Shown here piece after piece: positions 1-64,000 of a stretch of 64,000 nt of DNA. Origin of the DNA: an uncultured Clostridia bacterium (GTDB lineage Bacteria; Bacillota; Clostridia; Oscillospirales; CAG-272); the NCBI GenBank assembly GCA_948466345.1, contig CAOKAC010000006.1:36200-100199 (forward strand), given 5' to 3'. Position 1 is the first letter of the stretch; each line of letters begins with the position of its first letter. Both the position numbers and the translations under genes were made by a program. The notes under the pieces were generated by a model that saw nothing but the letters and a program-made list of their open reading frames with translations, was not told the origin of the DNA and did no database searches.

Positions 1-384
1 ATTATATGCACCATTGATTTTATGATAGGAGTAGTCTTCCAACTCCACATAGGTGTCGCGAGGGATTTGCAACATAGAAATGCTCTGCTTTTCTATGTCA
101 TAACTAATTAGAATGATCACATCTGTCAGGCTAGCAGCCCGGTCATGACCCAACACTAAAAAATTATAATGTGTGTCTTTTGCTTCATCATTAGGAGGTG
201 TATCAACCTCTTTTTCCGAAGGATCTCTGGCAGATGTGTCAAAAGGAATCACATTGTCATTTCGCTCCGGTTTATACAAAAAAAATACAGCAGCGGCATA
301 AGCGCCTACGCAGCAAGCCGCAGCAAGCATAAAAGCCCCAAAACGGGGTAAAAATTTTCGAATAAACTTTTTTAATGTACGCAC
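1..384 (-). CDS. LCP (LytR/CpsA/Psr) family cell-envelope transferase, N-terminal 128 codons; the 3' end runs off the window
   Basis: Not in the ORF track because it is truncated. My own minus-strand translation gives a GTG at 384, 7 nt after GGAG. A TM helix FGAFMLAAACCVGAYAAAVFF is followed by NFLVLGHDRAASLTDVIILISYD...SMLQIPRDTYV, the LCP core signature. Confidence 0.75.
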   Translation of the reverse strand, partial: MRTLKKFIRKFLPRFGAFMLAAACCVGAYAAAVFFLYKPERNDNVIPFDTSARDPSEKEVDTPPNDEAKDTHYNFLVLGHDRAASLTDVIILISYDIEKQSISMLQIPRDTYVELEDYSYHKINGAYN

Positions 385-409
385 TTTTTCGCTCCGTTCG
401 TACTAAAAA

Positions 410-1057
410 TCATAACGCAGGAGATAAAAACCAGTTGCGTGCCTCTATGGTGTCCCGATCTACCAATGCTCCTTCTGCCAAAAGCTGGCGAATGGTCATA
501 TCAAACGACAGCACCATCGTCTGCCGCAAAATTTCCATACGGCTGTCCGTATCCACTACCTGCAAAATCTTCTCCCAGAAAAAGCGACGCAGGATCACGC
601 AGTCGTCAAAGGTACGGGTAGGTTCAATATAATCGGCTAAATATACGATAGACTCAAACAAAGACATCCCTGCTCTGCCTGTAGTATGCCACCGGATTCC
701 AGATAGTACACGTCTGTCAGCAAACAGAGGAAAGTCCCGGCTCGCCAAGGCTGCCGCCGTTTTGGCATGGAGCAACTTAGGCGCTTTTATTTCGTCATTG
801 GAAATTATTATATCAAAATTTTGACATAATTGCAACTGTTTTTCCAAATTGAGCCTTTTCGTAATATCATGAAGAAGTGCTGCGGCTCGCAAAAAATTTT
901 CTTCTGCAGGTAAAAACAATGCCGCCAACTGCCCCGCTTCTTTTTCTACGGCAAGCGTGTGGGCATATCGTTTTTCAGTTAAGTATTCTCGAACTTGCAC
1001 TCGCAGAGCGTCCAGCATTGTAGCAGTTATTTCTCTATTCATATTTATATAATCCAT
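410..1057 (-). CDS. yqeK: HD-domain bis(5'-nucleosyl)-tetraphosphatase, YqeK family
   Basis: 215-aa ORF with the HD motif LLHDITK and RWHTTG. It sits immediately downstream of nadD, as in Firmicutes. The start may instead be the Met at 1042. Confidence 0.8.
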   Translation of the reverse strand: MDYINMNREITATMLDALRVQVREYLTEKRYAHTLAVEKEAGQLAALFLPAEENFLRAAALLHDITKRLNLEKQLQLCQNFDIIISNDEIKAPKLLHAKTAAALASRDFPLFADRRVLSGIRWHTTGRAGMSLFESIVYLADYIEPTRTFDDCVILRRFFWEKILQVVDTDSRMEILRQTMVLSFDMTIRQLLAEGALVDRDTIEARNWFLSPAL

Positions 1058-1634
1058 GTTTCATAATATACGCGGCAACCGCCTCCGGCACTAAATGGGA
1101 TATATCCTGTCCAGATACACACATTCCCCGAATTTGTGTAGAAGAAATAGGAAGCGGCTGGTCTGACAAATACAGACTCTTTCCACCGTAACGCGTTTCA
1201 TATACAGTGCCAGCCGTTTTCATTTTCTCCTTAGCCCCAGTCGATCTGCTCACACAAACCACCGTTGCCATCGAAAAAATCAATCCGGGATTTTTCCATG
1301 TATCAAAAGAAAGATACATATCCTCGCCTACCAGTAAATACAGCGTGTCTTCCGGATGCTTGTGCTGCAAATACTCCAATGTCTTATAGGTATAGGATTT
1401 CCCGCTTTGCTGTACCTCATAATCCGATACAGCGGCAAAGGATCCAAAAGCAAGTTGGGCCATTTCCAGCCGCGCCTGCTCCGTCCCCCACGGATCTGTT
1501 GCTTTGTGCGGAGGCGTACCGGCCGGCATAACATATAAGAGGTCCAGCCCGACCTTTTCTATAAACAGCTTTGCGAAACGAACATGTCCATTATGGGGTG
1601 GGGAAAACGTACCGCCAAACAAACCAATTTTCAT
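1035..1634 (-). CDS. nadD: nicotinate-nucleotide adenylyltransferase
   Basis: MKIGLFGGTFSPPHNGH (HxGH nucleotidyltransferase motif) and ISSTQIR near the C-terminus. Start trimmed to the MKIG Met. Confidence 0.9.
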   Translation of the reverse strand: MKIGLFGGTFSPPHNGHVRFAKLFIEKVGLDLLYVMPAGTPPHKATDPWGTEQARLEMAQLAFGSFAAVSDYEVQQSGKSYTYKTLEYLQHKHPEDTLYLLVGEDMYLSFDTWKNPGLIFSMATVVCVSRSTGAKEKMKTAGTVYETRYGGKSLYLSDQPLPISSTQIRGMCVSGQDISHLVPEAVAAYIMKHGLYKYE

Positions 1635-1720
1635 TTTGCTCTCCATTCCGCCGCACAATAGCGTGGGCAGTATTGGAATATATTGTCACCTTACACGAAC
1701 AGGATACATGAAAAATATAA

Positions 1721-2008
1721 TCAAAGTATGATCATTTTGTTATTTTCTGATGGACGGTACAGCACGAATCGGCTTCCAATCACAGAAACTACATCCGCGT
1801 TGGTTGCCTCTGCAAGAGCGTCTGCCGCTTCTCTAGCGCTGTAAGCTGCATTATCTAAAACCCGGAGTTTAATCAGTTCCCTAGCCTCCAGTGCATCGGA
1901 CACCCCTTTCACGAGGCTAGCCTCAATGCCGCCCTTACCTACTTGAAAAATCGTATCCAGAGAATTGGCCATGGCGCGCAGACGTGCGCGTTGTTTACTT
2001 GTCAGCAT
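1721..2008 (-). CDS. yhbY: YhbY/CRS1 family RNA-binding protein (ribosome assembly)
   Basis: MLTSKQRARLRAMANSLDTIFQVGKGGI...IKLRVL is the typical CRM domain. The position upstream of nadD is conserved. Confidence 0.8.
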   Translation of the reverse strand: MLTSKQRARLRAMANSLDTIFQVGKGGIEASLVKGVSDALEARELIKLRVLDNAAYSAREAADALAEATNADVVSVIGSRFVLYRPSENNKMIIL

Positions 2009-2693
2009 GTTCGTTCTCCCATTCTTGTATAATTTGCAGCATGGACGCAAAAACATCTATAGCCACCCCTCTGTGACTGATAGTATTTTTCTCTGCCGGC
2101 GTAAGCTGCGCAAATGTTTTTTTATATTTTTCAATATAAAAAAGAGGATCATATCCAAAGCCGCTATCTCCCTGTGGGGCAGACAACACTTTGCCTCTGC
2201 ATCTGCCTTCCACCGTAAAAGCCGCAAGATTTTTTCCTGCCTTTTCCGACGCAAAGGCATTGCAGAAAACGGCACCTGCCGCCGCCAGTTTTTCCTGCAG
2301 ACACTGTGGCATCTTCTCTGCCGGACAAACATACGCCATTACGCTGACAAAATCTCCATCACGCCGTGAATAGGGGGTATCTGCAAGCTCCTGCAAAAGT
2401 TTTACATTGTTATCCGCATCTGTAGCATTTACTCCGGCAAACCGCGCGGAATAGATTCCTGGTGCGCCGTCCAGATCGTCTACGCAAAGACCTGAATCAT
2501 CTGCAACGCCTTCATATCCCATACATGCCGGCACAGACGCTTTAATTACCGCATTCTCAGCAAAGCTGTTTCCGTCTTCTACTATTTCTTGCGTATATCC
2601 GATATCATCCAGAGACAAAAGAACTGTTCCATCGAGTAGTGCCTCCACCTCGGCGATTTTCTTTCTATTTCTGGAAGCCAAAACCAGTTTCAT
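1995..2693 (-). CDS. rdgB: XTP/dITP diphosphatase (RdgB/HAM1 family)
   Basis: MKLVLASRNRKKIAE..., DDSGL.VDDLDGAPGIYSARF, GFGYDPLF and ISHRG motifs. It carries an internal insertion of about 30 aa relative to the length I expect. Confidence 0.85.
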   Translation of the reverse strand: MKLVLASRNRKKIAEVEALLDGTVLLSLDDIGYTQEIVEDGNSFAENAVIKASVPACMGYEGVADDSGLCVDDLDGAPGIYSARFAGVNATDADNNVKLLQELADTPYSRRDGDFVSVMAYVCPAEKMPQCLQEKLAAAGAVFCNAFASEKAGKNLAAFTVEGRCRGKVLSAPQGDSGFGYDPLFYIEKYKKTFAQLTPAEKNTISHRGVAIDVFASMLQIIQEWENEHADK

Positions 2694-2733
2694 ATTCTGA
2701 CCCTATCTTTCTTTATGCTGCGAATTTCTGTTC

Positions 2734-3642
2734 TCATTCTTCAAACAGCGCGGATACAAACATATCTCCGTCAAATGGTTGCATATCCTCGACCTGCTCG
2801 CCCACTCCGATATATTTAATCGGTATATCCAGCATTTTTTTGATGCTGAACACCGCTCCGCCTTTGGCGGTTCCGTCTAATTTCGTAAGCACAAGACCAG
2901 TAATCGCTGCAGATTCCTTAAATTCTCTCGCCTGAATCACCGCATTTTGCCCAGTAGTAGCATCTAAAATAAGCAATGTTTCTCTGGATGCTCCCGGTAG
3001 TTCCCGATTGATTACTCGATCAATTTTTGCCAGTTCCATCATAAGATTTTTTTTGTTGTGCAGCCGGCCTGCTGTATCCACAATCAGTACATCTGCGCCT
3101 CTCTTTTTTGCAGCAGCCGCTGCATCAAAAACCACAGCAGCAGGGTCACTTCCTTCGTTTTGCCGAATCAGCTCTGCGCCAGCACGATCCGCCCATACCT
3201 GCAGCTGATCAATAGCCGCCGCTCGAAAAGTATCCGCGGCCGCAACTACCACTTTTTTTCCTTGGGAAACCAAATTGGCCGCAATCTTACCGATGGAAGT
3301 CGTTTTGCCTACGCCATTGACTCCAATTACCAGAATGACGGAAGGGGTCGTGTCCAAATGGAGCGACTCTCCTTCACCAATTTTTTCACGCAATATTTTT
3401 TGCAGCGCCTCTTTTACATCGGAAGGCTCCTTCAGGCGCTCCTCTTTAATCTGCTGTCGCAGAATATCGATGATTTCCTCGGCTGTTTCAAAGCCCATAT
3501 CGGAGCAAATGAGAAGTTCCTCCAGTTCCTCCAACAATTCTTCATCAACTTTAACAAAAGATCGCAGCACATTGTCCACCTGGCCAAATACAGCGCTTTT
3601 GGTTTTGGATAATCCATTTTTTAATTTTTCAAAAAATCCCAT
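2734..3642 (-). CDS. ftsY: signal recognition particle receptor FtsY
   Basis: MGFFEKLKNGL start preceded by GGAGA. GVNGVGKTTSIGK P-loop, DTAGRL and TKLDGTAKGG SRP-GTPase motifs. Confidence 0.9.
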   Translation of the reverse strand: MGFFEKLKNGLSKTKSAVFGQVDNVLRSFVKVDEELLEELEELLICSDMGFETAEEIIDILRQQIKEERLKEPSDVKEALQKILREKIGEGESLHLDTTPSVILVIGVNGVGKTTSIGKIAANLVSQGKKVVVAAADTFRAAAIDQLQVWADRAGAELIRQNEGSDPAAVVFDAAAAAKKRGADVLIVDTAGRLHNKKNLMMELAKIDRVINRELPGASRETLLILDATTGQNAVIQAREFKESAAITGLVLTKLDGTAKGGAVFSIKKMLDIPIKYIGVGEQVEDMQPFDGDMFVSALFEE

Positions 3643-3670
3643 AGTTGTCTCCATTCATACGGTATGTATA

Positions 3671-6600
3671 TTACTGGGTAAACTGCTCCGCTACCGACTT
3701 GTCCCTGGCTACGGCTGCCACATCCAACGTAAATACTTTGGACACACCACGCCTTGGCATCGTCACGCCATACAGGGTATCGGCAGTTTCCATCATCCCC
3801 CGTCGGTGGGAAATCAAGATGATTTGCAGTTCCTTAGAAAATCGCTTTACATAATTGGCAACTCTGGTGACGTTGACCTCATCCAGTGCAGCCTCAATTT
3901 CGTCAAAAATACAGAACGGTGACGGGTTGACGCGAATCATAGCAAAAATCAATGCTATAGCCACAAACGCCTGCTCTCCACCCGACAGTAAATTCAGATT
4001 TTTTACCATTTTCCCAGGAGGAGCAGCATTGATTTCCACGCCGGACTCTAACACATGCTCCGGATCAGTAAGCACCAAATGCGCGCTGCCGCCGCCGAAC
4101 AATTCGCGGAATGTTTCACCAAAATACTGATTGATTTGATTAAACGCCGCAATAAACATCCGTTCCATTTCTGAATCTATAGACTCTATGATCTTTTCCA
4201 GTTCCTCTTTAGAAGTTCGCAGATCAGCCAACTGTTCTCCAAGATAATCATATCGCTCTTTCAGTGCACTATATTCATCAATTGCTCCAACATTTACATT
4301 GCCTAGCCCTTTGATGGTATTTTTCATCTCGGTAAGCCTTGCTGCCACTCTCCCGCGCGACTGCTCTGTTACAACGGGAATATCCATAGCCGCCGCTGTA
4401 CTATGGGTTAGCTCATATTCATCCCACAAGCGCGCCGTCATCTTATCTACGTTATCGTTCAGCCGATCCAGCTTCGTTTCATTGGCAGTATGTGCACGAA
4501 ACAACAGCTCGCGCTTCGCGGCTATATCTTTCGTTTTCAAACGTATCTCATTGAGCCGGCGATCATACTCTGCATTGCCGGATTCCAGTCGTACCCGTTC
4601 CTGTTCGGCTGCGGATAAGGCTTCCCGCAGGTCCATCGCCTCCTGCTTTTTGCTTTCGGTCAGTTTTTGCGCCTGTAATGCCGCATCTCGCAGGGACGTC
4701 GCTGTGTTTTTATACGTATCACTCGCGTTATGGTGCTCGCCTGCACGCATTACCGATGCATCTATGGATTCCTGCAGGTTTTGGGCATCTCGCATATGTT
4801 CTGCAATAGAAATCTGCACTGCTCCTCGTTTTTCATCCGTCTCCCGAATGGAATCGTCTAAACCATTGCGTTCAATATCTAACTGGGTACGTTTGGAGGA
4901 AATCCCTCTGATCTCTGCCTCCAATTTCTGCATTTGTCCTTCCAGACGCTGCATATCTGCACCGCCTTGCTCACCAATCAGGGCAATCTGCTTCTGATCC
5001 TCTGCAAGTTGACCCAGCAAATTATCAATGACACTGCGGTTTGCTTCATATTCATCCAGCTGACTCCGCTCTGTACGCAGCATTACTTCGGACAGCTTTG
5101 CCTTTTCATCCTCTTTACGGCGATAATTTTGCAGTTCTGTAATTTTTCCTTCCAACGTCTGCAAAAGACTCTGGGCTGCAGTAGCGTCTTCGTCAGACCG
5201 CGCTTTCTGTTCCTGCAGCTTTTCAATATGCGCACCTCGGCTAAGCATACCGGAATCTTTACGTACAGATCCGCCTGTAAGAGAGCCGCCCATATTGATC
5301 TGCTGTCCGTCTAGCGTTACAATTCGAATTTTCCATCCACACCGGCGAGCTACATCCGTTCCGTTTTCGATATTGTCAAAAACAGCAATTCGTCCGATAA
5401 TGCTGGCAATTACAGCTTTATACTGCCCCTTGGTTTCTAAAAGCTCATCTGCAAAGCCTATAAATCCTTTTTGGCCTGCAGCGTCCAGCAGTTCCCGATT
5501 TCTCGTGCCGCTTTGCATGGATGTAAGGGGATAAAAAGTCGCGCGGCCTGCTCCAGCATTTTTTAAAGCATATATTGCACTTTTAGCAGACACCTCGTCG
5601 TCCACAACAATATTTTGCATATTGGCGCCAAGTGCTGTTTCCAATGCCACCCTGTACGCGTCCTGTACTCGAATCAAATGGGAGATTGGCCCGTGAATAC
5701 CTTTCAGCTTTCCATCGGCATGTGCCTTCATGACAAAGCGAACACTGTTATTATATCCGTCAAAATGTTCCTGCATCCGCACTAGGGCAGCAATCCTGCT
5801 TGACAGCGCTTGGGCCTCAGCCTGCCGCTCCGCTAAATCTCTTCTGGCGATTTCCGCTTTATCGGACAAAGCAAGCAGTTCTCTGTCACAACGTGCAACC
5901 TCCTCGTCGGATTTTCTGAGCGCCGATTCATACAACTCTACAGAGGCACGGCAATCAGCCAGCCCCTTTTCGATTTCCGAAAGTTTTTCTTGATATCGCC
6001 GAGTTTCTTCTCCGATTTGCGCTTGGCGATCACTTTGTGTATGGATGCTGTTTTCCAGTACACTAAACCGCACACGCAGTTCGCCAAGCACGCGTTCTTT
6101 TTCCTGTATGTCCTGAAGTGCAGCGGTCAAAGAAGTTTCCAGCGCCGCCTTCTTCTCCATACAAGTTTTCTTTTTTGCATCCAAGCCGCAGACTTCTTCC
6201 TGCAGCTTATCCATTTCCTGGCCATTTTTCAGCAGTCGTTCCTGTAATTCCTCGGCATAGGTCTCTTCACGGGCGGCAGCATCCAACGATTTCTGTTGAG
6301 ATGCATCCGCATCCTGCGCCATAGCAGACTTGTGGGCAATATCAGATTCCAGCGTCTGATAGCTTTGCTCTAACTGGTGGATTTCTTCAGTAATCCCCTT
6401 AATTTTCTCATATAGTTGGCCGGACACCTGTTTGTTCTCCTGAGAGGCATCGAACATACGTTCATATTGGGTCTCCAATTGAGCCTCAGTATCCTGTGCC
6501 ATTTCCAGTTCATGAGCAGACTGCCGACACTGAATACCAAGAGCATCTGCCTCTCCCCGCAATTTCTCCATATCATACAGCCATAAAGATACATCCAGCT

Positions 6601-7276
6601 GTTTTTTTTCTTCATACAGTTCCAAATATTTGCGTGCTTTTTGGGCGTCCCGCTCCAAAGGGCCCACTCTAGCCTCCAGTTCAGAGAAAATATCCAGTAC
6701 ACGAGTCATATTGTCCTCTGTCTGAGAGAGTTTTTTCTGCGACTCAGTTTTTTTATATCGGTATTTAGAAATCCCGGCCGACTCTTCAAAAATACCTCGT
6801 CTATCCTCACTTCTCTTAGAAATGATCTCTGCAATCTTTCCCTGTCCGATAATAGAATAGCCTTCTCTGCCGATGCCGGTATTCATGAAAAGCTCGTATA
6901 TGTCCTTCAGGCGGCATGCCTGTCTATTAATAAGATATTCACTTTCTCCGCCTCGATAGTACCGCCTGGTCACCGTTACCTCCTCGTGAGGGCAATTCAG
7001 CTTGCGGGGCGCTTGAGAATCATCAAAGGTAACGGAAACCTCCGCAAAGCTCATAGGACGGTGGCCGTCCGCACCTACAAAAATTACATCTTCCATTTTG
7101 CTGCCGCGGATATTTTTAGTAGAAAGCTCTCCAAGCACCCAGCGCATCGCGTCTGTAATATTGGATTTGCCGCTTCCATTGGGTCCCACAATAACTGTAG
7201 CGCCCGGATTGAAGTGCAAAACTGTTTTTTCAGGAAAAGACTTAAATCCGTGAAGTTCCAGGGTTTTCAGATACAC
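3671..7276 (-). CDS. smc: chromosome segregation protein SMC
   Basis: 1201 aa with N-terminal GPNGSGKSN, long coiled coils, a hinge, and C-terminal LSGGE...DEIEAALD. GTG start with AAAGAGGTGG upstream. Confidence 0.95.
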   Translation of the reverse strand: MYLKTLELHGFKSFPEKTVLHFNPGATVIVGPNGSGKSNITDAMRWVLGELSTKNIRGSKMEDVIFVGADGHRPMSFAEVSVTFDDSQAPRKLNCPHEEVTVTRRYYRGGESEYLINRQACRLKDIYELFMNTGIGREGYSIIGQGKIAEIISKRSEDRRGIFEESAGISKYRYKKTESQKKLSQTEDNMTRVLDIFSELEARVGPLERDAQKARKYLELYEEKKQLDVSLWLYDMEKLRGEADALGIQCRQSAHELEMAQDTEAQLETQYERMFDASQENKQVSGQLYEKIKGITEEIHQLEQSYQTLESDIAHKSAMAQDADASQQKSLDAAAREETYAEELQERLLKNGQEMDKLQEEVCGLDAKKKTCMEKKAALETSLTAALQDIQEKERVLGELRVRFSVLENSIHTQSDRQAQIGEETRRYQEKLSEIEKGLADCRASVELYESALRKSDEEVARCDRELLALSDKAEIARRDLAERQAEAQALSSRIAALVRMQEHFDGYNNSVRFVMKAHADGKLKGIHGPISHLIRVQDAYRVALETALGANMQNIVVDDEVSAKSAIYALKNAGAGRATFYPLTSMQSGTRNRELLDAAGQKGFIGFADELLETKGQYKAVIASIIGRIAVFDNIENGTDVARRCGWKIRIVTLDGQQINMGGSLTGGSVRKDSGMLSRGAHIEKLQEQKARSDEDATAAQSLLQTLEGKITELQNYRRKEDEKAKLSEVMLRTERSQLDEYEANRSVIDNLLGQLAEDQKQIALIGEQGGADMQRLEGQMQKLEAEIRGISSKRTQLDIERNGLDDSIRETDEKRGAVQISIAEHMRDAQNLQESIDASVMRAGEHHNASDTYKNTATSLRDAALQAQKLTESKKQEAMDLREALSAAEQERVRLESGNAEYDRRLNEIRLKTKDIAAKRELLFRAHTANETKLDRLNDNVDKMTARLWDEYELTHSTAAAMDIPVVTEQSRGRVAARLTEMKNTIKGLGNVNVGAIDEYSALKERYDYLGEQLADLRTSKEELEKIIESIDSEMERMFIAAFNQINQYFGETFRELFGGGSAHLVLTDPEHVLESGVEINAAPPGKMVKNLNLLSGGEQAFVAIALIFAMIRVNPSPFCIFDEIEAALDEVNVTRVANYVKRFSKELQIILISHRRGMMETADTLYGVTMPRRGVSKVFTLDVAAVARDKSVAEQFTQ

Positions 7277-7299
7277 AGCGCCACCTCTTTTTACATACT

Positions 7300-8319
7300 T
7301 TATAAAATATCAACAGTAATATTATAGCCATGCAAGCAAGGATTTTCAAGAATTTTCACAGATTTCGCCCTGCTTTTTTCCAAAATACGACGTTTATTTT
7401 CTTTATTCTGCCCCACGGCCATGGAAACGTGTCCCTTTGCAACGCCGATACGGATCGTTCTTTTCAAAAGCGGCAAATCAAAATTCTGTAAAGCAGCTTC
7501 TATTTTATGCAGATATACCCTGCTACGCACCATCTCACCTAAAGCAGGATGATGCGGCCCGGCAAAATATGTATCTGGACTGTGAAGTCTCACCCCATCG
7601 TGCAAGCCGATTTTCAGACACGGTATTTCATAAGTGTCGAATACCTCCAACACGGCAGCGCTGCGTTCTACCGCCTCCTCCACAGACATAGGCGTATAAG
7701 TTCCAGTCTCCACCATATGGGTTAGCGGCGTCTTTTGAAACACAATACACGGATAAATCCGTGCGCCGCAGGCGCCCATTTCGCAAATTTGCTGGGCTGT
7801 TTTCGTTTCTTTCGCTATATTAGCCGCCGGCAGACCTGTCATCATTTGCCCCACGAAAGGAATACCCGCCTTGCGCAAAAGCATACATGCCGCCGCTGTA
7901 TCTTGAGCGGTATGCCCCCGCCGGCTGGCGGCAAGTACCGCATCATCCATACTTTGGATACCAAGCTCCACTGCACAAATCGGGTATTGCAGAAGAATCT
8001 CCACAATTTCCGGGGAAATATAGTCTGGTCTGGTTGACAGGCGAATTCCCTGTACTGCCCCTCGTTCAGTATATTCACGTGCAAGTTCTAGTAATCGAAG
8101 CATTTGGTCTCTGTCTATTCCTGTAAAAGAACCTCCAAAATAGGCAATTTCGCATTCTCTGTTGCCTATTGTCTCCAGTGCGGCATCAATATCCTGACGC
8201 ACTGATTCTTCACAAAAAGAATGGGCGCCCGTAATCGTGTGCTGGTCACAAAAGACGCACTGATTGGGACAGCCCATATGCTGTATAAATATCGGAATAT
8301 TGCTATGCTTTCTCATCAT
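7300..8319 (-). CDS. radical SAM protein (ELP3/COG1243-like N-terminal domain, no GNAT domain)
   Basis: IFIQHMGCPNQCVFCDQ contains a CxxxCxxC cluster motif. It sits between rnc and smc, as commonly seen in Clostridia. Confidence 0.7.
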   Translation of the reverse strand: MMRKHSNIPIFIQHMGCPNQCVFCDQHTITGAHSFCEESVRQDIDAALETIGNRECEIAYFGGSFTGIDRDQMLRLLELAREYTERGAVQGIRLSTRPDYISPEIVEILLQYPICAVELGIQSMDDAVLAASRRGHTAQDTAAACMLLRKAGIPFVGQMMTGLPAANIAKETKTAQQICEMGACGARIYPCIVFQKTPLTHMVETGTYTPMSVEEAVERSAAVLEVFDTYEIPCLKIGLHDGVRLHSPDTYFAGPHHPALGEMVRSRVYLHKIEAALQNFDLPLLKRTIRIGVAKGHVSMAVGQNKENKRRILEKSRAKSVKILENPCLHGYNITVDIL

Positions 8320-8322
8320 AAA

Positions 8323-9057
8323 TCACTTTTGCTCCGAGCCACCAAAAAGTGCCATGGCTTCCTTAGCAGCGTTCTGCTCTGCCGCACGTTTGGTATTGCC
8401 CACTCCATGTCCGATCACATTGGAATTGAGACGCGCCTCCACCTGAAAACTTTTGTCATGATCCGGACCGCTTTCGCCGACCAAAACATATCGCAGTTTT
8501 TCTCCGCTTGCCTGCTGTACTATCTGCTGCAGAGCTGTTTTATAATCTACAAAGGAAGCGTCCTCACCAGTATAAGCAATTTCTTCCTGTACAAAAGGAA
8601 GCAAAAATTTTGCAATTTTATCACAGTTATATCCAGAATCCAGGTAAAAAGCGCCGAGCATCGCTTCAAAAGCGTCTGCTGTAATGGACGGACGATGTCG
8701 GCCATCATTTTTATCCTCGCCGTGACCCAAAAGCAAATATTCCCCTAGAGAAATTTTGGCCGCATATTTGGCAAGAGCTTTTTCACAAACCACAGCAGCG
8801 CGGATTTTTGTTAGATCCCCTTCCTGACGAGACGCAAATTCTGAAAACAAATATCTGCTTACAATGACAGATAAAACAGAATCGCCCAAAAATTCCAAGC
8901 GCTCATTGCAGTGACTGTCTATACCTTTAGAACGCAGCTCGTTTGTATAAGAAGAATGGGTCAGCGCTGTCTGCAGTAAACTCCGATCCCGAAAATAATA
9001 TCCGATAGTTTTTTCTAAAAGTCTTGGATCTCTTGGCAATTTTGTATTTTCAGACAT
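8323..9057 (-). CDS. rnc: ribonuclease III
   Basis: NERLEFLGDSVL signature and a C-terminal dsRBD (GSGPDHDK.F...G.G.TKR.AEQ.AAK). Start at MSENTK follows GGAGA. Confidence 0.9.
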   Translation of the reverse strand: MSENTKLPRDPRLLEKTIGYYFRDRSLLQTALTHSSYTNELRSKGIDSHCNERLEFLGDSVLSVIVSRYLFSEFASRQEGDLTKIRAAVVCEKALAKYAAKISLGEYLLLGHGEDKNDGRHRPSITADAFEAMLGAFYLDSGYNCDKIAKFLLPFVQEEIAYTGEDASFVDYKTALQQIVQQASGEKLRYVLVGESGPDHDKSFQVEARLNSNVIGHGVGNTKRAAEQNAAKEAMALFGGSEQK

Positions 9058-9074
9058 ATAAATCTCCATTATGT

Positions 9075-10079
9075 TTATTGTTCTGTTTCAGTATGGATAA
9101 AGGCCAGTTCTGCCATAGCTTTTGCAGCACCGCCTTCTACGTATCGCACTGCCTGTCGTACTGCGCTTGCAATCGTAGATGCATCCGCGTTGCCATGCGC
9201 TTTAAATACCGGCTTTGCAAGGCCGATAATCGGAGCTGCACCATATGCAGAGGCATCAAAAGTATCCCGAATCTGCCGAAGGCCTTTTTTTACGACAAGC
9301 GCAGCCAGCTTTGTCGCAGTATTTTTATAAAACATATCTTTCATCAAATCAAAGAACATGGATCCCATGCCTTCTGTGTATTTTAAAAGGATATTTCCGG
9401 TAAATCCATCAGTCAGCAAAATATCACATTTTCCAAAAGGTACGTCTCTAGCTTCCACGTTGCCTACAAAATGGATGCCGGACAGCTGCTTTAAAATCCC
9501 ATAAGCCGCTGTCACCGCAGGCGTTCCCTTTGATTCCTCAGCGCCGATATTCAAAAGCCCCACCCTAGGGTCTTCTACTCCAAGAATGCGGGAAGCATAG
9601 ACACTTCCTGTCAACGCCCATTGGGCCAGATACTCCGGCTGAATTGCAGCGTTGGCACCACTGTCCAGCAAAAGAACCGGCGTTTCAAAGGGCAGAACCG
9701 TGCCGATGCAAGCTCTGTGTACCCCCGGCAGACAACGAACGATCAGGGAGGCGCCGGTATGAAGCGCGCCGGTATTTCCAGCAGAAATGAAGGCGTCTCC
9801 ATCCTCTCGCAAAAGCCGCAGTCCCCTCCCCATAGAGGAATCCTTTTTTGCTTTTAAAATAGACATCGGATCGTCTTCCATTGTGATCACCTGTGTCGTA
9901 TGAACGATCTGCAGTCCATCTATCACAGTACCGGCTTCTTTTACCGCACTGCGGATTTTCCCCTCATCTCCGACCAGCACCAGATTTGCTTGGGGATACT
10001 GCCCTGCCGCAAGGGCTGCGCCCTTCACCACCTCTAAAGGGGCAAAATCGCCTCCCATAGCATCCAATATAATTTTCAT
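9075..10079 (-). CDS. plsX: phosphate acyltransferase PlsX
   Basis: MKIILDAMGGDFAP..., GNVEARD, and FKAHGNA near the C-terminus. Confidence 0.9.
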   Translation of the reverse strand: MKIILDAMGGDFAPLEVVKGAALAAGQYPQANLVLVGDEGKIRSAVKEAGTVIDGLQIVHTTQVITMEDDPMSILKAKKDSSMGRGLRLLREDGDAFISAGNTGALHTGASLIVRCLPGVHRACIGTVLPFETPVLLLDSGANAAIQPEYLAQWALTGSVYASRILGVEDPRVGLLNIGAEESKGTPAVTAAYGILKQLSGIHFVGNVEARDVPFGKCDILLTDGFTGNILLKYTEGMGSMFFDLMKDMFYKNTATKLAALVVKKGLRQIRDTFDASAYGAAPIIGLAKPVFKAHGNADASTIASAVRQAVRYVEGGAAKAMAELAFIHTETEQ

Positions 10080-11404
10080 ATATCAAAAAATCCTTTATCT
10101 ATTATGTTGGCGATTTCTTCCAAAGCCCTGTCTGCATAAAAGGCATAGCGTACCTTCTTCCCGCCGCGAATTTTCTCCGGTGGGCTTTGGATAATACCAA
10201 AATTGGCATTCATAGGCTGAAAAGCGGCAGCACCGCCTTCACTTACGTAATGAGCCATTGCACCAATCATTGTCGTTCGCGGGAACGGCTCTTTTTCTAT
10301 GATGCCTAGTCCTCTTTGCGCTGCGCAAAGTCCTGTCACAAAACCAGACGCAGCCGACTCCACATACCCTTCTACGCCGGTCATTTGTCCTGCAAAGAAA
10401 AGATTTTCCCGCTCACGCATGGAATAATCAGGACACAGCAGCTCTGGAGAATTTAAAAAGGTATTTCTGTGCATTACACCGTACCGCAGGAACGCAGCAT
10501 TTTCCAATCCAGGAATCATACTGAACACCCGGCGCTGCTCCGGAAAGGTAAGATGTGTCTGAAACCCTACCAAATTGTACATGGTACCTTCCTGATTTTC
10601 CCGACGCAGCTGAACAACAGCATAATACTTTTCTTCCGTACCAGGACGACTGATTCCTACTGGTTTAAGAGGACCAAACCGCAGGGTGTCTTCCCCGCGC
10701 CGCGCCATAATCTCTACAGGCATGCATCCTTCAAACACCTTCAGCTTCTCTCCCTGCTCAAAGTCGTGGAGCTGTGCTTCTTCAGCAGAAATCAACGCCT
10801 CATAAAATGCGGTATATTCATCTTTATTCATCGGGCAGTTGATATAGTCCGGCGTACCCTTACCATACCTGGAAGCAAAAAACGCTTTATTCATATCAAT
10901 AGTAGAAAAATCTACAATGGGGGCCGCCGCATCATAAAAGGACAGCCGTCTATTCCCAACTAGTTTTGCAATTTCTACCGCAAGGGTATCGGAAGTAAGA
11001 GGCCCGGTTGCAATGATCGTGATCCCGTCTTCGGGAATTTTTACTATCTCTTCCTCAATAACTTGAATACCGGGATGTGCGTAAATTTTGTCAGTAATAT
11101 AATCGGAAAAAGCCGTGCGGTCTACCGCCATGGCTCCGCCTGCCGGTACACTGGTAGCCTTTGCAGCCTCCATGATCAGAGACCCCATACGGGACAATTC
11201 TTCTTTCAAAAGACCGACACCACTGGTAATATCAGCACTACGCAGGGAATTAGAACAAACCAATTCTGCAAATCCCCTATAGGAATGGGCCGGTGTCATT
11301 TTGGCCGGCTTCATTTCATATAGTATCACCTTTGCGCCAAAACGTGCTGCCTGCCAGGCTGCCTCACAGCCAGCAAGGCCGGCACCGATAATTTGCACTG
11401 TCAT
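10076..11404 (-). CDS. trmFO: methylenetetrahydrofolate-tRNA-(uracil-5)-methyltransferase TrmFO
   Basis: IIGAGLAGCEAAWQ FAD motif, LVCSNS and GQMTGVEGYVESAASG. It sits upstream of plsX and downstream of topA, the topA-trmFO pairing typical of Firmicutes. Confidence 0.9.
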   Translation of the reverse strand: MTVQIIGAGLAGCEAAWQAARFGAKVILYEMKPAKMTPAHSYRGFAELVCSNSLRSADITSGVGLLKEELSRMGSLIMEAAKATSVPAGGAMAVDRTAFSDYITDKIYAHPGIQVIEEEIVKIPEDGITIIATGPLTSDTLAVEIAKLVGNRRLSFYDAAAPIVDFSTIDMNKAFFASRYGKGTPDYINCPMNKDEYTAFYEALISAEEAQLHDFEQGEKLKVFEGCMPVEIMARRGEDTLRFGPLKPVGISRPGTEEKYYAVVQLRRENQEGTMYNLVGFQTHLTFPEQRRVFSMIPGLENAAFLRYGVMHRNTFLNSPELLCPDYSMRERENLFFAGQMTGVEGYVESAASGFVTGLCAAQRGLGIIEKEPFPRTTMIGAMAHYVSEGGAAAFQPMNANFGIIQSPPEKIRGGKKVRYAFYADRALEEIANIIDKGFFDI

Positions 11405-13674
11405 GCCTTTGCATCCTCATCAGGAAGTTCCTGCTTATACCCGCACTCGTCCTTTTTACAAATCAGCATATTCTTTCCTTTTTTTTGATACAGCATCTCG
11501 CCACAGTTTGGACATTTCTTATTTGTAGGAAGATCCCAGGACGAAAAATTGCATTCTGGATACTTAGAACAACTATAAAAAATAGTGCGGTTCTTTCCAT
11601 ATTTTGTCACAAGAGGACTGCCGCAGCTAGGACAATTTACGCCCAATTCCTTCACTTTTTGTTTAGTAAATTTACAAGTAGGATATTTCACACAAGCATA
11701 AAATGCGCCGTACCGTCCTGTACGCAAAACCATATCCGCCCCGCACACTTCACATTTAAAAGGCGCGATTTCCGGCTCTTTTTCCTCGCCGCTGTCTTCT
11801 TTTTTGTTCAACGGCTTAGTATTTTTGCAGGTAGGATAGTTGGGACATGCGGCAAATTTTCCGTACCGACCCTTTTTCACGATCATTTTACTGCCGCAAA
11901 GTTCGCATATAATATCCGTTTCTTCTACCGGCAGTTGAATATCCTCCTTGGATACAGTATTCTGTGCCTCCTCCAATTCTTTCGCAAAGTCCTCGTAGAA
12001 CTCGGTCAGCACAGATTCCAAATTTTCTTTGCCGTTTTCAATACAGTCCAGCTTATCTTCCATAGAAGCAGTAAACTGGTAGTTTACAATATCCGGGAAA
12101 GACTCGATCATAATTTTTGTAGTAACTTCACCGAGAGGCGTTGGTACAAGGGATTTTCCCTCCCGGGTTACGTATCCACGAGAATTAATAATTGTAATAA
12201 TTGGCGTATATGTGGAAGGTCTTCCGATTCCACGCTCCTCCAAAAATTTAATAAGCGATGCTTCTGTATATCGCGGAGGCGGCTCTGTAAAATGCTGAGA
12301 AGGAAGAATTTTTTTATTTTCCAAAGTATCGCCCTTTTCTACTACTGGCAATCGCTTGTTTTTATCCTTTTCTTCTTTTTCAGCCTTTTCGGACTCCAGC
12401 GTTTCCTCATATACAGCCATATATCCTTCAAAAGTCACCGTATATCCGGTGGCCCGGAATAAATATCCTGCGCATTCCACATCCATTGCCACAGTAGCAA
12501 GCTGCGCGTTGGCCATCTGGCTAGCCATAAACCGATCCCAAATCAGTTTATACAGACGGTATTGATCCCTGGAAAGATGCTTTTTTACTTTGGCGGGATC
12601 CATAGTCATTGATGCAGGACGAATCGCCTCATGCGCGTTCTGTGCAGTCGCTTTTGACTTAAAAGTACGCGCTTCCTTCGGACAATATTTCTCCCCATAT
12701 TTTTCCTGAATGTATTCCCGGGCCGCCGCCTGGGCTTCAGCAGCAATCCGCAGTGAGTCTGTACGCATGTAAGTAATCAAACCCTGGACGCCGCCGTCAG
12801 ATCCTAAATTAATACCTTCATACAGTTCCTGCGCCACTCGCATGGTCCGCTGGGACTGGAAATTCAATTTTTTAGAGGCTTCCTGCTGCATAGTAGAAGT
12901 TGTAAAGGGCGGCGCAGGGGATTTCTGTTTCGTTCCTTTGCGAATATCCACCGCTGTAAAGCACTTTCCCTCTACTGCTTTACAAACCGCTTGCGCTGCC
13001 TTTTCATCCGGCAGTTCCATTTTTTCCTTTTCTCCGGCTTTGCCGTGAAAATGTACAGTAAGCTCTTTCCCTTGCTCTGTTTCAAGCAGTGCGTCAATTG
13101 TCCAGTACTCTTTAGGCTGAAAAGCGCGGATTTCATTTTCTCGTTCCACGATAATTCGTGTGGCAACAGACTGAACCCGGCCTGCGGACAAACCACTCTG
13201 CACCGTTTTCCACAAAAAAGGGCTGAGCTTATATCCTACAATCCGGTCTAAAATACGGCGTGCCTGCTGGGCATTCACCAAATCCATATCAAGTCCACGA
13301 GGTGCTTTTATTGCCTCTTTCACTGCACTCTTTGTAATTTCATTAAATGTAATTCTTTTTATATTGTCTACCGGAATCCCCAGTGCAGTAGACAGATGCC
13401 AGGATATGGCCTCACCCTCACGGTCAGGGTCAGTTGCGAGATATATTTTGTCCGCGTTTTTTGCTTCTTTCTTCAGTTCCTTAATCAAATCCCCTTTTCC
13501 GCGGATATTGATATAATGGGGAGTAAAATGATTTTCTACATCTATTCCAAGCGTAGATTTAGGTAAATCCCGGACATGGCCTTTGGAAGCAACAACACGA
13601 TAACTGGGGCCAAGGTATCCCTTAATTGTTGTCGCTTTCGCCGGCGACTCCACGATTACTAAATTGGTCATGCA
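11401..13674 (-). CDS. topA: DNA topoisomerase I
   Basis: MTNLVIVESPAKA (TOPRIM), YLATDPDREGEAI and ITYMRTDS (catalytic Tyr), plus several C-terminal CxxC...CxxC zinc ribbons. The 27-codon N-terminal extension in the ORF track was trimmed. Confidence 0.95.
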   Translation of the reverse strand, partial: CMTNLVIVESPAKATTIKGYLGPSYRVVASKGHVRDLPKSTLGIDVENHFTPHYINIRGKGDLIKELKKEAKNADKIYLATDPDREGEAISWHLSTALGIPVDNIKRITFNEITKSAVKEAIKAPRGLDMDLVNAQQARRILDRIVGYKLSPFLWKTVQSGLSAGRVQSVATRIIVERENEIRAFQPKEYWTIDALLETEQGKELTVHFHGKAGEKEKMELPDEKAAQAVCKAVEGKCFTAVDIRKGTKQKSPAPPFTTSTMQQEASKKLNFQSQRTMRVAQELYEGINLGSDGGVQGLITYMRTDSLRIAAEAQAAAREYIQEKYGEKYCPKEARTFKSKATAQNAHEAIRPASMTMDPAKVKKHLSRDQYRLYKLIWDRFMASQMANAQLATVAMDVECAGYLFRATGYTVTFEGYMAVYEETLESEKAEKEEKDKNKRLPVVEKGDTLENKKILPSQHFTEPPPRYTEASLIKFLEERGIGRPSTYTPIITIINSRGYVTREGKSLVPTPLGEVTTKIMIESFPDIVNYQFTASMEDKLDCIENGKENLESVLTEFYEDFAKELEEAQNTVSKEDIQLPVEETDIICELCGSKMIVKKGRYGKFAACPNYPTCKNTKPLNKKEDSGEEKEPEIAPFKCEVCGADMVLRTGRYGAFYACVKYPTCKFTKQKVKELGVNCPSCGSPLVTKYGKNRTIFYSCSKYPECNFSSWDLPTNKKCPNCGEMLYQKKGKNMLICKKDECGYKQELPDEDAKA

Positions 13675-13773
13675 AAGTCTCCTCTTCTTGCGCAATATAT
13701 ACGGTATATGTGACAATTCACGGTTTATTATACGCACTGGCGCTCTATTTTGCAAGGGGAAATTAAAAAAATA

Positions 13774-15123
13774 TCAGTCCTGTTCTTCCATATTTTTTCC
13801 ACTATTTCCCGCAATGTCGGCTGCGCGCTTGAGAAAATATCCTCCAGCACCAGCCTCTACCGCCCCTGCTATTTCCAGCATTGTCATAGAAGTCATAACC
13901 TGCTGCAAGGCAAAACCTGCTCTGGAAATCTCGTCCGGCAGCATTGGTACATCCGGCGTCATGGCTTCATAAATTTTTATATCCATTTCGCTCAAAGCGT
14001 CCATATTAATTTGAGGCGCTTGCTCCGCATTTTCCTCTATAGGTGGGAAGATGGGTTCATTTTTGGCTCGTTTGATTTTGTCTTTTCGGCTTTTCTCTCG
14101 CCCTTCACTGCTGTCTGCCGCAATCGTCTTTCTGCCTATGCTTCGTTTAGCCACCTGATGCTTGCGCATAGCGCTGTCCGCATCTACTGGAAGACTCGCC
14201 AAAGCAGCTCTGCCGACCTTTAACGTGTGGGGATACAAAAACTCGTAGTTGGAAACAATGTCAACCGCACTGGTAACAGGCGTTGCTCCTTGGGTAAGCA
14301 AATAATTGGCGCCCTCGGAGCTTTTGTCGCCTACGCGGCCTGGAACAGCATATACATCTCTTCCTTGAAAAAGCCCATGACGCGCTGTGATAAGCGCCCC
14401 ACTTTTCATCTCTCCTTCGATTATGCAAACACCTTGAGAAAGACCACTGATGATCCGGTTTCGAACGGGAAAGTTATATTGACTTGGAGAAACACCTGGA
14501 GCATATTCTGTAAGAATGGCGCCGCGCTCCGCAACATGATAATACAAGGACTGATGCTGCTTTGGATATACTACGTCAATTCCGCAGCCTAGTACCGCTA
14601 CGGTGATACCGCCTTCTTCCAAAGCAGCCGCCATAGCCGCGCCGTCCACTCCAAGAGCCAGACCACTGACGACGCAAGCTCCGGCTCTTGCAAGGCCAGC
14701 GCCAATCTCACAAGCCATTTTCTTACCATACTCAGACATGGTCCGAGTTCCTACCACAGCGCAATTGAACTGATCTTCAAAAGTGGGAATTGTACCCATG
14801 CAGTACAAAACCATTGGCATATCCTGCAGAGAAAACAAACTTTTGGGATATGCAGCATCTCCGGGAACAAGCACCTGTACGCCACCGTCCCGACACCACT
14901 TCAATATTCGCTCTTCTTCGGAAGTATTTTTACAAAGCAGTCTCGCAAGCACTTTATTTTCAATACGCACACCGCAATTTTTCAAATCCTTCTCGCTTGC
15001 CTTGTACACATTTTTTGCACTGCGAAAGGTTCTGGCCAGACGCAGCGCGCACTTGCTTCCCGCACCACATGCATGGGACAACCACAGCCAGTATTTTTTA
15101 TCGTCTTTCACAATAATGACCAT
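13774..15123 (-). CDS. dprA: DNA-processing protein DprA/Smf (long form)
   Basis: Rossmann core VVGTR..S.YG, SGLALGVDGAAM and F..RNRIISGL. A C-terminal winged-helix-like tail follows a charged linker. Confidence 0.85.
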   Translation of the reverse strand: MVIIVKDDKKYWLWLSHACGAGSKCALRLARTFRSAKNVYKASEKDLKNCGVRIENKVLARLLCKNTSEEERILKWCRDGGVQVLVPGDAAYPKSLFSLQDMPMVLYCMGTIPTFEDQFNCAVVGTRTMSEYGKKMACEIGAGLARAGACVVSGLALGVDGAAMAAALEEGGITVAVLGCGIDVVYPKQHQSLYYHVAERGAILTEYAPGVSPSQYNFPVRNRIISGLSQGVCIIEGEMKSGALITARHGLFQGRDVYAVPGRVGDKSSEGANYLLTQGATPVTSAVDIVSNYEFLYPHTLKVGRAALASLPVDADSAMRKHQVAKRSIGRKTIAADSSEGREKSRKDKIKRAKNEPIFPPIEENAEQAPQINMDALSEMDIKIYEAMTPDVPMLPDEISRAGFALQQVMTSMTMLEIAGAVEAGAGGYFLKRAADIAGNSGKNMEEQD

Positions 15124-15179
15124 ACCTTTCTTTGTATTTGCGTTGATTTTCCATCCGGTAAGTGATACGCTATGTCACA

Positions 15180-15962
15180 TTATTGCAGTTTGCTGTATTC
15201 CCAAAGCAATACAGCGGCGGCGGCAGATGCATTGAGGCTTTCTGTTTTATCGGTCATTGGGATTTTGATGCAGACATCGCATTGGTCTATAACCGCTGCG
15301 GCTATACCATGGCCTTCGTTTCCAAGGATTGGGCAATCGGAAGAAAAAAGAGGCGCATCTCCAAGTGTAATCCCCTGCTCGGATAAAGCTGCGGCAAGCA
15401 CGCGTCTTCCATCGCTTTGCAGAAGTGCAATTGTCTTCTGCATATTGCTGCAAAGACTAACAGATATTTTGAAAAAGGCCCCCATGGTAGCACGAATGAC
15501 TTTAGGATTATAAATATCGGCACAGTTGTGTAAAATTACACGATCCATTCCCAAAGCGGCTGCTGTCCGAATAATCGTTCCCACATTTCCAGGATCCTGA
15601 ATGCTGTCTAAAATGCAGATACGTTCCCCCTTCATATTCTCCGGAAATTCCATAGACTCTGCTTCTATAACAAACAGGATACCATCGGGGGAGCGGTCTT
15701 TTGTAATTTTATTATACACGGACTCCGAGAGTACAATCGGTTCTCCGCCGCTACACTGTACAAGCGCTGTATATCGTTCTTGCTGTTCACGATCCTGACG
15801 TATAACAGCATACCGCACCCTGCTTCTGCCACAAGCTTCTTTACATAGTTTGAAGCCTTCCGCAATATACAGCCCTGTTTTATCCCGCTCTTTTTTATCA
15901 GCAAGTTTGGCTAGACTCACTATCAGCGGGTTCGTTCTCGATGTAATATAGGTTGGTTCCAT
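15180..15962 (-). CDS. TrmH/SpoU family RNA 2'-O-methyltransferase
   Basis: LDSIQDPGNVGTIIRTA, ILGNEGHGI and IPM....ESLNASAAAAVLL (SPOUT knot). ATG at 15962 follows GGAGG. Confidence 0.8.
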   Translation of the reverse strand: MEPTYITSRTNPLIVSLAKLADKKERDKTGLYIAEGFKLCKEACGRSRVRYAVIRQDREQQERYTALVQCSGGEPIVLSESVYNKITKDRSPDGILFVIEAESMEFPENMKGERICILDSIQDPGNVGTIIRTAAALGMDRVILHNCADIYNPKVIRATMGAFFKISVSLCSNMQKTIALLQSDGRRVLAAALSEQGITLGDAPLFSSDCPILGNEGHGIAAAVIDQCDVCIKIPMTDKTESLNASAAAAVLLWEYSKLQ

Positions 15963-16058
15963 TGCGCCTCCGTATGTATTCGTACAACAAACTGGGACTA
16001 CCTTTCTTTCCACAATGAAAAGAACCCATGCGGGAGAGCCCGTTGGGTTCATTTATCA

Positions 16059-16412
16059 TTAAAGTGCCGCTTTAGCCTTTTCAACAAGAGCTGCAAAAGC
16101 TTCTTTGTCTGCAATAGCAATTTCAGAAAGCATCTTTCTGTTTAGATTGATGCCAGCTTTCTTCAGTCCGTTCATAAACTGAGAATAATTCATGCCGTTT
16201 ACCTTTGCCTGTGCAGAAATACGTGTGATCCAAAGCTGTCTAAATTCTCTTTTCTTTTGTTTACGGCCAATATATGCATAGTTGCCGCTTTTCATAACGG
16301 CCTGTTTGGCCATCTTGAAATGCTTTGATTTTGCGCCCCAGTATCCTTTAGCCGCTTTTAAAATTCTCTTTCTTCTCTTGCGCGTCATCATTGCGCCTTT
16401 AACTCTTGCCAT
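16059..16412 (-). CDS. rplT: 50S ribosomal protein L20
   Basis: [19 protein letters not shown]...LSEIAI.D..AF is unmistakable L20. Confidence 0.95.
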
Positions 16413-16493
16413 TTTATTCTATTCCTTTCTGTCCATCGGTTTCATATCCCCGCCCTTCAGGCAGGAGAGCTTAATACACGGCAGTGCGTGCCT

Positions 16494-16691
16494 TTATTTC
16501 ATAATAAGCCGCTTTACGTTTGCTTCCATTGCAGGACTTACATAATCTGCAGAACGAAGACGTCTTTTTTGTTTTTGTGTTTTGTTCGTGCTGAGGTTAT
16601 GGCGGTGAGCGCTGTGATATCTCTTCACTTTGCCGCTGCCTGTAACGGAAAACCGTTTTGCTGATGCCTTATGTGTCTTGATTTTACCCAT
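16494..16691 (-). CDS. rpmI: 50S ribosomal protein L35
   Basis: MGKIKTHKASAKRF..TGSGKVKR matches L35. Confidence 0.95.
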   Translation of the reverse strand: MGKIKTHKASAKRFSVTGSGKVKRYHSAHRHNLSTNKTQKQKRRLRSADYVSPAMEANVKRLIMK

Positions 16692-16754
16692 TTTTCTAAT
16701 TCCTTTCTATACTCTCGCAGTCCATGGCAAGCCGCAGAACTGCTATCGTGAACA

Positions 16755-17309
16755 TTACTCTGCCGACTCCTGTGCCGGCTTTTCCTTCTTGGGAAGGGTT
16801 TTCAGCGGTGTGAGGAACACGATCAATTGTCTGCCTTCCATAGCAGCTTTTTTATCCGTTGTGGAAAATTCGGAACATGCCTCCTGAAATTTTGTAACGA
16901 CTTCCCGTCCAAGATCCTGATGTGCCATTTCTCTGCCCTTAAAGCGCAAACAAACACGTACCTTGTTGCCATCCTGTAAAAACTTGATGGCGCGGGCAAC
17001 TTTCATGTCAAAATCATGCTTGTCAATGCGGCAGGAAAGCTGCACTTCCTTGACTTCCACAGTCTGCTGCTTTTTCTTTTGTTCTTTCGCACGTTTGTCC
17101 TGCTCATATCGAAATTTGCCATAGTCCATTGCACGACACACCGGCGGAACAGCCTGCGGCGCAATACAAACCAAATCTACGCCTTTCTCATAAGCATAAT
17201 CCTTTGCCTGTGCAAGACTTTTGATACCCATCTGTTCGCCCTGCTCATCCAAAAGCCGGACCTCTTTTGCGCGGATATCGTCATTGATAAGAAGTTCTTT
17301 TGCGCTGAT
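16755..17309 (-). CDS. infC: translation initiation factor IF-3, probable non-AUG (ATC) start
   Basis: ISAKELLINDDIRAKEVRLLDEQGEQMGI...PPVCRAMDYGKFRYEQ aligns from its first residues with Bacillus IF-3 (MISKDQLVNEGIRAREVRL). GGGGGTG lies 6 nt upstream of the ATC at 17309. The 74 upstream codons in the ORF track are leader sequence, not protein. Confidence 0.85.
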   Translation of the reverse strand: MSAKELLINDDIRAKEVRLLDEQGEQMGIKSLAQAKDYAYEKGVDLVCIAPQAVPPVCRAMDYGKFRYEQDKRAKEQKKKQQTVEVKEVQLSCRIDKHDFDMKVARAIKFLQDGNKVRVCLRFKGREMAHQDLGREVVTKFQEACSEFSTTDKKAAMEGRQLIVFLTPLKTLPKKEKPAQESAE

Positions 17310-17520
17310 AGTTGGCACCCCCGATTTCAAATAATAAAAGCCTGTGCCGGACGGACCGGCATACCGTACTGCCGCCTGCTCATACAGGAAGCTGCAATAA
17401 AAAAGTGCGGAACAAAAACTCCGCACAAATCCTATGCTCCTATGGAGCATACGTTTTATGAACCGATACGCAGCCAGCTGGCACGGTGAGAACGGAGTGT
17501 TCTGCTTCTTTTTACTTACA
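17310..17520 (-). promoter_or_regulatory. infC-rpmI-rplT leader, L20-type attenuator, with an internal intrinsic terminator at 17395-17426
   Basis: A leader of about 210 nt follows a consensus promoter. It contains the hairpins ATGCTCC-ATA-GGAGCAT and GTGCGGA-N8-TCCGCAC, the latter followed by TTTTTTATT (minus-strand reading). The position and architecture match L20-mediated attenuation as known in B. subtilis. Confidence 0.5.
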
Positions 17521-17521
17521 T

Positions 17522-17550
17522 ATTGTAACATTACCGGAGTGCATTGTCAA
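17522..17550 (-). promoter_or_regulatory. sigma-A type promoter of the infC operon
   Basis: On the minus strand: TTGACA (17550-17545), 17-nt spacer, TACAAT (17527-17522). Confidence 0.55.
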
Positions 17551-17573
17551 TACCCTTAATAAAAAATTTATAG

Positions 17574-17605
17574 AAAAACGCTGTCCTCTAGTGGACAGCG
17601 TTTTT
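17574..17605 (-). terminator. rho-independent terminator after the VanZ-like gene
   Basis: CGCTGTCC / GGACAGCG 8-bp stem (17579-17586 / 17593-17600) flanked by A5 and T5 runs, 10 nt past the stop at 17616. Confidence 0.6.
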
Positions 17606-17615
17606 CATTTAAGCT

Positions 17616-18002
17616 TTAAGCCGCAAGGTCTTTTGTCTCATGCCTGATTCGCATCCCTGCATAAATTCGTTGAGCGACCAGCCATAAAAGCCAGCCAATC
17701 ACTGCTCCCACCAGATTCAGTAAAATATCGTCCACATCAAAGGAGCCGGTTGTCGTAAGAAGCTGAATCGTCTCAAAAACAGTAATTACGCAAAACTGTG
17801 TTAAGACAAACCACCCAAATCGCTTTATTTTTTCAAACAACACTGGAAGCAAAATTCCCATAGGCAAAAAAGGAAGCAGATTTCCAAGCAAATTCCGCGC
17901 GATAACAGAGTTGTTCATCATCCCGCTTGTTAAATTGGAGAGGTAGAAAGGGGAACAAAACATGTCAGCGCAAGCAAATACAAAATGCCTGCCGCAATGC
18001 AC
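17616..18002 (-). CDS. VanZ-like family membrane protein (short; start uncertain)
   Basis: TM-rich, with C-terminal FDVDDILLNLVGAVIGWLLW, the VanZ-family signature. No convincing SD at the listed start. Confidence 0.6.
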   Translation of the reverse strand: MHCGRHFVFACADMFCSPFYLSNLTSGMMNNSVIARNLLGNLLPFLPMGILLPVLFEKIKRFGWFVLTQFCVITVFETIQLLTTTGSFDVDDILLNLVGAVIGWLLWLVAQRIYAGMRIRHETKDLAA

Positions 18003-18186
18003 ACAAGCCGAAAGACCTTACAGAGAGACTTCGATGATTTCACGTTAATTCCTTTCTTTTCTTTAAATTATTTAGCATATTAGGTATCGTAATTTCATTA
18101 CAGCATAATAGTATAGCGAATTGGTCGAAATTTGTAAACAAAAATAAAAATTTATGCTTGCACTGTTTTATTTCGAAAAAGAGCTG

Positions 18187-18227
18187 TAAAAAAATAGAGC
18201 CGATGGGCAAAGCCCCACCGGCTCTAT
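18187..18227 (-). terminator. rho-independent terminator after the GH18 gene
   Basis: ATAGAGCCG / CGGCTCTAT stem (18194-18202 / 18219-18227) with an inner GGGC/GCCC. A T7 run follows on the minus strand (18187-18193). Confidence 0.6.
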
Positions 18228-18233
18228 TTCTCA

Positions 18234-20471
18234 TTATCTAGGCTCAATTACCGGCCCGCTGCCGGAGTACAATCTTCTGTTAAAATCGATGGGATATGTT
18301 TGCTGCTGGATCCTGCTGAATACCTCTGCCAGTTCTGCCGCCGAAATTGGATTTCTGGCGCCATAATATGTGTCGGTCTCTCCTGGAATCACATCGTAAA
18401 AGCTCATTTTTTCCACTGGATAATACGACCACCGGGAAGGCGGCACATCCTGGTATTTGGCCTCATGAAAATCAATGGTATCCGGCAATGCCAAAATACG
18501 ATCAAAAATGGTTGCCAGTTCTTCCTTTGTCAAATTTTGACTAGGGCCGAACATATTTTCTCCAATCCCTTCAATAATGCCTCGACGGCGCAACGCGTTA
18601 ATCAGACCACTGCCCCAGTAGTCCACTGTATCAGAAAACGCTTCTCCTCCTGGCTCAGGCGTCAGACCGATTAAGTCCCCAATAACGACAGCCGCCTCAC
18701 CTCGGGTCAGTGGAGTATCCGCCGCTACAGGACGGTTGTTCCCACTACTATTCAGAATCCCAAGGATCCGTTCCAAAATTTCTTCATCGACAGCTGGCGG
18801 CGGGGGAGCAGGAACAATCGGGGGTACAGGCGGCGCTGTGCCCCCGTTTAAAGCCGCGGAATAAAAGTCCCATATTTCTGGAATTTCCTGTCCCAACGCC
18901 CAACTGCCCACACCTCTCAGATTTTCACGGTCAATGGTCTCAAGCTTCCATCTGGTAGACGCCGGGCTGTCATACCAAATATCGTAAACGCCGGGGGAAA
19001 GCACACGTCCGCCCCAAATTTGCGGAAGTGGATCCCCCTCTCGGATGATTACCGTCGCATTCGCCGACATGGTAGGCTGATCAAACCGAGTGGTAGCGGT
19101 ATAATTGTCCAAAAGAAACTGAACATCCTCCGCTGCAATACCGATTCCGCCCGCCGGGTCGCCGGTCTTCCAATATCGTCCATAAAAAGGAATTCCCATC
19201 ACAATCTTATCTCTGGGAACACCTTGATTGAGAGCATATTGAATGGAGCCCTCAAAAAAGTCGCTGCCGGCCACAGGACCAGGAGGACTTCCCACATAAG
19301 ATTCATCGTACGCCATGACCATGAGATAATCTGCAATAGACGCCAAGCGCGGATAATCATAAGAGCCCTGCCATCCTATCGTCAAATTATAGGGGTTGGC
19401 TGCAACCGCAACAGATAAAATTTTATCGGGGTCCAGGGCATCTCGCACTGATTCCACAAAAGCGGTATACGCGTCTCTTTGCTGCTCATTCACATTTTCA
19501 ATATCGATGTTTACACCGTCTAAGTCATACTGTTCCACCGTCTGGGCAATTTGCTGACTTAAAGCCTGTCGATTGTTCAGAGCGACAATTCCCTTGGCCC
19601 GATCCCAGTGATTGGAGATAAAAGGAACCACCTGAATGTTTTGTCGGTGCATTTCATTGATAAATTCTGTATCTATTTTCCCCGCGGGAGAGATCAGCAG
19701 ATTTCCTGCATCGTCTACTTCAAAGTAATCCGGGTAAATGGTATGAATGGAGTCATTGGTTTCATCCAGAATTTTCTTGTATGCTGCGCTATTGCCGGCA
19801 TATAAATACGTAAGACTTTCTCTTCCTTCTCTGGAAACAGGTGAAATAGAAGGAAGAATCGGCTCTGCCTCTTCCATCGGAAGATAAATCTCCTGCCCTA
19901 CATAAATAGAATTTGGATCCTCAATCTGCGGATTGGCCTCCAGCAATTCTTCTATTGTTGTTCCCAAACGCCTGGCGATCCCCCACAAGGTATCCCCTGC
20001 CTGCACCGTATAAGAAGCCTCCGCGTCGGCGGCCGTTGCAACAACATCTACTGGGCCACTTCTGTATTGGCCGGCCAGACGCCTAAATTCCTGTCCGCTT
20101 TTCTCGTTGTCCTGCTGCATGCTGCGTATACTACTACGAATACGAGAACGGCGAACATCGTCAAACGCATGATACACTCCTTCCATTTCCCGCCTGCCGG
20201 CTAAAATTCGGGCCGCGCCTTCTGCAGCAGAACGGACAGGAATCGTTTCCGACGCAGGAACAGCAGCGTTATGTCCCTTATAAAAACGGTATATCTGAGT
20301 AAGCGTATGTAAATGCCCTTTGGCCTGCTGCCCCAAACTGCGAAACCGCATCCGTTCCTGGCGGTTCTTTGTCTGCCTCTCCAATGTAGTACAGATATGT
20401 ATTTCACGATTTTTACAGCGAATCGCCTTTTCCAGCATACAGATTCTGTTCTGTAGTACAGATTCATTCAT
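18234..20471 (-). CDS. LysM + glycoside hydrolase family 18 (YaaH/SleL-like) + C-terminal SLH-repeat protein
   Basis: LysM at aa 154-197 (YTVQAGDTLWGIARRLG...YVGQEIYLP). GH18 catalytic DGVNIDIE. Pro-rich linker PPVPPIVPAPPPP. SLH-like repeats (FSDTVDYWGSGLINALRRRGIIEG...). No signal peptide. Confidence 0.8.
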   Translation of the reverse strand: MNESVLQNRICMLEKAIRCKNREIHICTTLERQTKNRQERMRFRSLGQQAKGHLHTLTQIYRFYKGHNAAVPASETIPVRSAAEGAARILAGRREMEGVYHAFDDVRRSRIRSSIRSMQQDNEKSGQEFRRLAGQYRSGPVDVVATAADAEASYTVQAGDTLWGIARRLGTTIEELLEANPQIEDPNSIYVGQEIYLPMEEAEPILPSISPVSREGRESLTYLYAGNSAAYKKILDETNDSIHTIYPDYFEVDDAGNLLISPAGKIDTEFINEMHRQNIQVVPFISNHWDRAKGIVALNNRQALSQQIAQTVEQYDLDGVNIDIENVNEQQRDAYTAFVESVRDALDPDKILSVAVAANPYNLTIGWQGSYDYPRLASIADYLMVMAYDESYVGSPPGPVAGSDFFEGSIQYALNQGVPRDKIVMGIPFYGRYWKTGDPAGGIGIAAEDVQFLLDNYTATTRFDQPTMSANATVIIREGDPLPQIWGGRVLSPGVYDIWYDSPASTRWKLETIDRENLRGVGSWALGQEIPEIWDFYSAALNGGTAPPVPPIVPAPPPPAVDEEILERILGILNSSGNNRPVAADTPLTRGEAAVVIGDLIGLTPEPGGEAFSDTVDYWGSGLINALRRRGIIEGIGENMFGPSQNLTKEELATIFDRILALPDTIDFHEAKYQDVPPSRWSYYPVEKMSFYDVIPGETDTYYGARNPISAAELAEVFSRIQQQTYPIDFNRRLYSGSGPVIEPR

Positions 20472-20480
20472 AATATAACA

Positions 20481-20517
20481 TCACCCCTTTGCACACAGTG
20501 TATGTACAAAGGGGTGA
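20481..20517 (-). promoter_or_regulatory. 10-bp hairpin that sequesters the GH18 gene Shine-Dalgarno sequence
   Basis: TCACCCCTTT (20481-20490) pairs perfectly with AAAGGGGTGA (20508-20517). On the minus strand the 3' arm AAAGGGGTGA is the SD, 9 nt before the ATG at 20471. Confidence 0.4.
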
Positions 20518-20537
20518 ATCCGTTATCTTTATAAAAA

Positions 20538-22244
20538 TTATTCTGCCTTGTGTTTTTCCGCATCTCTCGCTCGAATTTCCGTACGACGAATTTTTCCGCT
20601 GGTGGTCTTAGGCAGCTCCGCTGCAAATTCCACGATACGAGGGTATTTATACGGCGCAGTCACTTTCTTTACATGATTTTGCAGTTCCTTTTTCAGCTCA
20701 TCAGAAGGGGCAAAGCCTTTTGCCAAAACAATGGTAGCCTTTACAACCTGTCCACGAATAGGATCCGGCGCAGCTGTAACCGCGCATTCTAATACAGAAG
20801 GATGCGTCATCAACGCGCTTTCTACCTCAAATGGACCAATCCGGTATCCGGAGCACTTGATCACATCGTCTCCTCTTCCCTCAAACCATAAGTAGCCATC
20901 TGAATCCCGCCATGCCAGGTCTCCAGTATCGTACATACCACCTCTCCAGGCCTTCTCTTGTGCTGCCGCATCCTTTCGGTAATCGGTGAAAAGGCCCACC
21001 GGATGCTCAGCACTAGCATTCCGTACAACGATTCTGCCAACCGTACCATCTTCACAGGAGATGCCCTCTTCATCTACTATATCAATATCATACAGGGGAG
21101 AGGGCAAACCAGTAGACCCCTGCTTGATCGGATCCCAGCCAAAATTCGCTATAATAACAGAAGTTTCTGTCTGTCCGAATCCCTCATGGATCTCCAGTCC
21201 GGTGGCTTCTTTAAAGCGATAGAATACTTCTGGATTCAGCGGTTCCCCCGCTGTGGTACAGTGATGGATGGAGGTAAAATCTCCCTTGGACAAATCCTCT
21301 TTAATTAAAAACCGATATATCGTAGGCGGTGCACAAAATGTTGTAGGACGCACCTCTCCAATTACACGCATAAGGAAGTCGGGATGGAACCGCCCTGTAT
21401 CAAAGGCAACTAATGCGCTGCCGGCAATCCACTGGCCAAAAATTTTGCCCCATCCGAATTTTGCCCAACCAGAGTCGGCCATCGTGAAATGGACTCCATC
21501 GTCTTCAACCTGCTGCCAATATTTCGCGGTAGTAATATGCCCCAGAGGATATGTAAAATTGTGCGCGATCATTTTGGGCATGCCCGTTGTGCCGGAAGAA
21601 AAATATATAAGCATCGTATCGTCCATACAAGACGCATTCTCCCCGGTGGGCCGGATAAATTCTACAGACGCCGCCTGCATTTCAGCGCGGAAATCCATAA
21701 ACTCGTCACCATACCGCGCCTGCACATCGTCACCAACAAGAGCAATGGTCCGTACTCCCGGACATACGTCCCTGCTGGCACGCATATGCTGAATAACCTC
21801 CTCATCCTCTGCCATGCAAACCATTTTCACATCTGCACACTCGCAGCGATATATAATGTCTTTGGGTGTGAGCTGATAAGTAGCCGGGATCACAGTAGCG
21901 CCAAGCTTCATCAGCGCAATAATGATCAGCCACGCCTCCACACGCTCCTTCATCATCATCATAACCACGTCTCCCCGTCCGATTCCGCAGGAAGCAAACA
22001 TATTGGCGCATTGATCGGAAAGGCGCTTTATATCTCCAAAACTATAGCGGGTGATGACGTCGCTTTCATCTACATGGATCAGCGCTTGCTTTCCAGGGCA
22101 CAGACGCGCATATTCATCTACAACGTCATAACCGAAATTAAAATTTTCCGGAATATTTACTTTATAATTCTTCTTAAAATCTGCATAGGAATCAAATTCT
22201 ATGCGAGGCAAAAATTTGGACAAAAGATTCATTGAAACAACCAT
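20538..22244 (-). CDS. AMP-forming acyl-CoA synthetase (medium-chain/ACSM-like)
   Basis: YFSSGTTGMPK (AMP-binding P-loop), GFGQTE, YDTGDLA, and PKTTSGKIRR at the C-terminus. The start is ambiguous (22244 or 22232). Confidence 0.8.
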   Translation of the reverse strand: MVVSMNLLSKFLPRIEFDSYADFKKNYKVNIPENFNFGYDVVDEYARLCPGKQALIHVDESDVITRYSFGDIKRLSDQCANMFASCGIGRGDVVMMMMKERVEAWLIIIALMKLGATVIPATYQLTPKDIIYRCECADVKMVCMAEDEEVIQHMRASRDVCPGVRTIALVGDDVQARYGDEFMDFRAEMQAASVEFIRPTGENASCMDDTMLIYFSSGTTGMPKMIAHNFTYPLGHITTAKYWQQVEDDGVHFTMADSGWAKFGWGKIFGQWIAGSALVAFDTGRFHPDFLMRVIGEVRPTTFCAPPTIYRFLIKEDLSKGDFTSIHHCTTAGEPLNPEVFYRFKEATGLEIHEGFGQTETSVIIANFGWDPIKQGSTGLPSPLYDIDIVDEEGISCEDGTVGRIVVRNASAEHPVGLFTDYRKDAAAQEKAWRGGMYDTGDLAWRDSDGYLWFEGRGDDVIKCSGYRIGPFEVESALMTHPSVLECAVTAAPDPIRGQVVKATIVLAKGFAPSDELKKELQNHVKKVTAPYKYPRIVEFAAELPKTTSGKIRRTEIRARDAEKHKAE

Positions 22245-22374
22245 GCCTTTCTCGCCTATGCGCATAGGCGCATAAGCAGCGTGAAAACGGTGTATTTGGA
22301 GCAAGGCCTTCTCCTTTTTCACACTGGACACCTTTTTAGTACATCATTGATTGTGTTTTTAGCCGCAATAGCCA

Positions 22375-22929
22375 TCACTCGTTGATAACTGTGAGAAAAC
22401 GGGCAGGCGCATCCACACAATGCTGGCCGTGAGGAATACTCGGATTAAAATAAATGCTGTCGCCGGCACGCAACACATGCTCCCGCTGACCAATAGTCAC
22501 AACAACAGCACCCTCCAGTACAAAGTTAAATTCCTGCCCTGCATGCGTGACCAATTCCGGTTTTTCCGCTGAGGGCTGAAGTGCTACAATCATAGGTTCC
22601 ATTTCTCTGCCTATAAAATTGTAGGCAAGAGAGGTAAACTGATATCCTGCAAATCGCTCCACGCTGACACCCTTCCCTCCACGGACAATTGTGTAGTCCG
22701 CCATACGAGGGCTGTCTCCGCACAACAGAACGGTAGGGTCCACGCCAAACTCGCTGGCAATCAAATATAATTTTCCTACAGGAATGTCATCCTGTGCATT
22801 TTCATATGCCAGATACTCCGCCTCGCTGGTCCCAATTTTCTCAGCAATTTCTCCCGCAGACATACCCAAAATTTCCCGCATTTCGCGCACGCGAGACGCG
22901 ATCATTTTCAATTCGTCAATCATGATCAT
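22375..22929 (-). CDS. XRE-family HTH + cupin transcriptional regulator
   Basis: N-terminal HTH_3 (REMREILGMSAGEIAEKIGTSEAEYLAYE) and a C-terminal cupin (GQEFNFVLEG...GDSIYF....PHG). ATG at 22929 follows GGAAAGG. Confidence 0.8.
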   Translation of the reverse strand: MIMIDELKMIASRVREMREILGMSAGEIAEKIGTSEAEYLAYENAQDDIPVGKLYLIASEFGVDPTVLLCGDSPRMADYTIVRGGKGVSVERFAGYQFTSLAYNFIGREMEPMIVALQPSAEKPELVTHAGQEFNFVLEGAVVVTIGQREHVLRAGDSIYFNPSIPHGQHCVDAPARFLTVINE

Positions 22930-22948
22930 AATCCTTTCCAAGGTAGAT

Positions 22949-22968
22949 CCTTAATGAACCTTAATGAA
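22949..22968. repeat. perfect tandem 10-mer CCTTAATGAA x2 in the XRE-cupin gene leader
   Basis: Read directly: 22949-22958 equals 22959-22968. It lies 20-39 nt upstream of the ATG at 22929. Confidence 0.6.
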
Positions 22969-23069
22969 TATGGAAGTAGTATAGCATAAATTTGCAAAAT
23001 TGACAACTCTTTTTTTAATAATGCAGCTCCATTTTAAAAGAAATTCTACATATTTTGCATGTCCCGCTA

Positions 23070-23098
23070 TTGCTTTTTTCTTCCATGTACCGTATAAT
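23070..23098 (+). promoter_or_regulatory. sigma-A type promoter for the 23133 operon
   Basis: TTGCTT (23070-23075), 17-nt spacer, TATAAT (23093-23098). Confidence 0.45.
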
Positions 23099-23132
23099 AG
23101 ACAAAGATTCCAACATATAGAGAGATTATCTT

Positions 23133-24041
23133 ATGAAAATTGAACTGCAAAATTTCTTGAATCGATTTCCCTATCCCGCAGAAGCCAAAACGGCACTTTT
23201 GCAGGGACTTGACCAAATTCTTTCAAATGCAGACGCCTCTCGTCTGCTGCGCACTCCAATAGACGCCTACAAAGGCGGCGCAACGGTAAACTTCCCAACA
23301 GCCATACAAGAGGCTGCAGCAGCAGGCACTTTGGCTGGCGTACACGAATATACTGCTCAGTTTCTTTTGTTTGCCTGTCTGGGAGAGCCTCTGCGAATGC
23401 GCTATAAAGAAAAAGGGGTAGATGAGTCGATCTGGTATGATTCCATGATGGATCTGCTCTACAAGCTGAACGAATGTTATGCGGTACATGGCGTGTGGGG
23501 CACTTTTGTAGCTTTTTGGTTTGATCGTTTTTTTGAAATGACCCGGTTTGCGCTAGGACGGCTGCAATTTGAAGAAACTACCTACTATTTGTCCGACTCC
23601 TATAGTGGACATGGTATAACTATGAAGCGCGACGAAAAGAAAGTACTCAATCTTCACATTCCTTCTGGCAGGCCGCTTTGCCACAACGATGTACTGGATT
23701 CCTACAGACGTGCCTATCATTTTTATAACGATTTTACCATCAACGGCTTGCTGCCTATCATATGCGGATCCTGGCTGCTGTACGACAGAATGCAAGAATT
23801 TCTGCCTGCCGATTCCAATATTATCCGTTTTCAGCAGGATTTTGAAATTGTAAACCGCATAGAGCTTGGTGGCTTTGACGAGTGCTGGCGTATTTATAAT
23901 ATAAATTATCCCGGAGATCCCTCCCTGCTGCCCAGGAACACTTCCCTCCAGCGCAGATATGCAGATTGGCTTGCTGCCGGCGGCGTGTCGGGAACCGGGT
24001 ACGGAATCCTTTGGTTCGATGGAGAAAAAGTTGTAAAATAA
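23133..24041 (+). CDS. uncharacterised 302-aa protein, possibly the N-acyltransferase (NAT_N/GNAT_C-like) family
   Basis: Clear ORF with its own promoter. The FALGRLQFE and CGSWLL motifs resemble clostridial 'acyltransferase domain-containing' proteins from memory only, so the functional call is weak. Confidence 0.45.
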   Translation: MKIELQNFLNRFPYPAEAKTALLQGLDQILSNADASRLLRTPIDAYKGGATVNFPTAIQEAAAAGTLAGVHEYTAQFLLFACLGEPLRMRYKEKGVDESIWYDSMMDLLYKLNECYAVHGVWGTFVAFWFDRFFEMTRFALGRLQFEETTYYLSDSYSGHGITMKRDEKKVLNLHIPSGRPLCHNDVLDSYRRAYHFYNDFTINGLLPIICGSWLLYDRMQEFLPADSNIIRFQQDFEIVNRIELGGFDECWRIYNINYPGDPSLLPRNTSLQRRYADWLAAGGVSGTGYGILWFDGEKVVK

Positions 24042-24061
24042 ATCTATTTAGGAGTAAAAAT

Positions 24062-24331
24062 ATGCGAGCAATAATATCTGTAATCGGAAAAGATACCTTC
24101 GGCATTTTGTCTAAGGTCAGTTCCGTCTGTTTTGAAAACCGTGCCAATGTGGTGGACGTGAATCAGTCGATTCTGCAAGACATGTTTGTTATGGTCATGA
24201 TGCTGGACATATCCGATAAGGACTGTAAATTCTCAAGTCTGAAAGGCGATCTGGAAGCGCTGGGCGCACAGCTCGGTATGCAAATCAACATCATGCACGA
24301 AGATATCTTCAATTCTATGCATAGAATCTGA
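24062..24331 (+). CDS. ACT domain protein (UPF0237 family)
   Basis: [54 protein letters not shown] lies 7 nt upstream. It always pairs with the UPF0210 gene. Confidence 0.8.
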
Positions 24332-24342
24332 AAGGGGTACCC

Positions 24343-25701
24343 ATGCTGAATTTAGGCGACATAATGGAAACCATAAATATGATCCAGAATGAAAATCTGG
24401 ACATACGTACTATCACTATGGGGATTTCCCTGCTGGATTGCTGTGACAGTGATATTGACGCTTCCTGCCAAAAGGTGTATGAGAAAATCCTGCGCAAAGC
24501 TGGAAATTTAGTCACTGTAGGCGAGGATATATCTAAGCTGTATGGAATCCCGATAATCAACAAACGCGTATCAGTTACCCCTATTGCTATGCTGGTAGCA
24601 GCAAGCGGCGGTGATCCTGTAAAATATGCCAAAACCCTGGATCGGGCCGGCAAGGAAATCGGCGTTAATTTTATCGGCGGCTATTCTGCATTGGTACACA
24701 AGGGCTTCTCTGCCGGAGATCTGGAACTGATCCGCTCAATTCCCCAAGCTCTCAGCGAAACGGATCAAGTCTGTTCCTCTGTAAACGTAGGTACCACGAA
24801 AGCTGGTATTAACATGGACGCAGTTGCCCTCATGGGACAGGTAATTACAGACGCAGCGAAATATACGGCAGATAGAAACTGTATCGGTCCTGCAAAATTG
24901 GTGGTATTCTGTAACGCACCCGAGGATAATCCCTTTATGGCAGGCGCATTTCACGGAGTCGGTGAGTCGGACTGCGTCATCAATGTGGGCGTATCCGGTC
25001 CTGGTGTAGTAAGGGCCGCCCTTTCCAAATATCCGGATGCAGATTTAAACCGTATTGCAGATATTATCAAGAAAACAGCCTTTAAAATCACCAGAATGGG
25101 TCAGTTAGTTGGTACAGAAGCCTCCAAACGGCTGAACGTTCCGTTTGGCATCGTGGACTTGTCTCTGGCGCCCACTCCGGCGGTAGGCGACTCCGTTGCA
25201 CATATTCTGGAAGAAATGGGACTGGAAATGTGCGGCACCCATGGGACCACGGCAGCATTGGCTTTGTTAAACGATGCGGTAAAGAAAGGCGGCGTCATGG
25301 CCTCCTCTAATGTTGGCGGTCTCTCTGGTGCTTTTATTCCTGTATCTGAAGACGCGGGGATGATTGCAGCGGCCAGGGCTGGCGTATTAAATATCGAAAA
25401 GCTGGAAGCGATGACCAGCGTATGCTCGGTGGGATTAGATATGATTGTTGTACCTGGCGACACGAAGCCGGAAGTGCTCTCCGCAATCATTGCAGACGAA
25501 GCCGCTATCGGTATGGTAAACACGAAAACTACAGCTGTACGCATCATTCCAGCTATCGGTAAAGATATTGGCGACACGCTAGAATTTGGCGGTCTACTTG
25601 GCAGCGGTCCGGTAATGCGGTTAAACAAAAATGAGTCTCCTGCAAAGTTCATTGCGAGAGGCGGACGGATTCCAGCTCCACTGCAAAGCTTGAAAAACTA
25701 A
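24343..25701 (+). CDS. PFL-like UPF0210 (DUF711) family protein
   Basis: 452 aa with the N-terminal signature [20 protein letters not shown]. Confidence 0.85.
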
Positions 25702-25734
25702 AAGAAGCCTCCCTAGCACGGGAGGCTTCTTTTA
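25700..25734. terminator. bidirectional terminator between the UPF0210 gene and rbr
   Basis: AGAAGCCTCCC / GGGAGGCTTCT 11-bp stem (25703-25713 / 25720-25730) with A and T flanks, between convergent stops. Confidence 0.65.
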
Positions 25735-26268
25735 ATAATTTTCTGCTTTAATTTGAAAATAACTCTGCGGGTGAGCGCAAACGGGACATGTTTCCGGTGC
25801 CATCTTACCCACTGCGATATGCCCGCAGTTGCGGCACTGCCAGATCATGTCGCCATCTCTAGAGAAAACAAGGCCGCCGTTGACGTTTTCCAAAAGTTTC
25901 AAATATCTTGCCTCATGTTCTTTTTCCACTTTCGCTACGCCTTCAAACAGCTCCGCTATATGGTCGAATCCTTCTTCTCTTGCTTCTTTGGCAAAAGCTG
26001 CATACATGTCGGTCCACTCATAATTTTCTCCTTCGGCAGCCGTCTTTAAATTCTCTGCCGTAGTGCCGATGCCACCGTTAAGCAGTTTATACCACATTTT
26101 TGCGTGTTCTCTCTCATTCATAGAGGTTTCTTCAAAAATGGCTGCAATCTGCTGATATCCATCTTTTTTTGCCTTAGACGCATAATATGCATACTTATTG
26201 GTTGCCTGGGATTCGCCGGCAAATGCTGCCATCAGATTCTGTTCCGTCCTGGATCCTTTTAATTCCAT
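25732..26268 (-). CDS. rbr: rubrerythrin
   Basis: Ferritin-like diiron domain (EGE..E...MY, E.EH) plus a C-terminal rubredoxin, CRNCG...CPVC. ATG at 26268 follows GGAGGAAG. Confidence 0.9.
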
Positions 26269-26293
26269 ATTTTCTTCCTCCAAAATTTAAAAT

Positions 26294-26677
26294 TTATATG
26301 TTAGTGCAAGTGTTTTCTTCGCACGCAGCACATATACATTGTAAAAGGAGTTGGGTATCAAGCAGTCGGCATCCTTCCGGGATACAATGATCTGGTATGT
26401 ATGTCACTCCCGCTGGAAGATCAAAAAGCCGACCACATCCTCTACACACCGCATGATCGTGTTTGGAAATATCTCCGTCAAAGCGATCTGGTCCATCCAT
26501 CACAGGAATACGCAAAATCTCTCCTCTAGCACTCATAGCTGACAAATTTCTATAAACAGTTCCCATGGATATATGCGGCAATTCCTTTTTAGCCAACTGG
26601 TAAATCATCTCCGCATTCGGATGGGTTTTACCGGCGGCTTTCAGGGCATTCCAAACAGCCTTTCGCTGAATCGTCAT
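26294..26677 (-). CDS. Fur-family (PerR-like) transcriptional repressor
   Basis: Winged helix (MGTVYRNL), HDHAVCRGCG and a C-terminal CxxC. It sits directly upstream of rbr. Confidence 0.8.
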   Translation of the reverse strand: MTIQRKAVWNALKAAGKTHPNAEMIYQLAKKELPHISMGTVYRNLSAMSARGEILRIPVMDGPDRFDGDISKHDHAVCRGCGRLFDLPAGVTYIPDHCIPEGCRLLDTQLLLQCICAACEENTCTNI

Positions 26678-26775
26678 AAAAACTCCCAAAAATATTTAAT
26701 AATAGTTCTTATTCTTATTTTAGCATGAATTTCCTATTTGTCAAGAAATTTTTTCGTGTTACAGATACTAATTTC

Positions 26776-26794
26776 GATAATAATGGATAAATAT
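26776..26794. promoter_or_regulatory. candidate Fur-family box in the perR/moxR divergent region
   Basis: GATAATAATGGATAAATAT resembles GATAATGATAATCATTATC-type boxes. The match is by eye only. Confidence 0.25.
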
Positions 26795-26902
26795 TTTGCT
26801 AAATTGTTGTATTTTTTCACAATAGATGTTATACTGATTTCTATAGTTATTGTATCTTTTAACAATACATTTTGACTTTTTACAGGAGGACTCCGTACAA
26901 AA

Positions 26903-27904
26903 GTGCGGGAATGCAAATCTATGAAATTTGACTATTCCGGAGAAAATGCAAAAGCTTTTGAAAAGGCCAATGCTCTGGTACACTCCCTGATTGCAGAAGT
27001 CGAAAAAGTGGTAGTAGGAAAGCATAACGAAATCGTTATGCTAGTTACTTCTATGCTGGCGGGCGGTCATGTCTTGATTGAAGATGTCCCCGGCGTAGGT
27101 AAAACTACCTTAGCTGCCGCTCTGTCAAAAGCCGCCGGGCTGTCTTTTAATCGCGCCCAGTTTACGCCGGACGTGATGGCCTCTGATATCACCGGCTTCA
27201 ACATATATAACCGCTCCAAAGAACAATTTGAATTTCGCAGCGGACTTGTAATGTGCAATATTCTTTTGGCAGATGAAATCAACCGTGCTTCTCCAAAAAC
27301 TCAATCTGCTCTATTGGAAGCCATGGAAGAAAGACAGGTAACCGTAGATGGGAAAACCTACGTGATTCCCACACCTTTTATGGTTATCGCAACCCAAAAC
27401 CCCTCCGGTTATATCGGTACATATCCCCTGCCGGAAGCTCAGTTAGACCGTTTTATCATGCGTCTATCTATGGGATATCCTTCAGAAGCTGAGGAAATGG
27501 CTATCCTGTCTGACAGAAAAACGGAAAATCCAATGGGCCAAATCTCCGCTGTTACAAACGCACAGTCTATACAAGAGCTGCGACGCATTGTTTCTACTGT
27601 AACAGTATCGGGAGAGATCAGCCGATACATCGTGCAGCTGGTCAGCGCCACAAGAAGTGCCAAATCCATAACATTAGGGGCATCCCCACGCGCTTCCCTT
27701 GCATTGATGAAGCTGGCCCAAGCTTATGCTTTTATTCGTGGAAGAGACTATGTCTTGGCAGAAGATGTCTCCGCCCTGTATACACCGGCTGTGTCCCATC
27801 GAATAATGCTCAGTCAGGAAGCGCGTCTCAGTCAGACTACCGCTGCAGAAGTTCTTGCAGAAGTAGCCCGTACGGTGGAAGTTCCCTTTAAAACCCAAAG
27901 ATAA
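26903..27904 (+). CDS. MoxR-family AAA+ ATPase
   Basis: GHVLIEDVPGVGKTTLA (Walker A), LLADEINRASPKTQSALLEAMEE (Walker B/sensor), ATQNP and LDRF. The start is either the GTG at 26903 or the ATG at 26921. Confidence 0.9.
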   Translation: MRECKSMKFDYSGENAKAFEKANALVHSLIAEVEKVVVGKHNEIVMLVTSMLAGGHVLIEDVPGVGKTTLAAALSKAAGLSFNRAQFTPDVMASDITGFNIYNRSKEQFEFRSGLVMCNILLADEINRASPKTQSALLEAMEERQVTVDGKTYVIPTPFMVIATQNPSGYIGTYPLPEAQLDRFIMRLSMGYPSEAEEMAILSDRKTENPMGQISAVTNAQSIQELRRIVSTVTVSGEISRYIVQLVSATRSAKSITLGASPRASLALMKLAQAYAFIRGRDYVLAEDVSALYTPAVSHRIMLSQEARLSQTTAAEVLAEVARTVEVPFKTQR

Positions 27905-27915
27905 GAAGGAAACCT

Positions 27916-29715
27916 ATGGCTGATAAAAAAAGACGCAAAAATGCGCCGGCTCTGCTCCCACGTCCAGGCGCAATTCTATATTGCTTTCTGTTCCTTTTTG
28001 CACTTGTATTCACCCAGTTGCTGCGGAATACCGCTTCTGCCGTGTTCTTCTGGTTTCTTGTGTTCATTCCCTTTCTGTCCTTCCTTCTGCTCCTGATTGG
28101 AAAGGCATGTATACAAGTATATGTATCTTCCGCTGTCGATTGCTGTGAGAAATTGACGCCGGTAGAATACGAGATTCGTCTGATTAACACAGGCCCTATT
28201 CCCCTTCCCTTTGTTGAAGCAATGATCCATCTTCCTCGTGTAGACGGTGTACGCAGTCTGCATCAAAAGCTGGTACTGTCCCTGATCCCCTTCGGAATGC
28301 ATGTGATTAAGGACACCGTCCGGTTTCGGTATCGGGGGCTGTATGAAATTGGTGTAAGAGAGATTTATTTATATGATTATCTTCGCATGTTCCGCCTTCG
28401 TATTGATGTGAGCAACTACAGTAACGTGACCGTACTTCCCAGACGCCTTCTTCTGGATACATCTGTCAGCACCGCTGCCTCAGATATTCCCTCCTCTTTT
28501 GCTCGGATGCAGCATACACCAGAGCAGTCTGAGCAAGCAAGTATCCGGGACTATCGTTTGGGAGATACCATGAAATCCATTCACTGGAAGCTTTCTTCAA
28601 AAGCGGAAGACCTGCAGGTGCGGGATTTCAATACCAATGACGATCAGCATGTTTATATTTTTGCAGACTTTGCAGGGCCTACTCCTCCACCCCAAGTGGA
28701 AAAGTCGCGCAAGCAAAAACACATTCGTCTGCTTTTAAAAAAAAGAGAGCGCAGGGTTATGCGGCCTACCATTCGTCTGCATAAAATTGCTGACAAGGCA
28801 GAAGCGTTAGATACTGCGGTAGGCCGCAAAATCCAGAATGTAAAAAAACGAATGCATAATCGACGCCAAGCGGCTAAAAGCCGGAGAAGATTGCAGGCAG
28901 GCAACAGCGCAGCTTCCGTGCAATCTATGGATGCAATCGATGCTTTGATTCGGGCAACAGCCAGAAAGCGGACACATACGAAAAAAATCGATCCAAAAAA
29001 AGAAGAAAAGCGAACTGCCAATGCCCAGCAAAAAGAGCAGGAGCAAGCCCTACTGCGTGCGCAGATTGAAGCGGAAGATGCTGTTGTCCAAAAGCTGCTA
29101 GAGGAAATTAACGGAGACATGAGAGAAGCAGGCGATGAAGAAATCGACGAAGCCATTCGTGTCTGGGGCGGCGCCGTGCAGCCGGACTTTGCAGACGAAA
29201 TGCCCGAACTATGCGCAGATAGTGTGGCAGAAATCGCCGTTGCAGAGGTAATGAATGAAATTCGGCACGGTCACCGCTGTACGGTGGCTTGGTTTGATCC
29301 CCGGGAGGACAACGGCGTTTGCGTACAGCATGCTTCTGATCTTGCTTCTTTTGAGGATATTTATAACCGGTTTGCACGTGCTTCTGTGGTGTCAGAAAAA
29401 CAGCGGGTGTGTCATTTGAGCCGGCTAATATCGGAAACAGCAAATGTGACAATTCGTATTGTTACCGCCAACATGGATCCGGCATCTATTGCCGAATACG
29501 GCCGAATCCCTGCAATGTTTGGTGGAGCTGGAAACGGCTGTGTCACAGAAATATTGTTTTATAGTCCAACAGAAAAGTACAAAATCCCTATGGAACGCGA
29601 AGAGTATGTGGCAGCCTGCGCCGCAAAGCTGCGACAGCAAGGTATATTTCCAAGCCGTATGCAGTTGATCGAACAGCAAGGACGTCAAACACTTCTCACC
29701 GCTATTCAATACTGA
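27916..29715 (+). CDS. DUF58 family protein with 2 N-terminal TM helices and a K/R/Q/E-rich insert of about 150 aa
   Basis: IRDYRLGDTMKSIHWKLSSKAEDLQVRDF is the DUF58 signature. The insert spans aa ~255-405 (nt 28678-29130). Confidence 0.8.
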   Translation: MADKKRRKNAPALLPRPGAILYCFLFLFALVFTQLLRNTASAVFFWFLVFIPFLSFLLLLIGKACIQVYVSSAVDCCEKLTPVEYEIRLINTGPIPLPFVEAMIHLPRVDGVRSLHQKLVLSLIPFGMHVIKDTVRFRYRGLYEIGVREIYLYDYLRMFRLRIDVSNYSNVTVLPRRLLLDTSVSTAASDIPSSFARMQHTPEQSEQASIRDYRLGDTMKSIHWKLSSKAEDLQVRDFNTNDDQHVYIFADFAGPTPPPQVEKSRKQKHIRLLLKKRERRVMRPTIRLHKIADKAEALDTAVGRKIQNVKKRMHNRRQAAKSRRRLQAGNSAASVQSMDAIDALIRATARKRTHTKKIDPKKEEKRTANAQQKEQEQALLRAQIEAEDAVVQKLLEEINGDMREAGDEEIDEAIRVWGGAVQPDFADEMPELCADSVAEIAVAEVMNEIRHGHRCTVAWFDPREDNGVCVQHASDLASFEDIYNRFARASVVSEKQRVCHLSRLISETANVTIRIVTANMDPASIAEYGRIPAMFGGAGNGCVTEILFYSPTEKYKIPMEREEYVAACAAKLRQQGIFPSRMQLIEQQGRQTLLTAIQY

Positions 29716-29755
29716 TGAACTGGAAAGGAGGCCGCCCCAGGCGGAACAATTCCTT

Positions 29756-32700
29756 TTGAAAAACATAAAACATAAACTGCCCCTTTGGGTGCCTGCCCAT
29801 TTGCAACCCAAAAAAGCGCGGAGTTCCAAGCGGGATTCTGTAGAAAGTATTTTTGATTCCCCGGCAGCTTCCCTGTCTAAGACTACAAAAATTATTGGAT
29901 TTGTTTTGCGTGCACTTCTTTTTTATATTGGTTTGTTTGGTGTTGTCGCATTCTTATGTGCAGCCAGCGGACTTTCTATACAGGTTCATTGGCAGGCATG
30001 CTACATATCCACTGGATTTACCGCTCTCATTTGCCTGATTATCTGTGCGATCGTGACGCTCTCCGCTTTCAATCGTCTTACGCTGCTGCTTGTCCCCTTC
30101 GGATCCGCCGCAGCCATAATCGGTCTGTGTTCTGTTTTATACGGGAATCCCTTTGCCTTCTTATGGGAAAGCCTCCTGCGCATCTATAATTTTGCGCTAT
30201 ATCATATTGCCAGTCTCGGATATGGCTCTCTTGGAAACTTTATGATATCGGACGGCTTGGATTACAGCAGCGCCGCCTATATGATAGAGGATCCCAAGCG
30301 TTTTTGGGGGGTGTTTCTTCTAACTGCTTTTTTCAGTATACTGCTGGGACTTTGTATGCTGAAAAAAGTGCGGCTGATCCCACTATGCGCACTTCTTGCA
30401 CTCATTATCGTTCCTGTTTTCACCTACAACATCTCGAATGGAAATATCGGTATCGGTTGTATTATCGCTTTTTGTCTTGGCTGCGCAGTATTGAAGATAT
30501 ACGATTACCGCTATGCCGGAACGCTTAGCCGCAAAATAAAAAGAAGAAAAAGGCGGCAGGAGCAAAAAAATTTACGAATCAAAAATACTATCCGCAAAAA
30601 AGAAGAACAAAAAGCACTGCGGGCACAGGCCGAAGAGATTCTTAAAGCTTCCCTAGAAACAGATATGGACAAACGCCGTTCCCGCATAGCGTATAACGCT
30701 GTATTTATTGCATGGCGGCAGTCACAAAAAGAGAAAAAGCGCAAGCAAAAAAAGCAGATACGTGACAGTAAAAAACAGCGCAAGGAAGAAAAAAAGGCAA
30801 TCCGCAAGGCACGCGCCGCGGAAAATAAAGAACTTGCCGCCTTAAAAAAATCAGGCAATCTGCAAGACGTAGCCGTCATCAAACAAAGACAAGCACAGCA
30901 AAAACAAGCTGTGAAAATGAAAAAATCCGCTGCGCGGGCACAAAAGCAGCAGCGCCGCAAAGAAAAAAATGCGCACGCCTTTGCAGTCTGTTCTGCCGGC
31001 GGATTTGCAGGACTGGGAGCCGCAGTCTTGGCCCTCCTTGCCCTGTGGATTCCCATGGTGACAGCGAAAGAAAGCTTCCCTATCATTACACCGATCAATA
31101 ATAAAATACAAATTGCCCGCAGCTACGTTACTGCGTATCTTACAGGAAATGATGTAGATTTAAACGATCTTGCCGCCTATGGAATCAATGAGCTGACGCC
31201 ACGCTCTCTGTCTTTTGATTCGCTGGAATATGAAGGCAAACAGATTTTGCGCGTAGAAACTACAGGAACCGGTAATGTATATCTGCGCAGTTGGATAGGT
31301 TCGAATTTTAATATGCAGACAGATACTTGGACCACTGCGGATTATGATGCGGTGTTGGCATATCGAACCCTTTTTGGCATAGACTTTACCTCAGACGATA
31401 TTACGTATAACTTTAATAAATATGTTTATCCCTCTTCCGTAGATATTACAGAACAAAATGTTTATAAAAATCTTTCTAAATATGGATTTAATGTGCAGCA
31501 GGTCCATGTACAGCGAACCAGTGGGAGCAGTCTTCTTTTATTTATTCCCGCACACATGAATCCGGATATAGGACTGCGCGCTTTGGGAAGTATGGAAGAG
31601 TCGGAACATAAATATTCCAAATATTACGATGGCGTTTATTCCTCTCGTTTTTACAAATCCGGCACAGGCTATAGCACCGTTTCCTTTGTCACTACACTGA
31701 ACAGATCAGAAGCAGGCACTTCTAAAGAAAACGCTGTTGAATATTATAGGCGTGCAAAAACTTTTATAAATGAAAATAAAGGCTTTGCTGCTTCCGACAC
31801 GCTGCAAGAAAAAATTGCCTCTTTTGATTATCAGCTTGTCGAGGACGGCATCGAATATATCGGAACGAATCTGGTGGAACGGTATTTCTATGATATGACA
31901 CCAGACCAGCAAGAAGCATTTCATACCGCCATAGCTTTAGAAGAACAATATCAAACATACGTTAAGGATACCTATACACAAAAATCGGGCAGTCCAGTCG
32001 TAGAAGAAATTGCCGCACAGATTTGCGTAGCAGCAGAAGAGGAAGGCATCGCAACAAAGCACGATTTGATTATGGCTGTTGTAGACTATTTGCGAGACAA
32101 TTACACCTATACCCAGACACCGGACGGCAGTGCCTTCACAGAGAAAGAAAGCAGCGTCCTAGATAACTTCCTGTCTGAGGTTAAAGAAGGCTACTGTACA
32201 CATTTTGCCACTTCCGCTGTAATGCTTCTGCGTGAATATGACATTCCGGTACGTTTTGTAGAGGGATATGTAGCCAGTGATTTTAAACGTGCCGCCGGTA
32301 CCAGCGGGGCTCCTTACCGTTCCGACGTAAAAGACAGTAATGCCCATTCATGGATTGAAGTATATTTTGAGGGTATGGGATGGATGCAATACGAGGTGAC
32401 GCCGGGAGAATATATCGACGATATGTACGACCCTAACGGCGCTACTATCACGCCTACACCTTCAGAAGATGAACCCAATGAGGAAGAAGAACCTGATGAA
32501 CCCATCGTCCAGCCAAATGACACAGAAAAAATTCCAAACGGTAATGAAAGAATACCCCCTGATGCTGAAGAACTCTCTGAAATAACATATTTCTTCTTAG
32601 TAATTGGGCTTACCGCTTGTGTTGTTCTTATTGGATGCATCCTCTACCTGATTATTCGTCATTTACAGAAGCAAACACAGCTCATGCTGGAAAAACGGTA

Positions 32701-33067
32701 CCGCGTCATCAATCTGGCACGAAAAAAAGAAGCATATGAAAAAGCTGCTTTGGCTGATCGGCGCAAAGCCGTTCGGCAGATAAACGACTGGATTCTGGAT
32801 ATTTTCCGCATTATGGGTGCACCCCCTGAAACTGGAGAACTCCCCATGGACTTTGCAAAGCGCGTATCCGACGAATACGCACATCTCTCTACAGAAAACT
32901 TCTTAGAGGTGATGACTTATATGCAAAAAGAAGAATTTGGGCACGGGTTGTCTGCAAGAGAGGCAGACATATGCGGAGAATATCTCAGCGACCTAATTAC
33001 GTCTGTGTATGCCGGTCTAAGTTTATGGCAAAAGATCCGGGTGCGGTATATCAAACGAATTTTGTAA
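29756..33067 (+). CDS. polytopic transglutaminase-like (DUF4129-type) membrane protein, 1103 aa
   Basis: Cys-His core: EGYCTHFATSAVMLLREYDIPVRFVEGY...NAHSWIEVYFEGMGWMQYEVTP. There are multiple N-terminal TM helices, a K/R-rich loop at aa 257-406, an acidic linker and a late TM helix. TTG start. Confidence 0.8.
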   Translation: MKNIKHKLPLWVPAHLQPKKARSSKRDSVESIFDSPAASLSKTTKIIGFVLRALLFYIGLFGVVAFLCAASGLSIQVHWQACYISTGFTALICLIICAIVTLSAFNRLTLLLVPFGSAAAIIGLCSVLYGNPFAFLWESLLRIYNFALYHIASLGYGSLGNFMISDGLDYSSAAYMIEDPKRFWGVFLLTAFFSILLGLCMLKKVRLIPLCALLALIIVPVFTYNISNGNIGIGCIIAFCLGCAVLKIYDYRYAGTLSRKIKRRKRRQEQKNLRIKNTIRKKEEQKALRAQAEEILKASLETDMDKRRSRIAYNAVFIAWRQSQKEKKRKQKKQIRDSKKQRKEEKKAIRKARAAENKELAALKKSGNLQDVAVIKQRQAQQKQAVKMKKSAARAQKQQRRKEKNAHAFAVCSAGGFAGLGAAVLALLALWIPMVTAKESFPIITPINNKIQIARSYVTAYLTGNDVDLNDLAAYGINELTPRSLSFDSLEYEGKQILRVETTGTGNVYLRSWIGSNFNMQTDTWTTADYDAVLAYRTLFGIDFTSDDITYNFNKYVYPSSVDITEQNVYKNLSKYGFNVQQVHVQRTSGSSLLLFIPAHMNPDIGLRALGSMEESEHKYSKYYDGVYSSRFYKSGTGYSTVSFVTTLNRSEAGTSKENAVEYYRRAKTFINENKGFAASDTLQEKIASFDYQLVEDGIEYIGTNLVERYFYDMTPDQQEAFHTAIALEEQYQTYVKDTYTQKSGSPVVEEIAAQICVAAEEEGIATKHDLIMAVVDYLRDNYTYTQTPDGSAFTEKESSVLDNFLSEVKEGYCTHFATSAVMLLREYDIPVRFVEGYVASDFKRAAGTSGAPYRSDVKDSNAHSWIEVYFEGMGWMQYEVTPGEYIDDMYDPNGATITPTPSEDEPNEEEEPDEPIVQPNDTEKIPNGNERIPPDAEELSEITYFFLVIGLTACVVLIGCILYLIIRHLQKQTQLMLEKRYRVINLARKKEAYEKAALADRRKAVRQINDWILDIFRIMGAPPETGELPMDFAKRVSDEYAHLSTENFLEVMTYMQKEEFGHGLSAREADICGEYLSDLITSVYAGLSLWQKIRVRYIKRIL

Positions 33068-33083
33068 TACAGTATGGAGGAAT

Positions 33084-33449
33084 ATGAATACAAAAGACAT
33101 TATACAACTGCCCACAGCGTCCCTGGCATATCTAGGGGACGCTGTGCTGGAAGTGATGGTGCGAGAACTGTTGGTACTAGATGGAAGGGGTGATATTCAC
33201 GAACGCGCACTGGAATATGTCACCGCCGTTTCTCAAAGTGCTGCGTCCGATTTAATTATGGATGATTTTACAGATGAGGAGCTGTCCGTATTCAAACGTG
33301 GCAGAAATAGCACCCATACAGCGCCTAAAAGCGCCACAAGGGCCCAATATAGCCGAGCTACTGGATTGGAGTGTGTATTCGCTTACCTACATTTGTCTGG
33401 ACAACAGGAACGCATGCAAAAACTGTTTCAAAAAGCATTTGTAAAATAA
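33084..33449 (+). CDS. mrnC: Mini-ribonuclease 3
   Basis: LAYLGDAVLEVMVRE, FKRGRN and YSRATGLECVFAYL. 121 aa. Confidence 0.85.
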   Translation: MNTKDIIQLPTASLAYLGDAVLEVMVRELLVLDGRGDIHERALEYVTAVSQSAASDLIMDDFTDEELSVFKRGRNSTHTAPKSATRAQYSRATGLECVFAYLHLSGQQERMQKLFQKAFVK

Positions 33450-33481
33450 AAAAAGAGACGCCCGCCCGGCGTCTCTTTTTT
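33447..33481. terminator. bidirectional rho-independent terminator
   Basis: AGAGACGCC / GGCGTCTCT 9-bp stem (33454-33462 / 33468-33476) flanked by an A-run and a T-run, between convergent genes. Confidence 0.7.
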
Positions 33482-33488
33482 ATCATTT

Positions 33489-33767
33489 CTAATTCTTTTT
33501 CCAGCGTTTCAAATTAGGAAAGATTTCCTGCATCGCGGATGTTGCTTCCGCAACGCTGTTGTAAGGATTCCCTTTGGAAATAAGCGGGGCACAAAACGCA
33601 ATCATTTCTTCCATCGTTGTGTCACTGGTAAACTTACCGTTCTTGTAGCAATAAACGCAATAATCTGCATTTTTTCGCCCATCTACATTTGTTCCGTAGT
33701 CCTCCTCTTTTACCATAGGCATAGCGCAGCTTTGACAAAATACAGTCGTTTCGTCTTTCATATGCAT
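33489..33767 (-). CDS. zinc-ribbon domain protein (Zn_ribbon_2-like)
   Basis: CQSCAMPM...ADYCVYCY gives two CxxC pairs in a small 92-aa protein. Start at the ATG at 33767, 5 nt after GGAGA. Confidence 0.6.
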   Translation of the reverse strand: MHMKDETTVFCQSCAMPMVKEEDYGTNVDGRKNADYCVYCYKNGKFTSDTTMEEMIAFCAPLISKGNPYNSVAEATSAMQEIFPNLKRWKKN

Positions 33768-33836
33768 CTTTATCTCCATTTCTTTTTTTAATTTTAGGAT
33801 TTATAAATCCCAAGCCATTTACAGTATATATTTTAC

Positions 33837-33860
33837 AATATGACAGCAGCGTGTCATATT
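33837..33860. promoter_or_regulatory. palindromic operator candidate O1: AATATGACA-N6-TGTCATATT
   Basis: Perfect 9-bp inverted arms. O1 overlaps the stop codon of the WYL gene. It also covers a plausible -35 (ATGACA), 16-nt spacer and TAAAAT promoter for the zinc-ribbon gene. Confidence 0.45.
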
Positions 33861-34764
33861 ATTTATATTTATCTACAATTTCTGCCGCTTTGTCTTGTAT
33901 AAGCGTCCGCAATGCGGCAGGCTGCAGCACTTCAACCATTCCTCCAAAAGACAATATAAATCCCCATACCCAATCGTCCAGAGGCCATGTAACAGAAACC
34001 AGAAATTCGCCATCCTCTTGCGGGGTAATTTGCGATGCGTCAAATGTATCATATAATCGATATGCCGCTTGTGAAGCAAAGCGCATTTTTATGCAACAAG
34101 TGCTAACGATTGCTGTTTTCTTATTATCCGCCGCTGATTTCTCTGTCTCCTCATGTTGACCTGCAAACGTAGTATCTGTTACAGTAAAATTCTGCATCCT
34201 CGTCAACTTGAAGATACGATAATCTTTTTTGCATAAGCAGTACCCATACATATACCATGCGCGGTCCTTAAAACGAATCTGAATCGGCTCTACCTTTCTA
34301 TGCGACTTCTCGCCACAGCTATTATAATAATCAAAAGCTACAATTGTCCTCTTCAGTATTGCTGTCTTCAGCGCATCAAAAAGGTCCAGATTGGAGTTTC
34401 CCCAATCTGAAAAATCTACGTCCAGCCATGGTACCGCATTTTTGGAAAAAAAGGTGCTGAGCTTATTCAATACAGGCGCAGTATCTCCAGGTCCTACAGA
34501 GGCAAATCCATATAAAGCCGACAGAATATCATTTTGCTCCGCATCGCTAAGCAAAGATTTATCCAACACGAAATCCTGTAAAAGAGAAATTCCCCCGCTC
34601 TTTCCTTTTCTAGTATATACAGGCACACCTGCAAGGGACAGTATGTCTATATCCCGGTAAATGGTTCGCTGAGACACTTCAAAATATTCGGCAAGCTCCT
34701 TTGCAGTTACAGTTCCTTTCTTCAACAAAATATAAACAATTTGGAATAATCGATTGGTTCGCAT
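33859..34764 (-). CDS. YafY-family transcriptional regulator (HTH + WYL domain)
   Basis: MRTNRLFQIVYILLKKGTVTAKELAEYFEVSQRTIYRDIDILSLAGVPVY (DeoR-type HTH_11), then a WYL region (RKVEPIQIRFKDRAWYMYGY) and a WCX-like tail. Confidence 0.8.
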   Translation of the reverse strand: MRTNRLFQIVYILLKKGTVTAKELAEYFEVSQRTIYRDIDILSLAGVPVYTRKGKSGGISLLQDFVLDKSLLSDAEQNDILSALYGFASVGPGDTAPVLNKLSTFFSKNAVPWLDVDFSDWGNSNLDLFDALKTAILKRTIVAFDYYNSCGEKSHRKVEPIQIRFKDRAWYMYGYCLCKKDYRIFKLTRMQNFTVTDTTFAGQHEETEKSAADNKKTAIVSTCCIKMRFASQAAYRLYDTFDASQITPQEDGEFLVSVTWPLDDWVWGFILSFGGMVEVLQPAALRTLIQDKAAEIVDKYK

Positions 34765-34801
34765 AAACACACCGCCCTTCTAATTAATAGTATACCACAA
34801 T

Positions 34802-34825
34802 AATATGACATAATCATGTCATATT
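34802..34825. promoter_or_regulatory. palindromic operator candidate O2: AATATGACA-N6-TGTCATATT (arms extend to 13 bp, 34799-34828)
   Basis: Half-sites and spacing are identical to O1. O2 lies immediately upstream of an extended -10 (TGgTATACT on the minus strand) for the WYL gene. Confidence 0.5.
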
Positions 34826-34831
34826 ATTAAT

Positions 34832-34863
34832 AAAACGGCACAGGAAAAGCTGCGCCGTTTTTT
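34832..34863 (-). terminator. terminator ending the phage-derived block
   Basis: ACGGCACAG / CTGCGCCGT stem (8 of 9 pairs) flanked by A and T runs, 14 nt past the LysM gene stop at 34877. Confidence 0.55.
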
Positions 34864-34876
34864 CCAATATTCTTTT

Positions 34877-35680
34877 TTATACAGTTGCCCGAAGAAGTTC
34901 TATATAATCTAAAAACTTTTCGTAATCCGCGTCGGACAATGTCTCATATTTATCTAAAAGAAAGCTGCCCTCATCTAGATAATTCTTGATCATATCATTG
35001 TATCGATCCCACTGGGCATCATCCAAAGAAGACAACAGCTTAATCTGGTCATGTAGTTGGTCCCCCTCATCAATAAATCGGCCATATGCCGCTTCATACA
35101 GCTGCGGAATCACTTGCGCCAGCTCCTGCATATGTGCCCCATATGCCTGCTGCCCTACAGACTGAGCATAAGTGTTGCCCATACCGCCGGTCATAGCCGC
35201 AGCCTTTCCCATTGCATCCAGCATAGCAAGCCGTCCGCTTTGGGTATACACATCTTTATAGTTTTGGTATAAAGGATCCTGCAGGGGATCATAAGAAAAT
35301 TGTCTTCCCGTTGCTGCACCAATCAGGGAATCCAGTTTTTCACTGTATGCACTATCATAGGCGCTAGGTTTTTTCTTTCCCCAGTCATCCAGTTCTGCGC
35401 CAGCATCCTTCACACGATTGCTGGGCAGATATCCGCTGCTATGATATGTATCCCGATTTCCTGAAGGTCCGCCATAGATCGAGTACCAAACATCCGCCGT
35501 TTCGGATACTTCTCTATCTCCCCCGGAAGCGTTGCCGCTGTCCGGAATTTGCAGCGTATTGCCTGTATAGATCAAATTTTTATTTTTGATATTGTTGGTA
35601 CTGGCCAACGCATCCACCGTTGTATTATGTTTCTTTGCAATGGAGGTCAGTGTATCTCCTTTTTTGATCGTATATGTCAT
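34877..35680 (-). CDS. LysM-domain protein with an uncharacterised helical C-terminal domain (phage-associated)
   Basis: N-terminal LysM (YTIKKGDTLTSIAKKHNTTVDALASTNNIK...GNTLQIP). No signal peptide. The C-terminal part carries YDPLQDPLYQNYKDVY...TGGMGNTYAQSVGQQAY. Strong SD (AAAGGAG). Confidence 0.75.
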   Translation of the reverse strand: MTYTIKKGDTLTSIAKKHNTTVDALASTNNIKNKNLIYTGNTLQIPDSGNASGGDREVSETADVWYSIYGGPSGNRDTYHSSGYLPSNRVKDAGAELDDWGKKKPSAYDSAYSEKLDSLIGAATGRQFSYDPLQDPLYQNYKDVYTQSGRLAMLDAMGKAAAMTGGMGNTYAQSVGQQAYGAHMQELAQVIPQLYEAAYGRFIDEGDQLHDQIKLLSSLDDAQWDRYNDMIKNYLDEGSFLLDKYETLSDADYEKFLDYIELLRATV

Positions 35681-35853
35681 TGTTTGCTCCTTTCTTCCAG
35701 CTGTGCGCGTACATCTCGATTGAAATTTTCATACCCCAAATTTGCCAATACCACATTTAATGTATCGGTAAGACTGTAGAGCCAGCTGATAAGCTGCGCC
35801 GTATTGTTCTGCGCCTCCTCTGTGATGGGAGGCGGATCCATATGAAATTTCAT
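35677..35853 (-). CDS. 58-aa ORF below the ORF-track cutoff, translationally coupled to the LysM gene
   Basis: My own translation: MKFHMDPPPITEEAQNNTAQLISWLYSLTDTLNVVLANLGYENFNRDVRAQLEERSKQ. GAGGAAG SD. Its TGA overlaps the LysM ATG (ATGA), and its 3' end carries the LysM SD. Confidence 0.55.
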   Translation of the reverse strand: MKFHMDPPPITEEAQNNTAQLISWLYSLTDTLNVVLANLGYENFNRDVRAQLEERSKQ

Positions 35854-35875
35854 ACTTCCTCACACCTTTCGATTG

Positions 35876-37684
35876 CTATAGCTTCCACCGTTTTGCGCCG
35901 CAATTCTCTGTCTGTTTGGTAATAGAACAAATGACTGCATCCCCCGTACCGGATATTCGGAGACGAAAATGATCACATCTGCGTGGCCGCAGCGGAATTT
36001 CCACAGCGCTCTTTTTTCTCCCCTCAATAACCTGCTGCCGTCGCCATACACCGTCACTGTCATATTCCACATCCACCTGTACACGACTACCGAAAGGAAT
36101 ATCCAGACGTAGCTGCAGCATAGTCACATATATATGATCCGGTGTCTCATACTCCAGTTCTGCAGTCTCGCAGTACCAGGAGACAGGAGGTTCCAAAGCA
36201 CCTGCATTTTCTTCGTTCCGTCCGTTATAGGAACCACCTACAGTATACACTTGATTTCCTTCTTCTCCATCACAAAGCATATATAGTTCCCTGCCGCAAC
36301 GGCAAAAATCTTTTACTGAAATATCGTCCTCTTTATGCCACTGACGCTTTACCGTATCGTAAGTAAGCAAACTGCGCCTGCCGGACATATCCTCCATAGA
36401 TATAAAGTATCGGTCGTCCACTCCTCCAGCCACAGCATTTTTCCATTTGGTATTGCTAAGCGCTGCATCTATATTCACAGGAATCCCACCGTCATATTTG
36501 ACGACTCCGTTGGCAGATTTGTAATACAGCACATCATTTACAACTACTGCGCTTTTAGCACTTCCACTTTCAATTCCGCGCAGTGCATGTTCCGTCATGG
36601 TAAATTCCGCAGGATAGTCGCCGTATATTTTAATAATAGTATCCTCTTTAAAAAATATCGGCTTTCCATCATAGCATACCGCACCAGTAAATACGCCGCA
36701 AGAACCTACAGATGCCTGCCAGGAGTCTGTAGAAACGCCAAGAAACTTCCGCCAGTTTTTTGGATCCCCCAAGGCGCTGGCATATATCTCATTAATAGGC
36801 TTTCCGGCGGCGTCTACTCCATATCGGCAACCCCATAAGCGGTTTCCAGCAGCCACTACATAATCCATATCTGGTACAAGCCGGGAAACGGTAACAATTG
36901 TCCCACCCATTTGGACAATCGTTTTAGAGGCTGTAATTACAATATACTGATGCAGAGGATCTACTTTTTGAATGCTGTAGTCTCCATTCAGCTCCTTGTC
37001 AGAAAAACCCGAAATCGTTACCGTATCCATGTCAGAAAAGCCGGTAGTATATGCCACATTGGTTACAAAATCCCCTTTTTCCCCGTTTACCAACTTATAC
37101 CGTTTGCGCATCAAACGCCTGTAAGATGTTTCTTTCTCCGTCGGGTTTCCGTCCAAATCGCAGGGCTCTAAAACTACTTCAAAATAACCGTCTCCCCCCG
37201 GACTGTAAATCGCTCCGGTTTCCAGTTGGGCAACCGCTTCCAGCTTGCCAAGATCCGTGAGATCCATCAAATTGACGTAAAACTTATCTGGAAAAAAATA
37301 TACATACCCGCCAGATACAACGCCCACTTTTTCTGTGTCCAATGTTTCAAACATAGCAGGACCTGCCACATCCTTAAAATGTAAAACGCCATCGTCTTTA
37401 TAATAAAAAGCGCGAATACGCTCTCCACGTACCGCAACCAGCGCGTTTTGATGAATCGTATCATTCAAACATAAATCCAAAGAAGAAAGCCCGTATATTT
37501 TGTAATCTCCCAAATTCATAATTCCGCGCCTGTCTCGGACAGATATTCTCGGGGAATGCTTTCCAGACATATTTTTCATATCAAGGAATCCACCGGCAGC
37601 AGGCTTTGCCCGTTTATCCAGTCCCGTAAATGCAGTAAGTATCGTTTTGCTGCGTTTGTTTGCTTTCAGTCCCGTCACTCTCAT
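35876..37684 (-). CDS. 602-aa beta-rich phage structural protein of unknown role
   Basis: Position in the block and composition, with repeated strand-like segments (YVYFFPDKFYVN, NRLWGC, VLYYKSANGVVKYDGG, RYFISMEDMSGRRSLLTYD, ELYMLCDG). I recognise no motif. Confidence 0.5.
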   Translation of the reverse strand: MRVTGLKANKRSKTILTAFTGLDKRAKPAAGGFLDMKNMSGKHSPRISVRDRRGIMNLGDYKIYGLSSLDLCLNDTIHQNALVAVRGERIRAFYYKDDGVLHFKDVAGPAMFETLDTEKVGVVSGGYVYFFPDKFYVNLMDLTDLGKLEAVAQLETGAIYSPGGDGYFEVVLEPCDLDGNPTEKETSYRRLMRKRYKLVNGEKGDFVTNVAYTTGFSDMDTVTISGFSDKELNGDYSIQKVDPLHQYIVITASKTIVQMGGTIVTVSRLVPDMDYVVAAGNRLWGCRYGVDAAGKPINEIYASALGDPKNWRKFLGVSTDSWQASVGSCGVFTGAVCYDGKPIFFKEDTIIKIYGDYPAEFTMTEHALRGIESGSAKSAVVVNDVLYYKSANGVVKYDGGIPVNIDAALSNTKWKNAVAGGVDDRYFISMEDMSGRRSLLTYDTVKRQWHKEDDISVKDFCRCGRELYMLCDGEEGNQVYTVGGSYNGRNEENAGALEPPVSWYCETAELEYETPDHIYVTMLQLRLDIPFGSRVQVDVEYDSDGVWRRQQVIEGRKKSAVEIPLRPRRCDHFRLRISGTGDAVICSITKQTENCGAKRWKL

Positions 37685-37695
37685 ACTACACCTGC

Positions 37696-38067
37696 CTATA
37701 AAGTGATATTACCCACAGACAAAGGCATATGGGTACGGTTATACCAGTCGCAAAAGGACGTATACGCTGCCGCAAACAGAGCGGCAGCATTGTTATATTG
37801 ATTCATATCCTGAAGCAGTAAATTTGACCGCATCATTAGATAAAACACGTATAATTCCCCGTAAGGGTCTTTAGCAAGCAGTTCCCTCTCTCCATCGTCT
37901 TCTCCAAAAGGCGTCCAATCTCCCCACTCTGGTGCACCTGCATGCGTACAGATAATTTCTTCATACAGCATAGATTCAACATCAGAAAGCCAACGCAGTT
38001 TTGCTTCCCTGCCATAATTGTCTCCAGTCATTTCGTCGCAGCGGGCAATTGCTTCATTTACAGTCAT
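37696..38067 (-). CDS. 123-aa phage head-completion/connector-like protein (uncharacterised family)
   Basis: MTVNEAIARCDEMTGDNYGREAKLRWLSDVE...YNNAAALFAAAYTSFCDWYNRTHMP. From memory, this pattern recurs downstream of capsid genes in Firmicute prophages. AAAGAGGGG SD. Confidence 0.45.
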   Translation of the reverse strand: MTVNEAIARCDEMTGDNYGREAKLRWLSDVESMLYEEIICTHAGAPEWGDWTPFGEDDGERELLAKDPYGELYVFYLMMRSNLLLQDMNQYNNAAALFAAAYTSFCDWYNRTHMPLSVGNITL

Positions 38068-38139
38068 ACAAATCCCCTCTTTCTTGTATGGGCTATGGCG
38101 CTGCCAGCGCCATAGCCCCTCTCTTTTCATATGAGGACG

Positions 38140-38370
38140 TCAGCCGTTGGCGTACGCCTCAATAAATGCTTCCGCCGCCGCATCCTGCCGCAGTGAGTTT
38201 TCAATCACTTCAGCATAGCGAAGCGGCACCTCCACGTTTTTTCCTGTCTGAATCAACATGTTTTCCCCATTAACAGCTACATACCGTTCTGTATCGTTTT
38301 TATTTTTTCGGGGAATAAAAACAGTTCTCGTTTCTTCTTTTTCAGAAGTATTTTTTAAAGCTTTTGCCAT
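38140..38370 (-). CDS. 76-aa phage protein immediately downstream of the capsid gene
   Basis: MAKALKNTSEKEETRTVFIPRKNKNDTERYVAVNGENMLIQTGKNVEVP..., with a GATGAGGA SD. Function unknown. Confidence 0.5.
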   Translation of the reverse strand: MAKALKNTSEKEETRTVFIPRKNKNDTERYVAVNGENMLIQTGKNVEVPLRYAEVIENSLRQDAAAEAFIEAYANG

Positions 38371-38400
38371 GTCTGTATCCTCATCTTTCAAAATGATTCT

Positions 38401-39765
38401 TTAGTTTGTTTCAATAGAACTGCCGTTGAAGGACGAACCGGATTCAACTCGCAGCATATATTCTTCTACCAATCTTGCAGCCGCCTTTGTAGCCTTCCAG
38501 CCCACAGATGATCTTTGATTCAAGGGATCGTTGCCATATCCTTTCTGTTTTACAATATGTTCGATCCCGCCGCCGCCAATATCCGTGGTACCGTATGCAT
38601 TTGCTCCTAAAAACATAGTTGCAAAGACAGCAGCTCCATCCTTTCCGCAATTTGCGGAAATAAGCTTGTCGCCAGAAGTATAGGTTACTCCTGAAAGAGG
38701 TGCGTCCAGATAAATATATTTCGATGTAGTGTTCACACCTACAATGGTTGCAAATACCTTTCCGGAAGTATTGGTATAATAAATATCCCGGCCTACAAGT
38801 GCATCTGTAACCGATTCAGAAACTGTTACCCGGCTTTCTGTGGCAATACCGCTTGTACAGGTGCCAGCTGACGCAGAATCGGTATATGCAGTCACTGTCA
38901 GCTCTTTTGCAAAGCCCAGATTTCCATCATGATATACCTTTGCCTCCGTCGTTTGTACAAAGCGTACGCCGCCAAGAGTGCCGATCTCACCCTGGAGTAC
39001 GGTAGCAGGATCTGTATATTTTTGAATGTCCAGCCACTGTCCCTCTGCATCCTGCATCAAATCGTATGCTACATATGGGTGAATCACAGCTACATAAGAA
39101 CCATCAATAGAAGGAGCATTCATAGCTTTCAATATTGCAGCAGCCTTAAATACATCCTTTACGCGCAGTTTCGCATCCGCGCCCAAATCGCTGCGGGAAG
39201 TGACTTCTGTCTCCTTGCCGTCAGCAGATACCTTCGGACAGTAATACACATTCGTACCGCCAATAATCTGATTGCGAACGACTGTGTCTATTGTTCTTCC
39301 TGCCTGATCTGCCAACTGCTTTGTCGCCTCTACTACAATGGGATCCACACTGGTCAGTTCGATCATGTCTGTTAATTCTACATAATCGCCGTACTGGTCT
39401 ACAGTAGTAGTTACAGGAACAACAGTCAGCTTGCTTCCGGTAGGTGTAACGCCTTCCGTGATAGGCGTCAATGCCTTTGGCAGACTAGAAAATTTACGAA
39501 ATTCAATGGTTTTGCCGCCATTTTGCGGAATGGGACGTTTTTGACCAAACTGGTCAAAAACAAGACTCGGTCCAGATAGCTCAATCAGAGTCTTATCGTA
39601 AAATGTCTTCATTTCTGCGGACAAGCCGCTTTCACTGCCTGGTGTCGCCACATAATCTTGGCTATTTGCTGGCGCGTTTACATTTACAAATGCCTGTGTA
39701 CCGTGTACAACCTCCCCCGCACCAAACAACTGCAAATCCAGCATTCCCTTACATGATCTTGTCAT
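38401..39765 (-). CDS. phage major capsid protein, HK97 fold, N4-gp56-like family
   Basis: 454 aa with MKTFYDKTLIE...FDQFGQKRPIPQNGGKTIEFRKFSSLPKALTPITEGVTPTG...YGDYVELTD, the signature I associate with N4-gp56-family capsids. GGAGAAAGGA SD. Confidence 0.78.
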   Translation of the reverse strand: MTRSCKGMLDLQLFGAGEVVHGTQAFVNVNAPANSQDYVATPGSESGLSAEMKTFYDKTLIELSGPSLVFDQFGQKRPIPQNGGKTIEFRKFSSLPKALTPITEGVTPTGSKLTVVPVTTTVDQYGDYVELTDMIELTSVDPIVVEATKQLADQAGRTIDTVVRNQIIGGTNVYYCPKVSADGKETEVTSRSDLGADAKLRVKDVFKAAAILKAMNAPSIDGSYVAVIHPYVAYDLMQDAEGQWLDIQKYTDPATVLQGEIGTLGGVRFVQTTEAKVYHDGNLGFAKELTVTAYTDSASAGTCTSGIATESRVTVSESVTDALVGRDIYYTNTSGKVFATIVGVNTTSKYIYLDAPLSGVTYTSGDKLISANCGKDGAAVFATMFLGANAYGTTDIGGGGIEHIVKQKGYGNDPLNQRSSVGWKATKAAARLVEEYMLRVESGSSFNGSSIETN

Positions 39766-39793
39766 CTTTTTTCCTTTCTCCGCCGTTGCGGAA

Positions 39794-40603
39794 TCAGAAT
39801 TTTACTTTCGCGCCGTGCTCCACCCGCCGAAGAATATCTCGTATTCCCCGTCCGGTTAAATGCTCGACACTGGTCTTTCGAGAAATTCCCGATTGGCCCT
39901 TGACTCCGTTTTCATCAGGCCGTGCAACTTCTTTGCGAAGCAACTCTGCCGCTCGCTTAGTCCCTTTTTCCGTGGCCTGTTGTACAGCAGCTTGCAGCAA
40001 CTGATTAAAATGTACCGCTTGCCATGCCTCTTCCATAGAAAATCCAGCACGGAGCAGTCCACAAAAGCGCCTGTCAGACAGCTCTTTCTCCAGATTGAAT
40101 CCCCGTACCTTTTTAGAAAGCGCTCCAGCTTCATCTAGAAGCATTTGATACTGCTTTGCAGCGCTTCGCCGGCGCAGTCTTTCCTCTAACGCATTTTTGG
40201 TTTCGGTTCGACCAAGAGCATCCGCAATTCCATCAACATCTGTTTCCTGCATTTGGTACATAGCCGCAAGTCTTTGTATTATGCGTACTGCTCCACCTGG
40301 CAGTGTGTCCATTAGGGACGCAGGCTCCTGTACTATATTTTCCCCTTGGACTGTTTTCTCCTGTACAGATTGTCCGCTACCCTCGAGGGTAGCGGTTTCC
40401 CCGCTCTCTCTGCCAACCGGTGCAGCGGAGCGGCTCTGCTGTTTTACAGTTCTTTGGGCACTGCCTGTGCGCTCTTTTTCGTTTTCGGACTGTTCTGCAG
40501 CACAGTCCATTGTTTGCGCACTAGGATGTTCAGAACTTTGCACACCGCTATTAGCGCCGCCTTCTTCACCAAACAGGCGTAGATTCAATGAAACTTTTTT
40601 CAT
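39794..40603 (-). CDS. phage scaffolding-like protein
   Basis: Directly upstream of the capsid gene. It has a low-complexity S/Q/E-rich N-terminal half and a helical C-terminal half ending RPDENG...SVEHLTGRGIRDILRRVEHGAKVKF. Start MKKVSLNLRLFG follows AAAGTGAGG. The 65 upstream codons in the ORF track were trimmed. Confidence 0.65.
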   Translation of the reverse strand: MKKVSLNLRLFGEEGGANSGVQSSEHPSAQTMDCAAEQSENEKERTGSAQRTVKQQSRSAAPVGRESGETATLEGSGQSVQEKTVQGENIVQEPASLMDTLPGGAVRIIQRLAAMYQMQETDVDGIADALGRTETKNALEERLRRRSAAKQYQMLLDEAGALSKKVRGFNLEKELSDRRFCGLLRAGFSMEEAWQAVHFNQLLQAAVQQATEKGTKRAAELLRKEVARPDENGVKGQSGISRKTSVEHLTGRGIRDILRRVEHGAKVKF

Positions 40604-40640
40604 GTCAACCTCACTTTCTGACTTCGCGGAGTCTGAAGCT

Positions 40641-40649
40641 ATTATAGCA
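40641..40649 (-). promoter_or_regulatory. extended -10 promoter element (TGcTATAAT) for the phage-derived block
   Basis: The minus strand reads CTGCTATAAT, 38 nt upstream of the scaffold ATG and just downstream of the deoB terminator. The -35 is weak. Confidence 0.45.
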
Positions 40650-40702
40650 GCGCAAAAAGCCCCCGTCTCCCTTAGAAAACCGGATTCGCATTTTTGCAAC
40701 AG

Positions 40703-40733
40703 AAAAGACGGCGTCACTCCACGCCGTCTTTTT
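40703..40733 (-). terminator. deoB terminator hairpin overlapping the deoB stop codon
   Basis: AGACGGCGT / ACGCCGTCT 9-bp stem (40706-40714 / 40721-40729). The stop codon (40714-40716) sits at the junction of stem and loop, and TTTT follows on the minus strand. Confidence 0.5.
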
Positions 40734-41910
40734 GAATCAATTGTAAAAAGGATTTCCCATAAAGCATATGTGCATCCGCCCCCAGCAGTTCTGTACACGT
40801 TTTTCCAAGATCTCCAAAACAGGTCCGTGTACCCAAAGAAACAGATGCAATTTTCGGTCCCGCAATGAGCACGGGCACAAACTCCCTTGTGTGGTCTGTG
40901 CCAATATAGCCTGGATCACATCCGTGATCCGCTGTTACGATCATACAATCTTCCGCTTCCAGCATTCCATATAGCTGCTGCAAAAAACGGTCCATATCCA
41001 TTACCGCCCCCGCATATCCTGCCGAATCCCGCCGATGGCCATACTGCATATCGAAATCCACTAAATTTACAAAACAAAGTCCTACAAAAGACTCCCGGCA
41101 CACATTCAGCGTTTTTGCCATACCATCCGCATTGGACTGCGTGTGTATTTCACGAGTAATTCCTCTGTGTGCAAAAATATCACCTATTTTCCCAATACCG
41201 ATAACTTCCATTCCAGCTTTTGCAATGCAGTCACACATAGTTTCTGCAGGAGGCTCGAGGGCATAGTCCCTGCGATTGGACGTCCGCACAAAGCTTGGCT
41301 CCCCCCCTGCAAAGGGTCGGGCAATCACCCTGCCTACCGCATGAGGACCGGATAACAGTTTACGCGCCTCTTCACAGTACCGATACAAATCTTCTACAGG
41401 AATCACATTTTCATGGGCAGCAACCTGAAAAACGCTGTCCGCTGAAGTGTATACAATTAGCTTTCCTGTTTCCATATGCTCACGGCCAAAGTCCCGAATT
41501 ACTTGAGTGCCGGAATAAGGTTTATTGCATAGCCATCCTCTGCCCCACTTGCTGCTGATTTCTTCCATCAGCTCCTGCGGGAATCCATCCGGATAGGTTG
41601 GCATTTTCACATTGGAAACAAGACCAGCGATTTCCCAATGCCCTGTCACCGTATCCTTGCCCGCAGATACCTCACGCATACGCCCGTATGCCCCAATTGG
41701 TTGACTGATACGATACCTGTCTGTAGGCATCCCCTCCAAATTTTCAATCCCCATCCGTGTCAAAAAAGGCGCTGAAAAATTCTCATGCCTACATAAAGTT
41801 CCATAGGTGTCGCTCCCGCTATCATCCCCATCTCCGTTATGATATTTGTCGGCATCCGGAGCCGCTCCCACACCCATACTGTCTGCCACTATCAAAAATA
41901 TTCTTTTCAC
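40714..41910 (-). CDS. deoB: phosphopentomutase
   Basis: MKRIFLIVADSMGVG, GKDTVTGHWEIAG, NLVDFDMQYGHRRD and TADHGCDP, the metal-binding motifs of DeoB. Confidence 0.9.
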   Translation of the reverse strand: MKRIFLIVADSMGVGAAPDADKYHNGDGDDSGSDTYGTLCRHENFSAPFLTRMGIENLEGMPTDRYRISQPIGAYGRMREVSAGKDTVTGHWEIAGLVSNVKMPTYPDGFPQELMEEISSKWGRGWLCNKPYSGTQVIRDFGREHMETGKLIVYTSADSVFQVAAHENVIPVEDLYRYCEEARKLLSGPHAVGRVIARPFAGGEPSFVRTSNRRDYALEPPAETMCDCIAKAGMEVIGIGKIGDIFAHRGITREIHTQSNADGMAKTLNVCRESFVGLCFVNLVDFDMQYGHRRDSAGYAGAVMDMDRFLQQLYGMLEAEDCMIVTADHGCDPGYIGTDHTREFVPVLIAGPKIASVSLGTRTCFGDLGKTCTELLGADAHMLYGKSFLQLIQKDGVE

Positions 41911-42138
41911 AAATTTTCTCCCGATTCATCCACTCTTTATTTCTAATAGTATCACCACTTTACCTGTTGGTCAATAATCTCTGCCATGAAAATCCGATAT
42001 TTCCAGAAATTAATCGTACCATTTTCTCGCCGCACGCATTATAATATTAGTAGTATATAAAGAGCGAGAGAATTTCTCCTAAAGAAACGGATTGCGCCTC
42101 TAGGCGCCGAAAGGCACAGGTTAAAAGTGGAAGTAATT

Positions 42139-42681
42139 ATGATTAGTGGTGAAAAGCTGAAGGTAATGCTGTCCTCGGCAGATATGGAATACTATGCAAT
42201 AAGCTGCGATATGCTGGATAGCGGCAATGCCCAGTCACGGTGTGCGTTTCGCAAAATCTTAGAGGACGCCCGTGGACAATGTGGTTTTGATGCAGCTGGC
42301 GCGAAAGTATTTGTTCAGGTTTTCCCGTCAAAAGAAGGAGGCTGCGAAATGTTTGTAACAAAACTGGGAGACACTTCAAAAATGAGTTTTCAATCCCAGA
42401 CCAACCAGACCGGTAAGAAGTTTTTTTATGTTTACAGCTTTGATTGCCTAAACAAAATGCTGGAAGCATGCGCCGTAATCCAAAGGCTGCAATACAGCGA
42501 TGATAGCTTTGCCTATACCGACACCAGACGAAAGCGATATTTTCTAACGCTGGAAACAGATATTCCCAATCTATCTGAATTTGGCGGCCGAAAATGCCGC
42601 AGTAACGCGCGCTTTTACATATCCGAGCACTGCAATTTGATCTGCGAAGGCGCGGTGGAACGTCTTTCTGCTTTGGCATAA
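42139..42681 (+). CDS. MecA-like adaptor protein (short clostridial form)
   Basis: The pattern MISGEKLKVMLSSADMEYY...FRKILEDARGQCGFDAAGAKVFVQVFPSKEGGCEMFVTKL parallels the MecA N-terminal domain layout. Recognition is moderate. Confidence 0.55.
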   Translation: MISGEKLKVMLSSADMEYYAISCDMLDSGNAQSRCAFRKILEDARGQCGFDAAGAKVFVQVFPSKEGGCEMFVTKLGDTSKMSFQSQTNQTGKKFFYVYSFDCLNKMLEACAVIQRLQYSDDSFAYTDTRRKRYFLTLETDIPNLSEFGGRKCRSNARFYISEHCNLICEGAVERLSALA

Positions 42682-42689
42682 TTTTAGCA

Positions 42690-42725
42690 AAAAAACAGAC
42701 TTCCCTATAGGGAAGTCTGTTTTTC
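42690..42725 (+). terminator. rho-independent terminator
   Basis: CAGACTTCCC-TATA-GGGAAGTCTG 10-bp stem (42696-42719) followed by TTTTT. Confidence 0.65.
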
Positions 42726-42750
42726 TATAAGAAAAATTTTCAAATACCTC

Positions 42751-42782
42751 TTGACAAATAATACTATGTGGTATATAGTATA
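42751..42782 (+). promoter_or_regulatory. padR operon promoter with an overlapping inverted repeat
   Basis: TTGACA (42751-42756), 17 nt, TATAGT (42774-42779). The inverted repeat ATACTAT (42761-42767) / ATAGTAT (42775-42781) spans the -10. Confidence 0.55.
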
Positions 42783-42802
42783 TTGCGACAGGAGGTATAT
42801 AG

Positions 42803-43123
42803 ATGGATATGCAGTTAAAGCGCGGACTTCTGGATATATGTGTCCTAGCCGCAATCAAACAAGAGGATTCCTATGGATATCAAATTATTAAAGATATTAA
42901 ACCGTATGTAGAAATCTCTGAATCAACTCTCTATCCTATTCTAAGAAGGCTAGAAAATGCAGAACAGCTGACAGTGCGTTCTGTAGAACATGCCGGAAGA
43001 CTGCGAAAGTATTATCATATTACACCCTTCGGATTGGAACGGATCGCAGCCTTTCAAAAGGAATGGAACGAAATTTTATCAATTTATCGATTTGTAACAA
43101 GGGAGGAATGTGAAAATGTGTAA
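42803..43123 (+). CDS. PadR family transcriptional regulator
   Basis: LDICVLAAIKQEDSYGYQIIKDI...STLYPILRRLE, with an AGGAGG SD. Confidence 0.85.
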   Translation: MDMQLKRGLLDICVLAAIKQEDSYGYQIIKDIKPYVEISESTLYPILRRLENAEQLTVRSVEHAGRLRKYYHITPFGLERIAAFQKEWNEILSIYRFVTREECENV

Positions 43124-43718
43124 GTCAGACTTTCTTGCGGCACTGGAAACTGCGCTGCAGGGACTGCCTCAAAACGACATAGATAAATCTATCGAATATT
43201 ACAATGAAATCATCGACGATCAAATAGAAGATGGAATCAGTGAGGCGGATGCAGTAGCTGCACTGGGTGTCCCCGAAGAAGTTGCAAAGCAAATTTTATT
43301 GGATACTGCATTACCCAAACTCATGCGAGCCAAAGTAAAGCCTACCCGCACACTGCGTGCCTGGGAAATTACCCTGCTGACTCTTGGGTCGCCTGTTTGG
43401 GCTGCTCTGCTCCTTGCTGCAGCTTCTGTGTTGTTTTCCCTTTACATTACAATCTGGGCAGTAATTGTTTGCCTGTATGCATGCAATCTTACCTTTGCCC
43501 TAAGTACTGTAATATGCCCGATACAAGGCTGTATATTCACCTTCACCGGGCATTACGCAGCAGCAGCGTTTTACTTTGGAGCAACGCTCGCCTGCTTTGG
43601 TATATCGATACTTATGTTTTTCGGATTTAATAACATGACAGCCAAGCTTGTGGGCCTCAGCAAACAGCTTGTGTTGTGGATCAAATCTCTGTTTCTCAAA
43701 AGGAGACGCACAAAATGA
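43116..43718 (+). CDS. DUF1700 family membrane protein
   Basis: MCKSDFLAALETALQGLPQNDIDKSIEYYNEIIDD, then TM helices. GGGAGG lies 9 nt upstream, and the gene overlaps the padR stop. Confidence 0.7.
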   Translation: MCKSDFLAALETALQGLPQNDIDKSIEYYNEIIDDQIEDGISEADAVAALGVPEEVAKQILLDTALPKLMRAKVKPTRTLRAWEITLLTLGSPVWAALLLAAASVLFSLYITIWAVIVCLYACNLTFALSTVICPIQGCIFTFTGHYAAAAFYFGATLACFGISILMFFGFNNMTAKLVGLSKQLVLWIKSLFLKRRRTK

Positions 43719-44626
43719 ATAAAACGAAAAAAATATGGGTTCTTGCCGCAGCAATTTGTCTCTTTATAGGATGTATCATTGTGTGCGGTTCCGCCGCCTC
43801 CGTAGGCTTTGACTTTACTAAATTTAATACCTACACTCTAGAAAAGAAAACATACGCCATAAACGAGCCTTTTGAAAATATTGATATACAGACTACCGAA
43901 GCTAACATCATCCTTCTCCCATCAGAAAATGATTCTTGTGAAATCATCTGCGCAGAAAACGACAAAATCATGCACGTGGTCTCCGTTGAAAACGACACCT
44001 TGAAAATCGTACGCAAAGACACACGCAAATGGTACGAATGCATCGGCGTTTTTTACAGCATTTCCGATTTTGAAATTCAAGTGTACCTGCCCCAAAAAGA
44101 TTATAATACACTGCACACAGCCAGCGTTAGCGGAGATATCATCGTACCGGATACGTTTGCCTTCAGCGAGGCAAATCTGTCAACCACCAGTGGCGATATA
44201 TCCTTCGAGGCAAAATCAGAAACCGCTTGGAATGGAAAAAGTGTCAGCGGAGACATTGATGTCAAAAATATCGCCAGTGGTGCGGTAAATATCCATACTA
44301 CCAGCGGAGAAATCGATTTGGAGGATGTCCTGGCAAATTCTATTAACTTAGGAACTACCAGTGGAGACATATCGCTGGAGAATGCATTAGCGCAAAAAGA
44401 ACTGTTTATAAAAAGTACAAGCGGAGAGGTATCCCTGGAAAGCTGCGACGGAGGGGATATAACCATTAAAACTACTAGCGGAGATGTAAAAGGCTCCCTG
44501 CGCAGCGAAAAACAGTTTGTTACCCATACGACCAGTGGAGATATCCACGTGCAGGATTCTGCCTTTGCAGCAGAAAAATGTACGGTCAATACAACCAGCG
44601 GAGACATCCGCTTTACAATAGAATGA
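43715..44626 (+). CDS. DUF4097 family beta-strand repeat protein (signal anchor)
   Basis: MNKTKKIWVLAAAICLFIGCIIV anchor and 8 or more TTSGDI / SVSGDI repeats. The PadR-DUF1700-DUF4097 order is canonical. Confidence 0.75.
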   Translation: MNKTKKIWVLAAAICLFIGCIIVCGSAASVGFDFTKFNTYTLEKKTYAINEPFENIDIQTTEANIILLPSENDSCEIICAENDKIMHVVSVENDTLKIVRKDTRKWYECIGVFYSISDFEIQVYLPQKDYNTLHTASVSGDIIVPDTFAFSEANLSTTSGDISFEAKSETAWNGKSVSGDIDVKNIASGAVNIHTTSGEIDLEDVLANSINLGTTSGDISLENALAQKELFIKSTSGEVSLESCDGGDITIKTTSGDVKGSLRSEKQFVTHTTSGDIHVQDSAFAAEKCTVNTTSGDIRFTIE

Positions 44627-44627
44627 T

Positions 44628-44657
44628 AAAAAAGCCTTCCTATGGGAAGGCTTTTTT
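44628..44657. terminator. bidirectional terminator
   Basis: GCCTTCC-TATG-GGAAGGC stem (44634-44651) with A5 and T6 flanks, between convergent genes. Confidence 0.7.
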
Positions 44658-44659
44658 AC

Positions 44660-45574
44660 TTAAAGAATCATTGATTTGTGTCTGGATACGTGACAGTTGA
44701 TATTCACCGCTACTGGAAGCCCCGCAATATGGGTTGGCGCGTGGTTGATACGCACAGCCAGAGCCGTTGTATCTCCTCCAAAACCTTGGGGGCCGATTCC
44801 TGTCTCATTAACAGCACGAAAAATTTTCTCTTCCAATTGCCTGTAGTGAATATCCTCGGCAGGCGTATCCCGCAGCAGCGCCTCTTTTGCCAATAGAGCA
44901 ACGCCCTCAAAATTGGCGCCGATCCCCACTCCTACAATAATTGGCGGGCATGGATTGGCACCGGCACGCAATACGGTATCCACTACAAACTGAACAATAT
45001 CCTCCTCTGTGGCAGAAGGCGTAAACATTTTAACAGCGCTCATATTCTCACTGCCAAATCCTTTAGGCGCGGCGGTAAGCCGTATCGCTCCTGCGAGCTT
45101 AGGATCCCTCGAAAAGGAAACGCGCAGCGCAGCTGGCGTATTGTCCTCCGTATTTGTCCGATCATATAATGGATCCCGTACAATAGACTTGCGCAGACTT
45201 CCATCCACATATGCACGATGCACGCCTTCATTGACCGCATCTTCTAAAATCCCATCAATATATACACCCTGTCCGATTTCGCAAAATAGTACCGCCATCC
45301 CCGTATCCTGGCAAATGGGTACATCCATTTCATCCGCCGCCGCTATGTTCTCTTTCAGTGTATCTAAAACTCCTCTGGCAACCGCATCCCGCTCTCTGGA
45401 TTTCGCCGTGGAAATCAGTCGGCAAACAGCAGAGGGCAACCGATAATTTGCTTCAATAAAAAGTGTGCGCACCGCATCGGCTATAGCAGCATGATCTATT
45501 ACGCGCACCGAGCTCCCTGCTATTTCTATATACTTTTTTTCGTATTCCATATATGGATTCCTTTTTTGCATCAA
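44660..45574 (-). CDS. Fe-S hydro-lyase alpha subunit (class I fumarate/tartrate dehydratase, N-terminal-domain type)
   Basis: ICQDTGMAVLFCEIGQ and AAPKGFGSENMS motifs. About 295 aa, the size of a stand-alone alpha subunit. Confidence 0.8.
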   Translation of the reverse strand: MMQKRNPYMEYEKKYIEIAGSSVRVIDHAAIADAVRTLFIEANYRLPSAVCRLISTAKSRERDAVARGVLDTLKENIAAADEMDVPICQDTGMAVLFCEIGQGVYIDGILEDAVNEGVHRAYVDGSLRKSIVRDPLYDRTNTEDNTPAALRVSFSRDPKLAGAIRLTAAPKGFGSENMSAVKMFTPSATEEDIVQFVVDTVLRAGANPCPPIIVGVGIGANFEGVALLAKEALLRDTPAEDIHYRQLEEKIFRAVNETGIGPQGFGGDTTALAVRINHAPTHIAGLPVAVNINCHVSRHKSMIL

Positions 45575-45885
45575 TTATACAAGTCGTTGTAGAACATAAT
45601 TTCTTCCGGCAGGCGCAAATTCAATTTGTCCTTTGCAATGTCGATAATATATTTCTCATCCACAGGAGCCTTGAGTTTCTCCTCCAGTTCATCTTTTTGA
45701 TCCTGGAAAGCGGTTACCTCGGCCTTTTTTATATCGCGCTCTGTCCGGAGTGCATTAGATTTAAGCTGTAAGTGCACAATATAAATTCCCGCAAATACAG
45801 CCAAAGCAAAAATTGCGATCTTTACAAACATACCTGTATTTTTTTTATCCATGGATAAAGCCGTACCTTTCTTTGAACTTCCCAT
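45571..45885 (-). CDS. septum formation initiator (FtsB/DivIC family)
   Basis: A single TM helix (FVKIAIFALAVFAGIYIV), then a coiled coil. It sits downstream of yabQ, as in the B. subtilis yab cluster. The start is 45885 or 45852. Confidence 0.7.
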   Translation of the reverse strand: MGSSKKGTALSMDKKNTGMFVKIAIFALAVFAGIYIVHLQLKSNALRTERDIKKAEVTAFQDQKDELEEKLKAPVDEKYIIDIAKDKLNLRLPEEIMFYNDLYN

Positions 45886-45891
45886 TTTCTT

Positions 45892-46461
45892 TTATGTAAA
45901 CCGGACTTTCTTTGCCCAGCTTTTTTTCCATTTTTCCGTTTGACGAATCCGCCGTCTGCGCAGAATCCGCCGTTTTGCTGGATCCAGAAGCTTGTAAACC
46001 CATCTCCCAATCCATATCAGTGGTTGGGTCAATAAATATAGGATACATCCGATTATTCCGCGGAGAAAAGCCACTATATATCCGGAAAGATATAGCACCA
46101 GCTTTCCTACACTGTAATAGTACGCAAAAAATCCCAGCACGCATCCTAGAAGCAAATACCACCGAAAACGACCGTTGTTCAGCGCATACAGGAATATACA
46201 AAAGCACACGCCTGTGCTCAATCCATACACTATATCCAGTAAATGAACAAAAATCAACGTAGACACAGGCCCTTTGCCGATTTTCCCGATCCGCCGCATT
46301 GGCAGACGTCCAATCCACGATATATGTGCTACATGCACCGGAGTGATCCCCGTAAGCATCCGTGTAATGCGCAGCACATCATATAACACACCCAAAAACA
46401 GTCCCAGCAGAAGCGCATATAATGTGATCTGCAGCTGATATAAAATTACAATAAACTGCAT
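45892..46461 (-). CDS. yabQ: spore cortex biosynthesis protein YabQ
   Basis: QITLYALLLGLFLGVLYDVLRI N-terminal motif, polytopic, immediately after yabP. Confidence 0.75.
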   Translation of the reverse strand: MQFIVILYQLQITLYALLLGLFLGVLYDVLRITRMLTGITPVHVAHISWIGRLPMRRIGKIGKGPVSTLIFVHLLDIVYGLSTGVCFCIFLYALNNGRFRWYLLLGCVLGFFAYYYSVGKLVLYLSGYIVAFLRGIIGCILYLLTQPLIWIGRWVYKLLDPAKRRILRRRRIRQTEKWKKSWAKKVRFT

Positions 46462-46736
46462 TAGCCTAAAAATCGACGCAGCAGTCCATTTTTCTGGCTG
46501 GGCGCCTTACCATAATAACAAAAAGAACTTACCACTCCTGTAATACAAATATGCCCCGTTTCCGAGCTAAAGCTGTCTATTTTCAAATCTGTACCTTCCA
46601 CAGCAATCATCCCGCCACTGTAGGACATTTCCACAGAAGTATCAGAAAAAGCAGACACATCGGATATGCCCGTCATTTCCAGCTTTTTTCGATCATATAA
46701 AAATATGTTCTGCGCCTGTACCGCTTCCTCATTCAT
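46461..46736 (-). CDS. yabP: sporulation protein YabP
   Basis: NIFLYDRKKLEMTGISDVSAFSDTSVEM...IAVEGTDLKIDSF matches the YabP family. Confidence 0.85.
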   Translation of the reverse strand: MNEEAVQAQNIFLYDRKKLEMTGISDVSAFSDTSVEMSYSGGMIAVEGTDLKIDSFSSETGHICITGVVSSFCYYGKAPSQKNGLLRRFLG

Positions 46737-46798
46737 AATATAAGCCTCCTATCCATTCACTCGTCAATTAAAGCTATGTGAGAGGAGACCAAAATATG

Positions 46799-47044
46799 TC
46801 ACTGCTCAATAATTTCGTACATGGAAGACGCATCCGCTTTTGCTACGTGTTCTCGTATATCCAATACACGAAACCGCAATACTCGTTCACCAAAAGTAAT
46901 CTCTACTACATCCCCCTGCTTTACGTCATAAGAAGCCTTGGCTCGACGACCGTTGACCTGCACATGATCGTTATCACACGCCTCGTTAGCAACGGTACGG
47001 CGCTTGATCACACGGGAAACCTTTAAAAACTTATCCAGTCTCAT
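46799..47044 (-). CDS. S4-domain RNA-binding protein (YabO/Hsp15-like)
   Basis: MRLDKFLKVSRVIKRRTVANEACDNDHVQVNGRRAK..YDVKQGDVV. Confidence 0.8.
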   Translation of the reverse strand: MRLDKFLKVSRVIKRRTVANEACDNDHVQVNGRRAKASYDVKQGDVVEITFGERVLRFRVLDIREHVAKADASSMYEIIEQ

Positions 47045-47080
47045 TACACTGTCCGGATTCCTTTTCATAAAATAGGAGAA

Positions 47081-47105
47081 ACAGCCCCGATATTATCGGA
47101 GCTGT
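47081..47105 (-). terminator. hairpin terminator after hup
   Basis: ACAGCCCCGAT / ATCGGAGCTGT (10 of 11 pairs), 17 nt past the hup stop. The downstream sequence on the minus strand is T-rich. Confidence 0.45.
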
Positions 47106-47121
47106 CACAAAACATGCAAAA

Positions 47122-47397
47122 TTAGCCGTTTACCTTTTCTTTCAGGGCCTTGCCTGCAGAGAAGGAAGGATATTTAGATGCAGGGATTTTGATTTCTGCT
47201 CCAGTAGCAGGGTTACGACCAGTACGAGCAGCTCTTTCTTTCACGTCAAAACTACCAAAGCCAATGATCTGGATTTTTTCACCTGCAATCAATGCTTCTT
47301 CGATTGCCTCAAATACAGCAGCAACAGCCGCGTCTGCGTCTTTCTTTTTCAGATCGGTTTTTGCTGCGACTACATCAATCAGTTGCGTCTTGTTCAT
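47122..47397 (-). CDS. hup: HU family DNA-binding protein
   Basis: [11 protein letters not shown]...[30 protein letters not shown]. Confidence 0.95.
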
Positions 47398-47569
47398 TTT
47401 CTGAATCCTTTCATCATTAAAATTCCGAAACTTTGCTTTACAACGTGTTTCTTGCGGTTAGTATACCACTTTTTTTCAATATTGACAAGGGTTTTTTAGA
47501 ATTTTCTTCCTAAAAGCAATGGATTTTGCCTATTTTTCATTCCTTTTAAAATTTTTTACGAAAAAGCCC

Positions 47570-48277
47570 TCATTGCGCCATTTCTGCGCGTTCTGCTTCT
47601 GTAATAAACGCGTCACATCGCTGCGACAGTGCCGCTTCTAAATCGATACCTTCCAGTTGCGCCACTGCACATAACGCAAAAACAGTATTTGCCAAATCCG
47701 CCGCAAAATCCCCACTCTCACCAGATATACAACGCTTTACATCCGAAAACGCCGCCTTGCTGGACAAGTAGCCGATAGAAAGCTTTTTTCGTGCCTTATC
47801 CTGAATTTTCTGGGCGCGCATCAAAGCCGGCAGATACGGTGGCACCCTGCGCAAAGATTGGGCCACACTTTCAATCTGCTTTTCTTCTTTTTTGATCTCG
47901 TCCCAATTCTGCAGCACCGCTTCACTGGTTGTCGCCTCCGTTGTGCTGAAAACATGGGGATGCCGATGAATCATTTTTTCTGTTATATCATGAATCACAT
48001 CGGCTATGTCAAATGTTCCCTGCTCCTCCTCAATACGGGCATGGAACACCGCTTGAAACAATAAATCCCCCAATTCTTCCCGTAAAAGTGTCGGATTTTC
48101 TGTGTCAATAGCTTCTATCACTTCATAGGTTTCTTCAATTAGGCAGCCGCGAATACTGGTGTGTGTCTGCTCCCTATCCCAAGGGCAACCACACTCCCCA
48201 CGCAAAACCTCCATCACCGACCGCAGAGAATCAAAATCATGCCGCTTTTCGTTTTTAAGTTCCTGTATATTTTTCAT
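47570..48277 (-). CDS. mazG: MazG family nucleoside triphosphate pyrophosphohydrolase
   Basis: CPWDREQTH..I....IEETYEV..AI and EELGDLLFQ motifs. Confidence 0.85.
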   Translation of the reverse strand: MKNIQELKNEKRHDFDSLRSVMEVLRGECGCPWDREQTHTSIRGCLIEETYEVIEAIDTENPTLLREELGDLLFQAVFHARIEEEQGTFDIADVIHDITEKMIHRHPHVFSTTEATTSEAVLQNWDEIKKEEKQIESVAQSLRRVPPYLPALMRAQKIQDKARKKLSIGYLSSKAAFSDVKRCISGESGDFAADLANTVFALCAVAQLEGIDLEAALSQRCDAFITEAERAEMAQ

Positions 48278-48322
48278 CAGTATACTGTACCTTCTCCCCC
48301 TGCATTTATGCCTTCTATTTCC

Positions 48323-49936
48323 CTATTTTACAAGCTTCATTTTATTCAACAGCCCATATATTTTCTCACCCTTAGGAAGCAGCTTTACATCCTCTCCCGA
48401 TACGCCGCGCAAAAGGAAAATCAGAACCAAATATACCAGCCCGGCCAGACAGATTGCCGCAATTGTTGCGAGCTTGCCGCTGACTGCGCCAGCCATAAGC
48501 TCCCATGAGAAAAATGCCGCTGCCGCGCAAGCGATGCTGGCTATAAGCGGCTTGCCAAAAAGGCCCGATAATTTTGGCATCACACCTACATGCTTGTATA
48601 CAAAATACAAATTCATTACCGTTACGGTAAGATAGCACAAAAACGTGGAAATCGGCGTACCTTTCATGCCAATCACCTGAATTAAAAAATAGTTTGTTAC
48701 AATTTTCACACAGGCGCCGGTCAGCATGGAAATCAGGGGCTTACGTTCGTGTCCATTTGCCTGCAAAATTGCGTTGGTTACAGATAAAATACAGATAAAC
48801 GCAGTAGAAGGGGCAAGAAGCGTAAGCAGCGGCGCAGCCAGTTCAACGGAACTTGCTTTATAGAACAAGTCCAAAATTGGACGGGAAAGGGCCGCAAGTC
48901 CAAGCCCACTTGGAATACCAATCAACATCGCCACCCGCATGGAAGACTCCATTACCAGGCGGCACCGCTGTTGATCTCCTTTCTTTTTAGCAGCAGAAAG
49001 AAGCGGCACGATGGAATAGGAAATTGGATAAATTAGAACTGGCGGCAAATTGAACATAGGCACGGCAAGAGAAGTATAGTTGCCATACAGAGAAGTTGCT
49101 GCTACTTGGGTAAGCCCGGTAGACTGCAGCAGTTGCTGCACAATAGCTGCATCAATCAAATTGGTAAGACTCATGACAGAAGCGCTAATCGTAATGGGTA
49201 ACGCTACAATCACAAGTTTTTTCAGCAAGGTCTTTCCAGGCAGAACCGTCTCGTCCATCCCTGAAACTGCCACATATTCCGCGTCGTACTGTCGTTCCTT
49301 AAAGAACAGCTTTGCAAAGGTAAGAAACATCATACCAAGTCCGGCACCAATGGTTAGACCCACCGCAGCATATGCCGCTACAATATAAATGGGCATATCC
49401 ATACGGATGGCATATAACGCCAAGGTAATCCCCACCCCCAGCTTGCACACAGCTTCAATCAGCTGGGAAACCGCCGTAGGAAACATGGACTGATATCCTT
49501 GAAAATATCCACGCAGCGCGCTGGATATGCAAATGAAAAACAATGTAGGTGCAATAGCCATAATGCAGTATTTTGTATTTCCTGCACCAATTAAGGCAGC
49601 TAAGGGACCAGCGCCCAGAAGCATCACCAGCATCCCAACTATACCGATAATAAAGAACAGTACCAGAGACACACGCAAAATCCGTTTAACCTGCCGAATT
49701 TTTCCCGCCGCTCTGCTGTCTGCTACCATAATGGATATGGCTGTTGGCAGTCCTGCTGTAGAAACCATATACAAATATGTATAAATCGTGTAAGCCGCAT
49801 TATAGTATCCCATGCCCTCATCCCCCACAATGTGGTTCATGGGAATTTTAAACATCAAACCAATGGCTTTGACAATTAAATTCGATATTGTTAAAATCAG
49901 AACTCCGGAGAAAAACAGCTTGGAACTGTTGCGCAT
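48323..49936 (-). CDS. MOP-superfamily flippase (YabM/SpoVB/MurJ-like polysaccharide biosynthesis protein)
   Basis: About 14 TM helices. The N-terminus SKLFFSGVLILTISNLIVKAIGLMFKIP is typical. The position upstream of mazG matches B. subtilis yabM. ATG at 49936 follows AAAGGAG. Confidence 0.8.
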   Translation of the reverse strand: MRNSSKLFFSGVLILTISNLIVKAIGLMFKIPMNHIVGDEGMGYYNAAYTIYTYLYMVSTAGLPTAISIMVADSRAAGKIRQVKRILRVSLVLFFIIGIVGMLVMLLGAGPLAALIGAGNTKYCIMAIAPTLFFICISSALRGYFQGYQSMFPTAVSQLIEAVCKLGVGITLALYAIRMDMPIYIVAAYAAVGLTIGAGLGMMFLTFAKLFFKERQYDAEYVAVSGMDETVLPGKTLLKKLVIVALPITISASVMSLTNLIDAAIVQQLLQSTGLTQVAATSLYGNYTSLAVPMFNLPPVLIYPISYSIVPLLSAAKKKGDQQRCRLVMESSMRVAMLIGIPSGLGLAALSRPILDLFYKASSVELAAPLLTLLAPSTAFICILSVTNAILQANGHERKPLISMLTGACVKIVTNYFLIQVIGMKGTPISTFLCYLTVTVMNLYFVYKHVGVMPKLSGLFGKPLIASIACAAAAFFSWELMAGAVSGKLATIAAICLAGLVYLVLIFLLRGVSGEDVKLLPKGEKIYGLLNKMKLVK

Positions 49937-50020
49937 TTTTTCTCCTTTGCCGCCCCTTCCGGAACGAAGTGCTCCACCTAAACTATCTTTCACAGTACAA
50001 TCCCCGTGCCTTTCCATATA

Positions 50021-50060
50021 TTTTTTTGCAAATGGGGTATGTTATCCCATTTGCAAAAAA
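50021..50060. terminator. hairpin terminator with A/T flanks
   Basis: TTGCAAATGGG / CCCATTTGCAA 11-bp stem (50026-50036 / 50046-50056), with T7 upstream and A6 downstream. Confidence 0.55.
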
Positions 50061-50150
50061 TGAAACGTGAAAAAGTAAATTTGGGCAAAGCTTTCCCCAT
50101 TTTTCACGCTATGTTCCTTTTCTGCATCCCGATATATGGCAAGCAGCCTG

Positions 50151-51050
50151 TCAGATGATAAATTCTCTAAATACTGATCCCATAGGAATCATAGACACAT
50201 CTACAGCGCTGTGGGAAAATTGCCGCAGCCGCCCCCGCAAATCCTGTATTTGTAAATAATGACAGCCATCTTCAGGATAATCATCGGTAATACGCAAAAA
50301 GTATTTGCCAATCAAAAAGATTTCATAAGGCAACATGGAATTAATCACATGATCGCAGCGCTCCACATAAGGAAAAATATTTATCTCCTCGTTCTCCCGG
50401 ACAGAATTCCATAAAGACATAGTATATTCCGGAGCAGCGTCTCTATGATAAAAGTCCCGAACAATCCTGCGCATCAGCCGGATCTCGCTTTTATCAAAAG
50501 CGGTTCCGCAAATGTTGGCTCCCTGGGCCACACTGATGTAAATGCTCTTGTATCCAAATGGCTCCAAAATTTCCGTGATCTGCGGATATATTGCCTGAAT
50601 CCCTTCAAATATATAAATATCTCTGGCATCCGGTTTATATTCCGTATACGCCACTCTCTTGCGCTGTGGGAAGTCAAAGGTAGGAAGATGTACTGTCTTT
50701 CCAGCCGCAATGGCCTCCACTACTGTGGTAAAATAGGCTAGGTCCAGAGAATCTGCGCCTTCAAAATCTATAATCCCCCGTCTCTGCATCTCCGCATGAT
50801 CCAGATAAAAATCATCGATAGACAATACCCTAGCACGCCGCCCGGCACGCTCTATTTCTCCTGTCAACTTAGAGGCCGTCGTCGTTTTTCCTGAACAGGA
50901 AGGCCCGGACAGTGTTACACAGCGTAGCCCCTCTGCTCTCGCCAGCTCCTCTGAAACCGCATGCAGTCGCGCTTCAAACTGCACTTCACATTCCCTGCAG
51001 AAGGCCTGAGCCTCCTCTTTTGTTTCATATATACGATCTATTGCAATCAT
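50151..51050 (-). CDS. uridine kinase/PRK-family nucleoside kinase-like P-loop protein
   Basis: LSGPSCSGKTTTASKL Walker A, LSIDDFY and IFEGIQA, with an N-terminal extension of about 45 aa. Confidence 0.6.
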   Translation of the reverse strand: MIAIDRIYETKEEAQAFCRECEVQFEARLHAVSEELARAEGLRCVTLSGPSCSGKTTTASKLTGEIERAGRRARVLSIDDFYLDHAEMQRRGIIDFEGADSLDLAYFTTVVEAIAAGKTVHLPTFDFPQRKRVAYTEYKPDARDIYIFEGIQAIYPQITEILEPFGYKSIYISVAQGANICGTAFDKSEIRLMRRIVRDFYHRDAAPEYTMSLWNSVRENEEINIFPYVERCDHVINSMLPYEIFLIGKYFLRITDDYPEDGCHYLQIQDLRGRLRQFSHSAVDVSMIPMGSVFREFII

Positions 51051-51058
51051 AAATGCTT

Positions 51059-52555
51059 TTATTTCTCCCTAAATTTCATATAGAAGTCCGCTGCAGACTG
51101 ATAAAGCCGCTCGGCTTTATCAGCAGCATCTTCCCCTGTAAGATATTCATATGGATATTTTTTCTCAGACATGCGTAGGATATGCTTTTTCCCTCGCGCC
51201 GGAGAAACTAGTTTTGTCATTGCCGACGCTCCCGCACCAAATATAGAGTGTATCTCCTCCATCATATAAATGTTATATAGGCATGGATGCCCCGGCAGGG
51301 AATATCCTGTATTTTCCAAATTTGCCGCTGTATTTTTTTGCCGATACAGGTAATAGGGCTCATAGCCAGCGCTTTGTATCAGCACAGCAGAATCTTCTAC
51401 AGCCGCCATAGTCTCCTTATCCTGCACGCGGTAAATATTCTCATCTATCTTTGTAATGTTCGCCCCTCGCTTCACATAAAAGGTATGCACCGTCAGATTT
51501 TCCGGTATAAGAGAAAGCACTTCCCCTAAAGAATGCAAAAAGCTCTCTCTGCTCTCCCCCGGAAGCCCCGCAATCAAATCCACGTTAATATCCCGAATTC
51601 CGCTGTCACGAGCCATTTGATAGGCCCGGTAAAAGTCCGCTGCAGTATGCCGTCTTCCCACAGCGGCAAGAATTTCGTCATTTAAAGTTTGTGTGTTTAC
51701 GCTGATTCGAGTAACGCCTCGGCGGACAGCAATGGCCAGCTTTTCCGCATCAATTGTATCCGGCCTTCCTGCCTCTAAAGTAAATTCTTGGAGCCGTGAA
51801 ACATCCCAGCACTCCCCCACAACGGCAAGCAATATATCCAACTGGGACGCATTTAATGTGGTAGGTGTTCCACCGCCGATATATACCGTAGCAACGTCCA
51901 ATCCCAGTCTGCGAATTGTGCTAAATACTCCACGCACCTGTGAGCACAAAGCAGTGAGATATTCTGGAACCAAAGACAGCAGTCTTGGAGAGGTAAACGA
52001 TACAAAGGAACAATATTCACAGCGGGACGGACAGAAAGGGATCGCAATATACACACTACAAATTTTTCGAATATCTTCTGTAATCAGAGGTTGTGTTCCA
52101 CACGCTGTCTTTACCGCCAAACGCGCCTTTCCCTCCTGGCAGAAAAACTCTGTCATAAGGCGCTGCACTGCTTCATCTGGGTGCATTCCCTGCGCCAGCA
52201 TGTCCATCACCATACTTACGGGCCGCACTCCGGTAAGCATCCCCCAAGGGGGCATAGCCCCACTATACTCCTTACCGGCAAGAAGCATTGCTCCTCCCGC
52301 CGCTGTTTTGCACCGCATTTCACGGGAAAGCCGTGCTGCTGTTTCACAAGGTACCATATACTCCGCGCGCCAGTCTCCTGCAGGCGTATGAATCAAGGCA
52401 TATCCGGTTGCCTGACTAGACACCTCTTGTACTGTCAACTCCACACGAATGCCCGAATTGTCCCCTTCCTCTGGAAATTTAGAGCCCGGAAAAAACAACA
52501 GTACCAGTGTTTCCGCAAAATACCGGCTAATGTTTCCATTGGTGATTAGTCTCAT
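51059..52555 (-). CDS. hemZ: HemN-like radical SAM protein, HemZ type
   Basis: IPFCPSRCEYCSF radical-SAM cluster motif and GGGTPT, with a long N-terminal domain. The size (498 aa) fits clostridial HemZ. Confidence 0.65.
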   Translation of the reverse strand: MRLITNGNISRYFAETLVLLFFPGSKFPEEGDNSGIRVELTVQEVSSQATGYALIHTPAGDWRAEYMVPCETAARLSREMRCKTAAGGAMLLAGKEYSGAMPPWGMLTGVRPVSMVMDMLAQGMHPDEAVQRLMTEFFCQEGKARLAVKTACGTQPLITEDIRKICSVYIAIPFCPSRCEYCSFVSFTSPRLLSLVPEYLTALCSQVRGVFSTIRRLGLDVATVYIGGGTPTTLNASQLDILLAVVGECWDVSRLQEFTLEAGRPDTIDAEKLAIAVRRGVTRISVNTQTLNDEILAAVGRRHTAADFYRAYQMARDSGIRDINVDLIAGLPGESRESFLHSLGEVLSLIPENLTVHTFYVKRGANITKIDENIYRVQDKETMAAVEDSAVLIQSAGYEPYYLYRQKNTAANLENTGYSLPGHPCLYNIYMMEEIHSIFGAGASAMTKLVSPARGKKHILRMSEKKYPYEYLTGEDAADKAERLYQSAADFYMKFREK

Positions 52556-53016
52556 ATGCTCCGCTCGCCTTTCAGTACTCTGCTGTCCATAGGAATCGTA
52601 ACTGGGCCATCGTTTATTAGCGATACCTGCATATCGGCACGAAACTTTCCCCGACAGACATTGGGGACAAGAGGTGCAATATAATCACAAAAATATGCAA
52701 ACAACCCTTCTGCCCGATCCGGCGGCGCGCTGGCAAAAAAGTCAGGCCGGTTGCCTTTTCTGTAAGACGCATATAGAGTAAAATTAGGCACCACCATCAC
52801 CGATCCGCCTATATCACCAATGGATAAATTCATTTTCCCCGCTTCATCCTGAAATACCCGCAGCTTTGCAATTTTCTCAGCCAGTAATCTGGCGTCTTCT
52901 TCCGTATCCTCTGCGGATACCCCAAGTAGAATCAAAAATCCCCGTCCGCACTGGGAGAATTGCTCTCCATCAGCTACAACCGATGCAGAACGGATTCGTT
53001 GTAATATCGCTAACAT
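52552..53016 (-). CDS. dtd: D-aminoacyl-tRNA deacylase
   Basis: MLAILQRI..ASV, SQFTLYA-like NFTLYAS, and GKFRADMQVSLINDGPVT. It follows relA. Confidence 0.9.
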   Translation of the reverse strand: MLAILQRIRSASVVADGEQFSQCGRGFLILLGVSAEDTEEDARLLAEKIAKLRVFQDEAGKMNLSIGDIGGSVMVVPNFTLYASYRKGNRPDFFASAPPDRAEGLFAYFCDYIAPLVPNVCRGKFRADMQVSLINDGPVTIPMDSRVLKGERSI

Positions 53017-53017
53017 A

Positions 53018-55246
53018 TCAGTTAAATCCTCTGACTACAGTATTTACATGATGAACCGTTTTCAGCCTGGAAACAACAGAATGAAAATGTCCAGTATCTC
53101 TGCAGGTAAACTTCACATTGATGATCACGTCATCTTCCCCATGCTTTCTGGTATTGATCTGCAAAATAGATACCCGCATCTCTGCCAGCGCCGTGGTAAC
53201 CCCGGCGATTACGGATATATCATCATCTGCAAAAATTTGGATCATCGCTTCAAAAACATCGTGATCCTGATGCAGTTCTTCCATATCCCACTCTGCCCGG
53301 ATCCAACGGTGGAAGAATTCATCACCCCTCATACCGGTCACCACGTTCGGACAGTCTCGCTTGTGGATAGATACGCCGTAGCCTTTCGTAATAAATCCAA
53401 TAATTGAATCTCCTGGAAGGGGGTTGCAGCACTTGGCAAACTTAACAGCACAGCCCCTCTCTCCATCTACAATAATTCCACCGGATTTTCCAGTTACAGG
53501 AGAGGGCACCGTTTTGACTTGCTCCGCCTCCAAAACTGGCTCCGGTTCTTCCGGATGGATCAGCTTTTCCGCTTCTTCCCGCAACTTGGAAATCACTTTG
53601 CTCACTGGCATTCCACCATATCCAATGGCATTGCATAAATCTTCCCCGTTTTGCATTCCCACGCGACGGGCGATATTTGCAATGATTTCGGTGCGCTGCG
53701 CTTCCGTAGCGTTTCTGTATATCCGCTGAATTTCCCGGTCTAAATCAGCGCGGCCAATTAAAATATTTTCGCTCCGCTTTTCCCGCTTGAACCACTGACG
53801 AATTTTGTTGCGCGCTTCCCCTGTACGTACAATCTTCAGCCAGTCCCTGCTCGGCCCCTTGGAAGACGCAGAAGTGATAATCTCTACAATTTCCCCGTTT
53901 TGGGGACACTTGTCAATCGGTGCAATCATGCCGTTGATTTTCGCGCCAATCATTTTATTACCAATCGCTGAGTGGATTGCATACGCAAAGTCAATTAAAG
54001 TAGATCCTTGGGGCAGCGCAATTACATCTCCTTTTGGTGTAAAAACAAACGTCTCATCGTGAAAAATATCAATCTTGAGAGAATGCATAAAATCGTCCGG
54101 ATCAATTGCTTCGTTTTCCGTATCAATCAACTTTGAAATCCACGCAAGTTTATCGTCCATCTCTTCCTTGCTCTGAACCCCTGTTTTATACTTCCAGTGG
54201 GCAGCAATACCATATTCGGCCACATGATGCATCTCTCTAGTACGAATCTGCACCTCAAAGGGAACCCCCTCTCGTCCGATTACGGTGGTATGGAGAGACT
54301 GGTACATATTCGGCTTAGGCGTGGAAATATAGTCCTTGAACCGCCCCGGCATACTTTTGTACATTTCGTGGATAATCCCTAGAGCCGTATAACATTCCAG
54401 TTCTGTTTCTACAATGACCCGCAAAGCATAAAAATCATAGATTTCGTCAAATTCCTTAGACTGGTTAAACATTTTCCGATAAATGCTGTATACTGTTTTT
54501 ACGCGCCCTTCCAACGTAAAATGAATGTTGTATTTTTCCAAATGGGCAGAAACATTTGCCCGAACATTTTCAATAAAATTCTGGTTCTGTCCGTATTTTT
54601 CTTCAATATGCCGGCTTACCTCTGCATATCCGATTGGATCCAGGTAAGACAGGGCCAAATTTTCCAATTCCTGTTTGATGCGCTGGATACCAAGACGGTG
54701 GGCCAGAGGCGCATATACATGCATCGTTTCCAGAGCTGTAGTTCTGCGCTTGTTTTCCGGTTTAGCATCCAATGTACGCATATTGTGCAACCGGTCACAA
54801 AGCTTGATAAAAATAACCCGCACATCTTTAGACATAGCAAGAAGCATCCGACGGATATTTTCCATCTGCGCCTCTTCCTTGTCTTCAATGTTTAAATCTA
54901 CCAGTTTGGTAAGACCACTGACTAACATAGCCACATCCGCACCAAACCACTTTTCTATAGTATCAAGATCGGTTTTATCCGAACAATCCTCTACCGTATC
55001 ATGGAGAAACGCCGCACAAATGGAGTCTGTGTCCAACCCCAACGCAGCAACAATCTCTGCTACCGCAACCGGATGTATGATATAGGGTTCTCCGCTATTG
55101 CGGAATTGTCCCTCGTGAAGATCGGCAGCATATAAAAAAGCTGCCGTAATCTTATCTATATCATATTTTCTCCCGCTGGACTTAAGCATTCCCAGCAAAT
55201 TTTTAATATCGTCTGTGCTTCTTTCGATTTCTTTTGGTATTTCCAT
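53018..55246 (-). CDS. relA: bifunctional (p)ppGpp synthetase/hydrolase (RelA/SpoT, Rel)
   Basis: HD domain (HPVAVA...LHDTVED), synthetase (YRKM...DFYALRVIV, YQSLHTTV), TGS and a C-terminal ACT. Confidence 0.95.
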   Translation of the reverse strand: MEIPKEIERSTDDIKNLLGMLKSSGRKYDIDKITAAFLYAADLHEGQFRNSGEPYIIHPVAVAEIVAALGLDTDSICAAFLHDTVEDCSDKTDLDTIEKWFGADVAMLVSGLTKLVDLNIEDKEEAQMENIRRMLLAMSKDVRVIFIKLCDRLHNMRTLDAKPENKRRTTALETMHVYAPLAHRLGIQRIKQELENLALSYLDPIGYAEVSRHIEEKYGQNQNFIENVRANVSAHLEKYNIHFTLEGRVKTVYSIYRKMFNQSKEFDEIYDFYALRVIVETELECYTALGIIHEMYKSMPGRFKDYISTPKPNMYQSLHTTVIGREGVPFEVQIRTREMHHVAEYGIAAHWKYKTGVQSKEEMDDKLAWISKLIDTENEAIDPDDFMHSLKIDIFHDETFVFTPKGDVIALPQGSTLIDFAYAIHSAIGNKMIGAKINGMIAPIDKCPQNGEIVEIITSASSKGPSRDWLKIVRTGEARNKIRQWFKREKRSENILIGRADLDREIQRIYRNATEAQRTEIIANIARRVGMQNGEDLCNAIGYGGMPVSKVISKLREEAEKLIHPEEPEPVLEAEQVKTVPSPVTGKSGGIIVDGERGCAVKFAKCCNPLPGDSIIGFITKGYGVSIHKRDCPNVVTGMRGDEFFHRWIRAEWDMEELHQDHDVFEAMIQIFADDDISVIAGVTTALAEMRVSILQINTRKHGEDDVIINVKFTCRDTGHFHSVVSRLKTVHHVNTVVRGFN

Positions 55247-55253
55247 ATTGTAC

Positions 55254-57440
55254 TTACGCTTTCTCCGCCACACATGTTGCTCGCAGCTTCTTTAATATAT
55301 TGGACTTGTTCAAATCTGCCTTTATTTTCACATAAATATATTTGAAACGATATATTTCCCGCTCGTCTTCAATTTTTTCCACTCCCAGTATGTTTAGCTC
55401 CTGAAAAATTCGAATCATATACTGCACCTTTACATAACGCATATCCCTGCCCGCATTCTGCAAAAGGTTGCACAAAGAACGTACACTGAAGGTATCATGC
55501 TCCATGCGCAGCTCTTTTTTTATAAGATTATACAGAGCACCCAGATCCTCCCTGGAAGGGACAATACTTTCCGCCTCCTGACGCGTCCAATGCAGCTGCG
55601 ACTCTCCGCTGCTTAGTGCCCAATAAAGCTGCTGTTCTTTTTCATATGCCAATGCGCTTGTATCACTGAGCCGAATATCTTTCACAATAAACTGCAAATT
55701 TTTCACATTCTGATATGCGTTGATATCTAATTGAAATAAAACATCCACGCTGTCCCCCTCGTACAAATCCAATTCCTTTGGCGCTCTTCTGAAAAACATG
55801 GCCGTAATCACCAGTGCGTCCTTTGTGAGGGTCATTTTTGCATGCTTACCTCCGCCTACTCCTGAAATAGAAGAGAGCCGCATCTCCCGCATTACAAATA
55901 ACGGCATTGGGTTAGATACTCCAAAAGGTTCCAGACGATACAGTTCCGCTGCTTGCGTCATATGTATGTCGGCAGGAATCAGTTCACATTCAGCCTCCAG
56001 CACCGGCACCGGTTCCTTTTCCGAAAAGCATCCTCTAGCATAATCATTGATCCGTCTGCGAAATGCGGCAAGATTGCTTCTGCCAACAGAAAGCCCTGCA
56101 GCCAATTCATGACCACCATATTTGATCAATAAATCTGCACAATGGGTTAGCGCTTCTACCAGGTTCATCCCCTTAACACTTCTGCCGCTTCCTTTTCCAA
56201 TATCTCCTTTTGTCTCTTCCCCATTATCAAAGGAAATCAAAATACAGGGCTTTCCGTATTTCTCTGCAATTCTGGATGCGACGATTCCAATAATTCCGTG
56301 ATGCCAGCTTTCATCTGTCAAAACAATTACCGGATCATGGACGAACGCCTCATCCCCATCAATACGGGCGAAAGCCTGCTCCATAATTTTATTTTCTTCC
56401 AGTTGACGCTCCTGATTGATTTGGCATAGTTCTTTTGCAAGCACATCTGCCTGACTGCGCTCTTTTGTGAGCAGCAATTCCACCGCAATGGATGCGCTGC
56501 GGATTCGGCCGGCCGCGTTGATACGCGGGGCAATCGTGTAACCGATATAACTAGAAGTAATCTTTCTCTTTTGATGCGGCTTTGCATCTGTATTTACCGC
56601 GTCCAAAAGCGCTGCAATCGACGTTCTGGGCGCCGTCTCCATCATGTGTAGTCCCCTAGATACAATCAGCCGGTTTTCGTCCCGCAAAGGCATCACGTCC
56701 GCTACTGTACCCATAGCTACTAAGTCCATATACGCATCGCTGACACAACGAATATTTTCCAGCACCGTTCGCTCTGGGAACCGTAGAATCTCCATAGCAC
56801 AAAGAAGCTTGAACACCACTCCTACGCCTGCCAATTCTTTAAAGGGATACGGACATTCCGGCTGCCTTGGATTCACTACAGCAAGAGCCGCCGGTACTTC
56901 GGTATGACACGCATGATGATCGGTAACGATCAGTTTCATACCAAGACTACGAATGATTTTAGCTTCTTCTATAGCGGTGATCCCCGTATCCACCGTCACA
57001 ATTAAATCACACCCGTCTTCCTTCAGCTGACACAAAGCAGCCTCTGTCATTCCATATCCCTCTCGAATCCGGGATGGAATATAAAAATTTACGGTAGCGC
57101 CAATCTCTAACAAGTACATGTATAAAATTGATACGGAAGTTACGCCGTCCACATCATAGTCTCCATAAATTACGATCCGCTTGCCTGCAGCTACTCCACT
57201 AAGAAGCTGTTCTGCCGCACATCGCATATCCTTCATCAGGAACGGATCGTATAAACGATCCGTTTTGTTTTCCAAAAAGTCCTTTGCCTCGTCCGCATTT
57301 CTGCATCCTCGGTTTATAAGGAGCTGCGCCGTTGGGAGGCATAGTTTCAGCCCATCGGCAATCTCCCGGGCAGCCGTGCTTTCTTCTACCTGGCGGCGAG
57401 CAGCTTTCACATCCCATATTGTTTTCTTTTTTGCAGACAT
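55254..57440 (-). CDS. recJ: single-stranded-DNA-specific exonuclease RecJ
   Basis: DHH motifs (IYGDYDVDGVTS, VTVDTG, VTDHH) and DHHA1 (GGH..AAG). ATG at 57440 follows GGAGA. Confidence 0.9.
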   Translation of the reverse strand: MSAKKKTIWDVKAARRQVEESTAAREIADGLKLCLPTAQLLINRGCRNADEAKDFLENKTDRLYDPFLMKDMRCAAEQLLSGVAAGKRIVIYGDYDVDGVTSVSILYMYLLEIGATVNFYIPSRIREGYGMTEAALCQLKEDGCDLIVTVDTGITAIEEAKIIRSLGMKLIVTDHHACHTEVPAALAVVNPRQPECPYPFKELAGVGVVFKLLCAMEILRFPERTVLENIRCVSDAYMDLVAMGTVADVMPLRDENRLIVSRGLHMMETAPRTSIAALLDAVNTDAKPHQKRKITSSYIGYTIAPRINAAGRIRSASIAVELLLTKERSQADVLAKELCQINQERQLEENKIMEQAFARIDGDEAFVHDPVIVLTDESWHHGIIGIVASRIAEKYGKPCILISFDNGEETKGDIGKGSGRSVKGMNLVEALTHCADLLIKYGGHELAAGLSVGRSNLAAFRRRINDYARGCFSEKEPVPVLEAECELIPADIHMTQAAELYRLEPFGVSNPMPLFVMREMRLSSISGVGGGKHAKMTLTKDALVITAMFFRRAPKELDLYEGDSVDVLFQLDINAYQNVKNLQFIVKDIRLSDTSALAYEKEQQLYWALSSGESQLHWTRQEAESIVPSREDLGALYNLIKKELRMEHDTFSVRSLCNLLQNAGRDMRYVKVQYMIRIFQELNILGVEKIEDEREIYRFKYIYVKIKADLNKSNILKKLRATCVAEKA

Positions 57441-57485
57441 TCTCAATTTCTCCAATACCGCAACAGCGGCTCAATGCTTCACTCT

Positions 57486-59069
57486 CTATATATCCCGCCT
57501 AAATCGGGACAAGATAGCCAGCGCCACGCGGATTCCATCAGCAGCAGCGCTCATAATTCCACCTGCATATCCCGCACCTTCTCCGCAAGGGTATACCAGA
57601 TTACGTCCAATAGCAGTCAAATTATCATTGCGAAGAATACGCACTGGCGCACTGGTACGAGTCTCGATCCCCGTCAAGGGTACGTCTGGTGCATCATAAC
57701 CGGCAATTTTTCCAGAAAAACGGTGCAACCCTTCTTTTAACATATCGCAGATAAAAGGCGGCAGCAACACATTGAAATCAGCAGCCCGAACTCTGCCGTT
57801 ACTATATGAGGGCAGGATGCGTTCGCCGAATCCGCCTGGCTTACCGACATAAAAGTTACCTACGCTTTGACACGGCGCACTGTAGTCTCCGCCTCCAGCC
57901 GCAAATGCCGCCTGTTCCAAAGCACGCTGAAACTGAATCGCTCCGACGGGACTGTTGCCAAAATCCTCTGGAAGAACAGATACGGCAACAGCTGCGTTTC
58001 CATTCTTACCGTTCCGATCATGCCTGCTCATTCCGTTGGTCACCACACCGCCTGTTTCCGACGCAGCAGCAACCACCTCACCGCCGGGACACATACAAAA
58101 GGTGTATACACCCCGCTGTCCCCGCCGCCAGGACATTTGATACTCACCATGCCCCAACCGCTGAGCAAGCTGTGCATCTCCATACAAAGCGGCGTCCAGT
58201 TCTTCCTGCAAATGCTCCGCGCGTACACCAACGGAGAAAGGTTTAGGTTCCACCGCATACCCCGCCTCCATTAAGTACGCATACGTATCTCGCGCGCTGT
58301 GACCTGTCGCCAGTATAACCGGACCGCAGGCCATCTTCTCTCCATCTGCTGCAATCCATCCGTCACCCATCGCTTCCGCTTTGGTCATATACCGAATTTC
58401 TCCTCCAAGACGACGGATCTCCCGGTCTGCATTATCCACTACTGTACGCAGAATATCCGTACCGACATGTGGTTTTGCTCGCCACAAAATGTCTTCCGGA
58501 GCCCCAAGCCTATGAAGCGTTTGAAGAATAAATCCACATTTGCTGTCCCCAATGCGCGTCGTGAGCTTTCCATCAGAAAAGGTACCGGCGCCTCCGGCGC
58601 CGAACTGAATATTGCTCTGCAAATTTAGCTGTCCCAAGGATGTAAACTTCTCTACAGCATCTGTCCGTTTTGCCACATCTCCGCCACGTTCCAGTATCAA
58701 AGGACAAAGTCCCGCCTGTGCCAAAAGCAGGGCGCAAAATATCCCAGCCGGTCCAAAGCCTACAACAACAGGACGCCCCGGCAGCACTTCCTCCCCCATG
58801 GGTAAAGAAAATGACTCTTCCTGCCGAACTTTTATATTCTGCAAAGATGGAAGCTGCTTTGCATCTTCTTCAGAATACGCTAAAACAGAACACACAAAGG
58901 CAATCTTTCCCCGACGTCTTGCATCTACAGATTTTCGATGGATATGCAGAGAGTCCGGAATAAATGAAACTGCGTTTTGTTTCAGTCTCTTTCTTGCAAT
59001 CTCCAATATTTCTCCGTCTTGTACCGCAATAGGTACCCGTATATTTTCAACGATAATTTTGCTTTTCAC
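57486..59069 (-). CDS. FAD-dependent oxidoreductase (COG2509-like)
   Basis: VVVGFGPAGIFCALLLAQAG dinucleotide-binding motif and GEGAGYAGGI near the C-terminus. The GTG start overlaps the cdaR stop (GTGA). Confidence 0.75.
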   Translation of the reverse strand: MKSKIIVENIRVPIAVQDGEILEIARKRLKQNAVSFIPDSLHIHRKSVDARRRGKIAFVCSVLAYSEEDAKQLPSLQNIKVRQEESFSLPMGEEVLPGRPVVVGFGPAGIFCALLLAQAGLCPLILERGGDVAKRTDAVEKFTSLGQLNLQSNIQFGAGGAGTFSDGKLTTRIGDSKCGFILQTLHRLGAPEDILWRAKPHVGTDILRTVVDNADREIRRLGGEIRYMTKAEAMGDGWIAADGEKMACGPVILATGHSARDTYAYLMEAGYAVEPKPFSVGVRAEHLQEELDAALYGDAQLAQRLGHGEYQMSWRRGQRGVYTFCMCPGGEVVAAASETGGVVTNGMSRHDRNGKNGNAAVAVSVLPEDFGNSPVGAIQFQRALEQAAFAAGGGDYSAPCQSVGNFYVGKPGGFGERILPSYSNGRVRAADFNVLLPPFICDMLKEGLHRFSGKIAGYDAPDVPLTGIETRTSAPVRILRNDNLTAIGRNLVYPCGEGAGYAGGIMSAAADGIRVALAILSRFRRDI

Positions 59070-60304
59070 TTGATCGCCACCTGAATATTATACTCACCCA
59101 GTTCATATACCGTGCCGGAAGGATCATTTATAGAAACTTTTCCCTCCGCGTATACCCGTCCCATGTTGCTGTGGGTATATCCGGTCAAATCGGCGGATAC
59201 AACAATATCTTCCGCGCGCAGCGCATCCACCGCATCCCGATCTCCCCGTACAGTAACAGGAATCGTTTGGGAAAGCAGTTCATACTCCACGCCGCTGTCA
59301 ACAGATATTTTTATATCTTTTACGTTAAAGGTTCTGGTTTTCGTTCCAATATGCCGCACTGCAACTGTTGCTGTCGCTGATTCTTCGTCCAGTGTAAGCG
59401 CATCTGGAACATTTACCCGCACGATCAAGCTCGAATCCTCTGTAATCGCCTTTTCGTCTAAAGTAGCCACCACAAGTTCATCCATATTCGCCAAAACGGC
59501 AGGGTCTCCTTTTACAGTTACTGTCTCCGGATCCATGGTGATACGGCAGTTCGCCTCCGTATAATAGCCATATTTCACAGAAGCTACAAGCTTTAATTCC
59601 TTATAGCAGTATACAGGTATATTGACCTTGACTTCCGTTTTGGAAAGACGTACATATGGGTTGGTAATCACATTGCCGGACAAACTGATAAGCTCCAAAG
59701 TACCCACCATGGAAACAGAAGACTCAATTGCACCCGCATCTAAACTCACCTGGGCAAAATCGATATCGTCCAGAATCGTTTTCGGTCCGCTTACATTTAC
59801 AGTATCCGTATCCGCTACAAGCTCTCCCAATTCATAACTTTCCGGTATGGTTACAGAAGAAATACGAGATCGTACATCTACAACAGCAGATGAACGTTCA
59901 TCAATATACAAGGAAAGCCTGGACACAGACGATTCCAGCATTGTGAGCCCTGTAGGCAAGTCAAAAAACAACGCCACCTCATGACTGCCTGCCTGAACAA
60001 TCCCTGAAACATCCGCAGTAACATTAATATCGGAAACCGTGTATCTGCCAATCACGCTTTTTGGCCCCTTCACCTTTAAATCCACAGTAGCGTCAAACCC
60101 GCCGAATACAGACAGATTATGTTCATTTTCCAGCGTGGATACACCTGCTAAATTTACCGGCACATCTAAAAATTCCGATTCATAATCCGGGCTGTCCACT
60201 TCCATTACATAAAGCCAGATAATGAACGCACAAACCATACAAAGAATCTTTGTCCCAATATGCCAGTTTCTCTTTCTCTGAGCAGCAACTTTCTCCTGTT
60301 TCAT
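59066..60304 (-). CDS. cdaR: YbbR-domain protein CdaR (regulator of diadenylate cyclase)
   Basis: N-terminal TM anchor and repeated YbbR-like beta domains. It overlaps the cdaA stop by 4 nt. Confidence 0.8.
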   Translation of the reverse strand: MKQEKVAAQRKRNWHIGTKILCMVCAFIIWLYVMEVDSPDYESEFLDVPVNLAGVSTLENEHNLSVFGGFDATVDLKVKGPKSVIGRYTVSDINVTADVSGIVQAGSHEVALFFDLPTGLTMLESSVSRLSLYIDERSSAVVDVRSRISSVTIPESYELGELVADTDTVNVSGPKTILDDIDFAQVSLDAGAIESSVSMVGTLELISLSGNVITNPYVRLSKTEVKVNIPVYCYKELKLVASVKYGYYTEANCRITMDPETVTVKGDPAVLANMDELVVATLDEKAITEDSSLIVRVNVPDALTLDEESATATVAVRHIGTKTRTFNVKDIKISVDSGVEYELLSQTIPVTVRGDRDAVDALRAEDIVVSADLTGYTHSNMGRVYAEGKVSINDPSGTVYELGEYNIQVAIK

Positions 60305-61200
60305 TTTTTGTCGCTCCTCTCTGCAGACGCCTGTGTCCTCCGTCCTTTACGTATAAAACGAAAAATTTTCTTACCTTCTCCTGTATCAGAAACAGGCTCA
60401 ACCAGTTCCGTCAAGCGACTTCGCAGCGTATCCGCATTATACCCCCGGGTCAAATAGCCGTCCACAGCAACCGAAATAGTCCCTGTTTCTTCAGAAACAA
60501 CTACAATCACCGCGTCACTGTCCTCGCTAAGTCCAATAGCCGCACGATGACGTGTTCCCAAATCCCGATTTAAATCCGTCTGGTGGGTGAGAGGCAAAAG
60601 GCATCCTGCAGCATAAAGTCTTCCATCCCGCAGTAAAACCGCGCCGTCATGCAAAGGCGCTTTATTGAAAAAAATATTTCGCAAAAGATACGCGCTGATC
60701 TGCGCATCAGAAATCGTCCCGGTAGCGGCGATTTCTCCCAGCCTGGTTCCCCGCTCAAATACGATCAGTGCACCGGTTTTATCTATAGCCATCTGTGACG
60801 CAGCAGCAGATACCTCACGAATTGCCAGCATCCAGGCCGATCCATCCTTGGAATCGCTGATATTTTTTAATCCCTTCAGGGAGCTGCCGCCCATCTTTTC
60901 AAGAGCGCTGCGCATTTCCGGCTGGAATAAAACCACCAACGCAATTACACCCACCTGAAAAAGATTCTGGAATATATATTTCAGCGCATGCATACCAAGT
61001 AAATCACTGAGTACCAAAAACATGGTGAAAAAAATCACACCGACAGCCAGTTTTCCCGCCCGGCGCTCCCGTACAAAACGAAAGGCGTAGTACAAAATAA
61101 TAGCTACCAAAAATATATCGAGAAAATCCACAACAGTGATGGAACGTATCGTTTGTAACATGCCTCCAAGAAAGCTAGCGAACCACTCTGCAATTTTCAT
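60301..61200 (-). CDS. cdaA: diadenylate cyclase CdaA
   Basis: 3 N-terminal TM helices, then a DAC domain: TGALIVFERG, HDGAVLL and LGTRHRAAIGLSE.SDA..VVVSEETG. Confidence 0.9.
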   Translation of the reverse strand: MKIAEWFASFLGGMLQTIRSITVVDFLDIFLVAIILYYAFRFVRERRAGKLAVGVIFFTMFLVLSDLLGMHALKYIFQNLFQVGVIALVVLFQPEMRSALEKMGGSSLKGLKNISDSKDGSAWMLAIREVSAAASQMAIDKTGALIVFERGTRLGEIAATGTISDAQISAYLLRNIFFNKAPLHDGAVLLRDGRLYAAGCLLPLTHQTDLNRDLGTRHRAAIGLSEDSDAVIVVVSEETGTISVAVDGYLTRGYNADTLRSRLTELVEPVSDTGEGKKIFRFIRKGRRTQASAERSDKK

Positions 61201-61389
61201 GTCTTCACCCTCTCCCTACTGAACGGAAGTTGTAATACTGCCCACTGCAGCATCTACATTTTATAAGTATAGCATAAATAGCGTTCCATTTCAAACATTT
61301 ATCAAATTATTTACATAAATTATATATCTCATTGTTAAAAAATTGGATAGATTTATCATCGAAAATGTCTTTTTTTCTGGTGAAAAATA

Positions 61390-61398
61390 TGATATACT
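61390..61398 (+). promoter_or_regulatory. extended -10 element TGaTATACT
   Basis: Read at 61390-61398, 31 nt upstream of the GTG at 61429 in an AT-rich divergent region. Confidence 0.4.
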
Positions 61399-61428
61399 GA
61401 TTATGTACATAAAAAAGGAGGGATCTCA

Positions 61429-62100
61429 GTGCAAAAAGATAAAAAAATTATCATTGTCTGCGGACATTACGGCAGCGGCAAAACCAATGTGGCCGTAAAT
61501 TTGGCCCTCCAGTATAAAAGTGCGCATCACGACAGGGATGTAGCACTGGCGGATGTGGATATCGTCAATCCGTATTTTCGAGCCGCAGATGCTGCAAAGC
61601 AGCTCTCTGATGCTGGAGTACGACCGATTATCCCCGCATTTGCCAATTCCAACGTGGATATCCCTAGTCTGCCTGCAGAACTGTATTCCCTGTTTCGGGA
61701 AGATACAGATACTATCGCATTCATTGATGTAGGAGGGGATGACGGTGCTGTGGCTCTAGGAATGTATGCGGAGCAAATTGAAAAGCTCGGCTACGAAATG
61801 CTTTATGTAGTCAGCTGCTACCGCCCGCTTACAGAAAGCCCCGAGGAAGCTGCCGCACTGATGCATGTGATTGAAGATGCTTCACATTTAAAGTGTACAG
61901 GTATCGTAAACAATAGTTCCATTGGAGCAGATACAACAGAAAAGGAACTCATCGCTTCTATAGCTTATGCCCATGCATGTGAAGCTGCCTGCGGGATTCC
62001 GTTGTGCTTCACCTCCTATTACGAGGCGTTGCTTCCTGGATTGAATATACCCGGGGAGCCGTTGTTTCCTATGAAAAATGTTACAAAACAGATGTTTTAA
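61429..62100 (+). CDS. P-loop NTPase of unknown function (MinD/ParA-superfamily-like)
   Basis: KKIIIVCGHYGSGKTNVAVNLAL Walker A and FIDVGGDD Walker B-like. GTG start after AAAAAGGAGGGA. Confidence 0.6.
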   Translation: MQKDKKIIIVCGHYGSGKTNVAVNLALQYKSAHHDRDVALADVDIVNPYFRAADAAKQLSDAGVRPIIPAFANSNVDIPSLPAELYSLFREDTDTIAFIDVGGDDGAVALGMYAEQIEKLGYEMLYVVSCYRPLTESPEEAAALMHVIEDASHLKCTGIVNNSSIGADTTEKELIASIAYAHACEAACGIPLCFTSYYEALLPGLNIPGEPLFPMKNVTKQMF

Positions 62101-62136
62101 CATCGTTTGTATAAATCCGAAACGGAGGTTTTTTAT

Positions 62137-62349
62137 ATGAATAAAGTTACTTTCAAAACAGATGTCTGCAAAGGCTGCGGATTGTGCGTCACAGCATGTC
62201 CTAAGAAAATCGTGGTTCTTGCCACAGATGAACTGAATCAAAAGGGCTATCATCCTGCGATTATCACTGATCAGGAAAAATGTATCGCCTGCGCCATGTG
62301 CGCGTTGATGTGTCCAGACTGTGTCATTACGGTAGAAAAAGACGCATAA
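62137..62349 (+). CDS. 2x[4Fe-4S] ferredoxin, delta subunit of 2-oxoacid:ferredoxin oxidoreductase
   Basis: CKGCGLCVTACP and CIACAMCALMCP motifs in 70 aa. ACGGAGG SD. Confidence 0.8.
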   Translation: MNKVTFKTDVCKGCGLCVTACPKKIVVLATDELNQKGYHPAIITDQEKCIACAMCALMCPDCVITVEKDA

Positions 62350-62391
62350 CTTCCGCAAAGCCTAAGACTGAAGAAAGGATATTATTGAGAT

Positions 62392-63453
62392 ATGTCAGAA
62401 AAAGTACTTATGAAAGGAAACGAAGCAATTGCCGAAGCCGCAATCAAATGCGGGTGCCGGCACTTCTTCGGTTATCCCATCACCCCGCAAACGGAGCTTT
62501 CCGAATACCTTGCAAAAAAAATGCCCAAGGTTGGCGGTCTTTGTCTCCAGGCGGAAAGCGAAGTTGCTGCAATCAATATGACAATGGGAGCAGCCGCATC
62601 CGGTGTCCGTGTAATCACCTCTTCTTCCTCTCCCGGAATTTCCCTGAAAAGCGAGGGGATCAGCTACATAGCAGGCTGCGATCTCCCTTGCGTAATTATC
62701 AATATCCAAAGAGGCGGACCGGGTCTTGGCGGTATCCAGCCCTCACAGGCCGATTATTATCAGGCAACCCGCGGCGTTGGCCATGGTGACCTGCGCCTGC
62801 TGGTATTTGCACCCTCTTCCGTGCAGGAAATGGCACAGCTAACCATCGAGGCCTTTGATCTGGCAGATATCTACAGAATGCCCGCTATGATTCTGGCAGA
62901 CGGCGCACTGGGCCAAATGATGGAGCCGGTTGACTTCGGCGCCATCCCCCAGAGAGAACTGCCAGCGAAGGACTGGGCAGCATGCGGTCACGACAATAAA
63001 CGAAAAAAGAATATTGTGAACTCTCTGTATATCGATCCTCAGGAACTGGAAAACATTGTTGATCAGCGGTACGAACGGTATGCAAAAATTGAAGAAACAG
63101 AGGCCCGTTGCGAAGAATACCTCACCGATGATGCCGATATTGTTTTGGTATCCTTTGGTATCACCGCTCGGGTTTGCAAAACGGCCATCGGAGCTGCCAG
63201 AGCAGAAGGTATCAAAGTCGGTATGATCCGTCCTATCACCCTTTGGCCCTTCCCGAAAAAAGCCATTCATGCTGCAGCTTGCAGTGCAAAGGCAATGCTG
63301 AGCGTAGAAATGTCTAAGGGCCAAATGATTGATGATGTACGCTTGGCTGCAAACGGTCAATGCCCTGTAGAATTTTACGGTCGTACCGGCGGTATGATTC
63401 CCACTCCAGACGCCGTTTTGGAAAAAATTCGTGCCATGCAGGCACAACTGTAA
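62392..63453 (+). CDS. 2-oxoacid:ferredoxin oxidoreductase alpha subunit (KorA/VorB type)
   Basis: MKGNEAIAEAAIKCGCRHFFGYPITPQTE...QAESEVAAINM. Confidence 0.85.
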   Translation: MSEKVLMKGNEAIAEAAIKCGCRHFFGYPITPQTELSEYLAKKMPKVGGLCLQAESEVAAINMTMGAAASGVRVITSSSSPGISLKSEGISYIAGCDLPCVIINIQRGGPGLGGIQPSQADYYQATRGVGHGDLRLLVFAPSSVQEMAQLTIEAFDLADIYRMPAMILADGALGQMMEPVDFGAIPQRELPAKDWAACGHDNKRKKNIVNSLYIDPQELENIVDQRYERYAKIEETEARCEEYLTDDADIVLVSFGITARVCKTAIGAARAEGIKVGMIRPITLWPFPKKAIHAAACSAKAMLSVEMSKGQMIDDVRLAANGQCPVEFYGRTGGMIPTPDAVLEKIRAMQAQL

Positions 63454-63562
63454 GGGAGCTTACGTGAAAACTGGAGATATACCCTAACTCCAAATCCACT
63501 TTTTCATGTACATTTGCCTTTGTAAAAGTAAAAGCAAATGCAAAGAAAGGCTGAAAACTGAA

Positions 63563-64000
63563 ATGAAAACTGTATTTGAAAGACCTGCGGCTCTCTCTAA
63601 TGTGCCGCTGCACTACTGCCCTGGCTGCACCCACGGAATTATCCACCGCCTTGTGGCAGAGGCAATTGATGAGCTTGGCATTGCCGGCAAGACAATTGGC
63701 GTGGCTAGTGTTGGATGCTCCGTATTTTCTTATAATTATTTTGAATGCGATATGGTTCAGGCCGCACATGGACGTGCGCCGGCTGTTGCAACTGGAATTA
63801 AACGTACCCATCCGGATAATTTTGTATTTACATATCAAGGTGACGGCGATCTCGCTGCAATTGGAACAGCAGAAACCGTTCACTCTGCCACAAGAGGAGA
63901 AAACATAACCATTATTTTTGTGAACAATGCAATTTATGGTATGACCGGCGGTCAGATGGCCCCTACTACCCTGCCCGGCCAGGTAACGACTACGTCTCCT
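63563..64000 (+). CDS. 2-oxoacid:ferredoxin oxidoreductase beta (TPP-binding) subunit; the 3' end runs off the window
   Basis: Not in the ORF track. My own translation is open to the window edge: [25 protein letters not shown]...[10 protein letters not shown]...[13 protein letters not shown] (TPP motif). Confidence 0.85.

Follow-up and report, generated by a model that had tools for sequence, protein, structure and literature searches.

Why would a gut Clostridia chromosome carry seven phage-derived structural genes among housekeeping genes, with no other part of a phage beside them? We addressed this question for one such locus in a 64-kb stretch of chromosome, referred to here as the window.

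Layout and control region of the locus

The block (g1–g7, 5.8 kb) occupied positions 34877–40603 on the minus strand. All seven ORFs were co-directional and intact and lay where the first-pass annotation, made from the sequence only, had placed them. Each began with ATG and, as that annotation had also maintained, was preceded by a purine-rich Shine-Dalgarno-like stretch; the gaps from g1 to g7 were 28, 30, 72, 11, 22 and −4 nt. The features were as follows.

40685–40699, minus strand: upstream palindrome TTGCAAAAATGCGAA (TGCA-N4-TGCR), candidate regulator-binding site ~15 nt 5' of GGGAGA
40641–40671, minus strand: promoter core, GGGAGA (40666–40671), 19-nt spacer, TATAAT (40641–40646)
40620–40634, minus strand: operator-like palindrome AGACTCCGCGAAGTC, immediately downstream of the −10
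39794–40603, minus strand: g1, probable scaffolding protein, 269 aa (phrog_13908 at 1.8e-27)
38401–39765, minus strand: g2, major capsid protein of the N4-gp56 family, 454 aa (TIGR04387)
38140–38370, minus strand: g3, small conserved virion-module protein, 76 aa (phrog_15239 at 5.5e-10)
37696–38067, minus strand: g4, probable head-to-tail adaptor, 123 aa (phrog_12105 at 6.8e-33)
35876–37684, minus strand: g5, predicted podovirus tail nozzle, 602 aa, all-beta (AlphaFold2 and Foldseek)
35677–35853, minus strand: g6, small helical protein, 58 aa, like the N-terminus of longer relatives
34877–35680, minus strand: g7, 267 aa, with LysM (1–46), a disordered linker (48–81) and a conserved all-helical core
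34832–34861, minus strand: intrinsic terminator at the operon end, 3' of g7, 12-bp stem

The terminator previously claimed after the block was confirmed (−17.9 kcal/mol, z = −4.25; equal stability in 0 of 200 shuffles), and the deoB terminator hairpin was visible in the sequence at 40701–40728. Placement of the block between deoB and mrnC held on the deoB side only, as genes for a WYL regulator and a Zn-ribbon protein sat between g7 and mrnC. Public gene calls gave g1 a 307-aa start that overlapped deoB.

Using tblastn with family members, we found no terminase, portal, Prp, lysin or fibre gene in the 64-kb window, and these functions were equally absent among the strongest 25 PHROG families matched by its other 55 ORFs, families that were of housekeeping type except for two generic matches labelled 'minor tail protein' and 'endolysin'. 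Both searches upheld the earlier statement that the window held no other phage genes, which was also correct in respect of a phage-type prohead protease. Portal and terminase genes were absent within 34 kb on one side of the block and 23 kb on the other. For the block itself, no integrase, repressor, replication gene, TerS, att site or repeat was found, no pseudogenes were found among its genes, and PADLOC returned zero matches for its seven proteins.

To describe relatives, we distinguish loci with the seven genes only (class B) from full-length chromosomal clusters (class A). All class-B loci had GGGAGA-N19-TATAAT 5' of the scaffold gene, and the GGGAGA-N19-TAnAAT type, common to both classes, preceded TerS in class-A relatives and, in class-A group A3, additionally the scaffold gene. 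Judged by this distribution, GGGAGA-N19-TATAAT is the family's own predicted 'late-type' promoter; in the block it lacks a normal −35. Since full-length relatives use this promoter type too and, in A3, have it before the scaffold gene, the scaffold-to-g7 part would already be a separate, movable transcription unit. The extended −10 proposed earlier survived in part: TATAAT was conserved, whereas the TG was specific to the window genome and not kept in relatives.

The two palindromes were class-B features, lacking in class A. TTGCAAAAATGCGAA stood at the same position 5' of the scaffold gene in 18 of 18 aligned class-B loci and was not seen at the promoters of class-A relatives. The position of AGACTCCGCGAAGTC was constant across class-B lineages, its inner bases varying with the symmetry kept (TCATGA, TTGCAA, TCGCGA); as RNA it formed no stable hairpin (−7.1 kcal/mol, z = 0.02), so it is more likely a DNA operator than an RNA element. 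When metagenomes were scanned for the promoter together with the palindrome, matches lay only 5' of class-B scaffold genes, and no second operon with this signature was found.

Proteins encoded by the block

PHROG families were matched by g1, g3, g4 and g5. The probable scaffold gene g1 (dN/dS 0.2–0.3) directly preceded that of the capsid, an arrangement also seen in phage Page and class-A islands. The 454-aa product of g2 had correctly been called an N4-gp56 capsid, scoring 260 bits against TIGR04387 (family cutoff, 60); it also matched phrog_1357 (3.6e-81) and Pfam Phage_capsid_3/4 and shared 36% identity with the capsid of Bacillus phage Page (dN/dS of g2, 0.03–0.06). Predicted Prp (L27-type) cleavage motifs were present at the N-termini of both g1 (MKKVSLNLRLF↓GEE) and g2 (...MLDLQLF↓GAGE), and that of the capsid was kept in every class-B lineage; the L27-like motif described for Prp cleavage is MLxx(D/N)LQ(F/L)F'A (PMC9405229). 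These motifs were absent from the first-pass annotation. Scaffold and capsid of Staphylococcus phage 80alpha, which has no phage prohead protease, are likewise cut by host Prp at an N-terminal L27-like motif, but 80alpha is a siphovirus whose capsid belongs to an unrelated lineage, and cleavage in the block is predicted from the motif only.

The small protein g3 (dN/dS 0.02–0.05) occupied the same position in both classes. Immediately 5' of the nozzle gene, just as gp4 precedes gp10 in P22, g4 (dN/dS 0.04–0.11) probably encodes the head-to-tail adaptor; a profile search with g4 against PDB sequences gave no match. A Foldseek search, which the first-pass annotation had proposed for the 602-aa ORF, pointed to a podovirus tail nozzle: the best 24 PDB matches of the g5 model (pLDDT 88.9, pTM 0.84) were all podovirus tail or portal-tail complexes (E 5e-15 to 6e-11), including the PhiM1 nozzle, the T7 tail, the P22 gp10-gp26 entry 8eap, SU10 and Sf6. 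g5 also aligned to the C-terminal part of phrog_511 (dN/dS 0.04–0.07) and, on its modelled fold, is a podovirus tail nozzle. With a nozzle and probably an adaptor encoded, the description of the block as head-type only was refuted. The nozzle identity did not appear in that annotation.

Nearly all family members had a 42–65 aa ORF between the nozzle and g7, equivalent in position to g6 (dN/dS 0.02–0.05), and longer proteins at this position (180–384 aa) in A3 and L021-type loci shared an N-terminal ...SWLYxLxxxLNxVLxNL..ENF. The helical core of g7 (signature FSYD..DPLY..LTGGxGNxYA; dN/dS 0.06–0.07) was conserved in class A and on 40–46 kb phage contigs. Its N-terminal wall-binding module was interchanged among relatives (LysM, PG_binding, dockerin-like) and was absent in one class-B lineage. 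In the window protein LysM was recognised by Pfam at 1.1e-15, and Foldseek matches of the AlphaFold2 model (pLDDT 80.4) were confined to it.

Conservation and full-length relatives

Within the Candidatus Avispirillum lineage, ~21 species-level genomes carried the same seven genes and promoter architecture. Housekeeping genes were the neighbours in the window and in all genomes of this lineage carrying the block, and those upstream varied by lineage (deoB, DUF4317 adjoining pgi, MurD and others). For g2–g7, dN/dS was 0.02–0.11, compared with 0.12 for deoB and about 0.12 for the transglutaminase-domain gene in the flanks; dS of the block was about equal to that of the flanks, which argues against recent horizontal copies. 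Class-B capsids formed a single clade in a neighbour-joining tree. Public assemblies contained the exact g2 capsid sequence in 56 indexed blocks, and among the matches listed for it the context was the same in 6 of 6 places. The block is inherited vertically in this lineage of gut Clostridia.

In other species, 279 kb of class-B loci contained no gene for a terminase, portal, Prp, fibre or lysin, and no packaging or portal gene lay near the block in any of ~20 class-B genomes. A cross-genome comparison, also proposed in the first-pass annotation, found the block present with low dN/dS, and no relative in which it formed one end of a complete prophage, one having genes for integration, regulation or replication. 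Retention rather than decay, which that annotation had favoured, is strongly supported by occurrence in ~21 species, strong purifying selection and the conserved private promoter.

At ~45 Oscillospirales class-A loci, a TerS candidate, TerL (Terminase_3/6N), a P22-type portal and a Prp protease preceded the same seven genes, and amidase, GH25 and fibre genes followed them, all of which the window block lacks. These clusters (e.g. L044, L046 and L056; MAGs of Acutalibacteraceae, Oscillospiraceae and Ruminococcaceae) spanned 12–14 kb and carried a homologous scaffold-to-g7 part in the same order, with capsids 53–59% identical to that of the window; group A3, which adjoins a MecA gene, was the sister clade of the window capsid. 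Class-A flanks were of housekeeping type (GpsA, UDG, MecA, flavin reductase, MFS transporter, DUF218). In many species the clusters had a common chromosomal site, and they had diverged in step with their flanks; a fixed site and such parallel divergence are hallmarks of gene transfer agents (GTAs).

A probable gene transfer agent-type element and its alternatives

Faecalibacterium prausnitzii carries a podovirus-like gene transfer agent, FpGTA, whose two operons (I and II) are separated by 125 kb (Borodovich et al., Nat Commun 2026, PMC12946183). The genes of operon I are, in order, TerS, TerL, portal, Prp, N4-gp56 capsid, unknown, adaptor (7sp4) and nozzle (8eap), and 3' of the nozzle lie one undetected ORF and then an abundant 'TolA-like' protein (PMC12946183). 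Genes g2–g7 kept this order from the capsid to the last gene, and g2 fell in the same NCBIfam family as the FpGTA capsid. Positional equivalents were RCH50848 for g3 ('unknown', detected in FpGTA particles), RCH50847 for g4 (annotated 'Adaptor (PDB 7sp4)') and RCH50844 for g7 (third most abundant FpGTA particle protein); RCH50846 is annotated 'Tail nozzle (PDB 8eap)', an entry that the g5 model also matched. By gene order, common family annotation and common best PDB entries, the block corresponds to the distal portion of FpGTA operon I. The first-pass annotation did not include this correspondence.

Both elements are chromosomal podovirus-type structural clusters of gut Oscillospirales hosts without replication or integration genes. 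We take Faecalibacterium to belong to Ruminococcaceae, Oscillospirales (GTDB). Common to both are the N4-gp56 capsid, Prp-type processing and an adaptor (predicted and probable, respectively, in the window element), a P22-gp10-like nozzle (8eap) and, two genes after the nozzle, a protein that is abundant in FpGTA and corresponds in position to g7. FpGTA sits at more than one locus, and the same split is proposed for the window element. In FpGTA, TerS, TerL, portal and Prp directly precede the capsid genes, whereas the window locus and the whole 64 kb lack them; unlike in FpGTA, the scaffold-to-g7 part of the window element has its own promoter and two extra palindromes. The order scaffold, coat, adaptor, nozzle and distal proteins is also that of P22-like podoviruses and Bacillus phage Page (Pagevirus), and a P22-type portal is present in the full-length relatives; those, however, are complete ~40 kb phages with replication, regulation and lysis genes, of which the block has none.

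We consider it probable, if only modestly so, that the block is one operon, that for capsid and tail hub, of a multi-locus element of FpGTA type which arose by domestication of a podovirus. Gene transfer agents of this type are also called viriforms. The promoter and its two flanking operator-like palindromes would place the seven genes under host control, and scaffold and capsid protein would co-assemble into a small procapsid. Their N-terminal propeptides would be cut at the L27-like LxLF↓G/A site by the host ribosomal protease Prp, proposed because the element's own Prp gene is absent from the locus. After DNA packaging, g4 and g5 would seal the portal vertex, and g6 and the wall-binding helical protein g7 would finish the particle. 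Genes for the portal, terminase, fibres and lysis, without which a particle could not work, would lie at other loci, much as FpGTA (operons I/II) and RcGTA are split. We infer that portal and terminase lie elsewhere in the genome and that particles form and carry DNA. An adaptor and nozzle make sense only with a portal, yet both are strongly constrained, which counts for a portal existing; against this reading stand the absence of packaging and portal genes from the window and the 279 kb of other class-B loci, and the failure of the signature scan to yield a second operon. RcGTA and other alphaproteobacterial GTAs are likewise domesticated, vertically inherited phage structural modules under purifying selection, with multi-locus genomes and host control; they are siphovirus-type and unrelated in sequence, implying no homology, and their main cluster includes terminase and portal, unlike the block.

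Alternatively, the block could be an exapted relic that lost its portal, terminase, fibre and lysis genes and was kept for a function other than DNA transfer, such as a closed portal-less shell, procapsid- or encapsulin-like, perhaps released or wall-associated via LysM. We regard this as doubtful, though the likeliest of the alternatives. In P22- and HK97-type phages, scaffold and coat proteins can build portal-less shells; the ~20 class-B genomes and the signature scan fit such a loss, and the class-B-specific palindromes suggest rewired control. However, adaptor and nozzle are as constrained as the capsid while having no known role absent a portal, one class-B lineage lacks the g7 LysM, and split loci are, by the FpGTA precedent, normal for this family. 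Encapsulins share with the block a chromosomal HK97-fold shell gene with no portal or terminase nearby, but they lack scaffold, adaptor and nozzle and their cargo bears targeting peptides. The block retains and conserves scaffold, probable adaptor and nozzle, has no cargo-like gene and matches phage capsid families only, with no encapsulin-family match, which speaks against the encapsulin-like compartment suggested earlier. An improbable reading is a module silent until a related phage or GTA provides a late-gene activator, portal and terminase, when its head and tail-hub proteins would join assembly; the outcome could be interference (non-infectious, fibre-less or chimeric particles as population-level defence) or diversion of packaging to host DNA. 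The late-type promoter without a normal −35 is consistent with this, as are 40–46 kb phage contigs encoding a related capsid (45–66% identical) and nozzle (35–37%), on some of which (L210, L208, L243, L224) head and neck cassettes are shuffled or missing. Yet phage relatives of the class-B capsid in IMG/VR are at most 66% identical, short class-B-like fragments aside, making co-assembly partners distant; interference would need fewer than seven retained genes, and full-length chromosomal relatives use the same promoter in clusters without a phage regulator. The decoy reading has no positive evidence, including from PADLOC.

Chance survival of the block as one end of a decayed prophage is very unlikely, even with all seven proteins phage-derived and several parts of a complete virion module missing. 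This ordinary remnant, the decayed stub of the first-pass annotation, is contradicted by seven ORFs intact in ~21 species, dN/dS for g2–g7 no higher than in the flanking genes, a conserved promoter and terminator, the lack of pseudogenes, integrase and att repeats, and the lack of any relative with a complete prophage ending in the block. Slighter still is the chance of a phage satellite, such as a capsid-forming PICI with its own heads and tails stolen from a helper: small capsid-gene clusters without tail fibres fit, and cf-PICI-like clusters are reported in mouse-gut Clostridia, but the block encodes its own nozzle, has no integrase, repressor, replication gene, TerS or att site, and is fixed between chromosomal housekeeping genes and vertically inherited.

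A whole gut-bacterial genus keeps this seven-gene block intact without DNA-packaging or portal genes nearby; if portal and terminase are absent from these genomes, the module has a new role.

Gene content of the block and its surroundings

The seven co-directional ORFs that the first-pass annotation reported on the minus strand between deoB and mrnC were recovered at the same coordinates. Each has an ATG start and a purine-rich Shine-Dalgarno-like sequence, and the intergenic gaps range from -4 to 72 nt.

Genes of the block
39794-40603, minus strand: g1, probable scaffold
38401-39765, minus strand: g2, capsid
38140-38370, minus strand: g3, small protein
37696-38067, minus strand: g4, most likely the adaptor
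35876-37684, minus strand: g5, tail nozzle by predicted structure
35677-35853, minus strand: g6, small protein
34877-35680, minus strand: g7, LysM/helical protein

Both proposed boundaries also held, with the operon starting after the deoB terminator (hairpin at 40701-40728) and ending at a hairpin terminator (34832-34861, -17.9 kcal/mol, z = -4.25). In public annotation the scaffold is called as 307 aa (39794-40798), with its start inside the 3' end of deoB; we favour the 269-aa g1 starting at 40603 because of the positions of the promoter, the Shine-Dalgarno site and the protease motif described below.

Outside the block, the window carries housekeeping genes (SMC, FtsY, RNase III, TopA, ribosomal proteins, RelA and RecJ), together with yabP-yabQ-divIC and an operon of MoxR, DUF58 and transglutaminase genes. 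The description of the block as flanked by housekeeping genes was accurate for both sides, except that genes for a WYL regulator and a Zn-ribbon protein intervene between g7 and mrnC. The reported lack of terminase, portal and lysin genes in the 64 kb was upheld, as tblastn with the relatives' terminase, portal, Prp, lysin and fibre proteins gave no match; terminase, portal and integrase were also absent from the 25 strongest PHROG families matched by the other 55 ORFs of the window, and no att-like direct repeats were found flanking the block. Two generic PHROG matches were observed among the non-block ORFs, namely an 'endolysin' match, the source of which is probably a 745-aa ORF (18234-20471) with a LysM-like motif at residue 153, and a 'minor tail protein' match (phrog_3432).

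The palindrome AATATGACA-N7-TGTCATATT occurs twice in the window (33837-33867 and 34802-34832), with one copy 5' of the WYL-domain regulator gene (33859-34770, minus strand) and the other 5' of the Zn_ribbon_2 gene (33489-33779, minus strand). From this arrangement the two genes look like a self-contained WYL-regulated unit. A link between the regulator and the block was rejected, since the palindrome is found at these two genes and not in the block's promoter, and the unit is confined to the closest relatives of the window.

Identity of the encoded proteins and comparison with FpGTA

The block is clearly phage-derived. Proteins g1, g3, g4 and g5 matched PHROG families, and g2 scored 260 bits with TIGR04387 (N4-gp56 capsid), for which the cutoff is 60. 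The same family name is borne by RCH50849.1 of FpGTA, the first podovirus-like gene transfer agent (GTA), from Faecalibacterium prausnitzii (Borodovich et al., Nat Commun 2026, PMC12946183). FpGTA particles measure about 40 nm and contain 8.4-8.9 kb of random host DNA, and the element is encoded by two operons 125 kb apart (PMC12946183). Operon I encodes TerS, TerL (RCH50852), portal (50851), Prp (50850), the N4-gp56 capsid (50849), an unknown protein (50848), an adaptor (50847, PDB 7sp4), a nozzle (50846, PDB 8eap), one undetected ORF and a 'TolA-like' protein (50844), the latter being the third most abundant particle protein, while operon II encodes a fibre, a receptor-binding protein, holin and endolysin (PMC12946183). 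By position and annotation, g2 to g7 match RCH50849 to RCH50844 one for one, so that the FpGTA order of capsid, small protein, adaptor, nozzle, small protein and abundant helical protein is found in the window. In contrast, the TerS, TerL, portal and Prp genes of the FpGTA operon are absent from the window.

The first-pass annotation had described a head-only block, and this was not borne out, as the 602-aa g5 was read from its predicted structure as a podovirus tail nozzle. AlphaFold2 gave a confident all-beta model (pLDDT 88.9, pTM 0.84), for which the top 24 PDB matches by Foldseek were all podovirus tail or portal-tail complex entries (E 5e-15 to 6e-11), including PhiM1, HRP29, T7, Kp7, SU10, P22 gp10 (8eap) and Sf6; as in FpGTA, the P22-gp10-like nozzle is preceded by a probable adaptor. 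This adaptor, g4, was assigned from position and from the FpGTA annotation, and is the most likely identity because the block has a P22-type gene order (8-5-4-10-... in P22) and the full-length clusters of relatives described below carry P22-type portals. Profile searches with g4, g5 and g7 against PDB sequences returned nothing significant.

The N-termini of g1 (MKKVSLNLRLF'GEE) and g2 (...MLDLQLF'GAGE) carry an L27-type site, MLxx(D/N)LQ(F/L)F'A, the target of the ribosomal protease Prp, which also matures the scaffold and capsid of 80alpha (PMC9405229; PMC5744158). The protease acting on g1 and g2 would likely be the host Prp, because full-length clusters encode a Prp of their own and clusters of the window's type do not. 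In two related loci (L065 and L070) the scaffold ORFs (401 and 389 aa) have a Prp protease domain fused at the N-terminus; such a fusion may be the reason that the FpGTA 'Prp' RCH50850 lies directly upstream of the capsid RCH50849 without a separate scaffold accession.

In nearly all relatives, nozzle and g7 are separated by a small ORF (42-65 aa) at the position of g6, which in some of them forms the N-terminus of a longer protein. Protein g7 consists of a LysM domain, also matched by sequence, a disordered linker and long helices (AlphaFold2 pLDDT 80.4); Foldseek with this model matched the LysM domain and returned no structural match for the helical core. The core is kept family-wide, while the wall-binding N-terminal module is swapped among relatives and absent in one lineage of class B (defined below). 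None of g1 to g7 matched the PADLOC anti-phage defence models, and the neighbouring WYL regulator matched only generic WYL models.

Relatives, selection and the control region

A scan covering one genome per species detected 280 places that encode capsid relatives, and the best 80 loci, among which there were none from Faecalibacterium, were kept for ORF calling, protein clustering and gene maps. Two classes were distinguished. Class A comprised about 45 loci with capsids 53-59% identical to g2, from MAGs of Acutalibacteraceae, Oscillospiraceae and Ruminococcaceae, in which a small TerS-like gene, TerL, portal, Prp, scaffold, capsid and g3-g7 are followed by amidase/GH25 lysins and fibres (Pfam Terminase_3/6N, P22_portal, Peptidase_Prp, Amidase_3 and a fibre with Peptidase_S74); this is the architecture of FpGTA. 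Class B comprised the window and about 21 species-level genomes, mostly Candidatus Avispirillum, with capsids 67-98% identical, and contained scaffold to g7 and nothing else of the cluster; no TerL, portal or Prp homologue was found in 279 kb of class-B loci. The housekeeping-type genes upstream of class-B blocks vary by lineage (deoB; DUF4317 beside glucose-6-phosphate isomerase; MurD; a secreted protein), and downstream neighbours include mrnC and a transglutaminase gene, AlaS and AsnA.

Class-A flanks in the scanned representatives were also of housekeeping type (GpsA, UDG, MecA, flavin reductase, MFS transporter, DUF218 and a polysaccharide synthesis gene), and the clusters occupy the same chromosomal site in many species, with a divergence that tracks that of the flanks. 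Full 12-14 kb clusters (TerS, TerL, portal, Prp, scaffold, capsid, adaptor, nozzle and g7, with lysins and fibres present or absent) were observed at conserved sites in three groups, A1 (L036, L046, L047, L062, L075), A2 (L030, L053, L056, L078) and A3 (L025, L031, L044, L054, L057), and look like FpGTA-type elements spread widely across Oscillospirales. A few class-A loci, such as L055, L021 and L048, may be complete prophages because of runs of small ORFs of unknown function upstream. At a further locus, L252 (JAFTEP010000105.1, 1561-2940), the large terminase gene 5' of a family portal was called as two ORFs (281 and 110 aa) and may be broken in that lineage.

In IMG/VR, phage contigs of 40-44 kb carried capsids at most 66% identical, and the only closer matches were two short class-B-like fragments. 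Cassette order was shuffled in the phage group of the IMG/VR contigs L243, L224, L226 and L167: in L243 and L224, adaptor, nozzle, g6 and g7 come immediately after the portal, so that Prp, scaffold and capsid are missing from that interval, and L167 has the order TerL, scaffold, capsid, portal, nozzle.

The first-pass annotation favoured retention over decay, and this was supported. In comparisons of the window with its relatives L017, L001 and L002-L005, dN/dS was 0.03-0.06 for the capsid gene, 0.02-0.05 for g3, 0.04-0.11 for g4, 0.04-0.07 for g5 (0.12 on a partial alignment), 0.02-0.05 for g6, 0.06-0.07 for g7 and about 0.2-0.4 for the scaffold gene; deoB gave 0.12 and the transglutaminase gene 0.125. 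With ORFs intact in all lineages and dN/dS far below 1, the data contradict a decaying prophage remnant. Relative to L017, dS was 0.13-0.49 in the block and 0.37-0.50 in the flanks, which fits co-divergence of the block with the chromosome. Indexed public assemblies contain the exact capsid sequence in 56 blocks, and 6/6 places among those listed had the same context. In a neighbour-joining tree, class-B capsids formed one clade, the sister clade of which contains group A3, and a MecA gene lies near A3 clusters and near the window's block alike.

Upstream of the scaffold gene, one architecture was present in 18/18 aligned class-B loci, whatever the upstream neighbour: a T-rich stretch, TGCA-N4-TGCR, about 15 nt, GGGAGA, 19-20 nt, TATAAT, 5-6 nt and the palindrome AGACT-N6-AGTC, the inner bases of which vary by lineage with palindromy kept. 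The TG on which the 'extended -10' assignment had relied is not conserved in relatives. GGGAGA-N19-TAnAAT also occurs 5' of TerS in many class-A clusters and is therefore the family's own promoter type; in A3 it is found 5' of the scaffold gene as well, so that scaffold to g7 is already a separate transcription unit in relatives. Both palindromes are specific to class B. An RNA hairpin at the downstream palindrome was rejected, its stability being no better than that of shuffled sequence, and a DNA operator is therefore the more likely reading of this element. A second AGACT palindrome near a ThrE-like gene (L012, L016, L020) lies inside coding sequence and was considered coincidental.

Origin and possible function of the block

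Direct tests contradicted three alternatives: that the block is left over from an ordinary prophage, that it is a satellite, and that it is an encapsulin. The encapsulin-like compartment proposed initially does not agree with g2 matching phage capsid families only, or with the presence of scaffold, adaptor and nozzle. A satellite, also proposed, and considered here as the PICI/cf-PICI type, is at odds with the window having no integrase, repressor, replication module or flanking direct repeats, and host-gene synteny is conserved at the block, unlike at a mobile island. The block does show vertical inheritance under purifying selection across its host lineage (about 21 species), and consists of phage-like structural genes in the chromosome that are not accompanied by genes for replication, integration or lysogeny, both of which are features of GTAs.

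On the best-supported reading, the block represents the capsid and tail-hub operon of a domesticated element of FpGTA type carried by the Avispirillum lineage, and this element would have its portal, terminase, fibre and lysis genes at other loci. This reading is favoured because adaptor and nozzle have no known function absent a portal, yet are strongly constrained, and because the family is demonstrably divided among operons that have separate promoters. A mouse-gut preprint has also reported candidate GTAs of several clusters in Clostridia. The same constraint on adaptor and nozzle weighs against exaptation, in which Avispirillum truly lost portal, terminase, fibres and lysis and kept the head-neck module for a purpose other than DNA transfer, either as a portal-less compartment or particle or as an assembly decoy against related phages or GTAs. 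We consider exaptation unlikely, although capsid, scaffold, adaptor, nozzle and wall-binding protein are all under strong selection with a rewired promoter of their own, and scans with the promoter signature revealed no second operon in the metagenome and IMG/VR data. Of five metagenome matches to promoter and operator, the four that could be checked were all 5' of class-B scaffold genes and the fifth was on a contig too short to check; IMG/VR gave no match to the upstream palindrome with the promoter. Another, also less likely, reading is that the block relies on a related phage in trans.

Searches beyond the locus were also made with the portal. A protein-database search with the portal of class-A locus L021 gave more than 8000 matches, and the best 120, with the listing saturated by close matches, were all 55-90% identical and none was Avispirillum-named; three outlying matches were one ordinary full cluster and two short contigs from unrelated MAGs. 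In the IMG/VR portal scan, scaffold and capsid genes followed nearly all portals, with the exceptions of L208 and L210 (1-13608). These two contigs encode a DGR-type reverse transcriptase and an 860-aa fibre, TerS, TerL, portal, Prp, holin, amidase, integrase and a CI-like repressor, without scaffold, capsid, adaptor or nozzle, and were rejected as orphan host operons because they are temperate-phage-like, with integrase and DGR.

Overall, the block probably belongs to a recently described kind of element, and what is new is that the half for packaging and portal is missing in cis and that the control region is modified. The first description of podovirus-like GTAs from gut Clostridia dates from 2026 and concerned one genus; the capsid relatives in Acutalibacteraceae, Oscillospiraceae, Ruminococcaceae and Avispirillum point to a much wider family, the cluster of which is composed of movable operons. 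The Avispirillum form is a natural experiment in which strong selection maintains a head and tail-hub operon that has no packaging or portal genes in cis. Were the missing genes present at other sites, this would be a GTA of three or more loci with a defined promoter/operator signature, through which its regulon and regulator could be sought; were they lost, it would be a rare case in which capsid and neck genes of viral origin are kept for a new role in the cell. In both cases, the promoter motif, predicted Prp cleavage sites and gene set provide concrete targets for work on how capsids mediate DNA flow in gut communities.
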